Below, one piece after another: positions 1 through 64,000 of a DNA stretch of 64,000 nt. Each line of letters begins with the position of its first letter. The first letter of the stretch is position 1. The position numbers and the translations under genes were made by a program. The notes below the pieces were generated by a model. The model had not been told where the DNA came from and searched no databases. It saw only the letters and a program-made list of their open reading frames with translations. Origin of the DNA: an uncultured Acidobacteriota bacterium (GTDB lineage Bacteria; Acidobacteriota; UBA6911); contig CAWJKZ010000012.1 of assembly GCA_963843575.1 (NCBI GenBank), positions 64,001-128,000 on the forward strand. Direction: 5' to 3'.

Positions 1-467
1 GCATCACGCGCCTCGCGCGCGCCTACAACACCATCGTCCCTTCCAGCGGCAAGGTGCTCTCCGGGCGGCGTCGACGCCAATGCGCTCGAGAAGCCCAAGC
101 GGTTCTTCGGCGCAGCCCGCAAGATCGAGGAGGGCGGGAGCCTCACCATCATGGCGACCGCCCTGATCGACACCGGCAGCCGCATGGACGACGTGATCTT
201 CGAGGAGTTCAAGGGCACCGGCAACATGGAGATCATCCTCGACCGCAAACTCGTCGACAAGCGGATTTTCCCGGCCATCGACATCAACCGGTCCGGGACG
301 CGCAAGGAGGAACTGCTCGTCGAACGCCTCGGACCTGAACAAGATCTGGATCCTGCGCAAGGTCCTCAATCCGTTGTCGATCGACGAAGCCATGGACCTG
401 CTGCTCGACAAGCTGCGCAAGTCGGACAGCAACGCAGGAATTCCTCACTTCGCTCAACAAAGGCTGA
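1..467 (+). CDS. rho: Transcription termination factor Rho, C-terminal part (5'-truncated, frameshifted)
   Basis: ITRLARAYN...[48 protein letters not shown]; split over frames; TGA at 465-467. Confidence 0.95.
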
Positions 468-565
468 TCCCGCTATCGGAAGCCTGCCGCGCGCGTCTAC
501 GGCCATCCGCTCCGCCTCGTGCGCGGCCCCGGGGGAGCCGTAGCCCGGTTGCCTCGGAGAACCAG

Positions 566-1559
566 ATGGAACTGGCCGCACACATCCAGACGATCAACGA
601 AAAGGTCAAGGCCGAAAGCGGCTTCGTCCAGCAGCTCGCCGGCGAGGTGCACCGCGTCATCGTCGGCCAGAAGTACATGGTCGAACGGCTGCTGATCGGC
701 CTGCTGACCCGCGGCCACATCCTGCTGGAAGGCGTCCCGGGGCTGGCCAAGACGCTGGCCGTCAAGACCCTCTCCTCGGCGATCGACACCCGCTTTCAGC
801 GCATCCAGTTCACCCCGGACCTCCTTCCGGCCGACCTGATCGGCACCATGATCTTCAACCCCAAGGACGGCACCTTCAGCCCGAAGAAGGGCCCCATCTT
901 CTCCAACATCATGCTGGCCGACGAGATCAACCGCGCCCCCGCCAAGGTCCAGAGCGCGCTGCTCGAGGCCATGCAGGAACGCCAGGTGACCATCGGCGAG
1001 GCGACCTACCCGCTCGAAGAACCGTTCCTCGTCCTGGCCACCCAGAACCCCATCGAGCAGGAGGGCACCTATCCGCTGCCGGAGGCGCAGATCGACCGGT
1101 TCATGCTCAAGCTGAAGATCGACTACCCCGACCGGAAGGAGGAGCGCCAGATCCTCGACCTCATGGCCAGGGACGAGCCGATCGCCGGTCAGCCAGGTCG
1201 TCAAACCGGCCGACATCCTGCGGGTGCGCGAAGTGGTCAAGGAAATCTACATGGACGAACGATCAAGGACTACATCGTCCAGCTCGTCTTCGCGACCCGG
1301 CGCCCCCAGGAGTTCAAGCTCGACCTGAAAGGACTCATCCAGTTCGGCGCCTCGCCGCGCGCGACGATCTTTCTGGCCCAGGCCTCCCGCGCTCACGCAT
1401 TCGTCAAGGGGCGCGGTTATGTGACACCCGAGGATGTCAAGGCCATCGGGCTCGACGTGCTGCGCCACCGCGTCATCCTGACCTACGAGGCCGAGGCCGA
1501 GGAAGTCACGACCGGAGTCGGTGATCAGCCGCATTTTCGACGCCGTCCAGGTCCCCTAG
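566..1559 (+). CDS. moxR: MoxR family AAA+ ATPase (internal frameshifts)
   Basis: LLEGVPGLAKT Walker A, RIQFTPDLLPAD, LADEINRAPAKVQSALLEAMQE, ATQNPIEQEGTYPLPEAQ; GGAG before ATG 566. Confidence 0.93.
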
Positions 1560-1636
1560 GGCAGGCTTGTCCGCTTACCCCGAAGGCTCCAAGGACCCGA
1601 CGAAGCACGGGCCGAGGCGCACAACACCGGGTTCCC

Positions 1637-2515
<879 letters not shown>

Positions 2516-2539
2516 CGGTCCGGCCTTCGATGACGTCCC

Positions 2540-3600
2540 ATGACAAACACGTGCCGACCCCTTGCGGGCCGGGACCCTCACCCGCCTCCTCCGCTGCGCC
2601 CTGGCCTGCCTCGGCCTGCAACGCCCTGGCCCTCTTCGCCGCGGCCCAGATCCAGCCCGCCGCGCCCGCCCTGCCCGCCGGGCGTCCGGGTCGGCATCAG
2701 CGCACAACCGAAGACCGCCACCGTGGGCGACCCGATCACCATCGAGGTGGACGTGACGCACCCCGCCGGTTACCGGGTGCAGATGCCGAAACCCGGCGCA
2801 CAGCTGGGCGACTTCACCCTCCTCGAGTTCGCCCCCGCGCCCAGCGCCCGCAGGCGACGCCGCGAGCCGAGTCCGCCACCGGGCACGACAGGCTGCGGCT
2901 GGCGGTCGCCGTCTACAAGACGGGCACGTTCACGCTGCCCCCCCTCTCGCTCACCGTGACGGCCCCCGACGGCAAGGAGTTCCCGGCGACCACCCCCGAG
3001 GTGAGCGTGACGATCCAATCGGTACTCACCGACAAGGACACGGCCCTGAAAGGCCTCAAAAACCAGGCCGAGATCGAAGAGCCCTTCCCCTGGCGCACGT
3101 GGCTGGCCGCGCCTCGGCGGTGCTGCTGGGCGGCATCGCTCGCGTGGTGGCTGCTGCGACGGCGACGACGCCTGCGACGCCTTTCCGGAGCCCGGCGCCA
3201 ACCGCAACTCAGTCCGCTCGAGATCGCCGAAGTCGAACTGCGCGATCTGGCCGCGCGCGGACTGGTCGAGAAGGGGCACGATGAAGCAGTTCTACGTGAG
3301 CCTCTCCGACATCCTGCGCATGATACTCGAAGGCGGTTTCTCGGTGACGACCGCCGAGAAGACGACGACGGAAATCGTCGAGGCCCTGCACGACAGGCGC
3401 CAGCCCGAAGCCGGACGACGCGCGGCTGTCCTCCATCGAGGCCCTCCTGATGGAGTGCGACCTCGTCAAGTTCGCCAAGTTCGTCCCCCCGCGCGAGGAG
3501 GCGGCCGCGGCCCTGAAGGCCGCCATCGAGCTGCTCGGTTTCTGCAAGGCGCTGCGGGCCGCCCCGGCCCCCAGCAGCCCCGGCGGTGGAGGTGAAGTGA
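2540..3600 (+). CDS. Bat-operon membrane protein (BatD-like N-terminus, one TM), several frameshifts; start approximate
   Basis: Fragments TATVGDPITIEVDV, YKTGTFTLPPLSL, KQFYVSLSDILR, CDLVKFAK typical of the gene between DUF58 and batA. Confidence 0.7.
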
Positions 3601-4589
3601 TGCACTTCGCGAGCCCGTGGGCCCTGGCCATGCTTGCCGTGGTGCCCGCCCTCGTCTGGCGCTACGTACGCAGGCTGCGCCGCGGCGAGGGGAGCCTGCG
3701 CTTTGCCTCGACCCTTGCACTGGAAGGGGTTCGCCCGCCCTGGACCGTGCGCGCCCGCCACTGCATCTTCGGCGCGAAAATGGTCGCCCTGCTCCTGGCG
3801 ATCGTCGCCATCGCGCGGCCGCAGGAGGGAACAGCCGAGGAGGAAATCCTCACCGAGGGCGTGGATATCGTGGTGGCGCTGGACGCCTCCGGGAGCATGG
3901 CCGCCGAGGACTTCGAGCCCCAGAACCGTCTGTTTGTCGCCAAGACGGTCGTCCGCAAGTTCGTCGAAGGGTCCCGGCAGGACCGCATCGGGCTGGTCGT
4001 CTTCGCGGGCAAGGCGTTTACCCGCTGCCCGCTGACGCTCGACTACGGCGTGCTGTTGAACGTTTTGGAAGACGTGCGGCTCGGGACCATCGAGGACGGT
4101 ACCGCGATCGGCAACGGGCTCGCCACCTGCCTCAACCGGCTGCGCGAAAGCAGGGCCAGATCCAAGGTGATCATCCTGGCCACCGACGGCGTCAACAACC
4201 GCGGCGAAATCCAGCCGCTCGACGCCGCCCAGATGGCCAAGGCGCTCGGAGTCAAAATCTACACCATCGGCGTCGGCAGCCAGGGCACGGCCCGTTTCCC
4301 GGTGGACGATGCCAACTACGGCAGGGTCTATGTCAACCTGCCCGTGGAAATCGACGAGTCGTCACTGACACGGATCGCAGAAAGCACGGGGGGCATTTAT
4401 TACCGGGCGACCGATCGCCCCTCGCTCGAGCGGATCTTCCAGGAGATCGGCCGCCTGGAAAAAACCCGCGTAGAGGTCAAGACCTACACCCATTACAACG
4501 AACGTTACCATGAACTGCTGCTCCCCGCCCTCGGCCTCGTGTTCGCCGCCACGCTGGCGGGTTTCAGCCGGTTCGGCAAGCTGCCCTGA
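3600..4589 (+). CDS. batA: BatA-like VWA domain protein
   Basis: MHFASPWAL N-terminus, ARPQ, DIVVALDASGSM MIDAS, GTAIGNGL, TDG. Confidence 0.9.
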   Translation: MHFASPWALAMLAVVPALVWRYVRRLRRGEGSLRFASTLALEGVRPPWTVRARHCIFGAKMVALLLAIVAIARPQEGTAEEEILTEGVDIVVALDASGSMAAEDFEPQNRLFVAKTVVRKFVEGSRQDRIGLVVFAGKAFTRCPLTLDYGVLLNVLEDVRLGTIEDGTAIGNGLATCLNRLRESRARSKVIILATDGVNNRGEIQPLDAAQMAKALGVKIYTIGVGSQGTARFPVDDANYGRVYVNLPVEIDESSLTRIAESTGGIYYRATDRPSLERIFQEIGRLEKTRVEVKTYTHYNERYHELLLPALGLVFAATLAGFSRFGKLP

Positions 4590-4595
4590 TACGCC

Positions 4596-5639
4596 ATGCA
4601 CTTTGCGCGTCCCGGATTCCTGATGCTTCTCTGGCTCGTGCCCGCGCTCGCCCTCTTCTTCGTCTTCGCCTTGAGGAGCCGGCGAAAAAGGCTGGAGCGG
4701 CTGATTTCCCCCGCACTCGTGCCCCAGCTCACCACCGAATACAGTCGCGCCCGAACCGTCCTGCGCGCGCTGCTGCTGCTGGGGGCGTTCACCTTCGGCA
4801 TCCTCGCACTGGCGCGCCCGCAGTGGGGCGCCCGGCTCGAGACAGTTCGACGCCGGGGCGTCGACATCATGGTCGCCCTGGATACCTCTTACAGCATGAA
4901 TGCCGAGGATGTCGCACCGACCCGTTTGGCGAAGGCCAAACGCGAGATCCACGCGCTGCTGGGCAGGCTCAAGGGCGACCGGATCGGCCTGCTCAGCTTT
5001 GCCGGAACGGCCCTCGTCCAGTGCCCGCTCACGCTGGACTATGGCGCCGCCGCCCTGTTTCTCGACATGGCCAACACCGAGACGATCCCCGAGCCCGGGA
5101 CCTCCCTGGCCGCCGCGATCGAAGCAGCCAACTCCGCATTCATCGCTAAGGAAAGAAAGTACAAGGCCCTCGTCATGATGACGGACGGCGAGGACTTGCA
5201 GGGGCAGGTCGACGATGCGGTCGAAAAGGCGAAGGCCGCGGGGATTATCATCTACACCATCGGCGTGGGCACCCCGGAAGGCAAGCCCATCCCCGTACGA
5301 GACCCGCAAGGCAATATAGTAGAATATCGCAAGGACCCCAACGGCCAGATCGTCATCAGCAGCCTCGACGAGAGAGCCCTGGCCCGGATCGCAGAGGCCA
5401 CCGGGGGGCGCTATTACAGGGCCACCACCTCCGAGAGCGAACTGGATGAACTATACGACGAGGTTTCACAGCTGGAGAAGAAAGATCTCGAATCCAGGCT
5501 GTTTCAAAACTATGAGGATCAGTTCCAGTACCCCCTCGGGCTGGCGCTGCTGTTCCTTGCGGCCGAGGCGTGGATCACCGAACGGCGCACCTCGCGCCCT
5601 TCCCGCCGGCAACGGCTGCGTGAGTCCGATGCTGATTGA
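4596..5639 (+). CDS. batB: BatB-like VWA domain protein
   Basis: LARPQWG, DIMVALDTSYSMNAEDVAPTRL, TDGED, YEDQFQYPL. Confidence 0.9.
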   Translation: MHFARPGFLMLLWLVPALALFFVFALRSRRKRLERLISPALVPQLTTEYSRARTVLRALLLLGAFTFGILALARPQWGARLETVRRRGVDIMVALDTSYSMNAEDVAPTRLAKAKREIHALLGRLKGDRIGLLSFAGTALVQCPLTLDYGAAALFLDMANTETIPEPGTSLAAAIEAANSAFIAKERKYKALVMMTDGEDLQGQVDDAVEKAKAAGIIIYTIGVGTPEGKPIPVRDPQGNIVEYRKDPNGQIVISSLDERALARIAEATGGRYYRATTSESELDELYDEVSQLEKKDLESRLFQNYEDQFQYPLGLALLFLAAEAWITERRTSRPSRRQRLRESDAD

Positions 5640-6537
5640 AACGCCCCTGCTCGACTGGGTCTCGGCTTCGGCCAGGACGATATCAGGACCGTGCGTGCCG
5701 TTTAGCAGGCACCGTGTGGCAGCGGCAAGAAAAACGTCCGGCCTGAAGCCCGGACCCGCCGGCTCTGCGCAAACTGCCGCGGCGCGGGCGGCGCTTGCCC
5801 TGTTGCTCGGGCTCGGGCTTGGGGCTGCCGCGGCTGCAAACGCCGCCTCTGTCGCATCACGAAACCGGCAGGGCAACCGCCTTTACGCCGAGGGCAAGTA
5901 CCAGGAAGCCGAGAAGGCGTACCTGGAGGCACAGGCGGCGGAGCCGTCCAGGCCGGAATTGATCTACAACCTCGGCAACACCCTCCTGAGGCAGAAGAAA
6001 TACGACCAGGCGGTCCAGGCCCTCAACCAGGCGGTCGGCAAGGGCAACCGCGGCCTCCAGGGGAACGCCTGGTACAACCTCGGCAACGCGCTGTTTGAAA
6101 CCGGGAAATACAGGAACGCGGCCGATGCCTACGTCCAGACCCTCCGGATCAACCCCGCCGACCACGAGGCCAAGCAGAACCTCGAACTCGCCCTGCGCAA
6201 GCTCCAGGAACAACAGAAGCAGCAGGCGGCAGGGGGAGACCGCAACCCGCAGCAGCAGAACCAGGACCAATCGTCCCGGAAGAACGAGTCTGCGGGAAAG
6301 GACGAGGACAAGCGGTCCGACAAGCAGGAAAACCAGCAGAGCCGCTCCGGCCCGGAACAGAAGCAACAGGAACAGCCCGCCAATCCGCAGGCGACCCAGG
6401 CCGACGGGCGTGAAGGGGGACTAAGCAGGGAACGGGCGCTGCAGATCCTGGACGCCCTGCAGAACCAGGAACTGGCCGACCAGCGTAAACTGCTGGAGCG
6501 CCAGGCACGACGAAAAGCGATAGGGAAGGACTGGTGA
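5629..6537 (+). CDS. batC: BatC-like TPR protein with Q-rich linker
   Basis: YNLGN TPR repeats, AKQNLELALR, Q-rich region, KDW C-terminus; start uncertain (ATG 5629 overlaps the batB end). Confidence 0.85.
   Translation: MLIETPLLDWVSASARTISGPCVPFSRHRVAAARKTSGLKPGPAGSAQTAAARAALALLLGLGLGAAAAANAASVASRNRQGNRLYAEGKYQEAEKAYLEAQAAEPSRPELIYNLGNTLLRQKKYDQAVQALNQAVGKGNRGLQGNAWYNLGNALFETGKYRNAADAYVQTLRINPADHEAKQNLELALRKLQEQQKQQAAGGDRNPQQQNQDQSSRKNESAGKDEDKRSDKQENQQSRSGPEQKQQEQPANPQATQADGREGGLSRERALQILDALQNQELADQRKLLERQARRKAIGKDW
5655..5760. repeat. Degenerate REPIN (REP family 1) in the 5' part of batC
   Basis: tgggtctcggcttcggccaggacg ... cgtccggcctgaagcccggacccg inverted pair resembling 15094..15203. 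Confidence 0.65.
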
Positions 6538-8372
6538 GGTCAACGCGCCCAATCCAAATCCATGCGCTCCTGTTGCTGACGGCCGTGGCGCTTTTCTGCC
6601 CGGCGGCGCCCGCGCAGGACGTGCAGGTCAGCGCATCGACAGGCTCCGAAGAGGTGGGGGCACTGGAACAGTTCGACCTGACCATCCAGGTATCGGGCCG
6701 GGACAGCGGCGACGCGGAAACGCCCCAGTTGCCTCGTCTGAGCGGGTTCCAGGTCGTCGGGGGCCCGAACGTCAGCACCAGCTTCCAGTGGATCAACGGC
6801 ACCGTCAGCAGCTCCAAGACCTTCACCTACACCCTGCTGCCCGGTAAGGAGGGTCAGTTCACGATAGATCCGGTCGAGGTGCGGGTCGGCGGCAAGACCT
6901 ATCGCACCGCGCCCGTGCCCATCCGCGTCGTGCCGGGTCAGGGGAGGCCCCGTCCTGCGCCGCGCCAGAGGCTCGATCCGTTCTTCGAGGAGGAACCGCA
7001 GGACGCACGCAGCCGGGTGGCACAGGACGATCTGTTCGTCGTCGCGGAACTCGATCGCGCTGCGGTCTTCGTGGGCCAGCAGGCCACGCTCTCGTACCAC
7101 CTGCTCACGCGCGTCGGCGTGACCGGGGTGCAACTGCAGGACAGCCCGCCGCTGTCGGGCTTCTGGCTGGAAGACCTCGAGGTCCCCAAGGACCCCACCG
7201 GCACCCGCCGAACAGTTGGAGGCAGGGAGTACGTCGACTTCGTTTTGAAAAGGCAGGCCCTGTTTCCGACCAGCACGGGGTCCCTGAAGATTCCCCCGTC
7301 GACCTTCGCGATTTCGGCCAAGACGCCGGGCGATTTCTTCGGCGTGTTCGGCCGGACCGAAACCCTCTACCGCAAATCGAAAGAACTGGCCCTGGAGGCG
7401 CAACCCCTGCCCCCGCACGGGAAGCCCGCGGGATTCTCCAATGCGGTCGGCGCCTTCAATCTCACGATGAGCACCGACAAGGATCACGCCACCACGGGCG
7501 AGGCCGTGGCCCTGCGGGTCCGACTCGAGGGACGCGGCAACCTGAAGATGATCCCGGACATCGCCTTGCCCCCCATACCAGACTTCACAGTCTACCCCGC
7601 CAAGCGCGCCGACAACATCCGGCCGTTCGAAGGCAGCCTGATCGGCGGGGATAAGACCTGGGAATATGTCGTGGTCCCGAAGGTAGCGGGCCGGCAGGTG
7701 ATCCCGCCGCTGTCGTTTTCTTATTTCGATCCTGCAAAACAGGCCTTCGAGACCGTCAGCACACAGCCGATCACACTGGAAGTAGCCCGCGGCGACAGCC
7801 CCGGCGATTCCGGCGGCGGGCTGGCGGGGCTGAGCAAGCAGAACCTCACGCGCCAGGGCACGGACATCAACTTCATCAAGCTGACGACCGACGACCTCAA
7901 ACCCGGGCAGGTCCCGCCGTATCGTTTGTGGTGGTTTTATGCGCTCGCCGCGGTCCCGGTGTCGTTCAACCTCGGCGCCTACCTCTACCAGAGGCGGCGC
8001 GTGAAGGAATCTGGCGACCTTGCTGGGGCGCGCAGTCGCAAAGCACGCCGGGTGGCCCTGGCCAGGCTCAGGAGAGCCGAGGCGTCGGGGGGGGCCGACC
8101 CGCGCCGCTTCTACGACGAAACTGCCACTGCGATTTCCGGGTACCTCGCCGACCGCTTCAATCTTCCTGAAATCGCCGTGACAAGCGATTCGCTGGAACG
8201 CACCCTGGCGGAAAAGAACGTCACCCCGGAGGCCGTCGCGGAAGTCGTCTCGTGTCTGCGCGAATGCGATTTCGGCCGGTTCGTGTCGGCCTCGCCCTCG
8301 TCGGTCTCGATGCGGGCCCTCTCCGGGAGAATCAGGGCCACGGTCGAAAAACTGGAGCGAACCGGCCGATGA
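6534..8372 (+). CDS. batD: BatD family protein
   Basis: Signal peptide, Ig-like BatD repeats, FSNAVGAF, FSYFDP, C-terminal TM and helical domain. Confidence 0.88.
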   Translation: MRSTRPIQIHALLLLTAVALFCPAAPAQDVQVSASTGSEEVGALEQFDLTIQVSGRDSGDAETPQLPRLSGFQVVGGPNVSTSFQWINGTVSSSKTFTYTLLPGKEGQFTIDPVEVRVGGKTYRTAPVPIRVVPGQGRPRPAPRQRLDPFFEEEPQDARSRVAQDDLFVVAELDRAAVFVGQQATLSYHLLTRVGVTGVQLQDSPPLSGFWLEDLEVPKDPTGTRRTVGGREYVDFVLKRQALFPTSTGSLKIPPSTFAISAKTPGDFFGVFGRTETLYRKSKELALEAQPLPPHGKPAGFSNAVGAFNLTMSTDKDHATTGEAVALRVRLEGRGNLKMIPDIALPPIPDFTVYPAKRADNIRPFEGSLIGGDKTWEYVVVPKVAGRQVIPPLSFSYFDPAKQAFETVSTQPITLEVARGDSPGDSGGGLAGLSKQNLTRQGTDINFIKLTTDDLKPGQVPPYRLWWFYALAAVPVSFNLGAYLYQRRRVKESGDLAGARSRKARRVALARLRRAEASGGADPRRFYDETATAISGYLADRFNLPEIAVTSDSLERTLAEKNVTPEAVAEVVSCLRECDFGRFVSASPSSVSMRALSGRIRATVEKLERTGR

Positions 8373-9145
8373 AGCGTTATCCCTTGATCCTCGTCCTCCT
8401 GCTCGCCTGCGTCGGGCCGGCCCGCCCGGAGATCGCACCGAGCCCTGAAGCGCTGGCCCGCACCTTCGCCGAGGCCAACGGCGCCTATCAGAAGGGCGAT
8501 TATGGCGCCGCGGAGCTGCTCTACCGAAAGCTGCTGGACGCGACCGTCGACAGCGGAGCCGTTTATTACAACCTCGGGAACATCTGTTTCAAGCAAAGGA
8601 GGTTGGGCGAAGCCATATACTACTGGGAGAAGGCGCGGCGCAAAATGCCCGGGGACCGCGACGTCCGGGAAAACCTCGAACTGGCGAACCTGATGATCAT
8701 CGACCGGATCGAAGTGCAGCCCGCTCCCTTCCCCGTGCGCATGGCTGCACGCTTCACCAACCTGCTCGGCATCGCGCAGGAAAGCTGGCTGGTCCTGCTG
8801 CTCTTCACGACCGCGAACCTGCTGTTCGGGTTCTATCTGCTGGCACGCAACTGGCGGCACGCCTTCCGGGCCCTGGTCGGCATGCTGGGCGCCCTTGCGC
8901 TGCTGCTGGTTTTCGGCGCCTCGCTCGGCTGGAAGATCTACCACGGCGCGCAGAACCGGGAAGGCGTCGTCGTCGAAGCCAAGGCGGATGTCCGGAGCGG
9001 CCCGGGCAACGACAACGTCACGGTCTTTACTGTGCACGAGGGGATCCTGGTGCAGGTGCGGGGGGCCGCCGGAGACTGGTTCCAGGTCAGCCTGCCCAAC
9101 GGCTGGAGCGGTTGGGTCCAGGCCCGCGCGCTCCGCATCCTCTGA
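8369..9145 (+). CDS. batE: BatE-like TPR + SH3 protein
   Basis: YYNLGN TPR, two TMs, VRSGPG...VHEG...GWV SH3b; ATGA overlap with batD. Confidence 0.87.
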   Translation: MKRYPLILVLLLACVGPARPEIAPSPEALARTFAEANGAYQKGDYGAAELLYRKLLDATVDSGAVYYNLGNICFKQRRLGEAIYYWEKARRKMPGDRDVRENLELANLMIIDRIEVQPAPFPVRMAARFTNLLGIAQESWLVLLLFTTANLLFGFYLLARNWRHAFRALVGMLGALALLLVFGASLGWKIYHGAQNREGVVVEAKADVRSGPGNDNVTVFTVHEGILVQVRGAAGDWFQVSLPNGWSGWVQARALRIL

Positions 9146-9214
9146 AACCGGCGGCCGTCGAGTCCTCGGGTCGGGACGCCGACGCACGAAGCTGGATTAC
9201 GACGGAGACAGGCC

Positions 9215-10210
9215 ATGGCCAAGATCAAGTGGGGCGTCTTAGGGTGCGCCAGTTTCGCGCGCAGGCGTACGATCCCCGCACTGTTGACGACCCCCTCGGC
9301 GGAACTGGTCGGGGTCGCCAGCCGCAACCGCGAAAAGTCGGAGTCCTTCCGCGCGGATTTCGGGCTGCCCCGGGCCTTTGGCAGCTACGAGGAGATGATC
9401 GAGGACCCGGAGATCCAGGCCGTCTACATCCCGCTGCCAAACGGGCTGCACGGGGAGTGGACGATCAAGGCGGCGCGGGCGCGAAAGCACTGCGTGACCG
9501 AGAAACCGTTTGCAGCGAATGCCGCGGAGGCGCGCGAGGTGGCCAGCGTGGCGGCGCAGGAAGGCGTCTTCGTGACGGAAGCATTCATGTGGCGCCTGCA
9601 CGAGCAGCACCTCGCCGCGCGCACCGCGATAGCCGACGGGGCGATCGGTCCGGTCCGGCTTGTGCGCAGCTCTTTCACCTACCCGATCGCGCGCCAGCCC
9701 AATGTCCGGCTGGTGCCGTCGCTGGCCGGCGGGTGCGTCATGGACATCGGATGCTACCCCGTCAGCGCCGCCCGGTATTACTTCGGCTCGGAGCCGACCG
9801 TGGCGTATGCGCGCGGCAGCATCGACCCGGAGTACGGCGTGGACATGCGGGTCGGCGGGGTGCTCGAGTTCCCCGAGGGGCGCGCCCTGTTCGATTGCGG
9901 GTTCGACCTTCCCTTCCGCGTCGATCTCGAAGTAGTGGGCGAGACAGGCATCCTGCGGGTCCCGAAACCCTGGCTCCCGGACCCCGAGGCGGTTATCAGC
10001 ATCAACGGCGAGGAACGAAAGTTCCCCGAGCAGAACCAGTATGTCAGCCAGTTCGAGCAGTTCTCCCAGTCGATCCTGCGCGGAACCCTCCCGCCGTACG
10101 GCCCGGAGGACGCCGTCCTGCAGATGTCCGCCATCGATGCCGTGCTCCGGTCGGTCCGAAGCGGCAGCCCGGAGCCGGTGGGCGGGGGCGGCCCGACCCC
10201 GCCCCGCTGA
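9215..10210 (+). CDS. Gfo/Idh/MocA family oxidoreductase
   Basis: WGVLGCASFA, VYIPLPNGLH, EKPF, GGCVMDIGCY. Confidence 0.92.
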   Translation: MAKIKWGVLGCASFARRRTIPALLTTPSAELVGVASRNREKSESFRADFGLPRAFGSYEEMIEDPEIQAVYIPLPNGLHGEWTIKAARARKHCVTEKPFAANAAEAREVASVAAQEGVFVTEAFMWRLHEQHLAARTAIADGAIGPVRLVRSSFTYPIARQPNVRLVPSLAGGCVMDIGCYPVSAARYYFGSEPTVAYARGSIDPEYGVDMRVGGVLEFPEGRALFDCGFDLPFRVDLEVVGETGILRVPKPWLPDPEAVISINGEERKFPEQNQYVSQFEQFSQSILRGTLPPYGPEDAVLQMSAIDAVLRSVRSGSPEPVGGGGPTPPR

Positions 10211-10275
10211 TCCGTTGATTGTAGATCCGGAGCCGCGTCGAGCCGCCGCGGCCCACTCGGCCCGGCCAGACGACC

Positions 10276-10878
10276 TTACTGCCCCGGCCGGCCCCTCTTG
10301 AGGACGTGGGTGACGCGCGCCACGCGCTCTCCCAGCTGCAAACCCTCCTCGAGGTCGGCTCGTGCGAGCGGCTGGTCCCCCTCGCCGGTTGTGGCCGTGG
10401 CCCCGAGGGACTGCCCTTCGCTCAGGACCAGCATGCGGTTGCCCAGCATCGCGCCGAGGATGCCGAGCAGGGTCAGCTCTTTTCCGCTGGCCACCCCGCC
10501 GCCGGTCGTGAAGGCGGCCCCCACCTTGTCCCTCATCTGGAATTGCGGCGGCGCAATCTTGCATTCGTTGGTGAAGCGGTCAAAGAACGCCTTGATCTCG
10601 GCCGACATGTTGGACCAGTACACGGGCGAGCCGACCACGAGGGCGTCCGTGGCCAGCAGTTCCTGGCACGTGACCTTCCCCGGGGCCCGGACCTGGACCT
10701 CGGTGCCGGGCACCCGGCGCGCACCCTGTTCGACGGCCCGGGCCAGGGCTTCCGTGTGGCCCTTCACGGAATGATAGACAATCAGGAGGTTGACCGTTTC
10801 CGTGCTCGCCTGCGGGTTCGCGCTCCCCGCGGCCAGACCGATCAGCACAGGGACCAGCACCGCCAGCCTCGGCTTCAT
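10276..10878 (-). CDS. WrbA/flavodoxin-like NAD(P)H-dependent oxidoreductase with N-terminal signal peptide
   Basis: IVYHSVKGHTEALA, GSPVYWSNM, KVGAAFTTGG; GGAG before ATG. Confidence 0.85.
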   Translation of the reverse strand: MKPRLAVLVPVLIGLAAGSANPQASTETVNLLIVYHSVKGHTEALARAVEQGARRVPGTEVQVRAPGKVTCQELLATDALVVGSPVYWSNMSAEIKAFFDRFTNECKIAPPQFQMRDKVGAAFTTGGGVASGKELTLLGILGAMLGNRMLVLSEGQSLGATATTGEGDQPLARADLEEGLQLGERVARVTHVLKRGRPGQ

Positions 10879-10955
10879 AGCTCCTCCAGTTCTCACTGAC
10901 ACCTGCTCCAGTCCCGTCGCTTGAAGGTGCGCTCCGGAGCGGACCTCAAAGGTAA

Positions 10956-11195
10956 GGGCTCGCGCAAGAATAATTTCACATTTTGCTGACGGCTCCCGAG
11001 CCAACAGATCCTACTGCAAGCAACGATAGGAGATTGCTTTTAGCGGAGCCGTCGGCCCTCCGGGGCGCGGCGGCGGGCGGGCATCTGCGGCGTTGCCGCA
11101 CCTCGACGATGTCCCCACATCGCCTGCGTCGCGGCGCCTGGCATCTGCCCGCCCGGCGCTCGCGCCAAAATGTGAACTTATTCTTGCGCGCGTCC
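10956..11195. mobile_element. MITE-like non-autonomous element, ~30-bp imperfect TIRs, TAA target duplication
   Basis: Left gggctcgcgcaagaataatttcacattttg; right end reverse complement ggacgcgcgcaagaataagttcacattttg; taa on both flanks. Confidence 0.75.
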
Positions 11196-11205
11196 TAAGT
11201 AGTTC

Positions 11206-12483
11206 TCAACTGCGCCTTGCGGGCTCGGCGAGGAACTCGCGCATCAAGCGCGCGGTCGAGCGGGGCAGGTCCACCTCGACGCGAATTCCGTCACCCTCGT
11301 AATACTCCGACCGCACCCGTCCGCCTGCGTGCAGCTTCGACACCAGCCCGGACCGGGCGTAAGGGATCTTGAGCTCCACCCGGATGGTAAACGCGTCCAG
11401 CGCCTCCACGACGCTCTCCACCAGGGCGTCGAGACCCGTCCCCAGCCTGGCCGAGATCAGGGTCGCGCACCCGGCGGGCGCCTGGTTGGGCGAGAGCTTA
11501 TCCGCCTTGTTGCACACGTCGATCGTGGGCGTGTTCTGGACGCCCAGCTCGTTGAGCACGTCGCGCACGGCGGCGGCCTGGTCGCGCCAGTTGGCGCTGC
11601 TCACGTCGATGACATGCAGCAGGAGGTCCGCCGCCCGCACCTCTTCGAGGGTGGCGCGGAAGGCGGCGATGATGTCGTGGGGCAGCTTGCGCACAAAGCC
11701 GACGGTATCGGAGATGATCACATCCAGGGAGTTGGGCAGGGTGACTTTGCGCAACAGCGGGTCGAGCGTGGCGAACAGCTGGCTGCTCTCAACGGTCTCG
11801 GCGCGGGTCAGTGCATTGAACAGGGTCGATTTGCCGGCGTTGGTGTATCCGACCAGGGCGATGATCGGGAGGGGGACTCCCTGTCGTTTCGCGCGCTGCA
11901 AGGTCCGGTGGGTGGCGACGCGGTCCAGGTCCCGCCGGAGCAGGGCGATCCGGTTGCGGATGCGTCGTCGATCCATCTCCAACTTGGTTTCACCGGGGCC
12001 GCGCGTCCCGATGCCGCCTCCCAGACGCGACAACATGGTTCCCTTCCCCGACAGGCGCGGCAGGAGGTAGTTGAGCTGGGCCAGTTCCACCTGCAGCTTG
12101 CCTTCGCGCGTCCGAGCTCGACGGGCGAAGATATCGAGGATGAGCTGGGTCCTGTCCAGGATCTTGCACTCGGCCTTGTTCTCCAGATGGCGTTGCTGGC
12201 CGGGCGAAAGCTCCTCGTCGAAGATGAGCAGGTCGAGCGACTCCGCTTTGACGATCTCGCGGAGTTCCTCGGCCTTGCCGCGCCCGACGAAGTAGGCGGG
12301 ATCCGGGGCCGGGCGCTCCTGCAGGGCCTCGATCAGCACCGTCGCACCCGCGGCTTCGGCAAGCGCGCGCAGCTCCTCGAGGGACTCCTCGGCCCGGGTC
12401 CGCTCCCTGCTGCTGAAAAACACACCCACGACTCCGGCCCGCTCGGACGGAAGGCGCGTGGATACGGCACGGCGATGCGTCAA
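11206..12483 (-). CDS. hflX: Ribosome-splitting GTPase HflX
   Basis: GIGTRGPGETKLE, GYTNAGKST, LFATLDP, DTVGF. Confidence 0.96.
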   Translation of the reverse strand: MTHRRAVSTRLPSERAGVVGVFFSSRERTRAEESLEELRALAEAAGATVLIEALQERPAPDPAYFVGRGKAEELREIVKAESLDLLIFDEELSPGQQRHLENKAECKILDRTQLILDIFARRARTREGKLQVELAQLNYLLPRLSGKGTMLSRLGGGIGTRGPGETKLEMDRRRIRNRIALLRRDLDRVATHRTLQRAKRQGVPLPIIALVGYTNAGKSTLFNALTRAETVESSQLFATLDPLLRKVTLPNSLDVIISDTVGFVRKLPHDIIAAFRATLEEVRAADLLLHVIDVSSANWRDQAAAVRDVLNELGVQNTPTIDVCNKADKLSPNQAPAGCATLISARLGTGLDALVESVVEALDAFTIRVELKIPYARSGLVSKLHAGGRVRSEYYEGDGIRVEVDLPRSTARLMREFLAEPARRS

Positions 12484-12534
12484 TCTGTATTTCCCTCGAT
12501 CTGCCCGACCGTTTGGCGGCAGTTGGACTCAATG

Positions 12535-12576
12535 GCGACCGCAAACTGCGTCCGGGCTGAAGCCCGGACCCACTTG
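12535..12576. repeat. REP family 1 half-element
   Basis: gcgaccgcaaactgcgtccgggctgaagcccggacccacttg, nearly identical to 15162..15203. Confidence 0.8.
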
Positions 12577-12583
12577 TTGTTTT

Positions 12584-12805
12584 TCAGGCCGGCGGCTCCG
12601 GAGGGGCGGCCTCGGGCCGTGGGGCCGGTTTGCCCGCCTGGTCGAAGCCACCCAGGCCGCGGCAGTTTGCGCACTTCCCGCTACCGTGCGGGAAACAGGA
12701 CGTGCACGGCTTCCCCTTTTGCAGCGCGAGGCGCCCGGTCCCTTTGCAGACGTGGCAGATCCCGGTCCCCTTGCAGTGAGAGCACTTGCGATACGTCTCG
12801 GTCAT
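12584..12805 (-). CDS. Small DnaJ-type zinc-finger protein (73 aa)
   Basis: CSHCKGTG, CHVCKGTG, CTSC..HGSG, CANCRGLG; GGAG upstream. Confidence 0.75.
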   Translation of the reverse strand: MTETYRKCSHCKGTGICHVCKGTGRLALQKGKPCTSCFPHGSGKCANCRGLGGFDQAGKPAPRPEAAPPEPPA

Positions 12806-12824
12806 TCGATTCTCCCGCCCCTGG

Positions 12825-13646
12825 TTATGTCTGGCAGCCGGGGCAATAGTACGAACTTCGATTCCCCTGCCGCAGCCTGCGGATCCCTGATCGGCACCGC
12901 CGGCACGGTTCACCCTCGCGCTGAAAGACGCGCAGGTAGCTCTGGTGCGACCCGCGCTCCCCTCCGGGATCCATGAAGTCGGAAAACGTGGTTCCCCGGT
13001 GCCCGATCGCGGCGCGCAAGACCCTTCGCACCGCCCGCGCCAGCTGCGCCACTTCCTGCGTGGTCAGGGTGCGGCACCGTCGCCCCGGATGCACGCCCGC
13101 GTGATAGAGCACCTCGCACGCGTAGATGTTCCCCAGCCCGGCGATCCGCTTCTGGTCGAGGAGGAACAACTTGATCTCCTGGCCGCTGTCGCGCAGCTGG
13201 CCTCCCAGCCAGGTCGCGCTGAACCCCGGCCCCAGCGGATTCCGCCCCAGGCATTTTAACTCGGGTATGTCCCGGAGCGCGTCGACTTCGTACGCGGAGA
13301 GAAGGCCGAACCTGCGGTGGTCGGTGTAGTGGAGTTCGGTCCCGTCGCGGAAGTGCAGGATGGCATGCGTGTGGCTGGCCGCCCCGGCCGCGTTGTTTCG
13401 GACAAAGATGCGCCCGCTCATCCCGAGGTGAATGAGCAGAAACAGACGCGGTTCGAGCTCGGCGATCAGGTACTTGCCCCGGCGATGAATCCGCACGAAA
13501 GTCCGGCCCCTGAGTTTCGAGGCGAAATCCGCGGCGATCGGCCGCCTGAGGGCGTGCCCCGAGAGGGTGACGGATTCGACCTGTCGCCCGATCAGCGCTT
13601 TGCGCAGGGACCTCGCGATCGTTTCGACTTCGGGCATTTCAGGCAT
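12825..13646 (-). CDS. mutM: Formamidopyrimidine-DNA glycosylase
   Basis: PEMPEVET N-terminus, RRGKYL, HLGMSG, AGLGNIYACE, C-terminal CxxC...CxxC zinc finger. Confidence 0.95.
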   Translation of the reverse strand: MPEMPEVETIARSLRKALIGRQVESVTLSGHALRRPIAADFASKLRGRTFVRIHRRGKYLIAELEPRLFLLIHLGMSGRIFVRNNAAGAASHTHAILHFRDGTELHYTDHRRFGLLSAYEVDALRDIPELKCLGRNPLGPGFSATWLGGQLRDSGQEIKLFLLDQKRIAGLGNIYACEVLYHAGVHPGRRCRTLTTQEVAQLARAVRRVLRAAIGHRGTTFSDFMDPGGERGSHQSYLRVFQREGEPCRRCRSGIRRLRQGNRSSYYCPGCQT

Positions 13647-13654
13647 AGGTCGTT

Positions 13655-14962
13655 TCAGTCCGCAGGCAAAACGTCCATGAACGAAGAGACGGAAAACACA
13701 GCCCGCCCCAGCCCGGCTTCGCCGTAGCCCGGCATGGGGGGAAGGCGGTGTCGGGCGCGAGCGTTGCGGTACACACGCAGGAGCCGGACGTGGTACTCGA
13801 GCGGCGCCCCCTCCTGGTTCCTCCCAAGGACGCTGAGCGGCTCCGGGCACCACGTCGTGAACCGGGGGGACACGCCGTGGCTCATGAAGAAATCCAGGCC
13901 TTCGGAGGTGGAGGCGATCGCTTCGTCGACCGTGCCGAAACCATCGGGCGCCGCCATTTCAATCCCGGCGACGAAATTCGGGATGACCCTCGATGGTCCG
14001 AACACCGTCGCCGCGTCCAGGATGCGCCGGATCCATTCGTCGCGCCCGATGGTCCGCGCCTTACCCGCGCAGTAGATCTCAAACAACCGCTTGTCCCAGA
14101 TCTCGTAGTTCGGGTGATAGATCTGAACCCCGGCGTCCCGCAGCCGGTTCACCTGGTCCTTCGGCAGCGCCTGCACCACGACCTTGCTGATCCACCTGCG
14201 CGGGAAGCGCCTCTCGATCGCTTCGGGGTAGCGGGCGTAAAACTCCACTTCGGACTTGCCCTCGAGCGTCGCAGTGATGCTCCCGCCGGTGACCGTGTAC
14301 GCTTTGCTTTCGGAGTCGGTTTCCGAGATGATCTCGAGCGCCTCTACGATCTCCGCGACCGACTTCACCGAGGTGTACGGCCGGCCGGATAGTTTCTGCT
14401 GCCGGTAATTGGCATTGATGTCGCAAAACTGGCATTCCTCCCTGGCCCCGAAATACTGGCACAGGCGAAACGCCGTCAGGTAGAGGAGGTAGCCCCACTC
14501 GATCGTGGGAGCGATGTCCATGATGGGCTTCCCGCTGGCGAGGGTGCGCCCGTAATAGGCGGGGGAATTCTGCAGTTCCACGTCGGCGACGGCCTTGCCC
14601 TCGAGCTGGAGCCGCAGCGTTCCCTCCACGCACTCTATCCGGTACGGGGAGGCCGGGTTGAGCCGCACCGAGACGACCACCGGCTGAAAACGGAAGGGCC
14701 CGCCGACCAGACGGATTTCCTCGGGCGCGCTGTTGCTCTCGTCCTGTCCCATCTGCGCGATGGGCACCATGTCGAACGAAAAGATGAAGTAAGCCTTGCG
14801 CTTGAACCCTGCCGCCACCGCCAGCGCCTCACGCGACCAACCCATGCCGCGACGCAGCAAGTCTTCCTTGAATATCGCCTCAACCGGGATGTCGGGATAG
14901 CGTTCGGCCAGATCCTCGACAGCGGCCAGAGCCCCAATTTGCGGTTTAGAACCCGAGAGCAT
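13655..14962 (-). CDS. Radical SAM protein of unknown function, atypical Cx8Cx2C motif
   Basis: CQYFGAREECQFC, TVTGG, YHPNYEIWD. Confidence 0.85.
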   Translation of the reverse strand: MLSGSKPQIGALAAVEDLAERYPDIPVEAIFKEDLLRRGMGWSREALAVAAGFKRKAYFIFSFDMVPIAQMGQDESNSAPEEIRLVGGPFRFQPVVVSVRLNPASPYRIECVEGTLRLQLEGKAVADVELQNSPAYYGRTLASGKPIMDIAPTIEWGYLLYLTAFRLCQYFGAREECQFCDINANYRQQKLSGRPYTSVKSVAEIVEALEIISETDSESKAYTVTGGSITATLEGKSEVEFYARYPEAIERRFPRRWISKVVVQALPKDQVNRLRDAGVQIYHPNYEIWDKRLFEIYCAGKARTIGRDEWIRRILDAATVFGPSRVIPNFVAGIEMAAPDGFGTVDEAIASTSEGLDFFMSHGVSPRFTTWCPEPLSVLGRNQEGAPLEYHVRLLRVYRNARARHRLPPMPGYGEAGLGRAVFSVSSFMDVLPAD

Positions 14963-15093
14963 CTGGATAATCTAACATATCTGCGAAGTGCGGCGGCCCC
15001 AACCGGTTCTTTCGCGCATAACAAGGCGCAGCCCAAGTGAGTCAGGGCTGAAGAGGTTGTCCAACGGTTGAACCGCCCGCCCTGCCCGTAAAA

Positions 15094-15203
15094 CAAGTGG
15101 GGCCGGGCTTCAGCCCGGACGTCTTTTGATCTCATCTATGTGGCGACGGGCGCACGTTATAGCGACCGCAAACAGCGTCCGGGCTGAAGCCCGAACCCAC
15201 TTG
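15094..15203. repeat. REPIN (two inverted REP family 1 units)
   Basis: caagtggggccgggcttcagcccggacg ... cgtccgggctgaagcccgaacccacttg. Confidence 0.85.
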
Positions 15204-15227
15204 GGTTGAGGTGGGGCGGGAGTGGCT

Positions 15228-15578
15228 CTACAGGTCGTCAACGGGACCGTCAGCCGAGCCGGTGTCTGCTTCCTGGGCCGCCTCGTCCGCGAGCTGGTCG
15301 ATGTCCTCCCCCACGTCCTCGCCCATTTCCTTCCCCATCTTCTTCATCCACCGGGCCACGCTGGAGGGATCGTTCTCATCGAGGCCGGAGAAGCTGCCGG
15401 GATCGGCCAGCGACTCGAGCCGTTTTTCCTCGGACTTGGGCATGGCGAAACGCGAGAACAGCTGCTCGAGTTCGCGGCCCTGGCAATACTTGCAGCGCGG
15501 CTCGAAGGACGACGGGGTCAGGACCAGGAAACTCATTTTTCGCCGGCACGTCAGACAGCGGTATTCATAGATAGGCAT
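15228..15578 (-). CDS. FmdB family zinc-ribbon protein
   Basis: MPIYEYRCLTC...CKYC, acidic C-terminus. Confidence 0.88.
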   Translation of the reverse strand: MPIYEYRCLTCRRKMSFLVLTPSSFEPRCKYCQGRELEQLFSRFAMPKSEEKRLESLADPGSFSGLDENDPSSVARWMKKMGKEMGEDVGEDIDQLADEAAQEADTGSADGPVDDL

Positions 15579-15618
15579 CATCGCACCCTGTGAAAACGTG
15601 AGACTCGCACGCCGAAAC

Positions 15619-15861
15619 TCAGGCGGGGGGCGCGCCCTGGGCCGCGACCGCCTCGTCGATCTCCGCAGGATCGAAACCGACCAGTACCTTGTCGCCGATG
15701 ATAAGGGCCGGCGTGGCCATGATCTTCAGCCGCTGGAGTTCGCGGATGGCACCGGGCGTGGTGCGAATGTTGATTTCTTCGAACGGCACTCCTTTTTGCG
15801 ACAGATACTCCGTCGCGAGGTGGCAGGAGGGTCAGCCGGGTTGCGTGTATATCTTGACCAT
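15619..15861 (-). CDS. Glutaredoxin/NrdH-like selenoprotein (UxxC; TGA codon 10 = Sec)
   Basis: Read through TGA: MVKIYTQPGUPSCHLATEYLSQKGVPFEEINIRTTPGAIRELQRLKIMATPALIIGDKVLVGFDPAEIDEAVAAQGAPPA*; full Grx fold, GGAGG RBS. Confidence 0.88.
15798..15816 (-). promoter_or_regulatory. Putative bacterial SECIS hairpin
   Basis: mRNA GCGACGGA-GUA-UCUGUCGC: 8-bp stem starting 15 nt after UGA, apical loop containing G. Confidence 0.65.
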
Positions 15862-15898
15862 TCCCGAATCCTCCATTCGATGGGTACTCCCCGGCGGC

Positions 15899-15907
15899 AT
15901 TTTACCA
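15899..15907 (-). promoter_or_regulatory. Extended -10 promoter (TGGTAAAAT) for the glutaredoxin gene
   Basis: TGnTAAAAT match about 40 nt upstream of the ATG. Confidence 0.5.
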
Positions 15908-15925
15908 TGGGATTTCCGCCCGGGT

Positions 15926-16417
15926 TCAGTCCCGGCGCCTGTAGTTCCCGCTCTTCCCGCCGCTCTTGGCGCGCAGCCGGATCCGCTCGATGGAGGCGCC
16001 GCGTTCGACGGCCTTGACCATGTCATAGAGCGTCAGCGCGGCGACGGACACGGCGGTCAGCGCCTCCATCTCGGCGCCCGTCGGGCCATGGCAGGACACG
16101 GTAGACACGAACTTCACCCCGCGGGCCTGTGGCTCCGCCTGCACGTCTACGTGTGTCAAATGGAGGGGGTGACAAAGCGGGATGAGCTCGGACGCCCGCT
16201 TGGCGGCCATGATCCCCGCGAGCCGCGCCGTCTCGATCGCGTCCCCCTTGGGCAACCGTCCTCTGGCGACGAGCCTCAGGGTATCCGCCGAAAGGCGGAC
16301 GAAGCCCTCCGCGAGGGCGCGACGCGCGGTCGCCCCTTTTTCCGAAACGTCGACCATGTGCGCCCGGCCCTCCGCGTCGAGGTGGCTCAATGACTGCGAT
16401 GGCTTGCGTCTGCTCAT
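15926..16417 (-). CDS. moaC: Cyclic pyranopterin monophosphate synthase MoaC
   Basis: [42 protein letters not shown]. Confidence 0.96.
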
Positions 16418-16425
16418 AGGGTCGG

Positions 16426-17649
16426 TCACCCGCGCCGGCGCTGGAAAAAATCGGGGAGGAGCATGGCTTCCACGGTCTCGCCCTGATCCATCGAGGCCCG
16501 CTCGCCCGGGAAAATGACCGTGGCGTTGCCGCGCGCGAACCCGATGATGTCCCCCGATCCGCGCCACTTCACGGGGTCCACCGTCCAGGTATCCTTCTCG
16601 AGTGTGACCCACGCCGGCAGGAACGCGGTGCGGCCCGGGAGCTGTCGCATCCCGCGGGTCAGTGTCCCCCGGATTCTCGGCAGGTCCGGGTTGGCCAGGC
16701 CGCACAGCCGTCCAAGTGCCGGGCGGACGAAGTTCTCGAACGCGACGAAGGACGACACGGGATTGCCCGGCAGTCCGAACACCAGCTTACCCGTTGCGGT
16801 AGCGAAGACGGTCGGCTTCCCCGGTTTCATCGAGACCCGGTCGAAACGGATCTGCAGGCCGCACTCGGCAAAGGTGGCTTTGACCAGATCGTATTCTCCC
16901 ATCGACACGCCGCCGGTCGCCAGGAGGACGTCAGATTTCAGCCCCTCCTGGATCCGGGCGCGCAGGTGCTTCCGTTCGTCGCGGGCGATGCCGAGGTACT
17001 CGGGGCATATGCCCAGCGTGGCCAGCTGCCCGCGCAGCGAGAACGCATTCGAGTTCCGGATCTGCCCGGGCCCCGGGGTCTGCCCCGGCTCCACGAGCTC
17101 GTCTCCGGTCACGAGGACGGCCACCGTCGGACGCGCCCAGACGGGTACGCGCGCCCAGCCGAAGATCGCAAGGACAGCCATTTCGGCGGCGCCGATGATG
17201 CGCCCGGGCTCGATCAGGACGTCGCCTTCGAGGGCTTCGTGTCCTGCGGGCGTGACGTTGTCCCCGGGGGCCACGGCCTTCAGGATTACCACGGAGCCGG
17301 CCGCCTCCCCCGGCCGGGTCTGCTCGACCATCTGAACGGCGTCGGCGCCTTCGGGAACGGGTGCGCCCGTGTAGATCGCCATCGCCTCGCCCGCCGCCAC
17401 GGCCCGCGGCGGTTCCGTCCCGGCTCGCACCTCGCCGACGATACGGAGGGTGGCCGGGAGGACCGCGAGGTCTTCCGAGCGAAGCGCAAAACCGTCCATC
17501 GCCGAACGCCGGAATGGCGGCACATTCGACGTGGCGACGACGGACGTCGCCAGGACCCTGCCCGCGGCCTCCCGCAAGGGCACTTCCTCGAAACGGCGCT
17601 CCGGCAGGTTGCCGAGGACGATTTCCCTGGCCTGTTCGATCGTGATCAC
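16426..17649 (-). CDS. moeA: Molybdopterin molybdotransferase MoeA
   Basis: [44 protein letters not shown]. Confidence 0.95.
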
Positions 17650-17683
17650 AGGAACCTTCCAGCCGGATGTCGGGAGCGCGCGC

Positions 17684-20110
17684 TCAAGACTTCTGCTCCG
17701 GTTCGCGGGCGAAGTCCTTCATCTTTTCGGCGTACGACTGCAGTTTTTTCTCGACCAGATAGTGCACGCTCCCTTCGGGATATCGCCCGTCCACGCGCGC
17801 GCCCGCAGGGACGCCGGTCAGCAACTCGATCCCCTGGTCGACGGTCTTGACGGCGTAGATGTGAAAGCAGCCGCCTCGCACGGCTTCGACGACGTCCGGG
17901 CGGAGCATCAGGTTGCGCGCGTTTTGCCCGGGTATCATGACGCCCTGTTCCCCCGTCAGGCCGCCGTCCTTGCAGACGTCGAAAAAACCCTCGATCTTCT
18001 GGTTGACGCCGCCGATGGGCTGGATCTCTCCGTGCTGGTTGACCGACCCCGTCACCGCGATGCCCTGCCGGAGCGGCAACCCGGAGAGACTGGAGAGGAT
18101 TGCATAGATCTCGGTCGACGAGGCGCTGTCGCCGTCCACCCCTTCGTACGACTGCTCAAAGCAGAGGCTGGCGGACAGCGTGAGCGGCCGCTCCTGCGCA
18201 TACTTGGCCCCCAGGTAACCGCCCAGGATGAGCACCCCCTTTTCGTAGATCCTGCCGCTCATCTTGGCTTCGCGCTCGATGTCGACGACCCCGGCCTTGC
18301 CCATGAACGTCTTGGCGGTGATGCGCGACGGTTTGCCAAACCGGATGTCCCCCAGGTCGAGCACCGCGAGTCCATTCACCTGTCCCACCGCGCTTCCGGT
18401 GGTGTCGACCATGATCAGTCCGCTGGTGATCATCTCGCGCACGCGGTCCTCGATCAGGTTGGACCGGAAGCACTTCTCCTCCTCCGCGCGATGCACGTGC
18501 CGCGCGGAGACGATCTCGCCGCCGTCGATTCCGGCCCAGTAGCTGGCCTCGCGCACGATGTCGGCCACGTCGCTGAAACGGGCGGAGAGCTTTTCCTGAT
18601 CGTCGATGAGCCGTGCGCCGTACTCCGCCACGGCGGCGACCGCGGAGGCGTCGAAGTGGCGCAGTCCCTCGTCGCGGCAGCGCGTGCCGATGAAGGCGGC
18701 GTAGTCCAGCAGCGCCTTTTCCGACCGGTCCATCTCGGCGTCGAAGTCGGCCTTGACCTTGAAGATCTTCCGAAACTCCTCGTCGGCCCCGTACAGCAAG
18801 TGATAGATCCACTGGTTGCCGATCATGATCACCTTGACGTCGGCCGGCACGGGGCTCGGGCTCATCCCTGCCACCGCTATGATGCCGCTCTGCTCGCCCA
18901 GGTCTTCAATCCGGACCTCTTTGTTCTTCACCGTGCGTTTCAGCGTCTCCCACACCCCGACGTTGATCAGCGCGTCGTGCGCGTTGATCACCAGGAATCC
19001 GCCGTTGGCCTTGAGGTAGGATCCCGCCCGCACTGTGCTGAAATCCGCCAGCAGGGTGCCGAACTGCGCCCGCCGCTCCACGCGGCCGAACAGGTTGTAG
19101 TAGGTGGGATTGGTCTCGATCACCACGGGAGCGCCGCGCACGTTGGTGTTGTCGACCACCACGTTCACCCTGTATTTCAAGAACAGGTCGGGCTCCGGCT
19201 CGAGCTTGAGCTGCGCGGCGGCGGAGCCCTCCTGCTTCTGCTCCTCCTGGAAGTCCTCGAGGTGCGACAGGATGTAGGCCTCGACGTCTTCGAGGTACGA
19301 GATCACCTTGGAGAGCCCTGGGTACTCTTCCCGGATGCCCTCGAGCTTGTTGCCAACCACGTAGCCGCCCACGCGCCGGTGTAGGTCGGCGACCTTCTGG
19401 CGGCTCTCTTTGTTGACCTCGCGCACCTGCCGCAGGAAGGAGTTGATCTCCTCCTGAAACTCGGCACGGCGGCGCTCGATCTCCTGCTTGGCCTGGTCGT
19501 CGAGCTGCTCGTACTGCTCGGGCGGGAGCGCCCGGCCCTGCGACAGGGGGACCAGCGTGACCCCGACCTTGGACATTTCGATCGCGAGCCCCTGCCGGCG
19601 GGCCTTCTCCGACAGCCGCTTGTAGAGCGCCTGCTGCTGCTCCTGGTTCTCCGCGATGATCGCGCCCATGCTCTGCTCGTACTCTTTCGACTCGAAGGCT
19701 TTGGGGATCTCCGCCTTCACATAGCGCACGAGCTCGTCCATTTCGCTGCGCAGCGCCTTGGCCCGGCCGGCAGGGAGGTTGATGGCGACCGGCGCGGCGG
19801 GATCGCGGAAGTTGTGCACGTAGCACCAATCGTCGGGCGTGGGCATGGTCGCGGCAATTTCGTCCAGAAACAGCTTTATGACCGTGGTCTTGCCCGTGCC
19901 GGTCAGACCGCTCACGTAGATGTTGTAGCCGGGCGAGGTGATGTCGAGCCCGAACCGGATGGCCCGGACAGGCCGGTCCTGCTCCACCAGCCCCTTGAGC
20001 GGCGGGATATCCGCCGTCGACGCGAAGGCAAAGACTGCCGGGTCGCACGTCCAGCGCAGACGATCCGCGGAAAGTTCAAGTTCGCCAGAAGACATCCGCT
20101 TCCTCCTCAC
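17684..20110 (-). CDS. Lon-like (LonC/AAA_32) ATP-dependent protease, S16 family
   Basis: GLTGTGKTT, GQVNGLAV, VDGDSAS catalytic Ser, IGGVNQKIEGF Lys; start may be ATG near 20095. Confidence 0.92.
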   Translation of the reverse strand: MRRKRMSSGELELSADRLRWTCDPAVFAFASTADIPPLKGLVEQDRPVRAIRFGLDITSPGYNIYVSGLTGTGKTTVIKLFLDEIAATMPTPDDWCYVHNFRDPAAPVAINLPAGRAKALRSEMDELVRYVKAEIPKAFESKEYEQSMGAIIAENQEQQQALYKRLSEKARRQGLAIEMSKVGVTLVPLSQGRALPPEQYEQLDDQAKQEIERRRAEFQEEINSFLRQVREVNKESRQKVADLHRRVGGYVVGNKLEGIREEYPGLSKVISYLEDVEAYILSHLEDFQEEQKQEGSAAAQLKLEPEPDLFLKYRVNVVVDNTNVRGAPVVIETNPTYYNLFGRVERRAQFGTLLADFSTVRAGSYLKANGGFLVINAHDALINVGVWETLKRTVKNKEVRIEDLGEQSGIIAVAGMSPSPVPADVKVIMIGNQWIYHLLYGADEEFRKIFKVKADFDAEMDRSEKALLDYAAFIGTRCRDEGLRHFDASAVAAVAEYGARLIDDQEKLSARFSDVADIVREASYWAGIDGGEIVSARHVHRAEEEKCFRSNLIEDRVREMITSGLIMVDTTGSAVGQVNGLAVLDLGDIRFGKPSRITAKTFMGKAGVVDIEREAKMSGRIYEKGVLILGGYLGAKYAQERPLTLSASLCFEQSYEGVDGDSASSTEIYAILSSLSGLPLRQGIAVTGSVNQHGEIQPIGGVNQKIEGFFDVCKDGGLTGEQGVMIPGQNARNLMLRPDVVEAVRGGCFHIYAVKTVDQGIELLTGVPAGARVDGRYPEGSVHYLVEKKLQSYAEKMKDFAREPEQKS

Positions 20111-20192
20111 GTGGACTGGGGACCCGTCGGGTCTCCGGGTAAGCTGATCCCGGGGGATCCGAAGACGCGGGCGATCCCGGAATCGTGCCGCT

Positions 20193-20675
20193 TCAGCGCT
20201 TGTACCCTATATTTCTCAGGAAGTCCTTCCGGGCCCTGACATCGGGCTCCGTTTCCACCCCGCGCGGCGGGAAGCCGTCCACGACCCCTAGCACCCCCCG
20301 CCCCTGCTCGGTCTCGATCACGACGACCTCGAGCGGATTGGCGGTGGCGCAGAAGACCCGGCAGACCTCCGGACACCCCTTGATCGCGTTGAGCACGTTG
20401 ATGGGGAAAGCCTCTTTCAGAAGCACGACGAACGTGTGGCCGGCGCCCAGGCTCATCGCGTTCTCGGCAGCCGCCCTCTTCAGCGTCTCGTCGTTGCCCT
20501 CCACCCGGATCAGGCACGGTCCGGAAGCTTCCGAAAACGCCAGCCCGAACTGAACCTGGGGACAGCCACAAACCACGGCTTCGTAAAGGTCTTCGGCGGT
20601 CTTGATGAAGTGGCTCTGCCCGACGACGATGTTGCATCCTTCGGGGATCGAAAGTCTGACGATCTTGAGTTCCAT
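20193..20675 (-). CDS. Adenosine-specific kinase family protein (DUF355)
   Basis: [41 protein letters not shown]. Confidence 0.9.
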
Positions 20676-20846
20676 GGCGCGGGCCTCGAGGTTGCCGAGT
20701 GTGATGCCGTGGTTTATACTACGCTAACACGTCCGGAACACTGGTCGGGATTTTAACATTAATCAGGTTGCGGGCCCGGGACGCGGGTCGCGCCCAACCC
20801 GGCCTTCTGCAGTGTCATCTGCGTCCGCTGCGTCTGAAATGAAACT

Positions 20847-22700
20847 ATGTGCGGAATTGTGGGCTACATCGGCTCGAAGCCTGTCGTCTCGGTCATCCTG
20901 GAGGGTCTGAGAAAGCTCGAATACCGGGGCTATGACTCCGCCGGGATCGCGGTGGTGTCGCAGGGTACGGTTGCGGTGCGCCGGTCCTCGGGCAAGCTGG
21001 TCAACCTGAGGCGGTCACTCGAGAGCTCGCCGCTTGCGGGCGACTACGGGATCGGCCACACGCGCTGGGCCACGCACGGGCGCCCCACAGAGGAAAACGC
21101 GCACCCGCACAGGGACTGCACCGGCCGGATCGTGGTCGTGCACAACGGGATCGTCGAGAACTACCTGGACCTCAAGACCTGCCTGCAGCGGCAGGGGCAC
21201 GTCTTCGCCACCGAAACCGACACCGAGGTCATCGCCCACCTCGTCGAATCCTGCCTGCCGGGAAAGGATCTCGCCTCCGCCGTTTCGGCGGCGCTGGCGC
21301 AGGTGCGCGGGAGTTTCGCCGTCGGCATCATCTCGGCCGACCACCCCAACACGATCGTCGCGGCGCGCAGCGGTCCCCCTCTGATCGTGGGACTGGGGGA
21401 AGGCGAGCTGCTGCTGGCCTCCGACGTGCCCGCGGTGCTCGAACACACCCGCAACATGTACTTCCTGCGGGACGGGGAACTGGCCGTTCTCTCGCCCAGT
21501 GGCGTCAGCGTGCAGGATTTCTCGGGTCGCCCCGTCGCCTTCACGCCTCAGGAAATCCGGTGGAGCCCCGACATGGCCGAAAAAGGGGGATACCGCCATT
21601 TCATGCTCAAGGAGATCCACGAGCAGCCACGCTCGATCCGGGACACCATATCGGGCCGCATTTCGCTCGAGTCCGGGCAGGTCTTCCTCGAAGAGGCCAA
21701 CCTGCCCGAGGACGTCATCGCCGCCATCGACCGGATCCACATCGTTGCCTGCGGGACCTCCTGGCACGCTGCCCTCGTGGGCAAGTTCCTGATCGAAGAG
21801 ATGGCCCGCATACCGGTCGAGGTCGATTACGGCTCGGAGTTCCGTTACCGGGATCCCATCCTCGACCGACGCTGCCTCGTGGTCGCCATCAGCCAATCCG
21901 GAGAAACCGCCGACACGCTCGCCGCCGTGCGGGAGGCCAGGACGAAGGAGGCGCGCGTCCTGGCAATCTGCAACGTCGTCGGGAGCATGCTCTCGCGCGA
22001 GAGCGACGGCACGCTGTATACCCGCAGCGGCCCCGAAATCGGCGTGGCGTCGACCAAGGCGTTCACCGCGCAGCTCGTGGTCCTCCTCCTGCTCGCCCTG
22101 CGGCTGGCGTTGGTGCGTCGGCGCCTTGCGCCCGAGCACGCGGCACGCCTCCTGGCCGACCTCACGCTCGTGCCCCAAGGCCTGGACCAGCTGCTGGCAA
22201 GCGCGCCGAAGTACGAGAAGATCGCCCGCGCCATCTACAAGTACAACAACTCGCTCTTCCTCGGGCGCGGGATGCAATACCCGATCGCGCTCGAAGGCGC
22301 GCTGAAGCTGAAGGAAGTATCCTACATCCACGCCGAAGGATACCCCGCGGGGGAGATGAAACACGGCCCCAACGCCCTGATCGACGGCAACCTGCCGGTC
22401 GTGGCCCTGGCCGCCCGCGACTCGCGCGACCGGAAATCCGTCCTGCGATACGAAAAGATGCTGAGCAACATCGAGGAGGTGCGCGCCCGCGAGGGGGTCG
22501 TGATCGTCGTAGGCACCGAAGGGGACGAGAGGCTGGATGGTCTCGCACAGCACGTCATCCGCATCCCCGAGGTGGCCGACTGGCTCATCCCCATCCTCCT
22601 GCCCGTCCCGCTGCAGCTGCTTGCCTACCACGTCGCCGTACTGCGCGGCTGCGACGTAGACCAACCGCGCAACCTCGCCAAGAGCGTCACGGTCGAGTGA
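20847..22700 (+). CDS. glmS: Glutamine--fructose-6-phosphate aminotransferase
   Basis: [36 protein letters not shown]. Confidence 0.98.
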
Positions 22701-22842
22701 AACAACCGAGGACGCGAGGAGACCGCCGCTCCGGCTGGCGCCAACCGGGCTGCGGATCCCGGACCTTTCCCGTCGAAATCGGTCACTGCGATTCAGACAG
22801 TGCGCAGGCGACTCAAAATCCCTCGGACGCGGACGAACGCTG

Positions 22843-22876
22843 GCAAAGCTCGACGGGGCGCCCCATCGAGCTTTGC
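22843..22876. terminator. Hairpin downstream of glmS
   Basis: gcaaagctcga...tcgagctttgc 11-bp stem; no U-tract. Confidence 0.35.
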
Positions 22877-22897
22877 ACACGGATGAAAGCAAACTTA

Positions 22898-23124
22898 GTA
22901 CCACATTTCGCAAATACGCTAACGTATTCTTGGGATGGAGCTGGTCACCGATTGACAACAGCAGAACGCGGATCTTCCCGGATTTTACGGATTCACGCGG
23001 ATCGGCCGCGCCCGGCAGCCCTCGGGGAGGAACGCCGGGCGCGGCCTGCCACCAGGTGGAAATCCGCGTGCATCCGCCTCGATCCGCGTGCTGGAAACGT
23101 TAGCGTATTTCTGAACACGAGTAC
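22898..23124. mobile_element. Second MITE-like element, GTAC-ended imperfect TIRs, TTA duplication
   Basis: tta|gtaccacatttcgcaaatacgctaacgt ... acgttagcgtatttctgaacacgagtac|tta. Confidence 0.7.
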
Positions 23125-23127
23125 TTA

Positions 23128-23167
23128 GGGTTCGCGCAAGAATGAGTTCACATTTTGGCGCGAGCCC
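23128..23167. repeat. Solo end copy of the 10956..11195 element, hairpin-forming
   Basis: gggttcgcgcaagaatgagttcacattttggcgcgagccc. Confidence 0.75.
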
Positions 23168-23330
23168 CAAGCTACAACCTAAATCCGCGAGAACCCGCGT
23201 TCCAGGGAGTTTGCAGGATCCCCAGTGTCTGAATCGTCGAAACCGGTCACAAAAGTGTTGCTATCGGGAACAAACCTCAACTATTTTAGGTAGTTAAATT
23301 ACTAACCCATTACGCACTTCTAGGGGGGCT

Positions 23331-24671
23331 ATGGAGGAGAGAAAGGTTTCCCGGCGAGTATTCCTGGTAACGAGCACGGCGACCCTGATCGCCACCGGCG
23401 CGATGGCTCAGAAGAGGACTTTCCGGGCTGCCGGCTACAAGTCGCCGAACGAGAAACTGAACGTCGCGGCGATCGGAGCCGGGGGCAAGGGAGCTTCCGA
23501 CATCGACGGCTGTAACTCTGAAAACATCGTGGCCCTGTGCGATCCGGACTTCAAAACGGCAGCAAAGACGTTTTCCAAGTACCCGAACGCCAAGCAATAC
23601 AAAGACTTCCGTGTGATGTTCGACAAGGAGAGGAACATCGACGCGGTAACCATCGCGACGCCGGACCACTCGCACGCCGTGGCTGCGATGTGGGCGATGG
23701 AAAGCGGCGCGCACGTCTACGTGCAGAAGCCGCTGACCCACGACATCTACGAGGCCCGCAGGCTCACCGAGGCGGCCCGGAAATACAAAGTCGCCAGCCA
23801 GATGGGCAACCAGGGGCACTCGGGCGAGGGTACCCGGAAACTCTGCGAGATGATCTGGTCCGGCGTGATCGGCAACGTCACCGAGGTCCACGCCTGGACG
23901 AATCGTCCGATCTGGCCTCAGGGGATCACCGAACCGCTCCCGGCGGAGCCGTTGCCCGAATACATGGACTGGGACGTCTGGCTCGGACCGGCGGCCAACC
24001 GCCCGTACAACTCCAATTACGCTCCCTTCAAGTGGCGTGGCTGGTACGACTTCGGCTGCGGCGCGATCGGGGATATGGCATGCCACATCCTTGACCCGGC
24101 CAACTGGGCCTTGCAGCTGGGCCACCCGGTCAGCGTCGAATGCATCAACCAGGAAGGCAAAAACCCTTACACGTACCCGACGAAGTCCACCCTGCGGTAT
24201 GACTTCCCTTCGCGGGGATCCATGCCTCCGGTCAGCATCTACTGGTATGACGGCGGTCTTTTCCCACCCAGGCCCGCAGGGATTCCAGCCGATTGTATCC
24301 TGGGCGACAAGCCGAAGGGCGACAACGGATCTATTTTCATCGGCGAGCGGGGAGTCATCACCACCGGCACGTATGGCGAGGGTACACGCCTGATCCCCGA
24401 CGAGAAGATGAAAGAGTACGAGTTCCCGTCGCAGGTCCTGACCCGCTCCCCGGGTCACTACCGCGACTGGATCCGCGCCTGCAAGGGCGGCGCCCCGGCC
24501 TGCTCCAACTTCGACTACTCCGGCCCGTTCACCGAGTGGGTCCTGCTCGGACCCATCGCGCTCAGGCACGAGGGAAAGCTGATGTGGGACGGCCCCCGGA
24601 TGAAGATCACCAACGTGCGCGCCGCCAACGAGTGGGTGCGTCGCCCCTACCGCAAGGGGTGGAGACTCTAG
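23331..24671 (+). CDS. Tat-exported Gfo/Idh/MocA oxidoreductase
   Basis: SRRVFL Tat motif, AAIGAGGKG, ATPDHSH, YVQKPL, GDMACH. Confidence 0.92.
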   Translation: MEERKVSRRVFLVTSTATLIATGAMAQKRTFRAAGYKSPNEKLNVAAIGAGGKGASDIDGCNSENIVALCDPDFKTAAKTFSKYPNAKQYKDFRVMFDKERNIDAVTIATPDHSHAVAAMWAMESGAHVYVQKPLTHDIYEARRLTEAARKYKVASQMGNQGHSGEGTRKLCEMIWSGVIGNVTEVHAWTNRPIWPQGITEPLPAEPLPEYMDWDVWLGPAANRPYNSNYAPFKWRGWYDFGCGAIGDMACHILDPANWALQLGHPVSVECINQEGKNPYTYPTKSTLRYDFPSRGSMPPVSIYWYDGGLFPPRPAGIPADCILGDKPKGDNGSIFIGERGVITTGTYGEGTRLIPDEKMKEYEFPSQVLTRSPGHYRDWIRACKGGAPACSNFDYSGPFTEWVLLGPIALRHEGKLMWDGPRMKITNVRAANEWVRRPYRKGWRL

Positions 24672-24737
24672 CGCACCGCTGTCGAGGAGGCGCCGTCCCG
24701 GAAGCGACGTCGAGCCATGTGGGCATCCCGTCGCGCA

Positions 24738-24778
24738 TTTGGCGCACGGCGCCTCGTCGCGAAGCGCCGTGCGCCAAA
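24738..24778. terminator. Hairpin between convergent genes (possible bidirectional terminator)
   Basis: tttggcgcacggcgc...gcgccgtgcgccaaa 15-bp stem. Confidence 0.5.
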
Positions 24779-24895
24779 CGCCGGGAGCCGGACCGGGCCG
24801 TTCCGAGGGCTTCAGTGCTTTCCGTGGCAGGTTATTGATCTGCGTGGGACCGCGTCTATCAGCGTCCGAAAGAAGCGGGCCGCCGCCCGCCATGA

Positions 24896-25873
24896 CTAGC
24901 GGGCGTTCAGACGCAGGCGATTCGCTTCCAGGGAGCGGCGCATCGCGGGCGCGAACGGCGAGTCCGGGTGCAGTCGCAGAAACTCCTCGAGTTCCCGAAC
25001 CACCGAGGGCACATCCCCGCGGGTGCCGTAAATCTCCATCAGGGTGAGCTGGGGATAGGCAAAGTGCGCCGGGTCCAGGGTCTTGGCCTCGCGCAGGTGC
25101 TCTTCCGCCGCGTCCAACTGACCGAGCATGAAATAGTTCCTGCCCAGCTGGACCTGCGCCAGCGCGTCGTCCGGCTTTGCTTGCACGGCGCGCAGGTTGA
25201 GCGGCAGAGCTTCTTTCGGCCTGTTCCGGGTCAGCAGCGTGCCTCCCAGGTTCACTAGAGGCGAGTAAGCGCGCTCGTCGCGCTTCAAGGCCTCGCGAAA
25301 GTACTGCTCGGCTTCACCGTACCGCTTCGTCTGATAGGCGATCGTGCCCAACTGGTTCCAGGCCAGGGCGAACTGGGGCGCGATCTCGACCGCCCTCTTG
25401 AGGAAACCGATCGCGCCAGGCAGGTCCCCGCTCCCCAGCCGCTCCTGCGCTTTCGCATACTGTTTCCAGGCTCTCTCGGAAACCGAGAGCTCGGCGGCCG
25501 AAACCGCGTGGTCGCGTTCCACGATCGCGTTTTCGTCGAACATGATCAGGACAGACACCTCTCCCTTGGCATCCGCAGAACTTGGACCGACCTCCACGCT
25601 CTTGCGGACTTCTCCCGACTGCGGCACGGCCGCGACCAGCAGGTACAGGCCTTTCGGCAGGCGCTTGAATCGGAACTTGCCGTCGACATTGGCCTCGGTG
25701 CGGACACTGAAAGGAGTCACCGCCCCCTGCAAAAAGACGACGGGGACCACCTGTTTCGGAAACGGCTTTTCGTCCGCCTGCAGGATTTTCCCCGTCAAAC
25801 TGAAGGTCTTCTCCCCAGCTTGCGCCGGGAAAGCGGCAGCGAGGACGGCGATGCACAGGAACAACCGGGGCAT
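24896..25873 (-). CDS. Secreted carboxypeptidase-regulatory-like + TPR protein
   Basis: Signal peptide, DGKFRFKRLPKGLY beta-sandwich, several TPRs. Confidence 0.82.
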   Translation of the reverse strand: MPRLFLCIAVLAAAFPAQAGEKTFSLTGKILQADEKPFPKQVVPVVFLQGAVTPFSVRTEANVDGKFRFKRLPKGLYLLVAAVPQSGEVRKSVEVGPSSADAKGEVSVLIMFDENAIVERDHAVSAAELSVSERAWKQYAKAQERLGSGDLPGAIGFLKRAVEIAPQFALAWNQLGTIAYQTKRYGEAEQYFREALKRDERAYSPLVNLGGTLLTRNRPKEALPLNLRAVQAKPDDALAQVQLGRNYFMLGQLDAAEEHLREAKTLDPAHFAYPQLTLMEIYGTRGDVPSVVRELEEFLRLHPDSPFAPAMRRSLEANRLRLNAR

Positions 25874-26042
25874 GGTTTTTTCAGGGTAATCGCTCTGCCG
25901 CAAAAAATCCAAAACAAAAGCTCTGGAAGTGTGCCGAAGCTCGGCCTTCTCATACTTCGAGAACTGCGTGGTGGGGCGCCGCAATGTCGCGCTCCGGCGT
26001 GGCGTGGAAGCGCAGGGCATTCCGGCCTCAAGGCGTAGGCGT

Positions 26043-26069
26043 AGAGCGGCGCCGAGACGCCGCACTCCA
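26043..26069 (-). repeat. REP family 2 unit
   Basis: Reverse complement tggagtgcggcgtctcggcgccgctct, similar to 35003..35030. Confidence 0.65.
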
Positions 26070-26106
26070 CAGGCACTCCCGATCTGCTATCCTCTGTAAG
26101 GAATAC

Positions 26107-27324
26107 ATGGAACTGAAGTTCGAAGATCGCGAAGGGAAAGCGGTATTGGTCAACGTCCGGCAAAATGCCGTTACCGTCGCGCTGGATGGCGTCGACGTGC
26201 TGACCTTCGACCGCGCCGGGAGGCTCGTCACCGCAGTGCTGGCCGGGCACACGTACAGGAGGGGGCTCGACGGACGCGTCCTGGAAAAGTGGCGTGAACG
26301 GGCGGGCGGCTCGACCGCACGGCGCCGGCGCCTGCTGACGGGCCCGCAGGCCTGCTCAGTGATCGACAGGGTCCAGGGCGAGGTTCGGGCGGCGGTGGCC
26401 GCCCTCGAGCATTACCCCGCCCTGCGGGACGACGCCCAGGAAATCGCCGCGGCACTGGAGTGCCTCTCCCGGTTCGATGCCGAGTCGTTGGCGCAAGACA
26501 CCGCCCAACTGTCGCGCATATACCGCCCGGTCGCGATATTGCCTCCCGACCAATACCTCGCACTGGTACTGCAAATCACCGAAGGGTGCAGCTACAATCG
26601 CTGCGCATTCTGCGGTTTCTACCGCGATCGCCCGTTCCGCATCAAGAGCCCCGGCGAAATCGAATCCCACATCGCAGCCGTCGCCGCTTTTCTGGGCCCC
26701 GGCATCACGCTGCGCCGCTCCGTGTTCCTGGCGGACGCCAACGCCCTTTGCCTGCCGCTCGAGCGGCTGCTGCCGCTGCTGGAGTTGGTCAATGCGCGCC
26801 TGGAACCCTTGCTCTGCGCAGGTTCGCGGGGCATCTACTCGTTCGTCGACACCTTCTCCGACAGGCAGCGCACTGCCGCCGACTACGCTGAACTGGGCAG
26901 GCGCAACGTCCGCCGCCTCGATCTGGGCGTCGAGACGGGTTCCCGCGAACTCCTGACACTGCTCCGCAAGCCGCAACAACCGGGGGAAATCGCCGAAACG
27001 ATCCGGGCCATCAAGAGGGGCGGATTGAACGTCGGCGCGATCCTGATGCTCGGCGTCGGAGGACGCGAGTACGCCGAAAAGCACGTCGAGGAAAGCACCC
27101 GGCTGCTCAACTCCATTCCCTGGAGCCGCGGCGATGTCGTTTTTCTCTCGGAGTTTGTGTCGTTTCCGGGCCTCGAGTACCCGGACCTGGCGCGCGAGGC
27201 CGGCATCCGACTGCTCTCGCCCGGGGAGACGGCCGCGCAGTATCGGGCCTTGGCCGCCGGCGTCAGGCGCGAGGGGTCATGGCCGAAAATCGCTCCCTAT
27301 AACGCGGAGGAATTTATATACTAG
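26107..27324 (+). CDS. Radical SAM protein with N-terminal extension
   Basis: LQITEGCSYNRCAFCGFY, VFLADANAL, LGVETG; AAGGA RBS. Confidence 0.87.
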   Translation: MELKFEDREGKAVLVNVRQNAVTVALDGVDVLTFDRAGRLVTAVLAGHTYRRGLDGRVLEKWRERAGGSTARRRRLLTGPQACSVIDRVQGEVRAAVAALEHYPALRDDAQEIAAALECLSRFDAESLAQDTAQLSRIYRPVAILPPDQYLALVLQITEGCSYNRCAFCGFYRDRPFRIKSPGEIESHIAAVAAFLGPGITLRRSVFLADANALCLPLERLLPLLELVNARLEPLLCAGSRGIYSFVDTFSDRQRTAADYAELGRRNVRRLDLGVETGSRELLTLLRKPQQPGEIAETIRAIKRGGLNVGAILMLGVGGREYAEKHVEESTRLLNSIPWSRGDVVFLSEFVSFPGLEYPDLAREAGIRLLSPGETAAQYRALAAGVRREGSWPKIAPYNAEEFIY

Positions 27325-27435
27325 CGGCTCCCGAAATCCAGCAGTGGACTGGTGAGGCGCACCCGGCGCGGCGAGCGAGCCGAACGGCAGGGCAACGTGC
27401 GGCTCCTGGCTGCTGTCCGCACGGAGTATGAAGGA

Positions 27436-28017
27436 ATGGAAAACCTGGAGAGAAACCTCGCACAAATAACCCTGGCGCCTTATATCGTCAAGGGGATGGC
27501 CCTGATCGGCGTGCGCCGCAAGGCCGGCAGCAACATGTTTCGCCATCAGATCGCCACATTGGGCATCCTGCTGGACTACAAGTACATCGATCCTGTACTC
27601 CTCAAGGCCGCCGTCATCCACGACCTGTTCGAGGACGCCCCCGGCATGCCGGGTGTCAACCGCGACGAGATCATCGCCATCGACCCGGACGGCCCCGCCG
27701 TTTACGAACTTGTCATGGAAGTCACCATCCGGCTCTCCGACGGGCACCGCGAGCCCAAATCCACCTACCTCAAGCGCATCCTGGAAACCGGCAGCCCCAG
27801 GGCGAAGATCCTTAAGCTCGCGGACCGGATCAGCAACATGACCTCGCTCGGCTTTGTCCACGAGGAGCGGTTCATCCGCAAGTACCTCGCCGAGACCCGC
27901 GAGATGGTCCTCCCGTACGCGCAGGCGATCAACCGGAACATGTTCCTGGAGCTGTCCGACCTGGTCGCGGACCGGGAAGAAAAACTGGCGTTGCTCGAGC
28001 TCAAGAAGTCCGGCTGA
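27436..28017 (+). CDS. Stand-alone RelA/SpoT-type HD hydrolase (small alarmone hydrolase/Mesh1-like)
   Basis: AAVIHDLFED, LVMEVT, KLADRISN. Confidence 0.75.
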   Translation: MENLERNLAQITLAPYIVKGMALIGVRRKAGSNMFRHQIATLGILLDYKYIDPVLLKAAVIHDLFEDAPGMPGVNRDEIIAIDPDGPAVYELVMEVTIRLSDGHREPKSTYLKRILETGSPRAKILKLADRISNMTSLGFVHEERFIRKYLAETREMVLPYAQAINRNMFLELSDLVADREEKLALLELKKSG

Positions 28018-28118
28018 CCGGACCGCCGGGGCCCCGGCTTTCGGTTTCCCGCGCGGCGAGCGCCTGCCGCCCCCTTTTTACCGACGTCCCAAAAGCAATT
28101 CTGCTAGGATGGCTGTGC

Positions 28119-30399
28119 ATGGATCTGCTCGCAAACCTCAACCCGCAACAGCGTCTCGCGGTGGAACACGGGAGGGGACCGGCCCTGGTCCTGGCCGGAG
28201 CCGGCAGCGGGAAGACCCGGGTCATCGCGCACCGCATCGCCTACCTGGTCTGCAACGGCTCCGCGCGCCCCGAAAACATCCTGGCGGTCACGTTCACCAA
28301 CAAGGCCGCCGCCGAGATGAGGGAACGGGTCCAGGCGCTCCTCGGGCCCACGCGCACGTCGGAACCGCTCATCTCCACGTTTCATTCGTTCTGCGTGCGT
28401 CTCCTGCGGCGCGAGATCCAGAGGCTGCAGTACCGCAAGGATTTCTCGATCTACGACACCGAGGACCAGAAGCGGCTCGTGAAACAGCTGCTGGGCGAAT
28501 CGCGCCTGAGCGAGTCCGATTTCAAGCCGCGCGATGTCCTGAGCCGGATCAGCTACGCCAAAAACCACGGGATCGCGCCCGCGCAGTACGAGGGCCGCTT
28601 CCCCTCGGCCGAAGCCGAGGACGTCGCCGCGCTGTATCTGCGGTACGACACCCGGTTGCGCCAGGCCAACGCGCTCGATTTCGACGACCTGCTGCTCAAG
28701 AGCGTCGAGCTGCTCGAACGGTTCCCGGACATGCGAGACTACTACAGCGACTGGTACCGGTACCTCCTGGTGGACGAGTACCAGGACACGAACCGGCCGC
28801 AGTACGACCTCCTGCGTCTGCTCACGTCGAAACACCGCAACCTGTTCGTCGTCGGGGACGAGGACCAGTCCATCTACAAGTTCCGGGGCGCCAACATCCA
28901 GAACATCCTCAGGTTCGAAAAGGACTTCCCCGGCGCCAGGATCATCAAGCTTGAACAGAACTACCGATCGACCCAGAATATCCTGCAGCGTCGCGGGCGC
29001 GGTGGTGGCCAACAACACCGAACGCAAGGGCAAAACCCTCTGGACCGAGAACGCGACCGGCGATGTCGTTACGGTTCACCGCTCGCTCTCCGGCCGCTCC
29101 GAGGCACTCTGGGTCGCCGACCGGATAAGGGAAATCCTCGAGGAGAACCCGGACTACAAGCTGGCCGTGCTCTACCGCGCCAACTTTATCTCCCGCAATT
29201 TCGAGGATGTGTTGACCGAGGAAGGGATCGCCTACGCCGTCGTCGGCAGCGTCGCCTTCTTCGGCCGGACGGAAGTGAAGGACATGCTCGCCTACCTCCG
29301 GCTGGTCTTCAACCCGGAGGACGACATCGCGCTGCTTCGCATCCTCAACACCCCACCGCGCGGCATCGGGAGCGGGACGGCGGACGTGCTGACCCGCACG
29401 GCCCTCGAGCGCGGCATCCCAATCTACCGCGCGATTCCCGAGCTGCTGAAAAGCCCGGCGCTCGCCGGGCGCAGCTCCAAGGCGCTGGCCCGGTTCCAGG
29501 AAATGGTCGAGGGATGGATGCAGATCCGGGACACTCTCCCGCCGGGCGAACTCCTGGAGCGCATCGCGTCGGAAGTGCAGTACCGGGAGATGCTCGAGAA
29601 ACAGGAAAGCGCGCAGGACGCCGAGGCGCGGGTCGACAACATCGAGGAGCTCATCCGGGCGGCCGCCGAGTCGCAGGAACGGGGCGAGAGCGTGTTCGAA
29701 TTCCTGGACCGCGCCTCCCTCTCCTCCGAACTCGACCAGTTCGACCCGAGCGCCCGCGTGGTGCTGATGACGCTCCACAGCGCGAAGGGGCTCGAGTTCG
29801 ACGTCGTTTTCCTGGCAGGCATGGAGGAGGGGCTGTTCCCGCACTCCCAGTCCATGAACAGCAAGGAGGACCTCGAGGAAGAGCGGCGGCTCTGCTACGT
29901 CGGCATCACCCGTGCCCGCCGAAAGCTCTACCTGACGTGGACGCCGTTCCGCCGCAACTTCGGCCCGGACGCCGGCATGCAGTCCATTGCCTCGCGGTTT
30001 CTCCAGGAGATGCCGGCCGACCTGGTCGAGGGACTCGAGGCGAGTTCGGGATACCTGTACGAGCCCGACGCGGAGTATCGTCGTCGGGAAGAGGACGAGG
30101 CCCGGACGATTTATCGCCGCAGACCGGAGCAGTCGCCACAGCCGGCGGGCCCAACCTCCATCGCGGAACTCAAAGCCTACCTGCAGCGGCAGGCCGACCC
30201 GGCCAAAGCCGGGGAAGGAAGACCGCGAGCCCGGCATCCACTCTGAAGTCCGGCACACGCGTGCGCCACGCGCAATTCGGCGACGGCATCGTGCTCAGCC
30301 GGGAGCGCGTCGGCAACGACGTCAAGCTGGTGATCACATTCAGCAGGGTGGGCAGAAAGACCCTGATCGAAAGGTACGCGAAACTCCAGGCGCTCCTAA
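28119..30399 (+). CDS. pcrA: ATP-dependent DNA helicase PcrA/UvrD (frameshifted)
   Basis: AGAGSGKT, DEYQDTN, GDEDQSIY, LEQNYRS, TLHSAKGLEF, EEERRLCYVGITRA, C-terminal Tudor-like RVRHAQFGDG. Confidence 0.95.
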
Positions 30400-30505
30400 A
30401 GCGGATTCCTCGAGTTTCCTTTCGAGCCTTGATGACCGGCGCGGGGCCCACCGCGGGCCCACCCGGGCTCAGGGCAGGACTCGCCGCGCAGACCCCGGGA
30501 TTTCT

Positions 30506-33207
30506 ATGCTGCCCATCGGCTACTCCACCACCGCCCTGCTGCGCGACGGCGGCTCCATCCGGATCCGGGCTCTCCGTACCGACGACGGGTACGGCTGCTG
30601 CGGCTGTTCGACCGCCTGAGCCAACGGTCGATCTACTTCCGGTTTCTTCCGTTCCAAGAGCAGGCTCACCGACGGCGAGCTGGGGCAGTTCACCGACCTG
30701 GACTTCGTGCGGCAACGCCGCGCTGGTCGCGACGCTCATGGAACACGAGCGAGGAGCACATCATCGGGGTGGGGCGCTACATGGGCCAACCCGACCCGGC
30801 CGCGCAGCGCGCCGAGGTGGCTTTCGTGGTTGCCGACGAGCACCAGGGGCGCGGGATCGGCACGTTGCTGCTCGAGCACCTGGTCCCCGTGGCCCGCGCC
30901 AACGGCATCACCGAGTTCGAGGCCGACGTGCTCGGCGAAAACAACCAGATGCTGCGCGATGTTCGCGACGAGCGGCTTCAAGGTGACGCGCTCCGCGGAA
31001 GGCGGGGTCATCCACGTGTCCTTCCCCACGGAGCCCACCGAGGAGTACTCCGAGGCCCAGCACCGCCGGGAACGCACCGCTGCGGCGCAGAGTATACGTT
31101 GGTTTCTGAATCCGGGTTCGATCGCCGTGGTCGGGGCGTCGCGCCGGCCGGGACGGATCGGGCATGCGCTGCTCGAAAACCTGACCCGGTGCGGTTTTCG
31201 GGGGCCGATCTACCCCGTCAACCCCAAGGCAGGCGAGATCTGCGGACTCAAGTGCTACCCGGACCTCTCGGCCGTGCACGCACCCGTGGACATGGCGCTG
31301 ATCGCCGTCCCCGCCCCACTCGTCGAAGGCGCGGTACACGACTGCTCCCGCGCCGGCGTCCGCTCGGTCGTGGTGATCTCCTCGGGTTTCGGGGAGGTCT
31401 CCACGGAGGGGCGCAGGCTCGAGAGCCGGCTGAAAGAGTGTGTGCGCGCGTCGGGGATGAGGATGTTGGGTCCCAACTGCATGGGGGTGCTCAACACGGA
31501 TCCCGCCGTCTCGATGAACGCCACCTTCGTCCCGACGTGGCCACCGGTGGGGAACATCGGGCTGCTCTCTCAGAGCGGGGCGCTGGGCTACGCCATCCTC
31601 GACCGCATCGAGGGCCTGAATGTCGGCCTCTCGAGCTTCGTGTCCGTGGGCAACAAGGTCGACGTCTCGGGCAACGATCTTCTCGCCTATTGGGCCGAGG
31701 ATCCGCGGACGTCGGTCATCGTCCTGTATCTCGAGAGCTTCGGCAATCCGCGCAAGTTCGCGCGCGTCGGTCCCCGAACTCGCCCGCCGCAAGCCGATCG
31801 TGGCCGTGAAGTCCGGCCGGTCGGCCGCCGGTACCCGGGCCGCGTCCAGCCACTCGGCGGCGCTGGCGAGCCTCGACGTCGCGGTGGACGCACTGTTTGA
31901 ACAGGCCGGGGTGATCCGCACCAACACGCTCGAGGAGTTGATGGACGTCGCCGTGCTTCTGTCGACCCAGCCGGTGCCGACAGGGCCTCGTGTCGGGCTG
32001 ATCACGAACGCGGGCGGCCCCGGGATCCTGCTGGCGGACGCGTGCGAGGCAAACGGCCTCGCGGTGCCCGAACTCGCCGCCGAGACGCTGCAGGGGCTGA
32101 GGGCGCATCCTGCCCCCGCACGCCGCCCTGACCAATCCCGTCGACGTGATCCCGTCGGCCACCCCCGAGCAGTACGCCGGCGCGATCCGGCTCACGGGCG
32201 CTGATCCGAACGTCGACGCCGTGATCGTTATCTACCTCCCGCCGCTGCTGCACCCACCGGAGGAAGTCGCCAAGGCCATCGCACAGGCCGCGGGCGATGT
32301 GCCGCCGGAGAAGCCGGTCTTGACGGTGCTGATGTCGTCCCGGGGCACGCCCCCCATCGTCAGCCGCGGGACGCGCGGCCAGCTTCCCGCATACGGCTTC
32401 CCCGAAAATGCCGCCCTCGCCTTGTCGGCCGCCGAACGATACGGGAGGTGGCGCAAACGCCCGCGAGGGCGCATCCACACCCTGGAGCCGTTCTCGCAGG
32501 CTGCGATCCGCGCCGTCGTCGATCGCGTACTGCAGTGCTCCGAGTCTCCGGTGTGGCTGGAACCTGCGGACATGGCAACCATCCTGCGCGCGGCTGGGAT
32601 CGAGTACGCGCTGACGCTGGAAGCGCCCGCGGCGGGCGCCGCCGACATGGCCGACCGCATCGGGTACCCGCTCGTGCTCAAGGTCCAGTCCGCCCAGGTC
32701 CTGCACAAGAGCGACGTGGGCGGCGTCGTGCTCGGGCTGAAGTCCCGCGCTGATGTCGAGTCCGCCCTCCAGACCCTCGATCGGCGGATGGCCGACATCG
32801 GGATGCGTCTCGAAAGGGTGCTGCTGCAGCGCGAAATCATCGGAGGCATAGAGGCGCTCGTCGGGGTGACGACCGACCCGACTTTCGGTCCGCTGCTCGT
32901 TTGCGGGTTGGGAGGCGTCCTTGTGGAACTGCTGAAAGACGTCTCGTTCCACCTGTCTCCCGTCAGCGACATCGATGCGGAGGAAATGATCGCCAAACTG
33001 CGCTCCGCGAGGCTGCTGGACGGCTACCGCGGTTCCGTGCCCGGCGACAGACAGGCGCTCGTCCGGGTCATCACGCGGGTGTCGGCGCTGATTGAGCTGA
33101 TACCGGAACTGAGAGAAGTGGACCTGAACCCGGTCAAGGTGCTGGAGCCGGGGAGGGGCGCACAGGTCGTGGACGGCCGTATGCGGATCGCGCGCATAGT
33201 CGGGTAG
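30506..33207 (+). CDS. GNAT + NDP-forming acyl-CoA synthetase fusion (Pat-like protein acetyltransferase), frameshifted
   Basis: AEVAFVVADEHQGRGIG GNAT; SIAVVGAS, GPNCMG, SQSGAL; HKSDVGGV, DPTFGP, EVDLNPV ATP-grasp. Confidence 0.88.
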
Positions 33208-33272
33208 CCCGGCATCTGGAAGCGGGCTGTAGTTGCAGTTGTGTTCGAGCGGCGCCACACAAGCAAAAACTC

Positions 33273-33342
33273 GCCACGGAGGACACGGAAGAAACACGGA
33301 AAACCACATTTGAGCTTCCGTGTGTTCCGTGCTTTCCGTGGC
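33273..33342. repeat. Palindrome built from tandem CACGGA(A) units
   Basis: gccacggaggacacggaagaaacacggaa ... ttccgtgtgttccgtgctttccgtggc. Confidence 0.75.
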
Positions 33343-33486
33343 AGGCCTCTGGTTTTGTTACCCAAGAGCCGACTTTTGTGGGCATATGCCGGGGATGTGT
33401 GTAAGGTTGGAGGCTCGACGACGCTTTTCGGGCAGGGCGGCATGACTGCAACGTAGTGGTAGATACATGTAGACGGGGAGCCTGAT

Positions 33487-34998
<1,512 letters not shown>

Positions 34999-35002
34999 CC
35001 TC

Positions 35003-35030
35003 TGGAGTGCGGCGGCTCCGACGCCGCTTT
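35003..35030 (+). repeat. REP family 2 unit
   Basis: tggagtgcggcggctccgacgccgcttt just after the permease stop. Confidence 0.65.
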
Positions 35031-35118
35031 CAGGCCGGCGCCTCGGCGCCGGCCGCCTGGACTGGCTCCGCTTCGCCGCCCGCCTGGCCGTTTGCTTTGT
35101 GCGCGCAGTGCGCCGCAC

Positions 35119-35974
35119 TCATCGGATGAGGCTGCGCAGCGTGGCCAGGTTCATGAGGTCTTCGGCGAGGTCTTTTCCCTTGGGGGTTTCCAGGATCTTG
35201 GGGACGTCGACAAAACGGCGGTCGTTGACCAGGCAGCGGAAGGCCTCCAGGCCGAGAAACCCCTGCCCGATGTGGGCGTGACGGTCCACCCGGGACCCGA
35301 GCTCTCTCCTGGAGTCGTTCACGTGAAACGCACTTATCCTGGCGGTTCCGACCACGCGGTGGAAGGCTGCCATGGTTTCCAGGTATCCCTCCTCCGTTCG
35401 GATGTCGTAGCCGGCGGCGAACGTGTGGCATGTGTCCAGGCAGACGCCGACGCGGCCGGACTCGCGCACCCCTTCCAGGATGGCGGCGAGGTGCTCGAAC
35501 CGGTGCCCCAGGCAACTCCCCTGCCCCGCCGTGTTCTCGATCAAGAGCTGGACTGGGGCGGGCACCCGCTCGAGCGCGCGGTTCAGCGTCGCGGAGACGC
35601 GCCTGATCCCGGCCCTCTCGCCGGCACCCATGTGTGCGCCGGGATGCAGGACCAGGGCGCCGACTCCGAGGAAGTTGGCGCGCCGCATCTCCTCGACCAG
35701 GGCTTCGAGCGACTTCCGGCGCAGGGCGGGGTCGGGCGACGCGGGATTGATCAGATAACTGTCGTGCGCAATCACGGCGCGGATACCGCTTCTCAGCTGC
35801 GCCTCCCGGTAGAGCAGCCGGTCCGCGTCGGTGAGGGCACTTCCCCTGCCACTGGTTGCTGTTCTTGAGGAAGACCTGCATCGCGCGACACCCTGCGCGC
35901 GTCCCGTGGTCGAACGCGCGGTGGATGCCGCCGGCGATGGACATGTGGGCACCGACGAGGAGTTCGCGTCTCAT
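35119..35974 (-). CDS. nfo: Endonuclease IV (frameshift near 35845)
   Basis: GAHMSIAGG, HDSYLINPA, ENTAGQG, CLDTCH, HVNDS, DRHAHIG, ILETP. Confidence 0.95.
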
Positions 35975-36027
35975 GGATTCTCCACCCGTATGATATCATT
36001 AGGGTTTATCGCCCGACAGGACCAGGG

Positions 36028-38106
36028 ATGATCACCAAGCGCTCTATCCTCCTTTTGGGATTGTCAGAAGCCGCGGAGCGGCAGGCCCTCGCTCATTTCA
36101 CGGCCGCCGGTCACGGCGTCCTGACATCCAAACATGGACCGGAATCCGACGCCCTCCTCCGAAACCCGCAGTTGGACGTCGTCTACCTCCAGGGTCCCCG
36201 GGACTCTGAGGCGGTCGCCCTGCTCAATCGGGTGACGACAGTCCAGCCCGCCCTCCCCGTGGTGCTCGTCGCCGCGCAGGAGTCGGCCGCCTTCATCCGG
36301 GAGGCCTGGCACGCCGGCGCGGCCGACGTGCTCTCGCTCCCGCTCTCGGCCCAGAACCTGGACGCCAGCCTCGAGCGTGCGACACGCCCGCCCGCCGGCC
36401 CGGACCGGGCCGGGGCCGAAGTGCAGGCCCGGTTCCGCTATCTGGACGAAACCGGCAAGGAGCGTTGGGCAGCCATCGTCCCGCCGCGCTTCACAATCGG
36501 GCGCAGCTCGGCCAACGACCTGGTCCTGACCCAGATGAGCATCTCCCGTGCCCAGGCCGAGGTCCTCGTCCAGGACGGCGAATACATCGTGCGCGACCTC
36601 GGCAGCAAACACGGGACGTTTCTGAACGGGACCCGCGTCGAACAGGCCAAACTGAACAACGGGGATCGCGTCCAGCTCGGAGGGTTGCAGGGCCCGAGCC
36701 TCACGTTCCACCGGGGCGACCTGCTCCAGTCGCTGCTCGGCTTCTCCGAGTCCACGCCCGAGGTCAGCAGCATCTCGGTGCGCGGATTCCGCGAGATCGG
36801 CATGCTGCTCGCGACGCTGCGTGCGCTCAGCTCGATCCCGCTGCTGGACGACCTGCTCGCCCTTGTCGTCGACACCGCCATCGAGTTGACCGGCGCGGAA
36901 CGCGGATTCATCATGCTGAAGGACGACGACGACAACCTTACGTTCCGCTGCGCGCGCAACAGCTACAAGCGCCCGCTCGACGGCTCGTCGTTCCAGACCA
37001 GCCGCCGCGTCCCGGACGAGGTCTTCAGGACCGGCAAGCGCGTCGTGATCAACGATCTGGATTTCGGCGACAATCCGGACGACCACAGCTCGACCCGACG
37101 CCTCGGGCTGCGCAGCATTTTCTGCGTCCCGCTGCGCTACCTGGCATTCCACGAGTCGGGCAACCAGTCGGGCATCGGCCGCATGGAGACCATCGGCGTG
37201 CTGTACGTCGACAGCCAGAGTATCGGGACGGGACTGTCCAACACCCAGCTCGACGCGCTCGAGACGCTCGCCTCGGAAGCGGCCATGGCCATCTACAACG
37301 CGCGGCTCTACCGGGACTCGCAGGAGAAACGCAAGATGGACGAGGAACTCGCCATCGCCCGCGAGATCCAGCAGGCGCTGCTCCCTAATCCGATCAAGGT
37401 CCTCCCCTTCGTCACCGCCCACAGCCAGAACTTCCCCTGCCATGAAGTGGGCGGGGATTACTTCGACTACTTCGACATGGACGGCGGCCGGCTTGGCTTC
37501 GCCCTGGGCGACGTGGCCGGCAAGGGAATGCCCGCGGCGCTGTTGACCTCGATGATCCAGGGCATCTTCTCGGCCCAGACGCTGCTCGACCTGCCCCTCC
37601 CCGCCGTGATCTCCAACGTCAACCGCAACCTCGTCAAACGGGGCACCGGCAACCGGTTTGTGACCTTTTTCTTCGGCATTCTCGATCCCGAGGGAAACTG
37701 CACCTACACCAACGCCGGGCACAATCCCCCGTTCGTCCTCGGCCGGGACGGAACCCTGCAGGAACTCACCGAGGGGGGAATGGTGCTCGGGCTGTTCGGA
37801 TCCGCCCAGTACGAGTCCAAGACCGTCAAACTGCAGGCCGGCGACCACGTCGTCCTCTACACCGACGGCGTCCTCGAAGCCCGCAACACCGCCGGGGACG
37901 AGTTCGGCGACGAGCGCCTGCGCGCGCTCCTGAAGGCAAACCGCAGCTCGTCCAGCGCCGAGATCCTCGCCCGCCTGCAGGAGGCCATCACGCTTTTTTC
38001 CACCAATACCCCGCAACACGACGACATCACGATGATGGTCCTCGGGTACCAGGAAGCCGCGGCCGGAGCGCCCGCGGCCGCCCGGGAGCCCAGCCTGCGA
38101 GGTTGA
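36028..38106 (+). CDS. SpoIIE/PP2C phosphatase with pseudo-receiver, FHA and GAF domains
   Basis: FHA IGRSS...SR...DLGSKHGT; GAF LYVDS; PP2C VGGDYFD, GDVAGKG, NAGH, YTDG, DDIT. Confidence 0.92.
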   Translation: MITKRSILLLGLSEAAERQALAHFTAAGHGVLTSKHGPESDALLRNPQLDVVYLQGPRDSEAVALLNRVTTVQPALPVVLVAAQESAAFIREAWHAGAADVLSLPLSAQNLDASLERATRPPAGPDRAGAEVQARFRYLDETGKERWAAIVPPRFTIGRSSANDLVLTQMSISRAQAEVLVQDGEYIVRDLGSKHGTFLNGTRVEQAKLNNGDRVQLGGLQGPSLTFHRGDLLQSLLGFSESTPEVSSISVRGFREIGMLLATLRALSSIPLLDDLLALVVDTAIELTGAERGFIMLKDDDDNLTFRCARNSYKRPLDGSSFQTSRRVPDEVFRTGKRVVINDLDFGDNPDDHSSTRRLGLRSIFCVPLRYLAFHESGNQSGIGRMETIGVLYVDSQSIGTGLSNTQLDALETLASEAAMAIYNARLYRDSQEKRKMDEELAIAREIQQALLPNPIKVLPFVTAHSQNFPCHEVGGDYFDYFDMDGGRLGFALGDVAGKGMPAALLTSMIQGIFSAQTLLDLPLPAVISNVNRNLVKRGTGNRFVTFFFGILDPEGNCTYTNAGHNPPFVLGRDGTLQELTEGGMVLGLFGSAQYESKTVKLQAGDHVVLYTDGVLEARNTAGDEFGDERLRALLKANRSSSSAEILARLQEAITLFSTNTPQHDDITMMVLGYQEAAAGAPAAAREPSLRG

Positions 38107-38142
38107 CACGACCGGGCAGCTGTTCGGGAAGGCTCCTGTCCT

Positions 38143-38922
38143 ATGCCGCGTTTCAAGTTCGTCATCGAATACCAGGGCACCCGCTACCACGGGTGGCAGA
38201 TCCAGAAGAACGCGCGCACCGTCCAGGGCGACATCGTCGCAGCCCTCGCGAAACTGACCGGGCGGAGCGATTTCGAGTTCTACGGCGCGGGGAGAACCGA
38301 CGCGGGAGTCCATGCGCTGCGGCAGGTGGCCCACCTCGACATCGCCGTCCCACTCGAGGCCGAGGGGCTGAGGCGGCAGCTGAACGACGAACTCCCCCCG
38401 GACATCCACATCCTGCAGGTCGAGCCCGCGCACCCCCGTTTCCACGCGCGGCACCACGCGGTGTCCCGCAGCTACTTGTACCAGATCTCGCGCAGGCGAA
38501 CGGCGTTTGGGAAAAAACTCGTGTGGTGGGTGAAGGAAGAGCTTGACCTGGACGCGATGAGAGGCGCGGCGGCGCTCTTCGTCGGGATGCGGAATTTCCG
38601 CTCATTTGCCGCCGAGGACGGCGACGACACCTCAGCCAAGGTCCTTATCGAGAGGGTCGAGGTCGCCGCAGCCGGGAACCTGATCCTGGTCCGGGTCGAG
38701 GGCTCCCACTTCCTCTGGAAAATGGTGCGCCGCATCGTCGGCGTGCTCGTCGAGGTCGGCAAGGGGAACCTCACCGTCCAGGACGTACGCGGCTTTCTCG
38801 ACACACGGTCGGAAGAACCTGCGAAGCTGGCCGCGCCCGCATCCGGGCTGTTCCTCGAACGGGTCTACTACGAGGGCGATCGCAGGCTGGAGGTTCTTTC
38901 CCCGGTGTTGCCGGTAGAGTAA
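38143..38922 (+). CDS. truA: tRNA pseudouridine(38-40) synthase
   Basis: EYQGTRYHGWQ, GAGRTDAGVHA, FLWKMVR, APASGL. Confidence 0.94.
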   Translation: MPRFKFVIEYQGTRYHGWQIQKNARTVQGDIVAALAKLTGRSDFEFYGAGRTDAGVHALRQVAHLDIAVPLEAEGLRRQLNDELPPDIHILQVEPAHPRFHARHHAVSRSYLYQISRRRTAFGKKLVWWVKEELDLDAMRGAAALFVGMRNFRSFAAEDGDDTSAKVLIERVEVAAAGNLILVRVEGSHFLWKMVRRIVGVLVEVGKGNLTVQDVRGFLDTRSEEPAKLAAPASGLFLERVYYEGDRRLEVLSPVLPVE

Positions 38923-38995
38923 GTGGGCCGCGGCGGCCCGCCACGGCCCGTAATCAGCAAATCCCGTGCGGTACTTGATACTGCCCGGTTGCAGC

Positions 38996-40108
38996 TCATC
39001 GGGGAGACGTCGGGCCGTCTTCGCCCACGTGCGAACCGAGCCAGAGATCTATGGGGCGCACCGCGTCGGTCCGGAACGGGAGCTCGATGCGCCGGTTGCC
39101 CCCGGCGGAGGCATACGCGGCCTGCACCAGCTCGAGCACCGCGCGCCCGTCCTCCCCGGTCTCGACCGGCTCCTTGTCGTTCCGGACGCAATCGACGAAG
39201 TGCGCCATTTCCTGAGGGAAGCCGTAGTTCCAGACTTCTTCCCACGTGGTGTAGGTCCAGCCGCGCGACGTGGACGCCTTCTCGACCACGTACCCGTACC
39301 CAGGTTCGCTGTAGGTCTGGATGGCGTTGCCCATGTGCAGGTTGGCATAGCAGCACCCGCCTGATCCAAACACCTCGACGCGGTCGTCCATGCCGCCCAC
39401 TCGCGCCCAGCTCTCCTCGGCGAGACCTTCGGCGCCGTTGTCGAACCGGACGACAATCGTGGCCGTGTCGTCGCCCCGCGTCTTGTCGGAGTGCACGAAG
39501 GTCCCCATGTCGGCCAGCACCGAAACCGCCCGCGGCTTGCCGTAGAACCAGCGGAAGAACTCCAGGGCGTGACACCCCATGTCCATCGTGACGCCGCCGC
39601 CGCTGCGCCGCACGTCCCAGAACCAAGGGGCATGCGGGCCACCGTGCTTTTCGCTCTGCTTGACCAGGTACACGCGGCCGAAGGCGCCCTCCTCGGCGAG
39701 CTGCTTGACCCGCACGTACTTCGGGGTGAAGCAGAGTTCCTCGGCGTACATGCACTTCACCGATGCCTTGCGGCAGGCTTCGATCATCCGGTCGGCCTCC
39801 GCCATGTTCATCGCGAAGGGCTTTTCCACGATGACGTGCTTGCCGGCCGCCGCGCAGTCCAGCGTCATGGCGCAGTGCAGGTCGTTGGGTCCGGAAATGG
39901 CGACCAGCGAGATCTCTTCCATCTCCAGCATCTTCCGGTAGTCAGTGAACCAGTGGGCCATGCCGTGCCTCTGCGCGAAAGGACGGACGTGGGATTCCGT
40001 GGGCGAGGCGACGGCGAACAGCTCGGCCTCGGGCACGAGCTTGAAACTCTCCGCGTGGATGTCCGCCTGGAACTGTGATCCGATGAGTCCGACACGCACC
40101 CTCGACAT
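38996..40108 (-). CDS. Gfo/Idh/MocA oxidoreductase
   Basis: VGLIGS, GKHVIVEKP, GGGVTMDMGCH. Confidence 0.92.
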   Translation of the reverse strand: MSRVRVGLIGSQFQADIHAESFKLVPEAELFAVASPTESHVRPFAQRHGMAHWFTDYRKMLEMEEISLVAISGPNDLHCAMTLDCAAAGKHVIVEKPFAMNMAEADRMIEACRKASVKCMYAEELCFTPKYVRVKQLAEEGAFGRVYLVKQSEKHGGPHAPWFWDVRRSGGGVTMDMGCHALEFFRWFYGKPRAVSVLADMGTFVHSDKTRGDDTATIVVRFDNGAEGLAEESWARVGGMDDRVEVFGSGGCCYANLHMGNAIQTYSEPGYGYVVEKASTSRGWTYTTWEEVWNYGFPQEMAHFVDCVRNDKEPVETGEDGRAVLELVQAAYASAGGNRRIELPFRTDAVRPIDLWLGSHVGEDGPTSPR

Positions 40109-40148
40109 TTGGAAGCCTCCGAAACTGCGAATATCAGGTAACCGGGTG

Positions 40149-41420
40149 TCAAATCACGGTTCCGCTGTGGATCAACGCACCCTTGGGAACGACGATGATG
40201 CCGTCGCGGATGGAGTAGCTTTCCTCGTCTTTTTCCTGGAGGTTGTGCGCATTGATGATCGAGACGTTGTCGCCGATCCGCGTGTTCTTGTCGATGATGG
40301 CTTTGATGATCGTGCAGTGGTTGCCGATACCGATGTTCGGGATACCCATCGCTGCGTTCTCGGCCATGTCCTGGGTCGTCTCGTAGCGGTCCGCCCCCAT
40401 GATGATCGAATTCTTCACCGTGGAGCCGCCGCCGATGCGACTCCTGACCCCGATCACCGAGTGCTTGATGTCCGCTCCGTTCAAGATGCAGCCTTCGGTG
40501 ATGATCGACTGGTGTATGCTGCAGTTGTTGAGCTTGGAGCCGGGCAGGTTGCGCGGGTGGGTGTAGACGGGCATCTGGTTGCTGTAGAAATTGAACGGGG
40601 GCAGGCTGCCGGTCAACCCGAGGTTGGCCTCGTAGAACGACCGGATGGTCCCGATGTCCGTCCAGTAGCCGTCGAACACGTAGGCGCGGACGCGACGCCT
40701 GTGAATCGACTCGGGGAAGACCTCCTTGCCGAAATCCATGGCGCTCGATTCGGTCAGCAGGCTGATCAGGAAGTCTTTGCGGAAGATGTAAATCCCCATG
40801 CTGGCCAGGTAGGGGCGCGAACCGTTTTCGGTGGTCTGGCAGCTCGGCAAAACGCAGCGCAGCCCGTCCAGCTCGTCGGGCTTCGGCTTTTCGCGGAAGG
40901 TGACCACCTCGGCTTTCGGTCCCAGCTTCATGATCCCCATGCTCGACGCGAGCTCCGCGGGGACGGGGAAGGCCGCCACCGTGATCTCCGCGTCGCTGTC
41001 GATGTGAAACTGGATCATCTGCCGGAAATCCATCTGATACAGCTGATCACCGGAAAGGATGATGATGTATTCCACGTCGTATGGGGCAAAGTGCTTGATG
41101 CTCTGGCGCACCGCGTCGGCCGTGCCCTGGTACCAGTTCGCGTTGTCGGGCGTCTGCTCCGCCGCCAGGATGTCGACGAAACCGCCGTTGAACATGTCGA
41201 ACTTGTAGGTCTGCACGATGTGCTTGTTCAGGGAGGCGGAGTTGAACTGGGTAAGAACAAATATCTTATTGATGCCCGAGTTGAGGCAGTTGCTGATTGG
41301 GATGTCGATGATCCGGTATTTCCCCGCCAGCGGCACAGCCGGCTTGCTGCGCATTCCAGTCAAGGGATACAAGCGCTGCCCGCGGCCGCCACCCAGCACA
41401 ATTCCGAGTACGTCCTGCAT
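40149..41420 (-). CDS. glgC: Glucose-1-phosphate adenylyltransferase
   Basis: ILGGGRGQRLYPLT..RSKPAVP-like motif, WYQGTADAV, ASMGIY, DFGKE. Confidence 0.96.
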   Translation of the reverse strand: MQDVLGIVLGGGRGQRLYPLTGMRSKPAVPLAGKYRIIDIPISNCLNSGINKIFVLTQFNSASLNKHIVQTYKFDMFNGGFVDILAAEQTPDNANWYQGTADAVRQSIKHFAPYDVEYIIILSGDQLYQMDFRQMIQFHIDSDAEITVAAFPVPAELASSMGIMKLGPKAEVVTFREKPKPDELDGLRCVLPSCQTTENGSRPYLASMGIYIFRKDFLISLLTESSAMDFGKEVFPESIHRRRVRAYVFDGYWTDIGTIRSFYEANLGLTGSLPPFNFYSNQMPVYTHPRNLPGSKLNNCSIHQSIITEGCILNGADIKHSVIGVRSRIGGGSTVKNSIIMGADRYETTQDMAENAAMGIPNIGIGNHCTIIKAIIDKNTRIGDNVSIINAHNLQEKDEESYSIRDGIIVVPKGALIHSGTVI

Positions 41421-41444
41421 CGTCCCCCCCTTGGTCCGGCCCCG

Positions 41445-41453
41445 ATTATAGCA
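41445..41453 (-). promoter_or_regulatory. Extended -10 promoter TGCTATAAT for glgC
   Basis: Perfect consensus 24 nt upstream of the ATG. Confidence 0.65.
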
Positions 41454-41585
41454 GGTTGCCCGTGGGAGCAAAATCGTACGGGCCGCCGAGCAGCTCACTC
41501 CGTCGGCGCTCCCCTCGGCGTCCGTCGGCGTGCCGGTCGCGGGATGTTCTCCACTCGACGACATGCGTCCCGGCCCGGCCCGCGG

Positions 41586-42212
41586 CTATTTGCGGCGGTT
41601 GCGGAGCTCGCGGGCGACCTGTTCGAGCGAGACGTCTGCCTGGGCGAGACCGACGAGGAGGTGATACAACAGATCGGAGGCCTCCCGGATCAACTCCTCC
41701 CGATCGGCGCTGACCCCGGCCACGACGGTCTCCACGGCCTCTTCTCCGATCTTCTGGAAGATGCGTTTCGGGCCGCGCTCAAACAGCTTCGTCGTATAGG
41801 AACCTTCGGGCCGCTCGGCCTTGCGCCGGGCGATCGTCCTTTCAAGCTCGCCGAGGATAAGGCCGACCGGCTCGCGGTCGGCGCCCGCGAATCCCTCCAC
41901 CGGGTCGGAAAAGCAGGAACGGCTTCCCGTGTGGCATGCGGGGCCCCGGGGTTCGACCCGGATCACCAGCGCGTCCCGGTCGCAGTCCGCCGTGACGCTG
42001 ACCACCTTCTGCACGTGGCCGGAGGTCTCCCCCTTGTGCCACAGTTCCTGGCGGCTGCGGCTGAAGAAGACGGTTTCTCCCAACGCGCGTGTGCGCTCCA
42101 GGCTTTCCCGGCTGACGTAGGCCACCGTCAGCACTTCCCCGGTAGCCGCGTCCTGTACCACGGCGGGGACGAGCCCGTCGCGGTCCCAGCGCATCTCGTC
42201 CAGTTTTGCCAT
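41586..42212 (-). CDS. hisIE: Bifunctional PR-AMP cyclohydrolase/PR-ATP pyrophosphatase
   Basis: [27 protein letters not shown]. Confidence 0.96.
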
Positions 42213-42226
42213 ACGCTACCCCCCGG

Positions 42227-43006
42227 CTATGCCCGGCAGCGGACGGGAATGCCGCGGTCGCGCAGGAACTGCTTGGCCTCCGCGATGGTGTGCTGCCCGT
42301 AGTGAAAGATGGAAGCGGCCAGCGCGGCGCTGGCCCTGCCCTCGGTAAACGCCTCCGCCAGGTGCTCCAGCGAGCCGCAGCCGCCGGAGGCGATCACCGG
42401 GATGCCCACCTGCTCGGCCACGGCGCGGTTCAGGACGTTGTCGTAGCCGGCCTGGGTGCCGTCCCGGTCCATCGACGTCAGGAGAATTTCCCCCGCCCCG
42501 AGCTCCGCGGCTGTGCGGGCCCAGGAGACGGCCTCGAGCGTGGTGAGCGTGCGCCCGCCGTGGGTCGTGACTTCCCACCGCGGGGGGTCGCCGGGCGGGG
42601 CAGGGATGCGCCGCGCGTCGATGGCCACCACGATGCACTGCGAACCGAAGTACCGCGCGGCCTCGCGGACAAGCCCCGGGTTCTCCACCGCCGACGTGTT
42701 GAGCGAGACCTTGTCCGCGCCCGCGCGCAGGATGTCCCGAATGTCGTCGAGCGAGCGCAGGCCTCCCCCCACCGTGAACGGGATGAAGACGGTGTCGGCC
42801 ACATCGCGCACCATGCGGGTCACGATGTTCCGGCGGTCGGACGACGCCGTGATGTCGAGAAAGACGAGTTCGTCCGCGCCGGCCGCGTCGTAACGGGCGG
42901 CCGCCTCGACGGGGTCGCCCGCGTCCTTGAGGTTCACGAAGTGGGTCCCCTTGACGACCCGCCCGTCGCGCACGTCCAGGCAAGGGATTATTCTTTTGGC
43001 CAGCAT
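42227..43006 (-). CDS. hisF: Imidazole glycerol phosphate synthase cyclase subunit
   Basis: [33 protein letters not shown]. Confidence 0.97.
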
Positions 43007-43010
43007 CCGG

Positions 43011-43746
43011 TCACCACCCTCGAAGGTCCGCGCGCAGTTGTCCGAAGTCGAGTTTTCTCTCGTAGAGGGCGCGACCCAGGATGACGCCTTCGATCCCCGT
43101 CTCGCGCAGCGTCCCAGAGCCTGCGGACGTCATCCGCGCCCGGAGACCCCGCCGCTGGCAATGACCTTCAGCCCCGATTGTCTGGCGAGGGCGGCGGTTT
43201 CCTCGATATTGACCCCGGTCAACATGCCGTCCCGGGCGATGTCGGTGTAGACGACGCGCTCCACGCCCAGGCCGCTCATCCGCCTCGCCAGCTCCAGCGC
43301 GCTGAGCGAGGATTGCTCGACCCACCCCTGCACGGCCACCCGGCCGCCCGCGCGCGTCGATGCCGACGACCACCGCCGCGCCGTGCCGCCGCACGGCCTC
43401 CTCGACGATCTCCGGCTGTTTCAGCGCGACCGTCCCGACCACTACCCGGTCGGCGCCCAGCGCCAGGACACGCTCGATCTGTCTCCAGCGTGCGCAAGCC
43501 CGCCGCCGAACTGCACCGGGATGCGCAGCGCCGGAACAGCGACCGCGCAATCGAGGCGTGCCTCGCGTCCCCCGCAAAGGCCCCGTCGAGATCGACCACA
43601 TGGAGCCGCGACGCGCCCAGCTCCTGCCAGCGCAGCGCGATGGCCACCGGGTCGTCGCCATACTCGGTGGCGCTCGCCGCCTCCCCTTCGCGCAGCCGCA
43701 CGCACTTGCCCCCCTTCAGATCGATCGCCGGGATCAGTTCGAACAT
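43011..43746 (-). CDS. hisA: ProFAR isomerase (frameshifted)
   Basis: [45 protein letters not shown]. Confidence 0.93.
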
Positions 43747-44375
43747 CGCCCCTCGCCGCACCCGACGCGCAGGAAGTTGCGCAGCAGCCGCTTGCCCGCA
43801 TCCTGGCTCTTCTCGGGGTGGAACTGCGCGCCCCAGGCGTTGCCGTTGCGCGCCACCGAACAGAAGCGGAGCCCGTAGTCTGTCCAGCCGAGGACGCTGC
43901 CGGGGCTTGCGGGCTCGACGTAGAACGAGTGCACGAAATAGAAATAGTCCCCCTCGGGGATGCCTTCGAGCAGCGGGTCGGGGCGCAGCCCCTCGACCTG
44001 GTTCCAGCCGACGTGGGGCACGCGAACCCCCGCGGGCAGCTTCCGGACGCGGCCCGGGATGATGCCGAGGCCGGGATGATGACCGAATTCCTCGCCCTCG
44101 TCAAACAGGAGCTGCAGGCCGAGGCAGAGGCCGAGCAGCGGAGTCCCGCCGCCGACCGACTCCAGTATGGCCGCGTCCAGGCCGGCTTCCCTGAGGTTAC
44201 GCATCGCGTCGCCAAACGCACCGACGCCCGGCAGCACCAGCCGCCGGCTCTGCCGCACTCGCGCGGGATCGCCGGTCACCTCCGGCGAGCCGCCCACGGC
44301 GCTGAACGCCTTCTGCACGCTGCGGAGGTTCCCCATCCCGTAGTCTACGATGGTCAGGTCGACCGGGGCGGCCAT
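43734..44375 (-). CDS. hisH: IGP synthase glutaminase subunit
   Basis: [27 protein letters not shown]. Confidence 0.96.
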
Positions 44376-44378
44376 GTG

Positions 44379-44969
44379 CTAGAGGACCCCCTTGGTCGAC
44401 GGCACGCCGCCCACCCGCGGCTCCAGTCGCGTCGCAGTGCACAGGGCCCGGCCGGCGGCCTTGAAGACCGATTCGAAAATGTGATGTGTGTTGCGCCCGT
44501 ACAGCAGCTCGATGTGGATGTTCAGCCGGCAGTGCGTCACGAACGCCTTCCAGAACTCCTCGACCAGCTCGGAATCCAGGGCGCCGACGCGCTCTCGTTC
44601 CACCTTGACATGGTAGACGAGGTACGGCCGGCCCGACACGTCGGCCGCCACCCGCACGAGGGTTTCGTCCATCGGGTAATAGGCATGGGCAAACCGGGCG
44701 ATGCCGGCCTTGTCGCCCAGGGCCTTGTCGAAGGCCAGCCCCAGGCAGATCCCGATGTCCTCCACCGAGTGGTGGGCGTCGATGTCGAGGTCCCCCTTGC
44801 ACATCACCTCGAGGTCGAACAGCCCGTGCTTGGCAAACAGAACCAGCATGTGGTCGAGGAACGGGATGCCGGTCTGCACCCGCCCGTTGCCGCGGCCATC
44901 CAGGTTCAGTTTGATCTTGACGTCCGTTTCGTTCGTCGTGCGTTCGATGTTGGCCGATCGTTCAATCAT
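44379..44969 (-). CDS. hisB: Imidazoleglycerol-phosphate dehydratase
   Basis: FLDHML, DAHHSVED, PMDE, NTHHIFE, PSTKG. Confidence 0.97.
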   Translation of the reverse strand: MIERSANIERTTNETDVKIKLNLDGRGNGRVQTGIPFLDHMLVLFAKHGLFDLEVMCKGDLDIDAHHSVEDIGICLGLAFDKALGDKAGIARFAHAYYPMDETLVRVAADVSGRPYLVYHVKVERERVGALDSELVEEFWKAFVTHCRLNIHIELLYGRNTHHIFESVFKAAGRALCTATRLEPRVGGVPSTKGVL

Positions 44970-46075
44970 GTCGGGGCTCCTCCACGGCGGCGGGCTTCAG
45001 CCGCCCGAGACTGGTGTGCAGCGCGGCGAGGAACCGGTCGTTCTCCGCGCGGCTGCCGACGGTGACCCTGAGGCAGCGGGAAAGCATCGGGTAGGCCGAC
45101 ACGTCGCGCACGAGAACACCCTGGGCCGCGAGCTCTTCGAATACGGCCCGGGGAACCGCCGGAAGCTCGAACAGGAAGAAGTTCGCGCCGGTCGGGTACA
45201 CCTTGACTCCCGGCAGGCGGCTCAGTTCCTCGCCCACGCGCGTCCTCTCCTCGAGGATGGCGCCGATCGCCGGTTTGAATCTGTCCAGGTTTTCCAGTGC
45301 CACCTGTGCGGCGGTGAGGCTGAACTGGTTGACGTTGTAGGGAAGCTTCGCCTTGGCGATCTGGGTGGCGAGTTCCGGGTGCGCCATGAGGTACCCGACG
45401 CGCAGCCCGGCCATGCCCATGGCCTTTGAGAATGTGCGCGTGATGATCAGGCGCGGGTAAGTTTCCAGGAAGGGCAGGCCCGTGCAGCCGCAGAACTCGA
45501 AGTAGGCCTCGTCGAGGAGGACGTGCCCAGAGAAGGCGTCCAGGATCCGCCGTAGCCCCTCCCCGTCCAGGACCGACCCGGTCGGGTTGTTGGGTGTGCA
45601 GACGACCAAGACCTTCGCGGCGACCTCCTCGGCCCGCAGGATGATCTCGTCGACGTCGTAACTCATGTCGGGCTTCAGCGCGACGGTGACGACGCGGGCC
45701 CCGAGTATCTGCGACACCAGCCCGTAGACGGTGAAGGTGGGGGCCGGGATGACGACCGGGGTCCTGTCCTTCACCAGCACCAGCAACGCCGCCTGGAGCA
45801 GTTCGTTGGAGCCGTTGCCAACCAGGATGCCTTCCTTGGGCCAACCCACCGTCTGGGCGAGCGCGGCGCGCAGCCCGTCGGGAACGAAACTCGGGGTAGC
45901 GGGACCAGCTCCGCGCCCGGTACCTCCGGAACACCTCCTCCTTCAGGTCTTCCGGGAAATCGTACGGGTTTTCGTTCTGGTTCAGCTTGACCTCGGCTTC
46001 ATAGGTGCGCAGGGTGTAGGCTGGCACCCTGAGCACCTGCTCCTTGACGCCGTGAAGGGACGAGTGCTTTTTCAA
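44962..46075 (-). CDS. hisC: Histidinol-phosphate aminotransferase (frameshift near 45890)
   Basis: KLNQNENPY, GNGSNE, PNNPTG, DEAY, RTFSKAMGMAGLRVG. Confidence 0.94.
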
Positions 46076-46078
46076 TGG

Positions 46079-47392
46079 CTATACCTTTCTAACGGCCGCG
46101 CGGCCGTTCGCGGGCTCCTGCCGGATGCGAACGGATCTCGCGTGGGCGTCCAGTCCTTCGGAAAGCGCAAGCGTTTCGATCGACCTCCAGGTCCGGGCCA
46201 GTTCCTCGGCGCCGTAGTGGACGATGCTCGTCCTGCGCTGAAAATCATAGACGCCCAGCGGGGAGAAGAAACGTGCCGTCCCTCCGGTCGGCAGCACGTG
46301 ATTGCTGCCGGCGAAGTAGTCGCCCACCGCCTCGGGCGCGTGGTCTCCGTAGAAGATCGCCCCCGCGTTGCGCACCATCCCGATGGCGGAGGCCGGGATG
46401 CTGGAGAAGATCTCCAGGTGTTCGGGGGCCAGCTCGTTGATCCACGCGACGGCCTGGAGGTAGCTCTCCAGGATCACGACCGCACCGAAGTTGTCGAGCG
46501 ACCGCCGTGCGATGTCGCGTCTGGAGAGCGTCTCCACCTGCGCCTCCAGCTCGCGCTGGATCAGGACGGCGTGCGGCAGGGAGTCCGTGAAGCAGAGCGC
46601 GCAGGCCGACTCGTCGTGCTCCGCCTGCGACAGCATGTCGGCGGCGATGAAGCGCGGGTTGGATGCTGTGGTGGATAGGATGATCACTTCGCTCGGCCCG
46701 GCGATCATGTCGACGTCGACGTCGCCGAAGACCTCGCGCTTGGCCGCCGCCACGAAGGCGTTCCCGGGACCGACGATCTTGTCGACGCGGGCGATGCTCC
46801 CGGTGCCGTACGCCAGGGCGGCGATGGCCTGCGCCCCGCCCACAGTGTAGATCTCGCTCACGTTGAGCTCGTGCAGCGCGGCCGCCACCACCGGGTTCTT
46901 CTGAAACGTGCCCGGCGGAGTCGCCACCACGATCCGGGGGACGCCGGCGATCTTTGCCGGGATCACGTTCATGAGGACGGACGACGGGTAGGCCGCCGTC
47001 CCCCCCGGCACGTAAATCCCGACGCTGTCCAGGGGCAGGACCCGCTGGCCCAGAACCGTGCCGCGCCGCACGAACTCCCACGACTTCTGGACCTGCCGCT
47101 TGTGATAGGAGTGAATGTTGAAGATCGCTTTCTCCAGCTCGCGGACGATGGCCGGGTCGGCGGCAGCCGCCGCGGACCGGAGCGTCCGCGGCTTGACGCG
47201 CATCGTCGCAGGGGTGAGGCGCACCCCGTCGAATTCGGCCGTCAGCCGGAACAGGGCCGCGTCCCCTTCCTGCCGCACCTGGGACACGATCCGCCGGACG
47301 GCGGCGAGGATGTCGCCCGAGATCTGCCCCTGGCGCTTCTCCCACCGGGCGAAGAGTTTGTTCTTGTCCTTCAGCCTGTAGATCGGGATCAT
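46079..47392 (-). CDS. hisD: Histidinol dehydrogenase
   Basis: GIYVPGG, GGAQAIAA, GPGNAFV, AGPSE, SQAEHD, APEHL. Confidence 0.96.
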   Translation of the reverse strand: MIPIYRLKDKNKLFARWEKRQGQISGDILAAVRRIVSQVRQEGDAALFRLTAEFDGVRLTPATMRVKPRTLRSAAAAADPAIVRELEKAIFNIHSYHKRQVQKSWEFVRRGTVLGQRVLPLDSVGIYVPGGTAAYPSSVLMNVIPAKIAGVPRIVVATPPGTFQKNPVVAAALHELNVSEIYTVGGAQAIAALAYGTGSIARVDKIVGPGNAFVAAAKREVFGDVDVDMIAGPSEVIILSTTASNPRFIAADMLSQAEHDESACALCFTDSLPHAVLIQRELEAQVETLSRRDIARRSLDNFGAVVILESYLQAVAWINELAPEHLEIFSSIPASAIGMVRNAGAIFYGDHAPEAVGDYFAGSNHVLPTGGTARFFSPLGVYDFQRRTSIVHYGAEELARTWRSIETLALSEGLDAHARSVRIRQEPANGRAAVRKV

Positions 47393-48018
47393 GACAGCGT
47401 ACCTCTCAGCCTTGTCAAAAACTCCTGGACGGCCTCGTGCTGGAGGTGAAAAGCGGCACGGTTGACGATGACCCGCGCCGTGGACTCCTCGATGTCCTCG
47501 ATTATGGTGAGCCCGTTGGCACGGAGCGTCGTCCCGGTCTCCACCAGGTCCACGATCGTGTCCGCGAGTCCGATGTTGGGCGCGAGCTCGACGCTGCCGC
47601 TGAGGAATATCACTTCGGCCGGGAGCCCGCGCGCCCGGAAGAACCGCTCGGTGATGCGCGGGTACTTTGTGGCGACGCGTGTCGTCGAGAGCAGGTTGTG
47701 ATTTTCCGGCGCGTTCCCCTCCCGCCCCGCCAGCACCAGTCTGCAGCGCCCGAACCCGAGGTCCAGCGGCTGGTGGACATCGGGGCTCGCCTCGAGCAGA
47801 ACATCCCTCCCGCAGATGCCGGCGGCGGCGGCCCCGTACTCGACGTACGTCGGCAGATCGGTGGGCTTGACGAGCAGAAACCGGTAGCACCCGGTGGCAT
47901 CGGGCGCGATCAGGCGCCGCGACGTCAGGATGTCGTCCGGGACCTCGATGCCTGCCCGCGCGAGACACTCGACCGAGGGCTCGAGCAACCTGCCCTTGGA
48001 CAGGGCGACCGTGAGCAT
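47389..48018 (-). CDS. hisG: ATP phosphoribosyltransferase (short form)
   Basis: ALSKGRL, VATKYP, GSVELAP, IVDLVETGTTL. Confidence 0.95.
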   Translation of the reverse strand: MLTVALSKGRLLEPSVECLARAGIEVPDDILTSRRLIAPDATGCYRFLLVKPTDLPTYVEYGAAAAGICGRDVLLEASPDVHQPLDLGFGRCRLVLAGREGNAPENHNLLSTTRVATKYPRITERFFRARGLPAEVIFLSGSVELAPNIGLADTIVDLVETGTTLRANGLTIIEDIEESTARVIVNRAAFHLQHEAVQEFLTRLRGTLS

Positions 48019-49153
48019 TATGTTCGCCTCCCGACCTGTACCCGCAGCCCGCCGCGCCTCAGGCTCCATGCCTGCGCGAACAGCTCCCGGGGAGAGCGCC
48101 CCTCCACCTCGAGGACGCATTCCTCGGAATCGTGGGCCGGGAGCGCAAGGTTGGCGAGGGCGCCCACCAGCGGGAGAACTGATCCAGCGTGATCGAGAAA
48201 CCCACGGCCGGGAGGTCCCAGCCGAACTTCCCCAACAGGCCGTCGTACCGCCCTCCGCCGCCCAGTTCGAACCCGAGCTGGCTGCCGTAGATCTTGAAGA
48301 CCATTCCCGAGTAGTAATCCAGGCCGCGCACCTCGGCGAGGTCGAACGAGACATAGTCCGTCAACCCGAGCGTCTCCAGCACCGAGTGAATCTCGATCAG
48401 GTCGGCGAGCGCTTTACGTGCCCGCGGGTTCTGCACCACCGCCTGCGCCGCGTCCAGCACTCCGCGCCCCCCCGCGTAGCTGGGGAGCCGCGCGAGGAAC
48501 TCCCTCTTTTCCGGCGGAACGTCGAAACCGGCCACCTCGCGCTCGAGCCAGGCGCAGTCTTTCCGGTCGACGGCGTCGCGCAACGCGTCGGCACGTTCGG
48601 CTCCGAGGTTGAGACCGGAGACGATGCCTGCGAAAAAACCGACGTGGCCGAGCGCAAGCCGGAAATCGGTGATGCCCAGGTGAAGCAGGCAGTCTACGGC
48701 GATCAGGAGGACCTCGATGTCCGCCCAGATGTCTCCGACCCCCATAGACTCGAGGCCGACCTGGTAGAACTCCTTCTGTTTCCCGGCCCCCGGCCGCTCC
48801 TGGCGAAAGACCTCGCCCGAGTAAAACAGCTGGATTGGGAGCGGCTGCCCGGTCATGCGCGTAGCGGTGGTCTTGGCGACGAGGGTCGTCAGGTCGGGGC
48901 GCAGCGCCAGAAGCGACCCGTCCCTGTCCAGGAACCGGTAGGCCTTGTCCCCCAGCCGGGACCCGAGGCCGTAGGAAAAGTCCTCCAGGTAGTCGAAAAA
49001 CGGGAGGATGATTTCGAGGAAACCCCAGTTCTTCATGATGCCCGCGAGGATGGACTCCACTTTCCGTCGCCGGTTCACCTCCTCGCCGAAGTAACACTGC
49101 ACCCCCTGGGGGATCATGGGCATCAGGTCCCGGGCTCGTCTGAAGGTCTTCAC
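48018..49153 (-). CDS. hisZ: ATP phosphoribosyltransferase regulatory subunit (3' end uncertain)
   Basis: LRPDLT, EFYQVGLE, LDYYSG, GGGRYD; upstream of short hisG. Confidence 0.9.
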
Positions 49154-50124
49154 TCCCTGCCTCCTCCGGCACGCCGCGGTCCCGGTGCCGACTCGTTCAG
49201 CTCCTCGACTTCGAGGCCGCGGTTGTCCGCCTTCAGGACCCGGACTTCCGCCGCGAGGCCGTGGCGGGCGAAAATGGACCGTATCTGCTCGCCGATCTCG
49301 GCTTCGCGCGCGTCCGCGATCGCGACGACGGTCGAGCCCGCCCCGGACAGGGCGACTCCCAGCAGGCCCGCGCTGCCGTCCATGGCGAGGATCTCCTGCA
49401 AGCCCGGGAGCAGCGGCGCCCGAAACGGCTGGTGCAGCCTGTCGCGCATGGCTTCGCGCAGGCCGTCGGCCCGGCCCTGTACCAGCTGCGACATCAGGAA
49501 AGCGGCCCGCTGCACGTTGTAGACCGCGTCGTGCCTGGAGACCTCCTGGGGCAGGACCGCGCGCGCCAGCCTGGTTTCGAGCTCGAAATCGGGGGTGACC
49601 GCCACCACCGACCAGTGCGACGGGAACACGCTGCGCGAGCAGAGGACGGTCTCCGCCGCTATCGAGGCGACGAGGCCGCCGTAAAGGGCGGGGGCCACGT
49701 TGTCGGGGTGACCCTCGCGCCGTACCGCGTCCCGCAGCAACGCTTCCGGCGTCAGATCCAAACCGCACAGGAGGCTAGCCGCGGCAGCGCCGGCGAGGCA
49801 GGCGGCCGCGCTGCTCCCCATGCCCTTGGTGATGGGAATCCCGTTGTCGATGCGCAGCGCGAACCGCGGGGGCACAACGTCGTGGCGGGCCGCGGTCTCG
49901 TGGATAACCCGCCAGATCAGGTTGGACTCGTCGCGCGGGATCAGCCGGGCGTCCTCACCCGTCACCTCGATGTCGGGCTGCGGGGTGTCGGAGGGGCGCA
50001 CGTCGACCGTCAGATAAAGCTGCAGGGCGAGGCCGACCGCGTCGAAGGCGGCGCCCAGGTTGGAGGTGCTCCCGGGAACCCTGATCCTTCCGGCCCTCTG
50101 CGACCGGTCCGCACTGCTGGTCAT
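49150..50124 (-). CDS. thrB: Homoserine kinase
   Basis: PGSTSNLGAAFD, PITKGMGSSAA, EGHPDNVAP, LHQPFR, LSGAGST. Confidence 0.93.
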   Translation of the reverse strand: MTSSADRSQRAGRIRVPGSTSNLGAAFDAVGLALQLYLTVDVRPSDTPQPDIEVTGEDARLIPRDESNLIWRVIHETAARHDVVPPRFALRIDNGIPITKGMGSSAAACLAGAAAASLLCGLDLTPEALLRDAVRREGHPDNVAPALYGGLVASIAAETVLCSRSVFPSHWSVVAVTPDFELETRLARAVLPQEVSRHDAVYNVQRAAFLMSQLVQGRADGLREAMRDRLHQPFRAPLLPGLQEILAMDGSAGLLGVALSGAGSTVVAIADAREAEIGEQIRSIFARHGLAAEVRVLKADNRGLEVEELNESAPGPRRAGGGRE

Positions 50125-50159
50125 CGATTATCGGCTTTCTTTGTCCCGCGCCCGGCGGA

Positions 50160-51641
50160 CTATGGTTTCACGGCGCAGCCCAGCGCCTTGGACAGCGCCT
50201 TGCCCATGACGTGATCGGGCACCGGTGGACCCGCCCACAATTGCTGCTGCTTGATCGCCTGGCAGAGAAACATTTCGCTGCCGGCTATGGTGCGGCACCC
50301 GCGCGCCGCGGCATCCTGCAACAGACGCGTGTCCACAGGATTGTACACGAGGTCGTACACCCAGGTCCCGTTGAGCCACTCCGCGGGCACCGGCGAGACG
50401 TCGGGCTGCGGGTGCATGCCGACGGGCGTGGCGTTCACCAGTAACTCCCAGGACAATCCCGGCAGGTCGCTCCACGGCGCGTACTCGGCCTCGAACCTCT
50501 GGGCCAGCGCCCGTGCCTTGTCCGGGTCGCGTGCCACGATACACACGGTCGCCCCGCTGGCGCGCAGGCCGTGGACCACCGCCCGCGCCGCGCCGCCGGC
50601 GCCCAGCACGAGGGTGCGCATCCGGCCGAGGTGCGTCCTCCGGCGCAGCGGCCTCAAAAAGCCCTCCACGTCGCTGTTTTCCCCGTGCCACCCGCCCGGT
50701 TTGCACACGAGAGTGTTGGCCGCACCCACCCGGTCGGCTTCGATCGACAGGCTGAGGGCCCGGCGTGCCACCTCCTCCTTGTAGGGTATCGTCACGCTGG
50801 CCCCGCGGAGCCCCACCCATGTGCCGAACGCCTCGAGGTCGTCCACGTCGGCAGCTTCCAGCGGCAGGAAAACCGCGTCGCGCTGCCGCGCCGCGAACGC
50901 CGCGTTGTGGATCAGCGGCGAAAGCGTGTGCCCGAGCGGACGACCGGCGACCCCGTAAATCTCCGTGTCCGCCGTTATGCCGCGTACCCGGTAGACGTCC
51001 AGGAGTGTCTCCGCATCGAGCTGCCCGTCCGCGGTCGGCTGCCCGCCGGGAAGGCTGGCGAAAACGAGCCACGATCCCCACAGGCCGCCCAGCACCCGGC
51101 TCGGGACGCCGGGCAGCCCCATCGCCAGGGCGCAGAGCCGGATGCCGCGCGCCGAGGCGTGCTTCAAAGCGGCGGCAATCCTGAGGTTGTCCGAAAGGCG
51201 GCAGGCCCGCGTGGCGATCTTCACCGCGCCGGCACCGACCGCCGCCATCCGCTCCACCAGGCTTTCCATCGCCGACGGTGTTTCCCTGAAATCATGGTGG
51301 GACAGGATGACTTTGCTCTTTCCCACCGAGTCCAGAACCACCTTCCAGAAGGCGGAGAACTCGACGTCGACATAGTCGGCCCCGCAGCGCGCCGCCTCGA
51401 GTATCAACTCGAGGCGATCGCGTTCGCTGCCGAAATACTCACCCCCTTCCTCCCGGCTGCGCAGCGTGAAGATCATGGGGCACGGCTTGGTGCGGCACAG
51501 CCGGCGCACGTCCAGGTCGCGGATGTAGTCTCCCCGGATCTCGACGAGGTCCGCCCACTGCGCCGCACGGCCGGCCGCGGCGAGCGCCTCGCCGGTCGAA
51601 GATTCCCGAATCGCGACACAGATCCGCACGGTCACAATCAC
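50160..51641 (-). CDS. aroE: Bifunctional type I 3-dehydroquinate dehydratase/shikimate dehydrogenase (start approximate)
   Basis: DLVEIR, ILSHHDF; HTLSPLIHN, SVTIPYK, GAANT, GAGGAAR, NATPVGM. Confidence 0.92.
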   Translation of the reverse strand: MIVTVRICVAIRESSTGEALAAAGRAAQWADLVEIRGDYIRDLDVRRLCRTKPCPMIFTLRSREEGGEYFGSERDRLELILEAARCGADYVDVEFSAFWKVVLDSVGKSKVILSHHDFRETPSAMESLVERMAAVGAGAVKIATRACRLSDNLRIAAALKHASARGIRLCALAMGLPGVPSRVLGGLWGSWLVFASLPGGQPTADGQLDAETLLDVYRVRGITADTEIYGVAGRPLGHTLSPLIHNAAFAARQRDAVFLPLEAADVDDLEAFGTWVGLRGASVTIPYKEEVARRALSLSIEADRVGAANTLVCKPGGWHGENSDVEGFLRPLRRRTHLGRMRTLVLGAGGAARAVVHGLRASGATVCIVARDPDKARALAQRFEAEYAPWSDLPGLSWELLVNATPVGMHPQPDVSPVPAEWLNGTWVYDLVYNPVDTRLLQDAAARGCRTIAGSEMFLCQAIKQQQLWAGPPVPDHVMGKALSKALGCAVKP

Positions 51642-51776
51642 CTCTGAGAGGATTTTGGATTTTACCGGGACGGGCTCACAAAATCCACAAGGCACGTCGC
51701 AACGGGTCCGCTCCTGCAGCCCCCCACGTCGCCGGCGCGGGTGGCGGCCAGGGGCCCGAGGCGCCTCGAAGGCCCG

Positions 51777-53107
51777 CTAACGGGGCGAGATCCAGGGCTC
51801 CGCCATCAGCTTCTCGATCTCGCCGACTTCACGCGGAATCCCCGGAGTCAGGATCTCGCAGCCGTCGCGCGTCACCAGGACCGTGTCTTCGATGCGCACA
51901 CCCAGTCCTTTCTCGGCAATATAGACTCCGGGCTCCACGGTGACGACGACGCCCGGCTCGAACGGTTCCCAGGCACCGACGTCGTGAACCGCCATCCCGA
52001 CATAGTGGCTGACCCCGTGGCGCCAGTAGCCGGCGTAGCCTGCCTTCTCGACCACCTCGCGGGCGACTCGGTTGAGGTCGGCGAAGGTCGCCCCGGGCCT
52101 GATCCTGGCGAGTGCGGCCCGCTCCGCCTCCAGAACGATGTTGTAGACGCGCGCCTGTTCGTCGCTGAACTTGCCCGACACCGGGAAGGTGCAGGTGATG
52201 TCGGCCTGGTAGTAGCCGTAGTCCGGGCCGAAATCCAACACGAAGAGGTCCCCGGCTTCGGTCCTGCGGGAGTTGCCGCTGTAGTGCAGGACGCACGAAT
52301 TGGGGCCCGAGCCGGCTATGGCGAAATACCCGGGGCCCATGGCGCCGTGCCACTTGAAGATGAACTCCGCCGCCGCCGCCACCTGGTATTCGTACCGGCC
52401 CGGCTCGGCCGCACGCATGGCCTCCAGCGCACCCAGGACGCCGATACGCCCGGCCTCCCGCATCAGCCGGATCTCCGGCTCGTCTTTGACGCGCCGGAGG
52501 TTGTCCAGGACCGGCGAGAGGTCCTTGACGGGCACCGTGTCGCCCAGCTTCTGGCGCAGCCTGGCCTGGAACGCCTTCTCCCGGGAGATCCGGCCGTCCC
52601 ACGCGCTCCGCTCCACCGCGTTGTCGTACAGGGTCGCACGGTCGCGGCTGGTAGTCGCGGTCTCCTCCGGGCGGAAGGGCGTGAATACGGCCGCGGCGCC
52701 CGCCCGGGCCGATTCGAGCTCGGCCTCGAACCGGGCGACGTCCAGCACCTCGTCGCAACCGGCCGCCTCGCGCGCCTCGGCCCCGGGGTAGATCCTGGGC
52801 CCTTCCCAAGCCTCGGTCTGCGCATTGCGCGGGGGAGAAACAGCACCGATCGCCTGCGGACGGCGTCGATGAGCAGCATCGCGCCGGGCGCTTCCACGCC
52901 CGTCAGGTAGTAGAAATCGTTGCTCTGGCGAAAGCGGTCGTAAGCCCGCGTTTCCGGCGCGCCCTGCAACACCGCGACGGATCCCTCGATTTTCTTCATC
53001 AGGGCGGAGCGGCGGGCGCCGTGGTACGAAGGGGACGGGGCGCCGCGAAGCGGCAGGTCGAGGACGACCGCTCCGAGAAGCGCCGCCGCGAACAGAACTC
53101 TCTTCAT
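51777..53107 (-). CDS. Xaa-Pro aminopeptidase (M24) with signal peptide, frameshift near 52830
   Basis: FRQSNDFYYLTG, YQADIT, HGVSHYVGMAVHD, TVEPG, RIED. Confidence 0.9.
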
Positions 53108-53150
53108 GCTGGCTCCTGGAAACGCCGGCGCGGTGGCACGGCGTACAACT

Positions 53151-54344
53151 TCACCGGGTATCGTCGCCCGGAGGTTTCGGCACGACGAGCGCCGCCCGGG
53201 TGATCGACCCATCGCCATAGCGCCGGTGGATATCGTCGAGCGCGGCGGCAAGCTTCCGGTCTTTGGACGCCGGTTCCCGGAAAAGCGGCATCTGGCCGGA
53301 GGGCTCAGTCACCAGGTTGCTCGCGTACACCCCGATCAGCCGCACCGGCACACCCTTGCGCACCAGGGCGTTCATCAGCTTCAGGGCCACCGGGAACACC
53401 CTCTCCTCGGTGTCCACGGGCTCGTCGAGCGTGACCCGCCGCGTGTGGGTGGTGAAATCGGACTCGCGAAATTTGATGGCGATCGTCCGCGCCGTCGCGC
53501 CGTGTTGCCGGAGCCGCCTGGTGACCTTGCCCGTCAGGTGCAGCAGGGTGTCGTGCAGCAACCCGGCGTCGCATGTGTCGACCTCGAAGGTGGTCTCGTG
53601 ACCAATCGACTTGTATCCCGCTTCCGGCGCCACCGCCCGATCGTCGACCCCGTGCGCCAGCTCCCACGCGCTCTCTCCCGGCGTGCCGAGCAACCGGACG
53701 AGTGTGCCGCGATCCATCGCGGCAATCTGGGCGACCGTTGCGATACCGAGTTCGCGGAAGCGCGTTTCGGTTTTTGCCCCGACGCCCCACAGGCGCCCGA
53801 CCGGAAGCGGCCCGAGAAACTCGCGTTCCGTTCCCGGTTCAACGACGACCAGGCCGTCGGGCTTGCGCAGGTCGGAGGCGACTTTGGCCACGAACTTGTT
53901 GGAAGCCACGCCGACGGACGCCGTCAGCCCCTCCTCCCGGCGGATCCTCGCCTTGATCTGTTTCGCGATCTCCGGCCCGCCGCCGAGCAGGCGCCGGCTA
54001 CCGCCTACGTCCAGGAAGGCCTCGTCGATACTGACCTGCTCGACAAGGTCCGAGAAGTCGAGCAGTATCCTCATGATACGTTCCGAGGCGCGCACGTACT
54101 TGCCCATTTCCGGGGTGACGTATATGCCGTGCGGACACAAGCGCCACGCCTGGGATATTGGCTGCGCCGAGTGGATTCCGAACCGGCGCGCCTCATACGA
54201 GCAAGTGGCGACGATGCCGCGTCCCCGGCCCCGCTTTGGGTCGGCTCCGACAATGACCGGTTTGCCGCGGAACTCAGGATGATCCCGCTGCTCTACGGAA
54301 GCGTAAAAGGCGTCCATATCGACGTGCAGGATGGTTCGGTCCAT
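53151..54344 (-). CDS. dinB: DNA polymerase IV
   Basis: ILHVDMDAFYASVE, SYEAR, SIDEAF, AKVASDLRKPDG. Confidence 0.96.
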   Translation of the reverse strand: MDRTILHVDMDAFYASVEQRDHPEFRGKPVIVGADPKRGRGRGIVATCSYEARRFGIHSAQPISQAWRLCPHGIYVTPEMGKYVRASERIMRILLDFSDLVEQVSIDEAFLDVGGSRRLLGGGPEIAKQIKARIRREEGLTASVGVASNKFVAKVASDLRKPDGLVVVEPGTEREFLGPLPVGRLWGVGAKTETRFRELGIATVAQIAAMDRGTLVRLLGTPGESAWELAHGVDDRAVAPEAGYKSIGHETTFEVDTCDAGLLHDTLLHLTGKVTRRLRQHGATARTIAIKFRESDFTTHTRRVTLDEPVDTEERVFPVALKLMNALVRKGVPVRLIGVYASNLVTEPSGQMPLFREPASKDRKLAAALDDIHRRYGDGSITRAALVVPKPPGDDTR

Positions 54345-54411
54345 CTAGAGTGCGGCCTCGGGTATGGGGTCGAGTCCGGTCCTCCGGCTCGCCCGTGCGC
54401 TCCCGTTCCCA

Positions 54412-54810
54412 TCAGGAGTTCATCCCCGGCGGCCGGGAGCCCTCCTCACGCATTTCCGACAGCAGAAGCGCCAGGCGCCGGTCCCGGGCATTGGCACACG
54501 GGCGGTCGCACAGCGCCAGATTCTCGATTTCGCGGCAATGTTGCCGGCACTCTTCGGTCCCGAACAGGCTGGGCCACCTGAACCGGCGCGGCTCCGACAG
54601 GAGGTGCCGCAACCTGCTGGCCAACACCGAGACACTGCTGCCGCAACTGTGTTCGAAGACAATCAGGTTGGCTGCGGGATGGGCGTCCATGACCTGTATC
54701 CCCAGCAACTTCAACGCGGGATCGAACACGAACTCCTGCCAGGTCCTCCAGGCACGCCCGCAGGAACCGCAGGTCCGGAACGGATCTCCGTCTACCGCTT
54801 TGCCGCTCAT
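54412..54810 (-). CDS. Cys-rich hypothetical metal-binding protein
   Basis: CGSC, HSC, CRQHC, CDRPC; TGCGATAAT just upstream. Confidence 0.65.
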   Translation of the reverse strand: MSGKAVDGDPFRTCGSCGRAWRTWQEFVFDPALKLLGIQVMDAHPAANLIVFEHSCGSSVSVLASRLRHLLSEPRRFRWPSLFGTEECRQHCREIENLALCDRPCANARDRRLALLLSEMREEGSRPPGMNS

Positions 54811-54820
54811 CGGTGTCGTA

Positions 54821-55603
54821 TTATCGCACTTTCCCCGGCCCGGGTCGAACACGAGCCGCCTCGTTCAGTGCGGCATCCAACCGGACCAGAATCTCCTCGG
54901 CCGTTCCCTTCAGCGCGAGATCCACCCCGCCCGAGGCCGGGGTCGCCTCCGGGTTGACCTCCACGCTGAAGGCACCCGCCGCGCGCGCCTCGTGCACCAA
55001 CCCGGCAGCCGGGTAGACTTGGGAGGAGGTCCCGATCGCCATGAAGACCCCGCACCTCAGCGCGGCGGCGGTCTGCTGCAACACGACCGGGGGAATGGCT
55101 TCGCCGAACCATACCACGCCCGGACGCGCCAGTCCCCCGCAAAAGGGGCAGCGGGGCGGGACTTCCGCCAGCGGGACACTCTCGTCGACCCAGCGTGGGG
55201 GAGACGCCGGACAGGCGTCCCAACAGCCCATCTCCCAGATCGAACCGTGGAACCGGATCACGTTGCGGGTGCGTGCCCGCTCGTGCAGCCCGTCCACGTT
55301 CTGGGTGACGAGGGTGAAACCCGCGAGGCGGCGGCTCCATCCCGCCAGCACCTCGTGCGCGTGATTGGGCCTGCACGCCGCGATCAGCTGCCGTCGCCAG
55401 TCGTACCACTCCCACACGAGGCGGGGATGCTCGGCGAAAGCCTCGGCCGTCGCGAGCCGCTGCGGCGAAAAGTTCCGCCACAGGCCGGCCGCTCCCCGAA
55501 ATGTCGGCACACCGCTCGCCGCCGAGACCCCCGCCCCGGTCAGGACAGTGACGCTCGAGGCCCCGACCAGCCGCGCCGCGACTTCGGCGATGGCATGACT
55601 CAT
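54821..55603 (-). CDS. cobB: NAD-dependent protein deacylase (sirtuin)
   Basis: GAGVSAASGVPTFRG, TQNVDGLH, HGS, RPGVVWFGE, GTS. Confidence 0.94.
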   Translation of the reverse strand: MSHAIAEVAARLVGASSVTVLTGAGVSAASGVPTFRGAAGLWRNFSPQRLATAEAFAEHPRLVWEWYDWRRQLIAACRPNHAHEVLAGWSRRLAGFTLVTQNVDGLHERARTRNVIRFHGSIWEMGCWDACPASPPRWVDESVPLAEVPPRCPFCGGLARPGVVWFGEAIPPVVLQQTAAALRCGVFMAIGTSSQVYPAAGLVHEARAAGAFSVEVNPEATPASGGVDLALKGTAEEILVRLDAALNEAARVRPGPGKVR

Positions 55604-56668
55604 CGGGAGCGCGCCTCGCGCTTCGTCCCGACCAGGTGGAGGTCCATCCAGTCCAGGATCAGGCGGCGCATCTCGGGAAGCTCGACGTGCGCGCAGTCGA
55701 ACAGCTCGACGGCGCAGTCGCGCTCGCGGCCGTGTTTGGCGTACAGCGGCAAAAGATGGTCACGGACGCGCTCCACGCCCGCCGGGGGCGTCAGGTCGTC
55801 CCGGCGTCCGTTGACGCTCAGGCGAGGCCGCGGAACGATCAGCTCGTTGATACCGCGCCGTGCTGAAATGGCTCAGCAACGCCGGCACGTAGTAGTAGAT
55901 CCCGTGCCCTTTCAGGTTGCCGGTCCGGATCAATTCGTCGAAGTCCGTCAGGCAGCAGACGTCGAGGCACAGCCGCACGCGCGTGTCGAGCGCAGCGAGC
56001 CACCAGGCCTTGGTCGCCCCCATCGACATCCCCGTGGTCCCCAGTCGCGCCGGATCCACCTCGGGGCGCCCCGCCAGGTAATCGAGGGCGCGGAGCTCGT
56101 CGAACATCATCATGCCCCAGAGGACCTGCCCCTTCCACAGCATGAGCTTGAAGGCGTCCTCTTCCCCGGTGCGGCCGGGATCGACCCGCTTTCGCTCGCC
56201 GAAACACCAGCTGTCGATCGCCAGCGTCACGATCCCCCGCGCCACGCAGTCCGGCGCATACGGGGGCTGCGCCTTTACCCCGACCAGCAGCTGTTCCTTC
56301 CCCAGGTCATACATGCCGCCGTGCCAGTGGATATAGAGGAGCCCGGGAGCCCGGACCGCGCGCCGATCGGGTATGAGCAGGAGCGCGGGCACGGGCTCCA
56401 CGCCGTTGAGGTCCAGGACCAGCCGCTCGAGCGTGTACCCGTCGTGCTTCTCCGTCTTGACGATCCTGGGCGGCGCCGGTTTGTAGTCCCACGGCAGTTC
56501 CCCCATCAGGCCCATGAGCTCCCGCCGGCGCTGCGTCTGGAAGGCGGCGAATTCGCGGCCCGTCATGTTCCCACTCGCGCGGCTTTGCCCCATGGATCTC
56601 CCCGTGGCTCCCGCGGCAGCCAGGGCCCCCGCGGACATCCTCATGAAATCGCGTCGGTCGGCGTCCAT
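55600..56668 (-). CDS. Tat-exported alpha/beta hydrolase (esterase-like), frameshift near 55850
   Basis: DRRDFM Tat motif, HWHGG, GMSMG nucleophile elbow. Confidence 0.85.
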
Positions 56669-56816
56669 CGACCCTCCGTTTGAATAGACAACTTATTATC
56701 GCACGGCCGCGCGTGGCAAGGGCTGCCCGCGCCGCGAAGCGGTTGACGCGCGGGCAGGACCTGGGCTCTAATACCATGGGATTTCGGCCAACAGATACCT
56801 GCCTGGACGGTCACCT

Positions 56817-57428
56817 GTGACGACGAACGGGCACACTACGGGGGCGGCAACCGCTGATCAATTCAGCCGCCGGGAGTTCCTGAGGATCGGTGGAGCATCG
56901 CTCTGCGCCTCGCTTCCGCTCTCCGCCACCCCGTGTCAAGCCGGGCCAGACGGCGTGCCCACGGACGAGACACCACCGGGAGAACTCGACATGCTCAAAG
57001 GAAAACTCATACACCCGCAGATTCTTGAAGCACTCGGACGAGCCGGCCACGGTTCCCAGATCCTCATCGCGGACGGCAACTACCCAGCGTCTACAAAGCT
57101 CGGACCCAAGGCGGCGCTCGTCAACCTCAATCTCTCGCCCGGCCTCGTCAGCTGCACCCAGGTGCTGGAGGCGCTCGTCTCCGCGATCAACGTCGAGTCC
57201 GCCGCAGTCATGGCGGTCCCAGCCGGCCTGCCGGAACCGGACATCTGGGCGGAATTCCGTCAGATCCTGAACAAGGCCACAGGCCAGCAACTCAAGCTCG
57301 AGGAGATCGAGCGGTTCAAGTTCTACGAAACCGCAGGGACTCCGAACGTGGCCCTGACCATCGCCACGGGCGAGCAGCGCATCTACGCCAACCTCCTCCT
57401 CACGATCGGCGTGGTCCCCCCCAGGTGA
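56817..57428 (+). CDS. RbsD/FucU family sugar mutarotase (core starts at 56991; possible Tat extension)
   Basis: MLKG...GHG..ILIADGNYP, ERFKFYE, IATGEQRIYANLLL. Confidence 0.88.
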   Translation: MTTNGHTTGAATADQFSRREFLRIGGASLCASLPLSATPCQAGPDGVPTDETPPGELDMLKGKLIHPQILEALGRAGHGSQILIADGNYPASTKLGPKAALVNLNLSPGLVSCTQVLEALVSAINVESAAVMAVPAGLPEPDIWAEFRQILNKATGQQLKLEEIERFKFYETAGTPNVALTIATGEQRIYANLLLTIGVVPPR

Positions 57429-58710
57429 TTTCGAGATTCCTCGAGCCCTTCGAGGCTTCGAGGTAAGCTTGAAAGTTCACCTCGAAGGCCCGAAGGGCTC
57501 GAAGAATCTCCAAGAGTGCCCGGAGTCTGCTGATCACCGCGAGATGACGGCCGTCGGGCGACAGGCTGCAGGCTTCCCCCTCTTCGCTTCGCCGTGCGGC
57601 CGAAATGCGCCGAAGGCCCGAGCCGTCCGGGGCGCCGGCGCCCACCTGGACCGTCCCGGGGACGGGCTCGGTGCTGAACAGGAATTCGTTCTGTTCCCGG
57701 TTCCACCCGAGCAGCAGGGCGTTTTCGGCCTCCACCAGGGGGACCGTCCGACACTGCTTGAGGTCGACGCGGAACACACCGGCCAAGCCCCGGCCGGAAT
57801 CGTCGGTGCCGGAGAAGAGGAAATAACTCGCGCGCGGGCCCCACAGGACCGGTGCGTTGATGCGGCCGCGGGAGACCAGCTCCGAACGGCCGGTTCGGGC
57901 GTCGAACCTCCTCAGGCCGTGCCCCGCGGATGCAATCCCCTCCTCCGCCTCCGTCACCACGAAGCAGGAGGAGTCCGGGGCCCAGAAAAGCACCGGAGCC
58001 CCCTCCTGGAGCCAGTCCGGGTCACTGAGGACAGTCCCGAGCAGGCGCCAGTTCCCGAACCCGAATTCCGAGACAAAAACGCTCCCGGTCCGTCCGTGGT
58101 CTTCGAACAGGAGAGCCGCAACCAGCTTCCGGGAAGGCGACGCTTCGATCGTGTACGCCTCCGACCAGCGCGGGAGAAAGGGCTCGTGCCGGCCGGTGTA
58201 CGGGTCGAAGACTTCGGCCGTCACCTCGTCGGCCCGGCCGATCTGGAATATGACGGTCCCCGGTATCGCCCCCCACGTAACCGAATGCCGCGTGAGCAGG
58301 GGCGTCACCTCCGGCGATGTCGTGCCCCTAGCCACTTGCCTGGGCTCGCGGCCGTCGGCTCGGACTACCCAGACGGAATAGGAACCGGCCTCGCCCGCCG
58401 GGTCTTCGGTGGGAACCAGGGTGAACAGGATTTCCTCGTTGAAGGGCGACCATTGCGGTTGAAGGCATTCCCAGTTCGGTCCGGGATCGAAGATTCTGGT
58501 CAGTTCCCCGGTTGCTGCGTCGTACACCCACAAACCCGACTCTCCGTCCTCCAGTGCCGACGGTACCAGGGCGGCCTTGGTGCCGTCGGGAGACCACGTC
58601 ACCAGGCACCCGGGGTCGATACGCTCGGGCCCACAATCGGAGGCCAGCGACACGGCCGCAAGCAAGACCACCAGTCCGGACCTTACCCACCCCTTTCTCG
58701 CGCTTCCCAT
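57400..58710 (-). CDS. Exported TolB-like/WD40 beta-propeller protein (3' end uncertain)
   Basis: Hydrophobic N-terminus, WSPDG, WSP, WAPDS, LSPDG repeats. Confidence 0.75.
   Translation of the reverse strand: MGSARKGWVRSGLVVLLAAVSLASDCGPERIDPGCLVTWSPDGTKAALVPSALEDGESGLWVYDAATGELTRIFDPGPNWECLQPQWSPFNEEILFTLVPTEDPAGEAGSYSVWVVRADGREPRQVARGTTSPEVTPLLTRHSVTWGAIPGTVIFQIGRADEVTAEVFDPYTGRHEPFLPRWSEAYTIEASPSRKLVAALLFEDHGRTGSVFVSEFGFGNWRLLGTVLSDPDWLQEGAPVLFWAPDSSCFVVTEAEEGIASAGHGLRRFDARTGRSELVSRGRINAPVLWGPRASYFLFSGTDDSGRGLAGVFRVDLKQCRTVPLVEAENALLLGWNREQNEFLFSTEPVPGTVQVGAGAPDGSGLRRISAARRSEEGEACSLSPDGRHLAVISRLRALLEILRALRAFEVNFQAYLEASKGSRNLEITWGGPRRS
57430..57513. repeat. 35-bp-arm palindrome of tandem TCGAG units between convergent genes
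   Basis: ttcgagattcctcgagcccttcgaggcttcgaggt / acctcgaaggcccgaagggctcgaagaatctccaa. Confidence 0.75.
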
Positions 58711-58781
58711 GCGACGCCCTCCGCTCTCTTTTAGGAACAGCGTCATCCGGCGGTAGGGATTTCACCTGGACTGGCGATTTT

Positions 58782-61250
58782 CTAATGCGCAACGCGGCGG
58801 ATCCGCCGGAGCGTCCTCGTCAACATCAGCTTGAGGGGCGAATAATTGGCGGCGGCGGCCATGAGTGCCCCGCCGGTGAGAAGCAGCACGACCGGCCAGA
58901 AGGGTCTCTGCCGGAACAGGTTCTGCTGGAGCCGGAACACCCCGACGGCAAGGAAGAGGAGCCCGGTGGCGAAGAAGTTCTTCATCTGTTTCGGGACGCT
59001 GCCGAAGACGAAGAGACAGGCGACGACGGGAAGCAGGATCTCGAAAAACCTGGCTTCGTGGCGCAGGGAGGGGTCCCCGGCAGCCTCTGCCCATCGGTGG
59101 GAAGCGGCCAGGCCCAACAACAGGATCGAGGTCAGGATGTGCCCGGGAATCACGAAACGGAACCATTGCGCCACCGAGCGCATCTGAGCGGTGCCGACGC
59201 GCTCGCTGACGCTCTGCATCCCGAGGTAGACTGCGGCATTGATCATGAACAGGTATTCCACCTGGCCGTGGGTGAGCGGGATCCAGTACTCGAGCCACCG
59301 TGCGTAAGGCTCGTGGAAACCCGCAACCCCGCTCAGCGCGACGAACGTGAAGATCGTGGCGATCGGGTAGAAATAGCGGGAATCCGCTTGATGCCGCGAC
59401 TTTTCGATGACGAAGGCCGCCACGAAATAGAGGGCCGCGAACGGCAGCAGCCGGAAATAGAGTTTCCCGGGATCGTTCTCGATCCAGTCCAGCATGCCCA
59501 TGCGCAGCAGCGTCACGAGACACACGGCGGCTCCGACGACCGAGAAGACCAGGGAGAAGACCGAGGCACCGGTGAACCTGCGCAGCTTCAGGTAGGCGGG
59601 GAGAGAGCATGTGAACGCCCACCAGAGTTGCGCGTTCGTGGTTACCCGCAGCGCGCCGCCGGCCTCCTCGCCCGCGGCGAACAGCGAGGGGAACAACTCG
59701 AGGCTCAGCTTGCCGTGGCTGAATCCTCTGAATATGCCCCACTCCTTCATCGAGACCAGCAGAGCCGCCGGAAGCAGCAGGCAAAAGGCGAGCAGGTAGG
59801 CGATCGCCACCCTGGGTTGTCCCCGCTTCCAGCAACGCAGGCCGACCAAGCCGGTGGGCACCGTCGCGGCCCACACGAGCGCGACGGCAGGCGCGCCCGA
59901 GAGTGTCGGGAAGCGAAACACGAGCAGCAGCGAGGCACCCAGGACGAGCACCCAGGCGCCGAGGTACAGGGCGACCTGGGAAACCGAGAGCCGCCGCACC
60001 TCCAGTATCCAGGCATCCTCCCGGTCCACCAGCCTGTCGTAGAGTTTCCGGAAGGAATCGAACTCGTAATTCGACAGGATGCGATCCTGCCTCCAGCCGC
60101 CCAGCTCGCGCAGGTGCTGCTCGATTCTACCGGTCATCATGCGCGAGAAGGATGCCGGCGCGGCCAGCACCGGCTCGTCCGTCAGAAACCGTTCGATGTC
60201 GTCGGCCAGCTCGCGCGCCGAACCATACCTGTCTTCCCGTCTCTTTTCGAGACACTTCATGCAGATGTTCTGCAGGCTCCCCGGAACCGCGGGATTGAGC
60301 CGGCGCGGCAGCACCGGATCGCGCTCGCAGAGCTGGCGCAGCTGATCCCGATAGTCGTCGGCATGAAAGGGGAGCGTGCCCGTGAGCAGCTCGTACAGCA
60401 CGGCGCCAAGCGAGAAGATGTCGCTTCGGGCGTCAAGACCCGGGTCCGCGGCGGCCTGCTCAGGCGAGAAGTAATCGGGCGTCCCCATGACTTGGCCCGC
60501 GAGGGTCACGCGTCCCCCGCGCTCGTCGACCTGCCGGGCCAGGCCGAAGTCCAGCAGTTTCGGCTCGAGGTCGGCCGCGACGAGAATGTTGCCCGGCTTG
60601 AGGTCGCGGTGAATGATCTGGTTGCGATGCAGGAAGTCGACCGCCACGACGATCTTGTGAATCAGCTCCACTTTCTGCTTGATCGTGAGCGCGCGGGACG
60701 CCTCGGTCAGCGGTACGCCTTCGACGTGCTCCATGACGAAATGGGGCATTTCGTCGGCTTGTCCCAGGTTATAGATGCGGACGATATTCTTGTGGCTGAG
60801 CTGCGCCATGGCGCGCGCTTCCTGCATGAACCGCGTCCGCACGTCGGCGTCGTCGACATATCTGGGGCCCAGGACCTTGATCGCTACGTTGCGGCCGAGG
60901 CCCTCATCGTAGGCCAGGAACACCCGCCCCATGCCGCCGCTGCCGATCCGGCCGAGGATCTTGTGGCCGGACAGGCGCTCGGGAAGGGGCTCGTCGCCGG
61001 CGCCCGGCTCTTGACTCTCCCCGTCGGCTCCGAGCGCGCTGTCGATGGCCGCGGCCGTCTGGAGGTCCACCAGCAGGTCGTCCTGCAGGTCGGGGTGAAG
61101 CCGGCAGAACTCGACCGGATCGACACGTCGGCCGCGCGCGCACAGGTCGAGGTAGTCGGCCAGTGCCTGCGCCAGTCGTCTCTCGCGCGGCGATGCGGGC
61201 GGTTCCTCTTCGCAACGGCCGTCCGGAGGAGATGGGTCCGCAGGGCTCAT
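58782..61250 (-). CDS. Hanks-type Ser/Thr kinase with multi-pass membrane C-terminal domain
   Basis: GSGGMG, VAIK, HRDLKPGN, DFGLAR, GTPDYFSPE; about 10 hydrophobic segments. Confidence 0.92.
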   Translation of the reverse strand: MSPADPSPPDGRCEEEPPASPRERRLAQALADYLDLCARGRRVDPVEFCRLHPDLQDDLLVDLQTAAAIDSALGADGESQEPGAGDEPLPERLSGHKILGRIGSGGMGRVFLAYDEGLGRNVAIKVLGPRYVDDADVRTRFMQEARAMAQLSHKNIVRIYNLGQADEMPHFVMEHVEGVPLTEASRALTIKQKVELIHKIVVAVDFLHRNQIIHRDLKPGNILVAADLEPKLLDFGLARQVDERGGRVTLAGQVMGTPDYFSPEQAAADPGLDARSDIFSLGAVLYELLTGTLPFHADDYRDQLRQLCERDPVLPRRLNPAVPGSLQNICMKCLEKRREDRYGSARELADDIERFLTDEPVLAAPASFSRMMTGRIEQHLRELGGWRQDRILSNYEFDSFRKLYDRLVDREDAWILEVRRLSVSQVALYLGAWVLVLGASLLLVFRFPTLSGAPAVALVWAATVPTGLVGLRCWKRGQPRVAIAYLLAFCLLLPAALLVSMKEWGIFRGFSHGKLSLELFPSLFAAGEEAGGALRVTTNAQLWWAFTCSLPAYLKLRRFTGASVFSLVFSVVGAAVCLVTLLRMGMLDWIENDPGKLYFRLLPFAALYFVAAFVIEKSRHQADSRYFYPIATIFTFVALSGVAGFHEPYARWLEYWIPLTHGQVEYLFMINAAVYLGMQSVSERVGTAQMRSVAQWFRFVIPGHILTSILLLGLAASHRWAEAAGDPSLRHEARFFEILLPVVACLFVFGSVPKQMKNFFATGLLFLAVGVFRLQQNLFRQRPFWPVVLLLTGGALMAAAANYSPLKLMLTRTLRRIRRVAH

Positions 61251-61847
61251 CTCTGCCCCCGTTCGTCGCGGCCTTGCGCAGCTGCGCGAGAGCGCGGTGG
61301 AGCAGGAGAGAGCACGGCCTCCCGCGGTTTTCCCAGGCGCTCGGCGATTTCCCTCGTCGTCAGGTCTTCGACCTTCGCCATCACGATCACCCGGCGGTAG
61401 TTTTCGGGGAGCGCGTCGAGCTGCTCCAGCAGGCGAACCAACTCCTCCTTGGGCGCAAGCACGCGGCTCGGTGTGAGGCTGTCGACAGGCTCCGGCCCAG
61501 CAGGATTGCTGGGCGAGCGCAGCGGGACCATCTCCCCGGCGCGGCGCTTCCCGCGTCCCTCGAAACGCGCCGCGTCGACGACCACGTGCTCCGCAATGCG
61601 GGCGATCCAGCGGAAGAAGCTGCCCGGCGAACGGTAGGTGAACTTGTCGAGCTCGCGGAATGCGCGCAGCAGGGTCTCCTGCAGAAGGTCCTCGACTTCG
61701 ACGCGACCCGCGTAGCCGCGGGCCGAGCCGGCAATACAGCAATGCCGTAAGGCGTGGCCGGTATTTCTCGAAAAGCGGGGTGAAGGCCTCCCGGTCCCCC
61801 CTCTTGATGCGTTCGATCAGGCTGAGGCTCGAGGTCGCGGGATCCAT
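61247..61847 (-). CDS. ECF RNA polymerase sigma factor (frameshifted)
   Basis: GDREAF..LFEKY, EDLLQETLLRA, SFFRWIARIA, LDALPENYRRVI...TTREIAERLG. Confidence 0.88.
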
Positions 61848-62036
61848 GAACAACTCGCGTGAGTGCTGCCACAACGTAGCAGCACCCTCCGGGGACAGTC
61901 AAAGAAATACGGATTGGGGAGTGCGGCGGCCCGGCGCACCGCACCTCGAGACTGGTATGGGCACCGCTATTCGGCGACTCCGGGGGGGCGCCGGGCATTT
62001 CGGCTGCAGAGCGCTTGCCGGGAAGCGGCGCCTGGT

Positions 62037-64000
62037 CTAGGCGCCACTTTCCGTATTCCGGCCGATCCCGGAGCTCATCTTCCTCTCGGCCTGTTCGCGT
62101 TCCGCCAGGAGTGTCGTCGAGATCCTGCTGGCGCAGGTTGGCCTCGCGGACAATCTGATCGAGGCGCTCGAGTTCTTCCCGATGTTGGGCCGCCAGAAGG
62201 GCAAGCCGGCTCTCGGCGATCTGACGCAGGCGTGCCACGCCGCCGTTGAGCATCTGGAGGAGGCTCTCGGACCTTTCCTGGATGAGCTGGCGATACCGCG
62301 CGCCGGTCTCGAGCATCTGGCGCCGCAACTCGTCGCTCGCGTCGCGGAGCCGGGCCGAGTCCTGTCTCTCGTTCTCCAGCATGGCCTGGAGCTCGACGGC
62401 ATCCTGCGCCAGCCGTGCCTGGGCGGATTCCGCCGAGGCGCGCGCTGACTCGACGGACGCAACCGCGGTGCGAAGCCGGGACGCCTCGTCCGTGAGCGCC
62501 CCGAGCCGGGCTTGGTCGGTCTGCCGGGCCTCCACCAGTTCCGCGTGGCTGACCCGCAGCTGCTCCAGGGCGGCGGCCAGTTCCTGGCCCGCGGCCGTGA
62601 GCTGCTGCAGTGACTCCTGTCCCCGCTGCGCTCGGCGCGCTCGGCGCGCAGGTCGTCCGCCAGCCGAGCCTCGACAAGTCGCGCGTCGCGCAGCTTCTCC
62701 TCCAGCGCGTCCCTGTCGGTCTCCGCCAGTATCCGCCCCTTTTCTATCTCCGCCTTGAGGTTCTCGAGCCGGGCAAGTTCCGACCCGGCTTGCTCCAGTT
62801 TCAAGGAGAGGTCAAACCCTCTGGCCTTGGTAGCCTGAAGCTCGCCCTCGAGGCTTGCCTGCCGTCGTTCGTGCTCCAGGCGCTCCTCCTCTCGGAGCCT
62901 GTCCGCTTCACGGAGCCGATGGTCCATGCCGCCGCGGGCATCCTCGGCCAGGCCGAGTGCCGCGCGCACGCTGTCGATCTCGCACCGCTGCGACTCAACC
63001 TGCAACGTTCTCTCCGCGAGCGCCTCGGAAACCGCCTTGAGGTTCTCATCATGCTCCCGGGCCACCTCTTCCGCGGCCGCCCGCGCGCCGGAGAGCTCGC
63101 TGAGAACCGCACACTTGGCCTGCTCCGCGGCTTCGAGCGAGGCGGTAAGTGCCGCGATCTGGGACTGCAGGTCCCGCAACCCCTGCTCGAGTTCACTGCG
63201 CACCAGTGTCGACGCGCTGCGCTCGGAGGCCAGCTGAGCGACGGCCGACTCGTGGGCCGAGCGTGCTGCGCTCAACGCGGTCTCGAGCCCTGCCCGACCG
63301 TCGAGCGCTTCCTGCAACCCCCGCTCCAGTTGGCGCCGCGCCGACTCCCACCCGGTCCGCTCGGTTTCGAAACGGCTTGCTGCGCTCTGCGCATCGGCCA
63401 GCAGCCGGTCGACCGCCGCTCGCGCATCGATCGCCTCCTGGAGACTCGCCTCCAGCTTCTGACGCGTGGCCGCCCACTGGGCCTTTTCCCACTCGGCCTG
63501 TTCGGCCGCGGCACGCCGTGCCGCGTGCTCGTCGTCCAGGGCGCTTTCGAGGGCCGCCCGCGCCTCGCCGAGCTGCTCCAGCTGGCTTTCAAGCTGCCGG
63601 CGCGCCTCGGTCCAGAGTGCACCTTCCGAATCCAGGCGGGCCGAAAGCTCCTGCTGTGCCGCCTGGGAGGCAGACAAGGCAGACTCGGCCATGGCGCGAG
63701 CCTCCGCCAGATCCCGCAATTCCTCCTCCCGCAGCCGGCGTTGCGCGAGCTCCGCCTCCACCTTGCCCGCCAGGTCCTGCTGAACGGCGGACGCGGCCGC
63801 GAGCGCCGACTCGGCATCCGCTCGGGCTTCCGAAACACTTCGCAGCTGGGCTTCGAGTTGCCGCCGCACCTCGAGATGCTGCGCGCTTTCCGCTTCGATC
63901 CGGCCGACGAGCTCCCGCCGGACAGCAGACGCCTCGTCCACCGCAGCTTGCGCCGCAGATCGTTCTTCCGTCGCCGTCCGCAGCTGCTCTTCCAGTCCCC
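62037..64000 (-). CDS. Long repetitive coiled-coil protein (5'-truncated, frameshifts near 62610 and 62120)
   Basis: Continuous Ala/Glu/Arg-rich heptad pattern with recurring EARA..ESAL and RRQLE motifs. Confidence 0.8.
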   Translation of the reverse strand, partial: GLEEQLRTATEERSAAQAAVDEASAVRRELVGRIEAESAQHLEVRRQLEAQLRSVSEARADAESALAAASAVQQDLAGKVEAELAQRRLREEELRDLAEARAMAESALSASQAAQQELSARLDSEGALWTEARRQLESQLEQLGEARAALESALDDEHAARRAAAEQAEWEKAQWAATRQKLEASLQEAIDARAAVDRLLADAQSAASRFETERTGWESARRQLERGLQEALDGRAGLETALSAARSAHESAVAQLASERSASTLVRSELEQGLRDLQSQIAALTASLEAAEQAKCAVLSELSGARAAAEEVAREHDENLKAVSEALAERTLQVESQRCEIDSVRAALGLAEDARGGMDHRLREADRLREEERLEHERRQASLEGELQATKARGFDLSLKLEQAGSELARLENLKAEIEKGRILAETDRDALEEKLRDARLVEARLADDLRAERAERSGDRSHCSSSRPRARNWPPPWSSCGSATRNWWRPGRPTKPGSGRSRTRRPGFAPRLRPSSQRAPRRNPPRHGWRRMPSSSRPCWRTRDRTRPGSATRATSCGARCSRPARGIASSSRKGPRASSRCSTAAWHACVRSPRAGLPFWRPNIGKNSSASIRLSARPTCASRISTTLLAEREQAERKMSSGIGRNTESGA

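Follow-up and report, generated by a model that had tools for sequence, protein, structure and literature searches.

A glutaredoxin-like gene with a conserved in-frame UGA codon and bSECIS-type hairpin in a Methylomirabilota/Rokubacteria-like MAG, predicted to encode a selenoprotein

Thiol oxidoreductases with a UxxC redox motif are a known selenoprotein class, as an earlier note on the DNA analysed here had held. The glutaredoxin (Grx) family (PF00462), in its UxxC form, is listed among the experimentally verified selenoprotein families in Table 1 of a 2026 review by Zhang et al. (PMC13188914), and ten UXXC glutaredoxins are given in the Sargasso Sea study (PMC1088965). Methylomirabilota are described in the review as recently reported to have very large selenoproteomes (PMC13188914). 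Published work thus already covers the protein family and its motif, the way the codon is decoded, and the abundance of selenoproteins in Methylomirabilota, and the gene described here, referred to as Grx(U), leaves knowledge of selenocysteine (Sec) decoding and of glutaredoxins unchanged. It extends by one the selenoproteome of a lineage from soil/sediment with affinity to Methylomirabilota/Rokubacteria.

The closest characterised system is cGrx1 of Clostridium (Alkaliphilus) oremlandii (PDB entries 7C10, 7C12 and 7C13), which is described as naturally a selenoprotein, its active site being U(or C)PXC (PMC7642778). It was the best match of the Grx(U) protein in the PDB by sequence (7C10/7C12; E 4.2e-13, residues 2-73) and also the best structural match (7C10; TM 0.85/0.93, rmsd 1.0 A, 42% identity). 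The two proteins share the same short fold and length, an N-terminal Sec, predicted in Grx(U), as the first residue of U-P-x-C, V-G-F-D in the strand-4 region, and a Pro opposite the active site. They differ in origin, since cGrx1 belongs to Firmicutes and Grx(U) to a Methylomirabilota/Rokubacteria-like MAG, that is, to another phylum, and their gene neighbourhoods are also unlike. Moreover, cGrx1 is the proposed reductant of a Sec-containing MsrA, whereas msrA in the genome studied here lacks an in-frame stop and is of the Cys type. A tandem Sec-Grx/Sec-MsrA arrangement such as that in C. oremlandii is hence unsupported.

The Grx(U) gene is located on the minus strand of a 64,000-nt stretch of DNA, which was analysed as a whole and is referred to as the window (coordinates in Table 1). 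An 80-codon frame (15861-15622) encodes a glutaredoxin-fold protein, in which nine codons (M-V-K-I-Y-T-Q-P-G) precede an in-frame TGA, P-S-C-H comes next, and the C-terminus reads ...GAPPA-stop. Re-reading of the minus strand bore out the description in the earlier note of an ATG at 15861, a GGAGG, an in-frame TGA at 15834-15832 and 70 further open codons between that TGA and the stop. The gene had been missed by the ORF track, as also remarked there, and the ORF lister does break the frame at the TGA, leaving two pieces (15619-15789 and 15832-16026). Purine-rich GGAG/GAGG-like motifs occur 5' of the start codons in most homologues. Further upstream, the sequence of the proposed extended -10 element, TGGTAAAAT, is present, and a similar motif (TGnTAnAAT / TAnACT-like) is found upstream of the start in 7/7 loci of the same taxonomic family, whereas a two-hexamer promoter scan of 15100-16100 yielded no site. 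Judged by this motif, TGGTAAAAT may be the promoter of the Grx(U) gene.

Table 1. Features of the Grx(U) locus and of the frameshifted selenium genes (positions are those of the window unless preceded by a contig of the own assembly, G000)
Feature	Position	Strand	Remarks
Glutaredoxin-like selenoprotein CDS (predicted), 80 residues	15619..15861	-	ATG 15861-15859, Sec codon 10, TGA stop 15621-15619
In-frame UGA, predicted Sec (U10 of U-P-S-C)	15832..15834	-	TGA in 12 of 13 full-length homologues and in two public contigs
bSECIS-type hairpin, 8-bp stem, GUA apical loop, UGA-to-loop 23 nt	15798..15816	-	Fold and comparison
GGAGG, putative ribosome-binding site	15870..15874	-	8 nt 5' of ATG; function predicted
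TGGTAAAAT, possible extended -10 promoter element	15899..15907	-	Candidate from motif
FmdB-family zinc-ribbon gene, 117 aa	15228..15581	-	TIGR02605, 35.4 bits, over cut-off; Pfam Zn_ribbon_8
Radical SAM protein gene, NF045502 'variant_rSAM'	13655..14962	-	168.7 bits versus cut-off 125
MoaC	about 15926-16400 of ORF 15926-16705	-	NCBIfam MoaC, 214 bits
MoeA	16426-17649	-	NCBIfam MoeA-type models, 322-347 bits
selD	G000 C13:704799-705723 (L010/L011)		Two pieces, one frameshift near C13:705250
selA	G000 C8:2469-3523 (L028-L034)		At least five pieces, alternating frames without stops; on 17-kb contig

Read through the TGA, the protein belongs to the Pfam glutaredoxin family (PF00462; 48 bits against a cut-off of 22.9, E 1.4e-12, profile positions 1-59 of 60). 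An AF2/AlphaFold model (pLDDT 93.7) has the b-a-b-a-b-b-a order of short glutaredoxins, with U10-P-S-C13 at the N-terminus of helix 1 (residues 11-22) and the codons before the TGA forming strand 1. The invariant T50-P51, a putative cis-Pro motif, is present. The protein thus has both features expected for PF00462, a redox motif where helix 1 begins and the Pro that is conserved in the cis-Pro loop.

Assignment to narrower families gave a different picture. The best NCBIfam model was TIGR02196 (YruB), which aligned over protein residues 1-72 and profile positions 1-73 of 74; at 77.3 bits, below the curated cut-off of 88.55, the protein is a non-member by the NCBI rule, and the YruB family is defined on Cys forms. 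The second-best match, NF041212 (Uxx-star), has the glutaredoxin-like scaffold and selenocysteine in common with the window protein, but scored 59.2 bits against a cut-off of 66 (profile positions 1-65 of 70). Its C-terminal U-x-x-stop is unmatched in the window protein, where Sec is instead predicted in the N-terminal redox motif. NrdH-redoxin and Bacillus cereus BC3987, the next-best PDB matches after cGrx1, have the same fold (3zij/3zit, 4hs1, 1h75 and 4fiw, TM 0.81-0.87), although identity is 23-32% and the score against TIGR02194 is 50.1 bits, short of the cut-off of 85.75. No ribonucleotide-reductase context was seen around the Grx(U) gene in the window. By these cut-offs, the protein falls in none of the narrower NCBIfam families YruB, Uxx-star and NrdH.

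We compared the gene with its relatives, which are from Methylomirabilota/Rokubacteria MAGs. When 137 genomes from its class were searched in six frames, 11 matched at E<=1e-8, with the genome studied here among them. Exactly one TGA lay within the match in nine of the ten non-self matches, and none in the tenth. Wherever it occurred, the TGA opened the redox motif (YTQPG-U-PSC, U-PAC, U-AGC, U-PVC, U-AAC, U-MPC, U-PYC); the exception, genome G004, has TGC (C-AAC). Three more loci with TGA (...YTNVG-U-GPC), from Methylomirabilota/Rokuibacteriota MAGs, came from scanning named genome records. The other three of the six loci in that scan (L059-L061, Casimicrobiaceae) were unrelated ABC-ATPase-like matches and were dropped. 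In total, the aligned codon is TGA in 12 and TGC in one of 13 full-length homologues from other genomes, a count that omits a remote Cys glutaredoxin (G033/L023; WCPDC, 45% identity over 40 residues, E 2.1e-8) and becomes 12 of 14 when this is included. The expectation in the earlier note that homologues would have Cys or Sec at position 10 was realised, and both the Pfam match and the homologue alignment place the TGA on the first Cys of the CxxC motif, as it had proposed. In 10 sequences compared, U(C)10, C13 and P51 do not vary. One Sec-Grx copy (genome G008, C38:457-680, L021/L024) shifts from one frame to another after residue 50, reflecting either an assembly indel or a decaying copy.

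Of these homologues, the Rokubacterial Grx-like selenoproteins found by the scan (L056-L058) provide a close comparison. They are 52-55% identical to the window protein and share with it the position of the TGA, and their hairpin (GCGACAGA-GUA-UCUGUCGC) is nearly identical and equally spaced, but they have U-G-P-C as their motif rather than U-P-S-C. They also differ in what follows, as a gene resembling the catalytic subunit of ferredoxin:thioredoxin reductase (FTR; PF02943) begins within about 20 nt downstream in these loci, and an FmdB zinc-ribbon gene takes that place in the window.

The same-genus copy differs from the window at 35 nt, of which 24 are third positions, and the codon changes comprise 22 synonymous and eight non-synonymous, with the TGA kept. 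Divergence is dominated by synonymous changes on both sides of the TGA, and the in-frame UGA is aligned with Cys or Sec, as expected of a selenoprotein gene. The pattern of substitutions thus shows coding constraint on either side of the TGA.

Public annotation presents these genes differently. Six close database relatives comprise two full-length Cys forms and four calls of 55-69 aa that start just past the Sec codon. A profile search of 1.84 billion representatives returned 15,673 relatives at E<=0.001, and 90 representatives of <=115 aa were listed, of which 81 have the motif as CxxC and two as CxxS, while six are truncated just past the first position of the motif and one has W there. Sec forms are thus few, and mis-called, within a large family of Cys proteins. 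In the representative with W at the Sec/Cys position (P0077, 96 aa; …STDT-W-PHC…), the gene call had probably taken TGA for Trp, which would be another route to mis-annotation. The chief value of the present locus is therefore in annotation correction, as calls cut at the UGA drop the active-site half of the protein from catalogues.

Such calls are also what would be seen if the TGA were a true stop at codon 10, or the gene a pseudogene, so that the product was a short peptide or a re-initiated protein truncated at its N-terminus. Gene finders call the downstream part only, and truncated calls recur in the relatives just described (four of six, and six of 90). These calls, however, begin at varied, non-conserved Met/Val/Leu codons. 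Conservation extends to the nine codons 5' of the TGA (…YTQPG-TGA), which encode strand 1, and a truncated product would miss both this strand and the attacking residue. Moreover, the TGA has stayed in place although synonymous sites have changed. We consider the chance of truncation or decay to be slim, and favour a full-length protein translated through the UGA.

The quality of the assembly also bears on whether the TGA is real. The own assembly (G000; 27 contigs, 6.68 Mb, 88% complete) has several genes split between frames without stops, namely rpoC in three frames (C24:257298-261310, loci L052-L055), selA in at least five pieces, selD in two, and msrA in two (C27:20915-21371, L062/L063). 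The assembly is clearly indel-rich as a whole, and frameshifts in this genome deserve distrust. A TGA seen in one assembly hence needed outside support, which came from public short-read contigs of two studies, X1 and X4, both of which read TGA at 15834-15832. Contig X1 shows no difference from the window over 340 nt (15726-16065), and may derive from the source sample of the window and so perhaps be non-independent; X4 is for this reason taken as the independent contig. It has six differences from the window over 352 nt (15594-15945), and none of the five differences listed is at the TGA codon. Four are in the CDS, one before and three after the TGA, and all four are synonymous third-position changes. 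The TGA could in principle be an assembly or sequencing error for TGC or TGT, of the sort that an error-prone, indel-rich long-read MAG might contain, and the earlier note had named such codons in raw reads as evidence against its reading. Nonetheless, the assembly errors seen are frameshifts, with no substitutions, and the 80-codon frame of Grx(U) is intact. Furthermore, 12 independent assemblies share TGA at the same codon, and X4, from another study, retains it while differing at six other bases. The probability of an erroneous TGA is accordingly negligible for practical purposes, and we treat the codon as genuine.

A hairpin (GCGACGGA / GUA / UCUGUCGC, 15816-15798) starts 15 nt past the TGA, within the coding region, in agreement with the earlier description of this site. 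The rules for bSECIS elements as set out in section 5 and the Fig. 2 legend of the review (loop of 3-9 nt with G in its first two positions, upper stem of 4-16 bp, UGA-to-loop distance of 16-37 nt, MFE <= -7.5 kcal/mol; PMC13188914) were applied with our own script. The window hairpin satisfies every rule (GUA loop, 8 bp, 23 nt spacing, -10.4 kcal/mol for the hairpin alone). The local fold of the window sequence (-21.2 kcal/mol, z -1.97) was equalled by six of 200 shuffles. A single-sequence fold this modestly above chance is suggestive, not decisive, and it is the comparison across genomes that carries the argument. A permissive Rfam scan of 15500-16000 gave no bacterial SECIS match, and returned a chance lncRNA alone (E 0.39, 17 bits versus a cut-off of 80).

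Among 13 Sec forms, 10 have an uninterrupted stem of 6-9 bp with a G-first loop of 3-5 nt at a UGA distance of 22-23 nt. A single A.G mismatch interrupts this hairpin in two others, and the hairpin of the remaining form is weak. No hairpin qualifying under the bSECIS rules was found in the Cys form (G004). This clean Sec/Cys pair, with the hairpin present in one and absent in the other, would be useful for training selenoprotein predictors. When 10 Sec forms were aligned, leaving out the three MAG loci, 91.3% of 80 cells were paired, compared with 35-61% when the partner strand is slid, and the observed pairing was reached by one of 500 shuffles. A compensatory swap from C-G to A-U occurs in four sequences, at the single stem pair with a two-sided change. 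Part of the hairpin conservation reflects protein constraint, because the stem overlaps the conserved A-T/K-E-Y/F-L-S codons.

Genes for decoding UGA as Sec were also found in the genome. A tRNA-Sec with anticodon TCA was identified by ARAGORN and Rfam (C10:613966-614063, 74.6 bits) and is the sole tRNA found with this anticodon; a second Rfam match to tRNA-Sec proved to be tRNA-Ser(TGA). A full-length, intact selB is present (C14:820069-821952, 373 bits versus a cut-off of 242), such that tRNA-Sec and SelB, which a selenoprotein gene calls for, occur together in the genome. Of the other TGA-bearing genomes, seven out of nine have selB, as does the Cys-form genome; at E<=1e-60 it was not found in G011 (86% complete, 860 contigs) or G105 (91% complete, 700 contigs). 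The proposal that the organism encodes selABCD was accordingly upheld for tRNA-Sec and selB, and selA (summed score of the pieces about 316 bits) and selD are present as well, but both are frameshifted in the assembly. At face value, these frameshifts could mean a decaying Sec system. Since the essential rpoC is also split into three frames, the most likely cause is indel error in the assembly, not decay. The selD gene has an active-site TGA of its own (...SCAG-TGA-ASK). Elsewhere in the genome, TGA serves as a gene end, as in the Grx(U) gene itself and moaC. A search of the genome for a formate dehydrogenase selenoprotein found none, with weak partial matches to TIGR01553.

The conserved TGA, the hairpin, the decoding genes and the independent contig support the view, put forward in the earlier note, that this is a real selenoprotein. 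We conclude that Grx(U) is very probably a small thioredoxin-fold thiol/selenol-disulfide oxidoreductase (glutaredoxin/NrdH/YruB type) in which UGA-10 is decoded as Sec via SelB and the hairpin. An alternative is that the UGA is translated with another residue, either Cys through a SelB-dependent non-canonical tRNA or Trp, Cys or Arg through near-cognate read-through. There are precedents in other bacteria for SelB-dependent insertion of Cys at Sec codons, selA and selD appear broken in the assembly, and the inserted residue is not decidable from sequence alone. Set against this, the only TCA-anticodon tRNA has Sec architecture, selA and selD are present with frameshifts that fit the genome-wide artefact, and selD itself requires Sec decoding. 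Furthermore, the native protein of the closest characterised relative, cGrx1, contains Sec (PMC7642778). We regard a non-Sec residue as very unlikely and retain Sec as the predicted residue.

In the proposed mechanism, SelB would bind the hairpin within the CDS and deliver Sec-tRNA(Sec) to UGA-10, which would be decoded by this tRNA. The U10 selenolate would then attack disulfides or sulfenic acids of a substrate, C13 would resolve the intermediate to give a selenenylsulfide, and this would be reduced by an upstream reductase. As the reductant, a thioredoxin-reductase-like donor is more probable than glutathione. A donor of this type is favoured because gshB (TIGR01380) was not found in the own 88%-complete genome, and because the nearest structural relatives beyond cGrx1 are thioredoxin-reductase-dependent. 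The sister forms adjoin a ferredoxin:thioredoxin-reductase-like gene. This gene is directly downstream of the U-G-P-C Grx in 3/3 Methylomirabilota/Rokuibacteriota MAG loci, and the two likely represent a dedicated reductase-substrate pair. The FTR-like genes (L056:3226-3642, L057:1649-2080 and L058:3236-3640) have the PF02943 pattern CPC...CAC...CHC. A tblastn search of the own 88%-complete genome found no FTR-like gene.

The neighbourhood of Grx(U) raises the question of its partners. Gene order on the minus strand is Lon-like protease, MoeA, MoaC, Grx(U), FmdB zinc ribbon, NF045502 radical SAM, Fpg and HflX. MoeA and/or MoaC are upstream of the Grx gene in 5/6 same-family loci. The FmdB gene is 37 nt downstream of Grx(U), with which it is possibly co-transcribed, and directly follows the Grx gene in 6/6 same-family loci (73-92% identity). 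The radical SAM gene, for which no Pfam match was obtained at E 1e-4, is present in three of the four same-family loci that reach far enough (74-89% identity). Genes linked to the Mo cofactor adjoin Sec-Grx genes in other settings too, including Oxidored_molyb (L025:2022-3068), MOSC/YiiM (L027:1811-2329) and MOSC (L057:508-1389), in addition to MoaC and MoeA in the window (15926-17649). Their occurrence beside distant Sec forms hints at a selenol reductant for molybdoenzymes or for Mo-cofactor maturation, although recurrence in unlike neighbourhoods could be chance. It is conceivable, if improbable, that Sec-Grx is the dedicated electron donor of the MoeA-MoaC-Grx(U)-FmdB-radical SAM string and not a general redox buffer. 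If so, the Sec-Grx of the sister clade could be fed by the FTR-like reductase.

Some minor observations concern the downstream genes. Across the family, the FmdB and radical SAM proteins are more conserved than Grx. An ORF of 166 aa (14635-15135, minus strand) was rejected as a gene, as it had no family match and runs, in a different frame, across the beginning of the radical SAM gene. It is probably an artefact, or else marks an indel near the 5' end of that gene. FmdB-family proteins are listed elsewhere as a UxxU selenoprotein family. In the FmdB protein of the window, all four positions are Cys.
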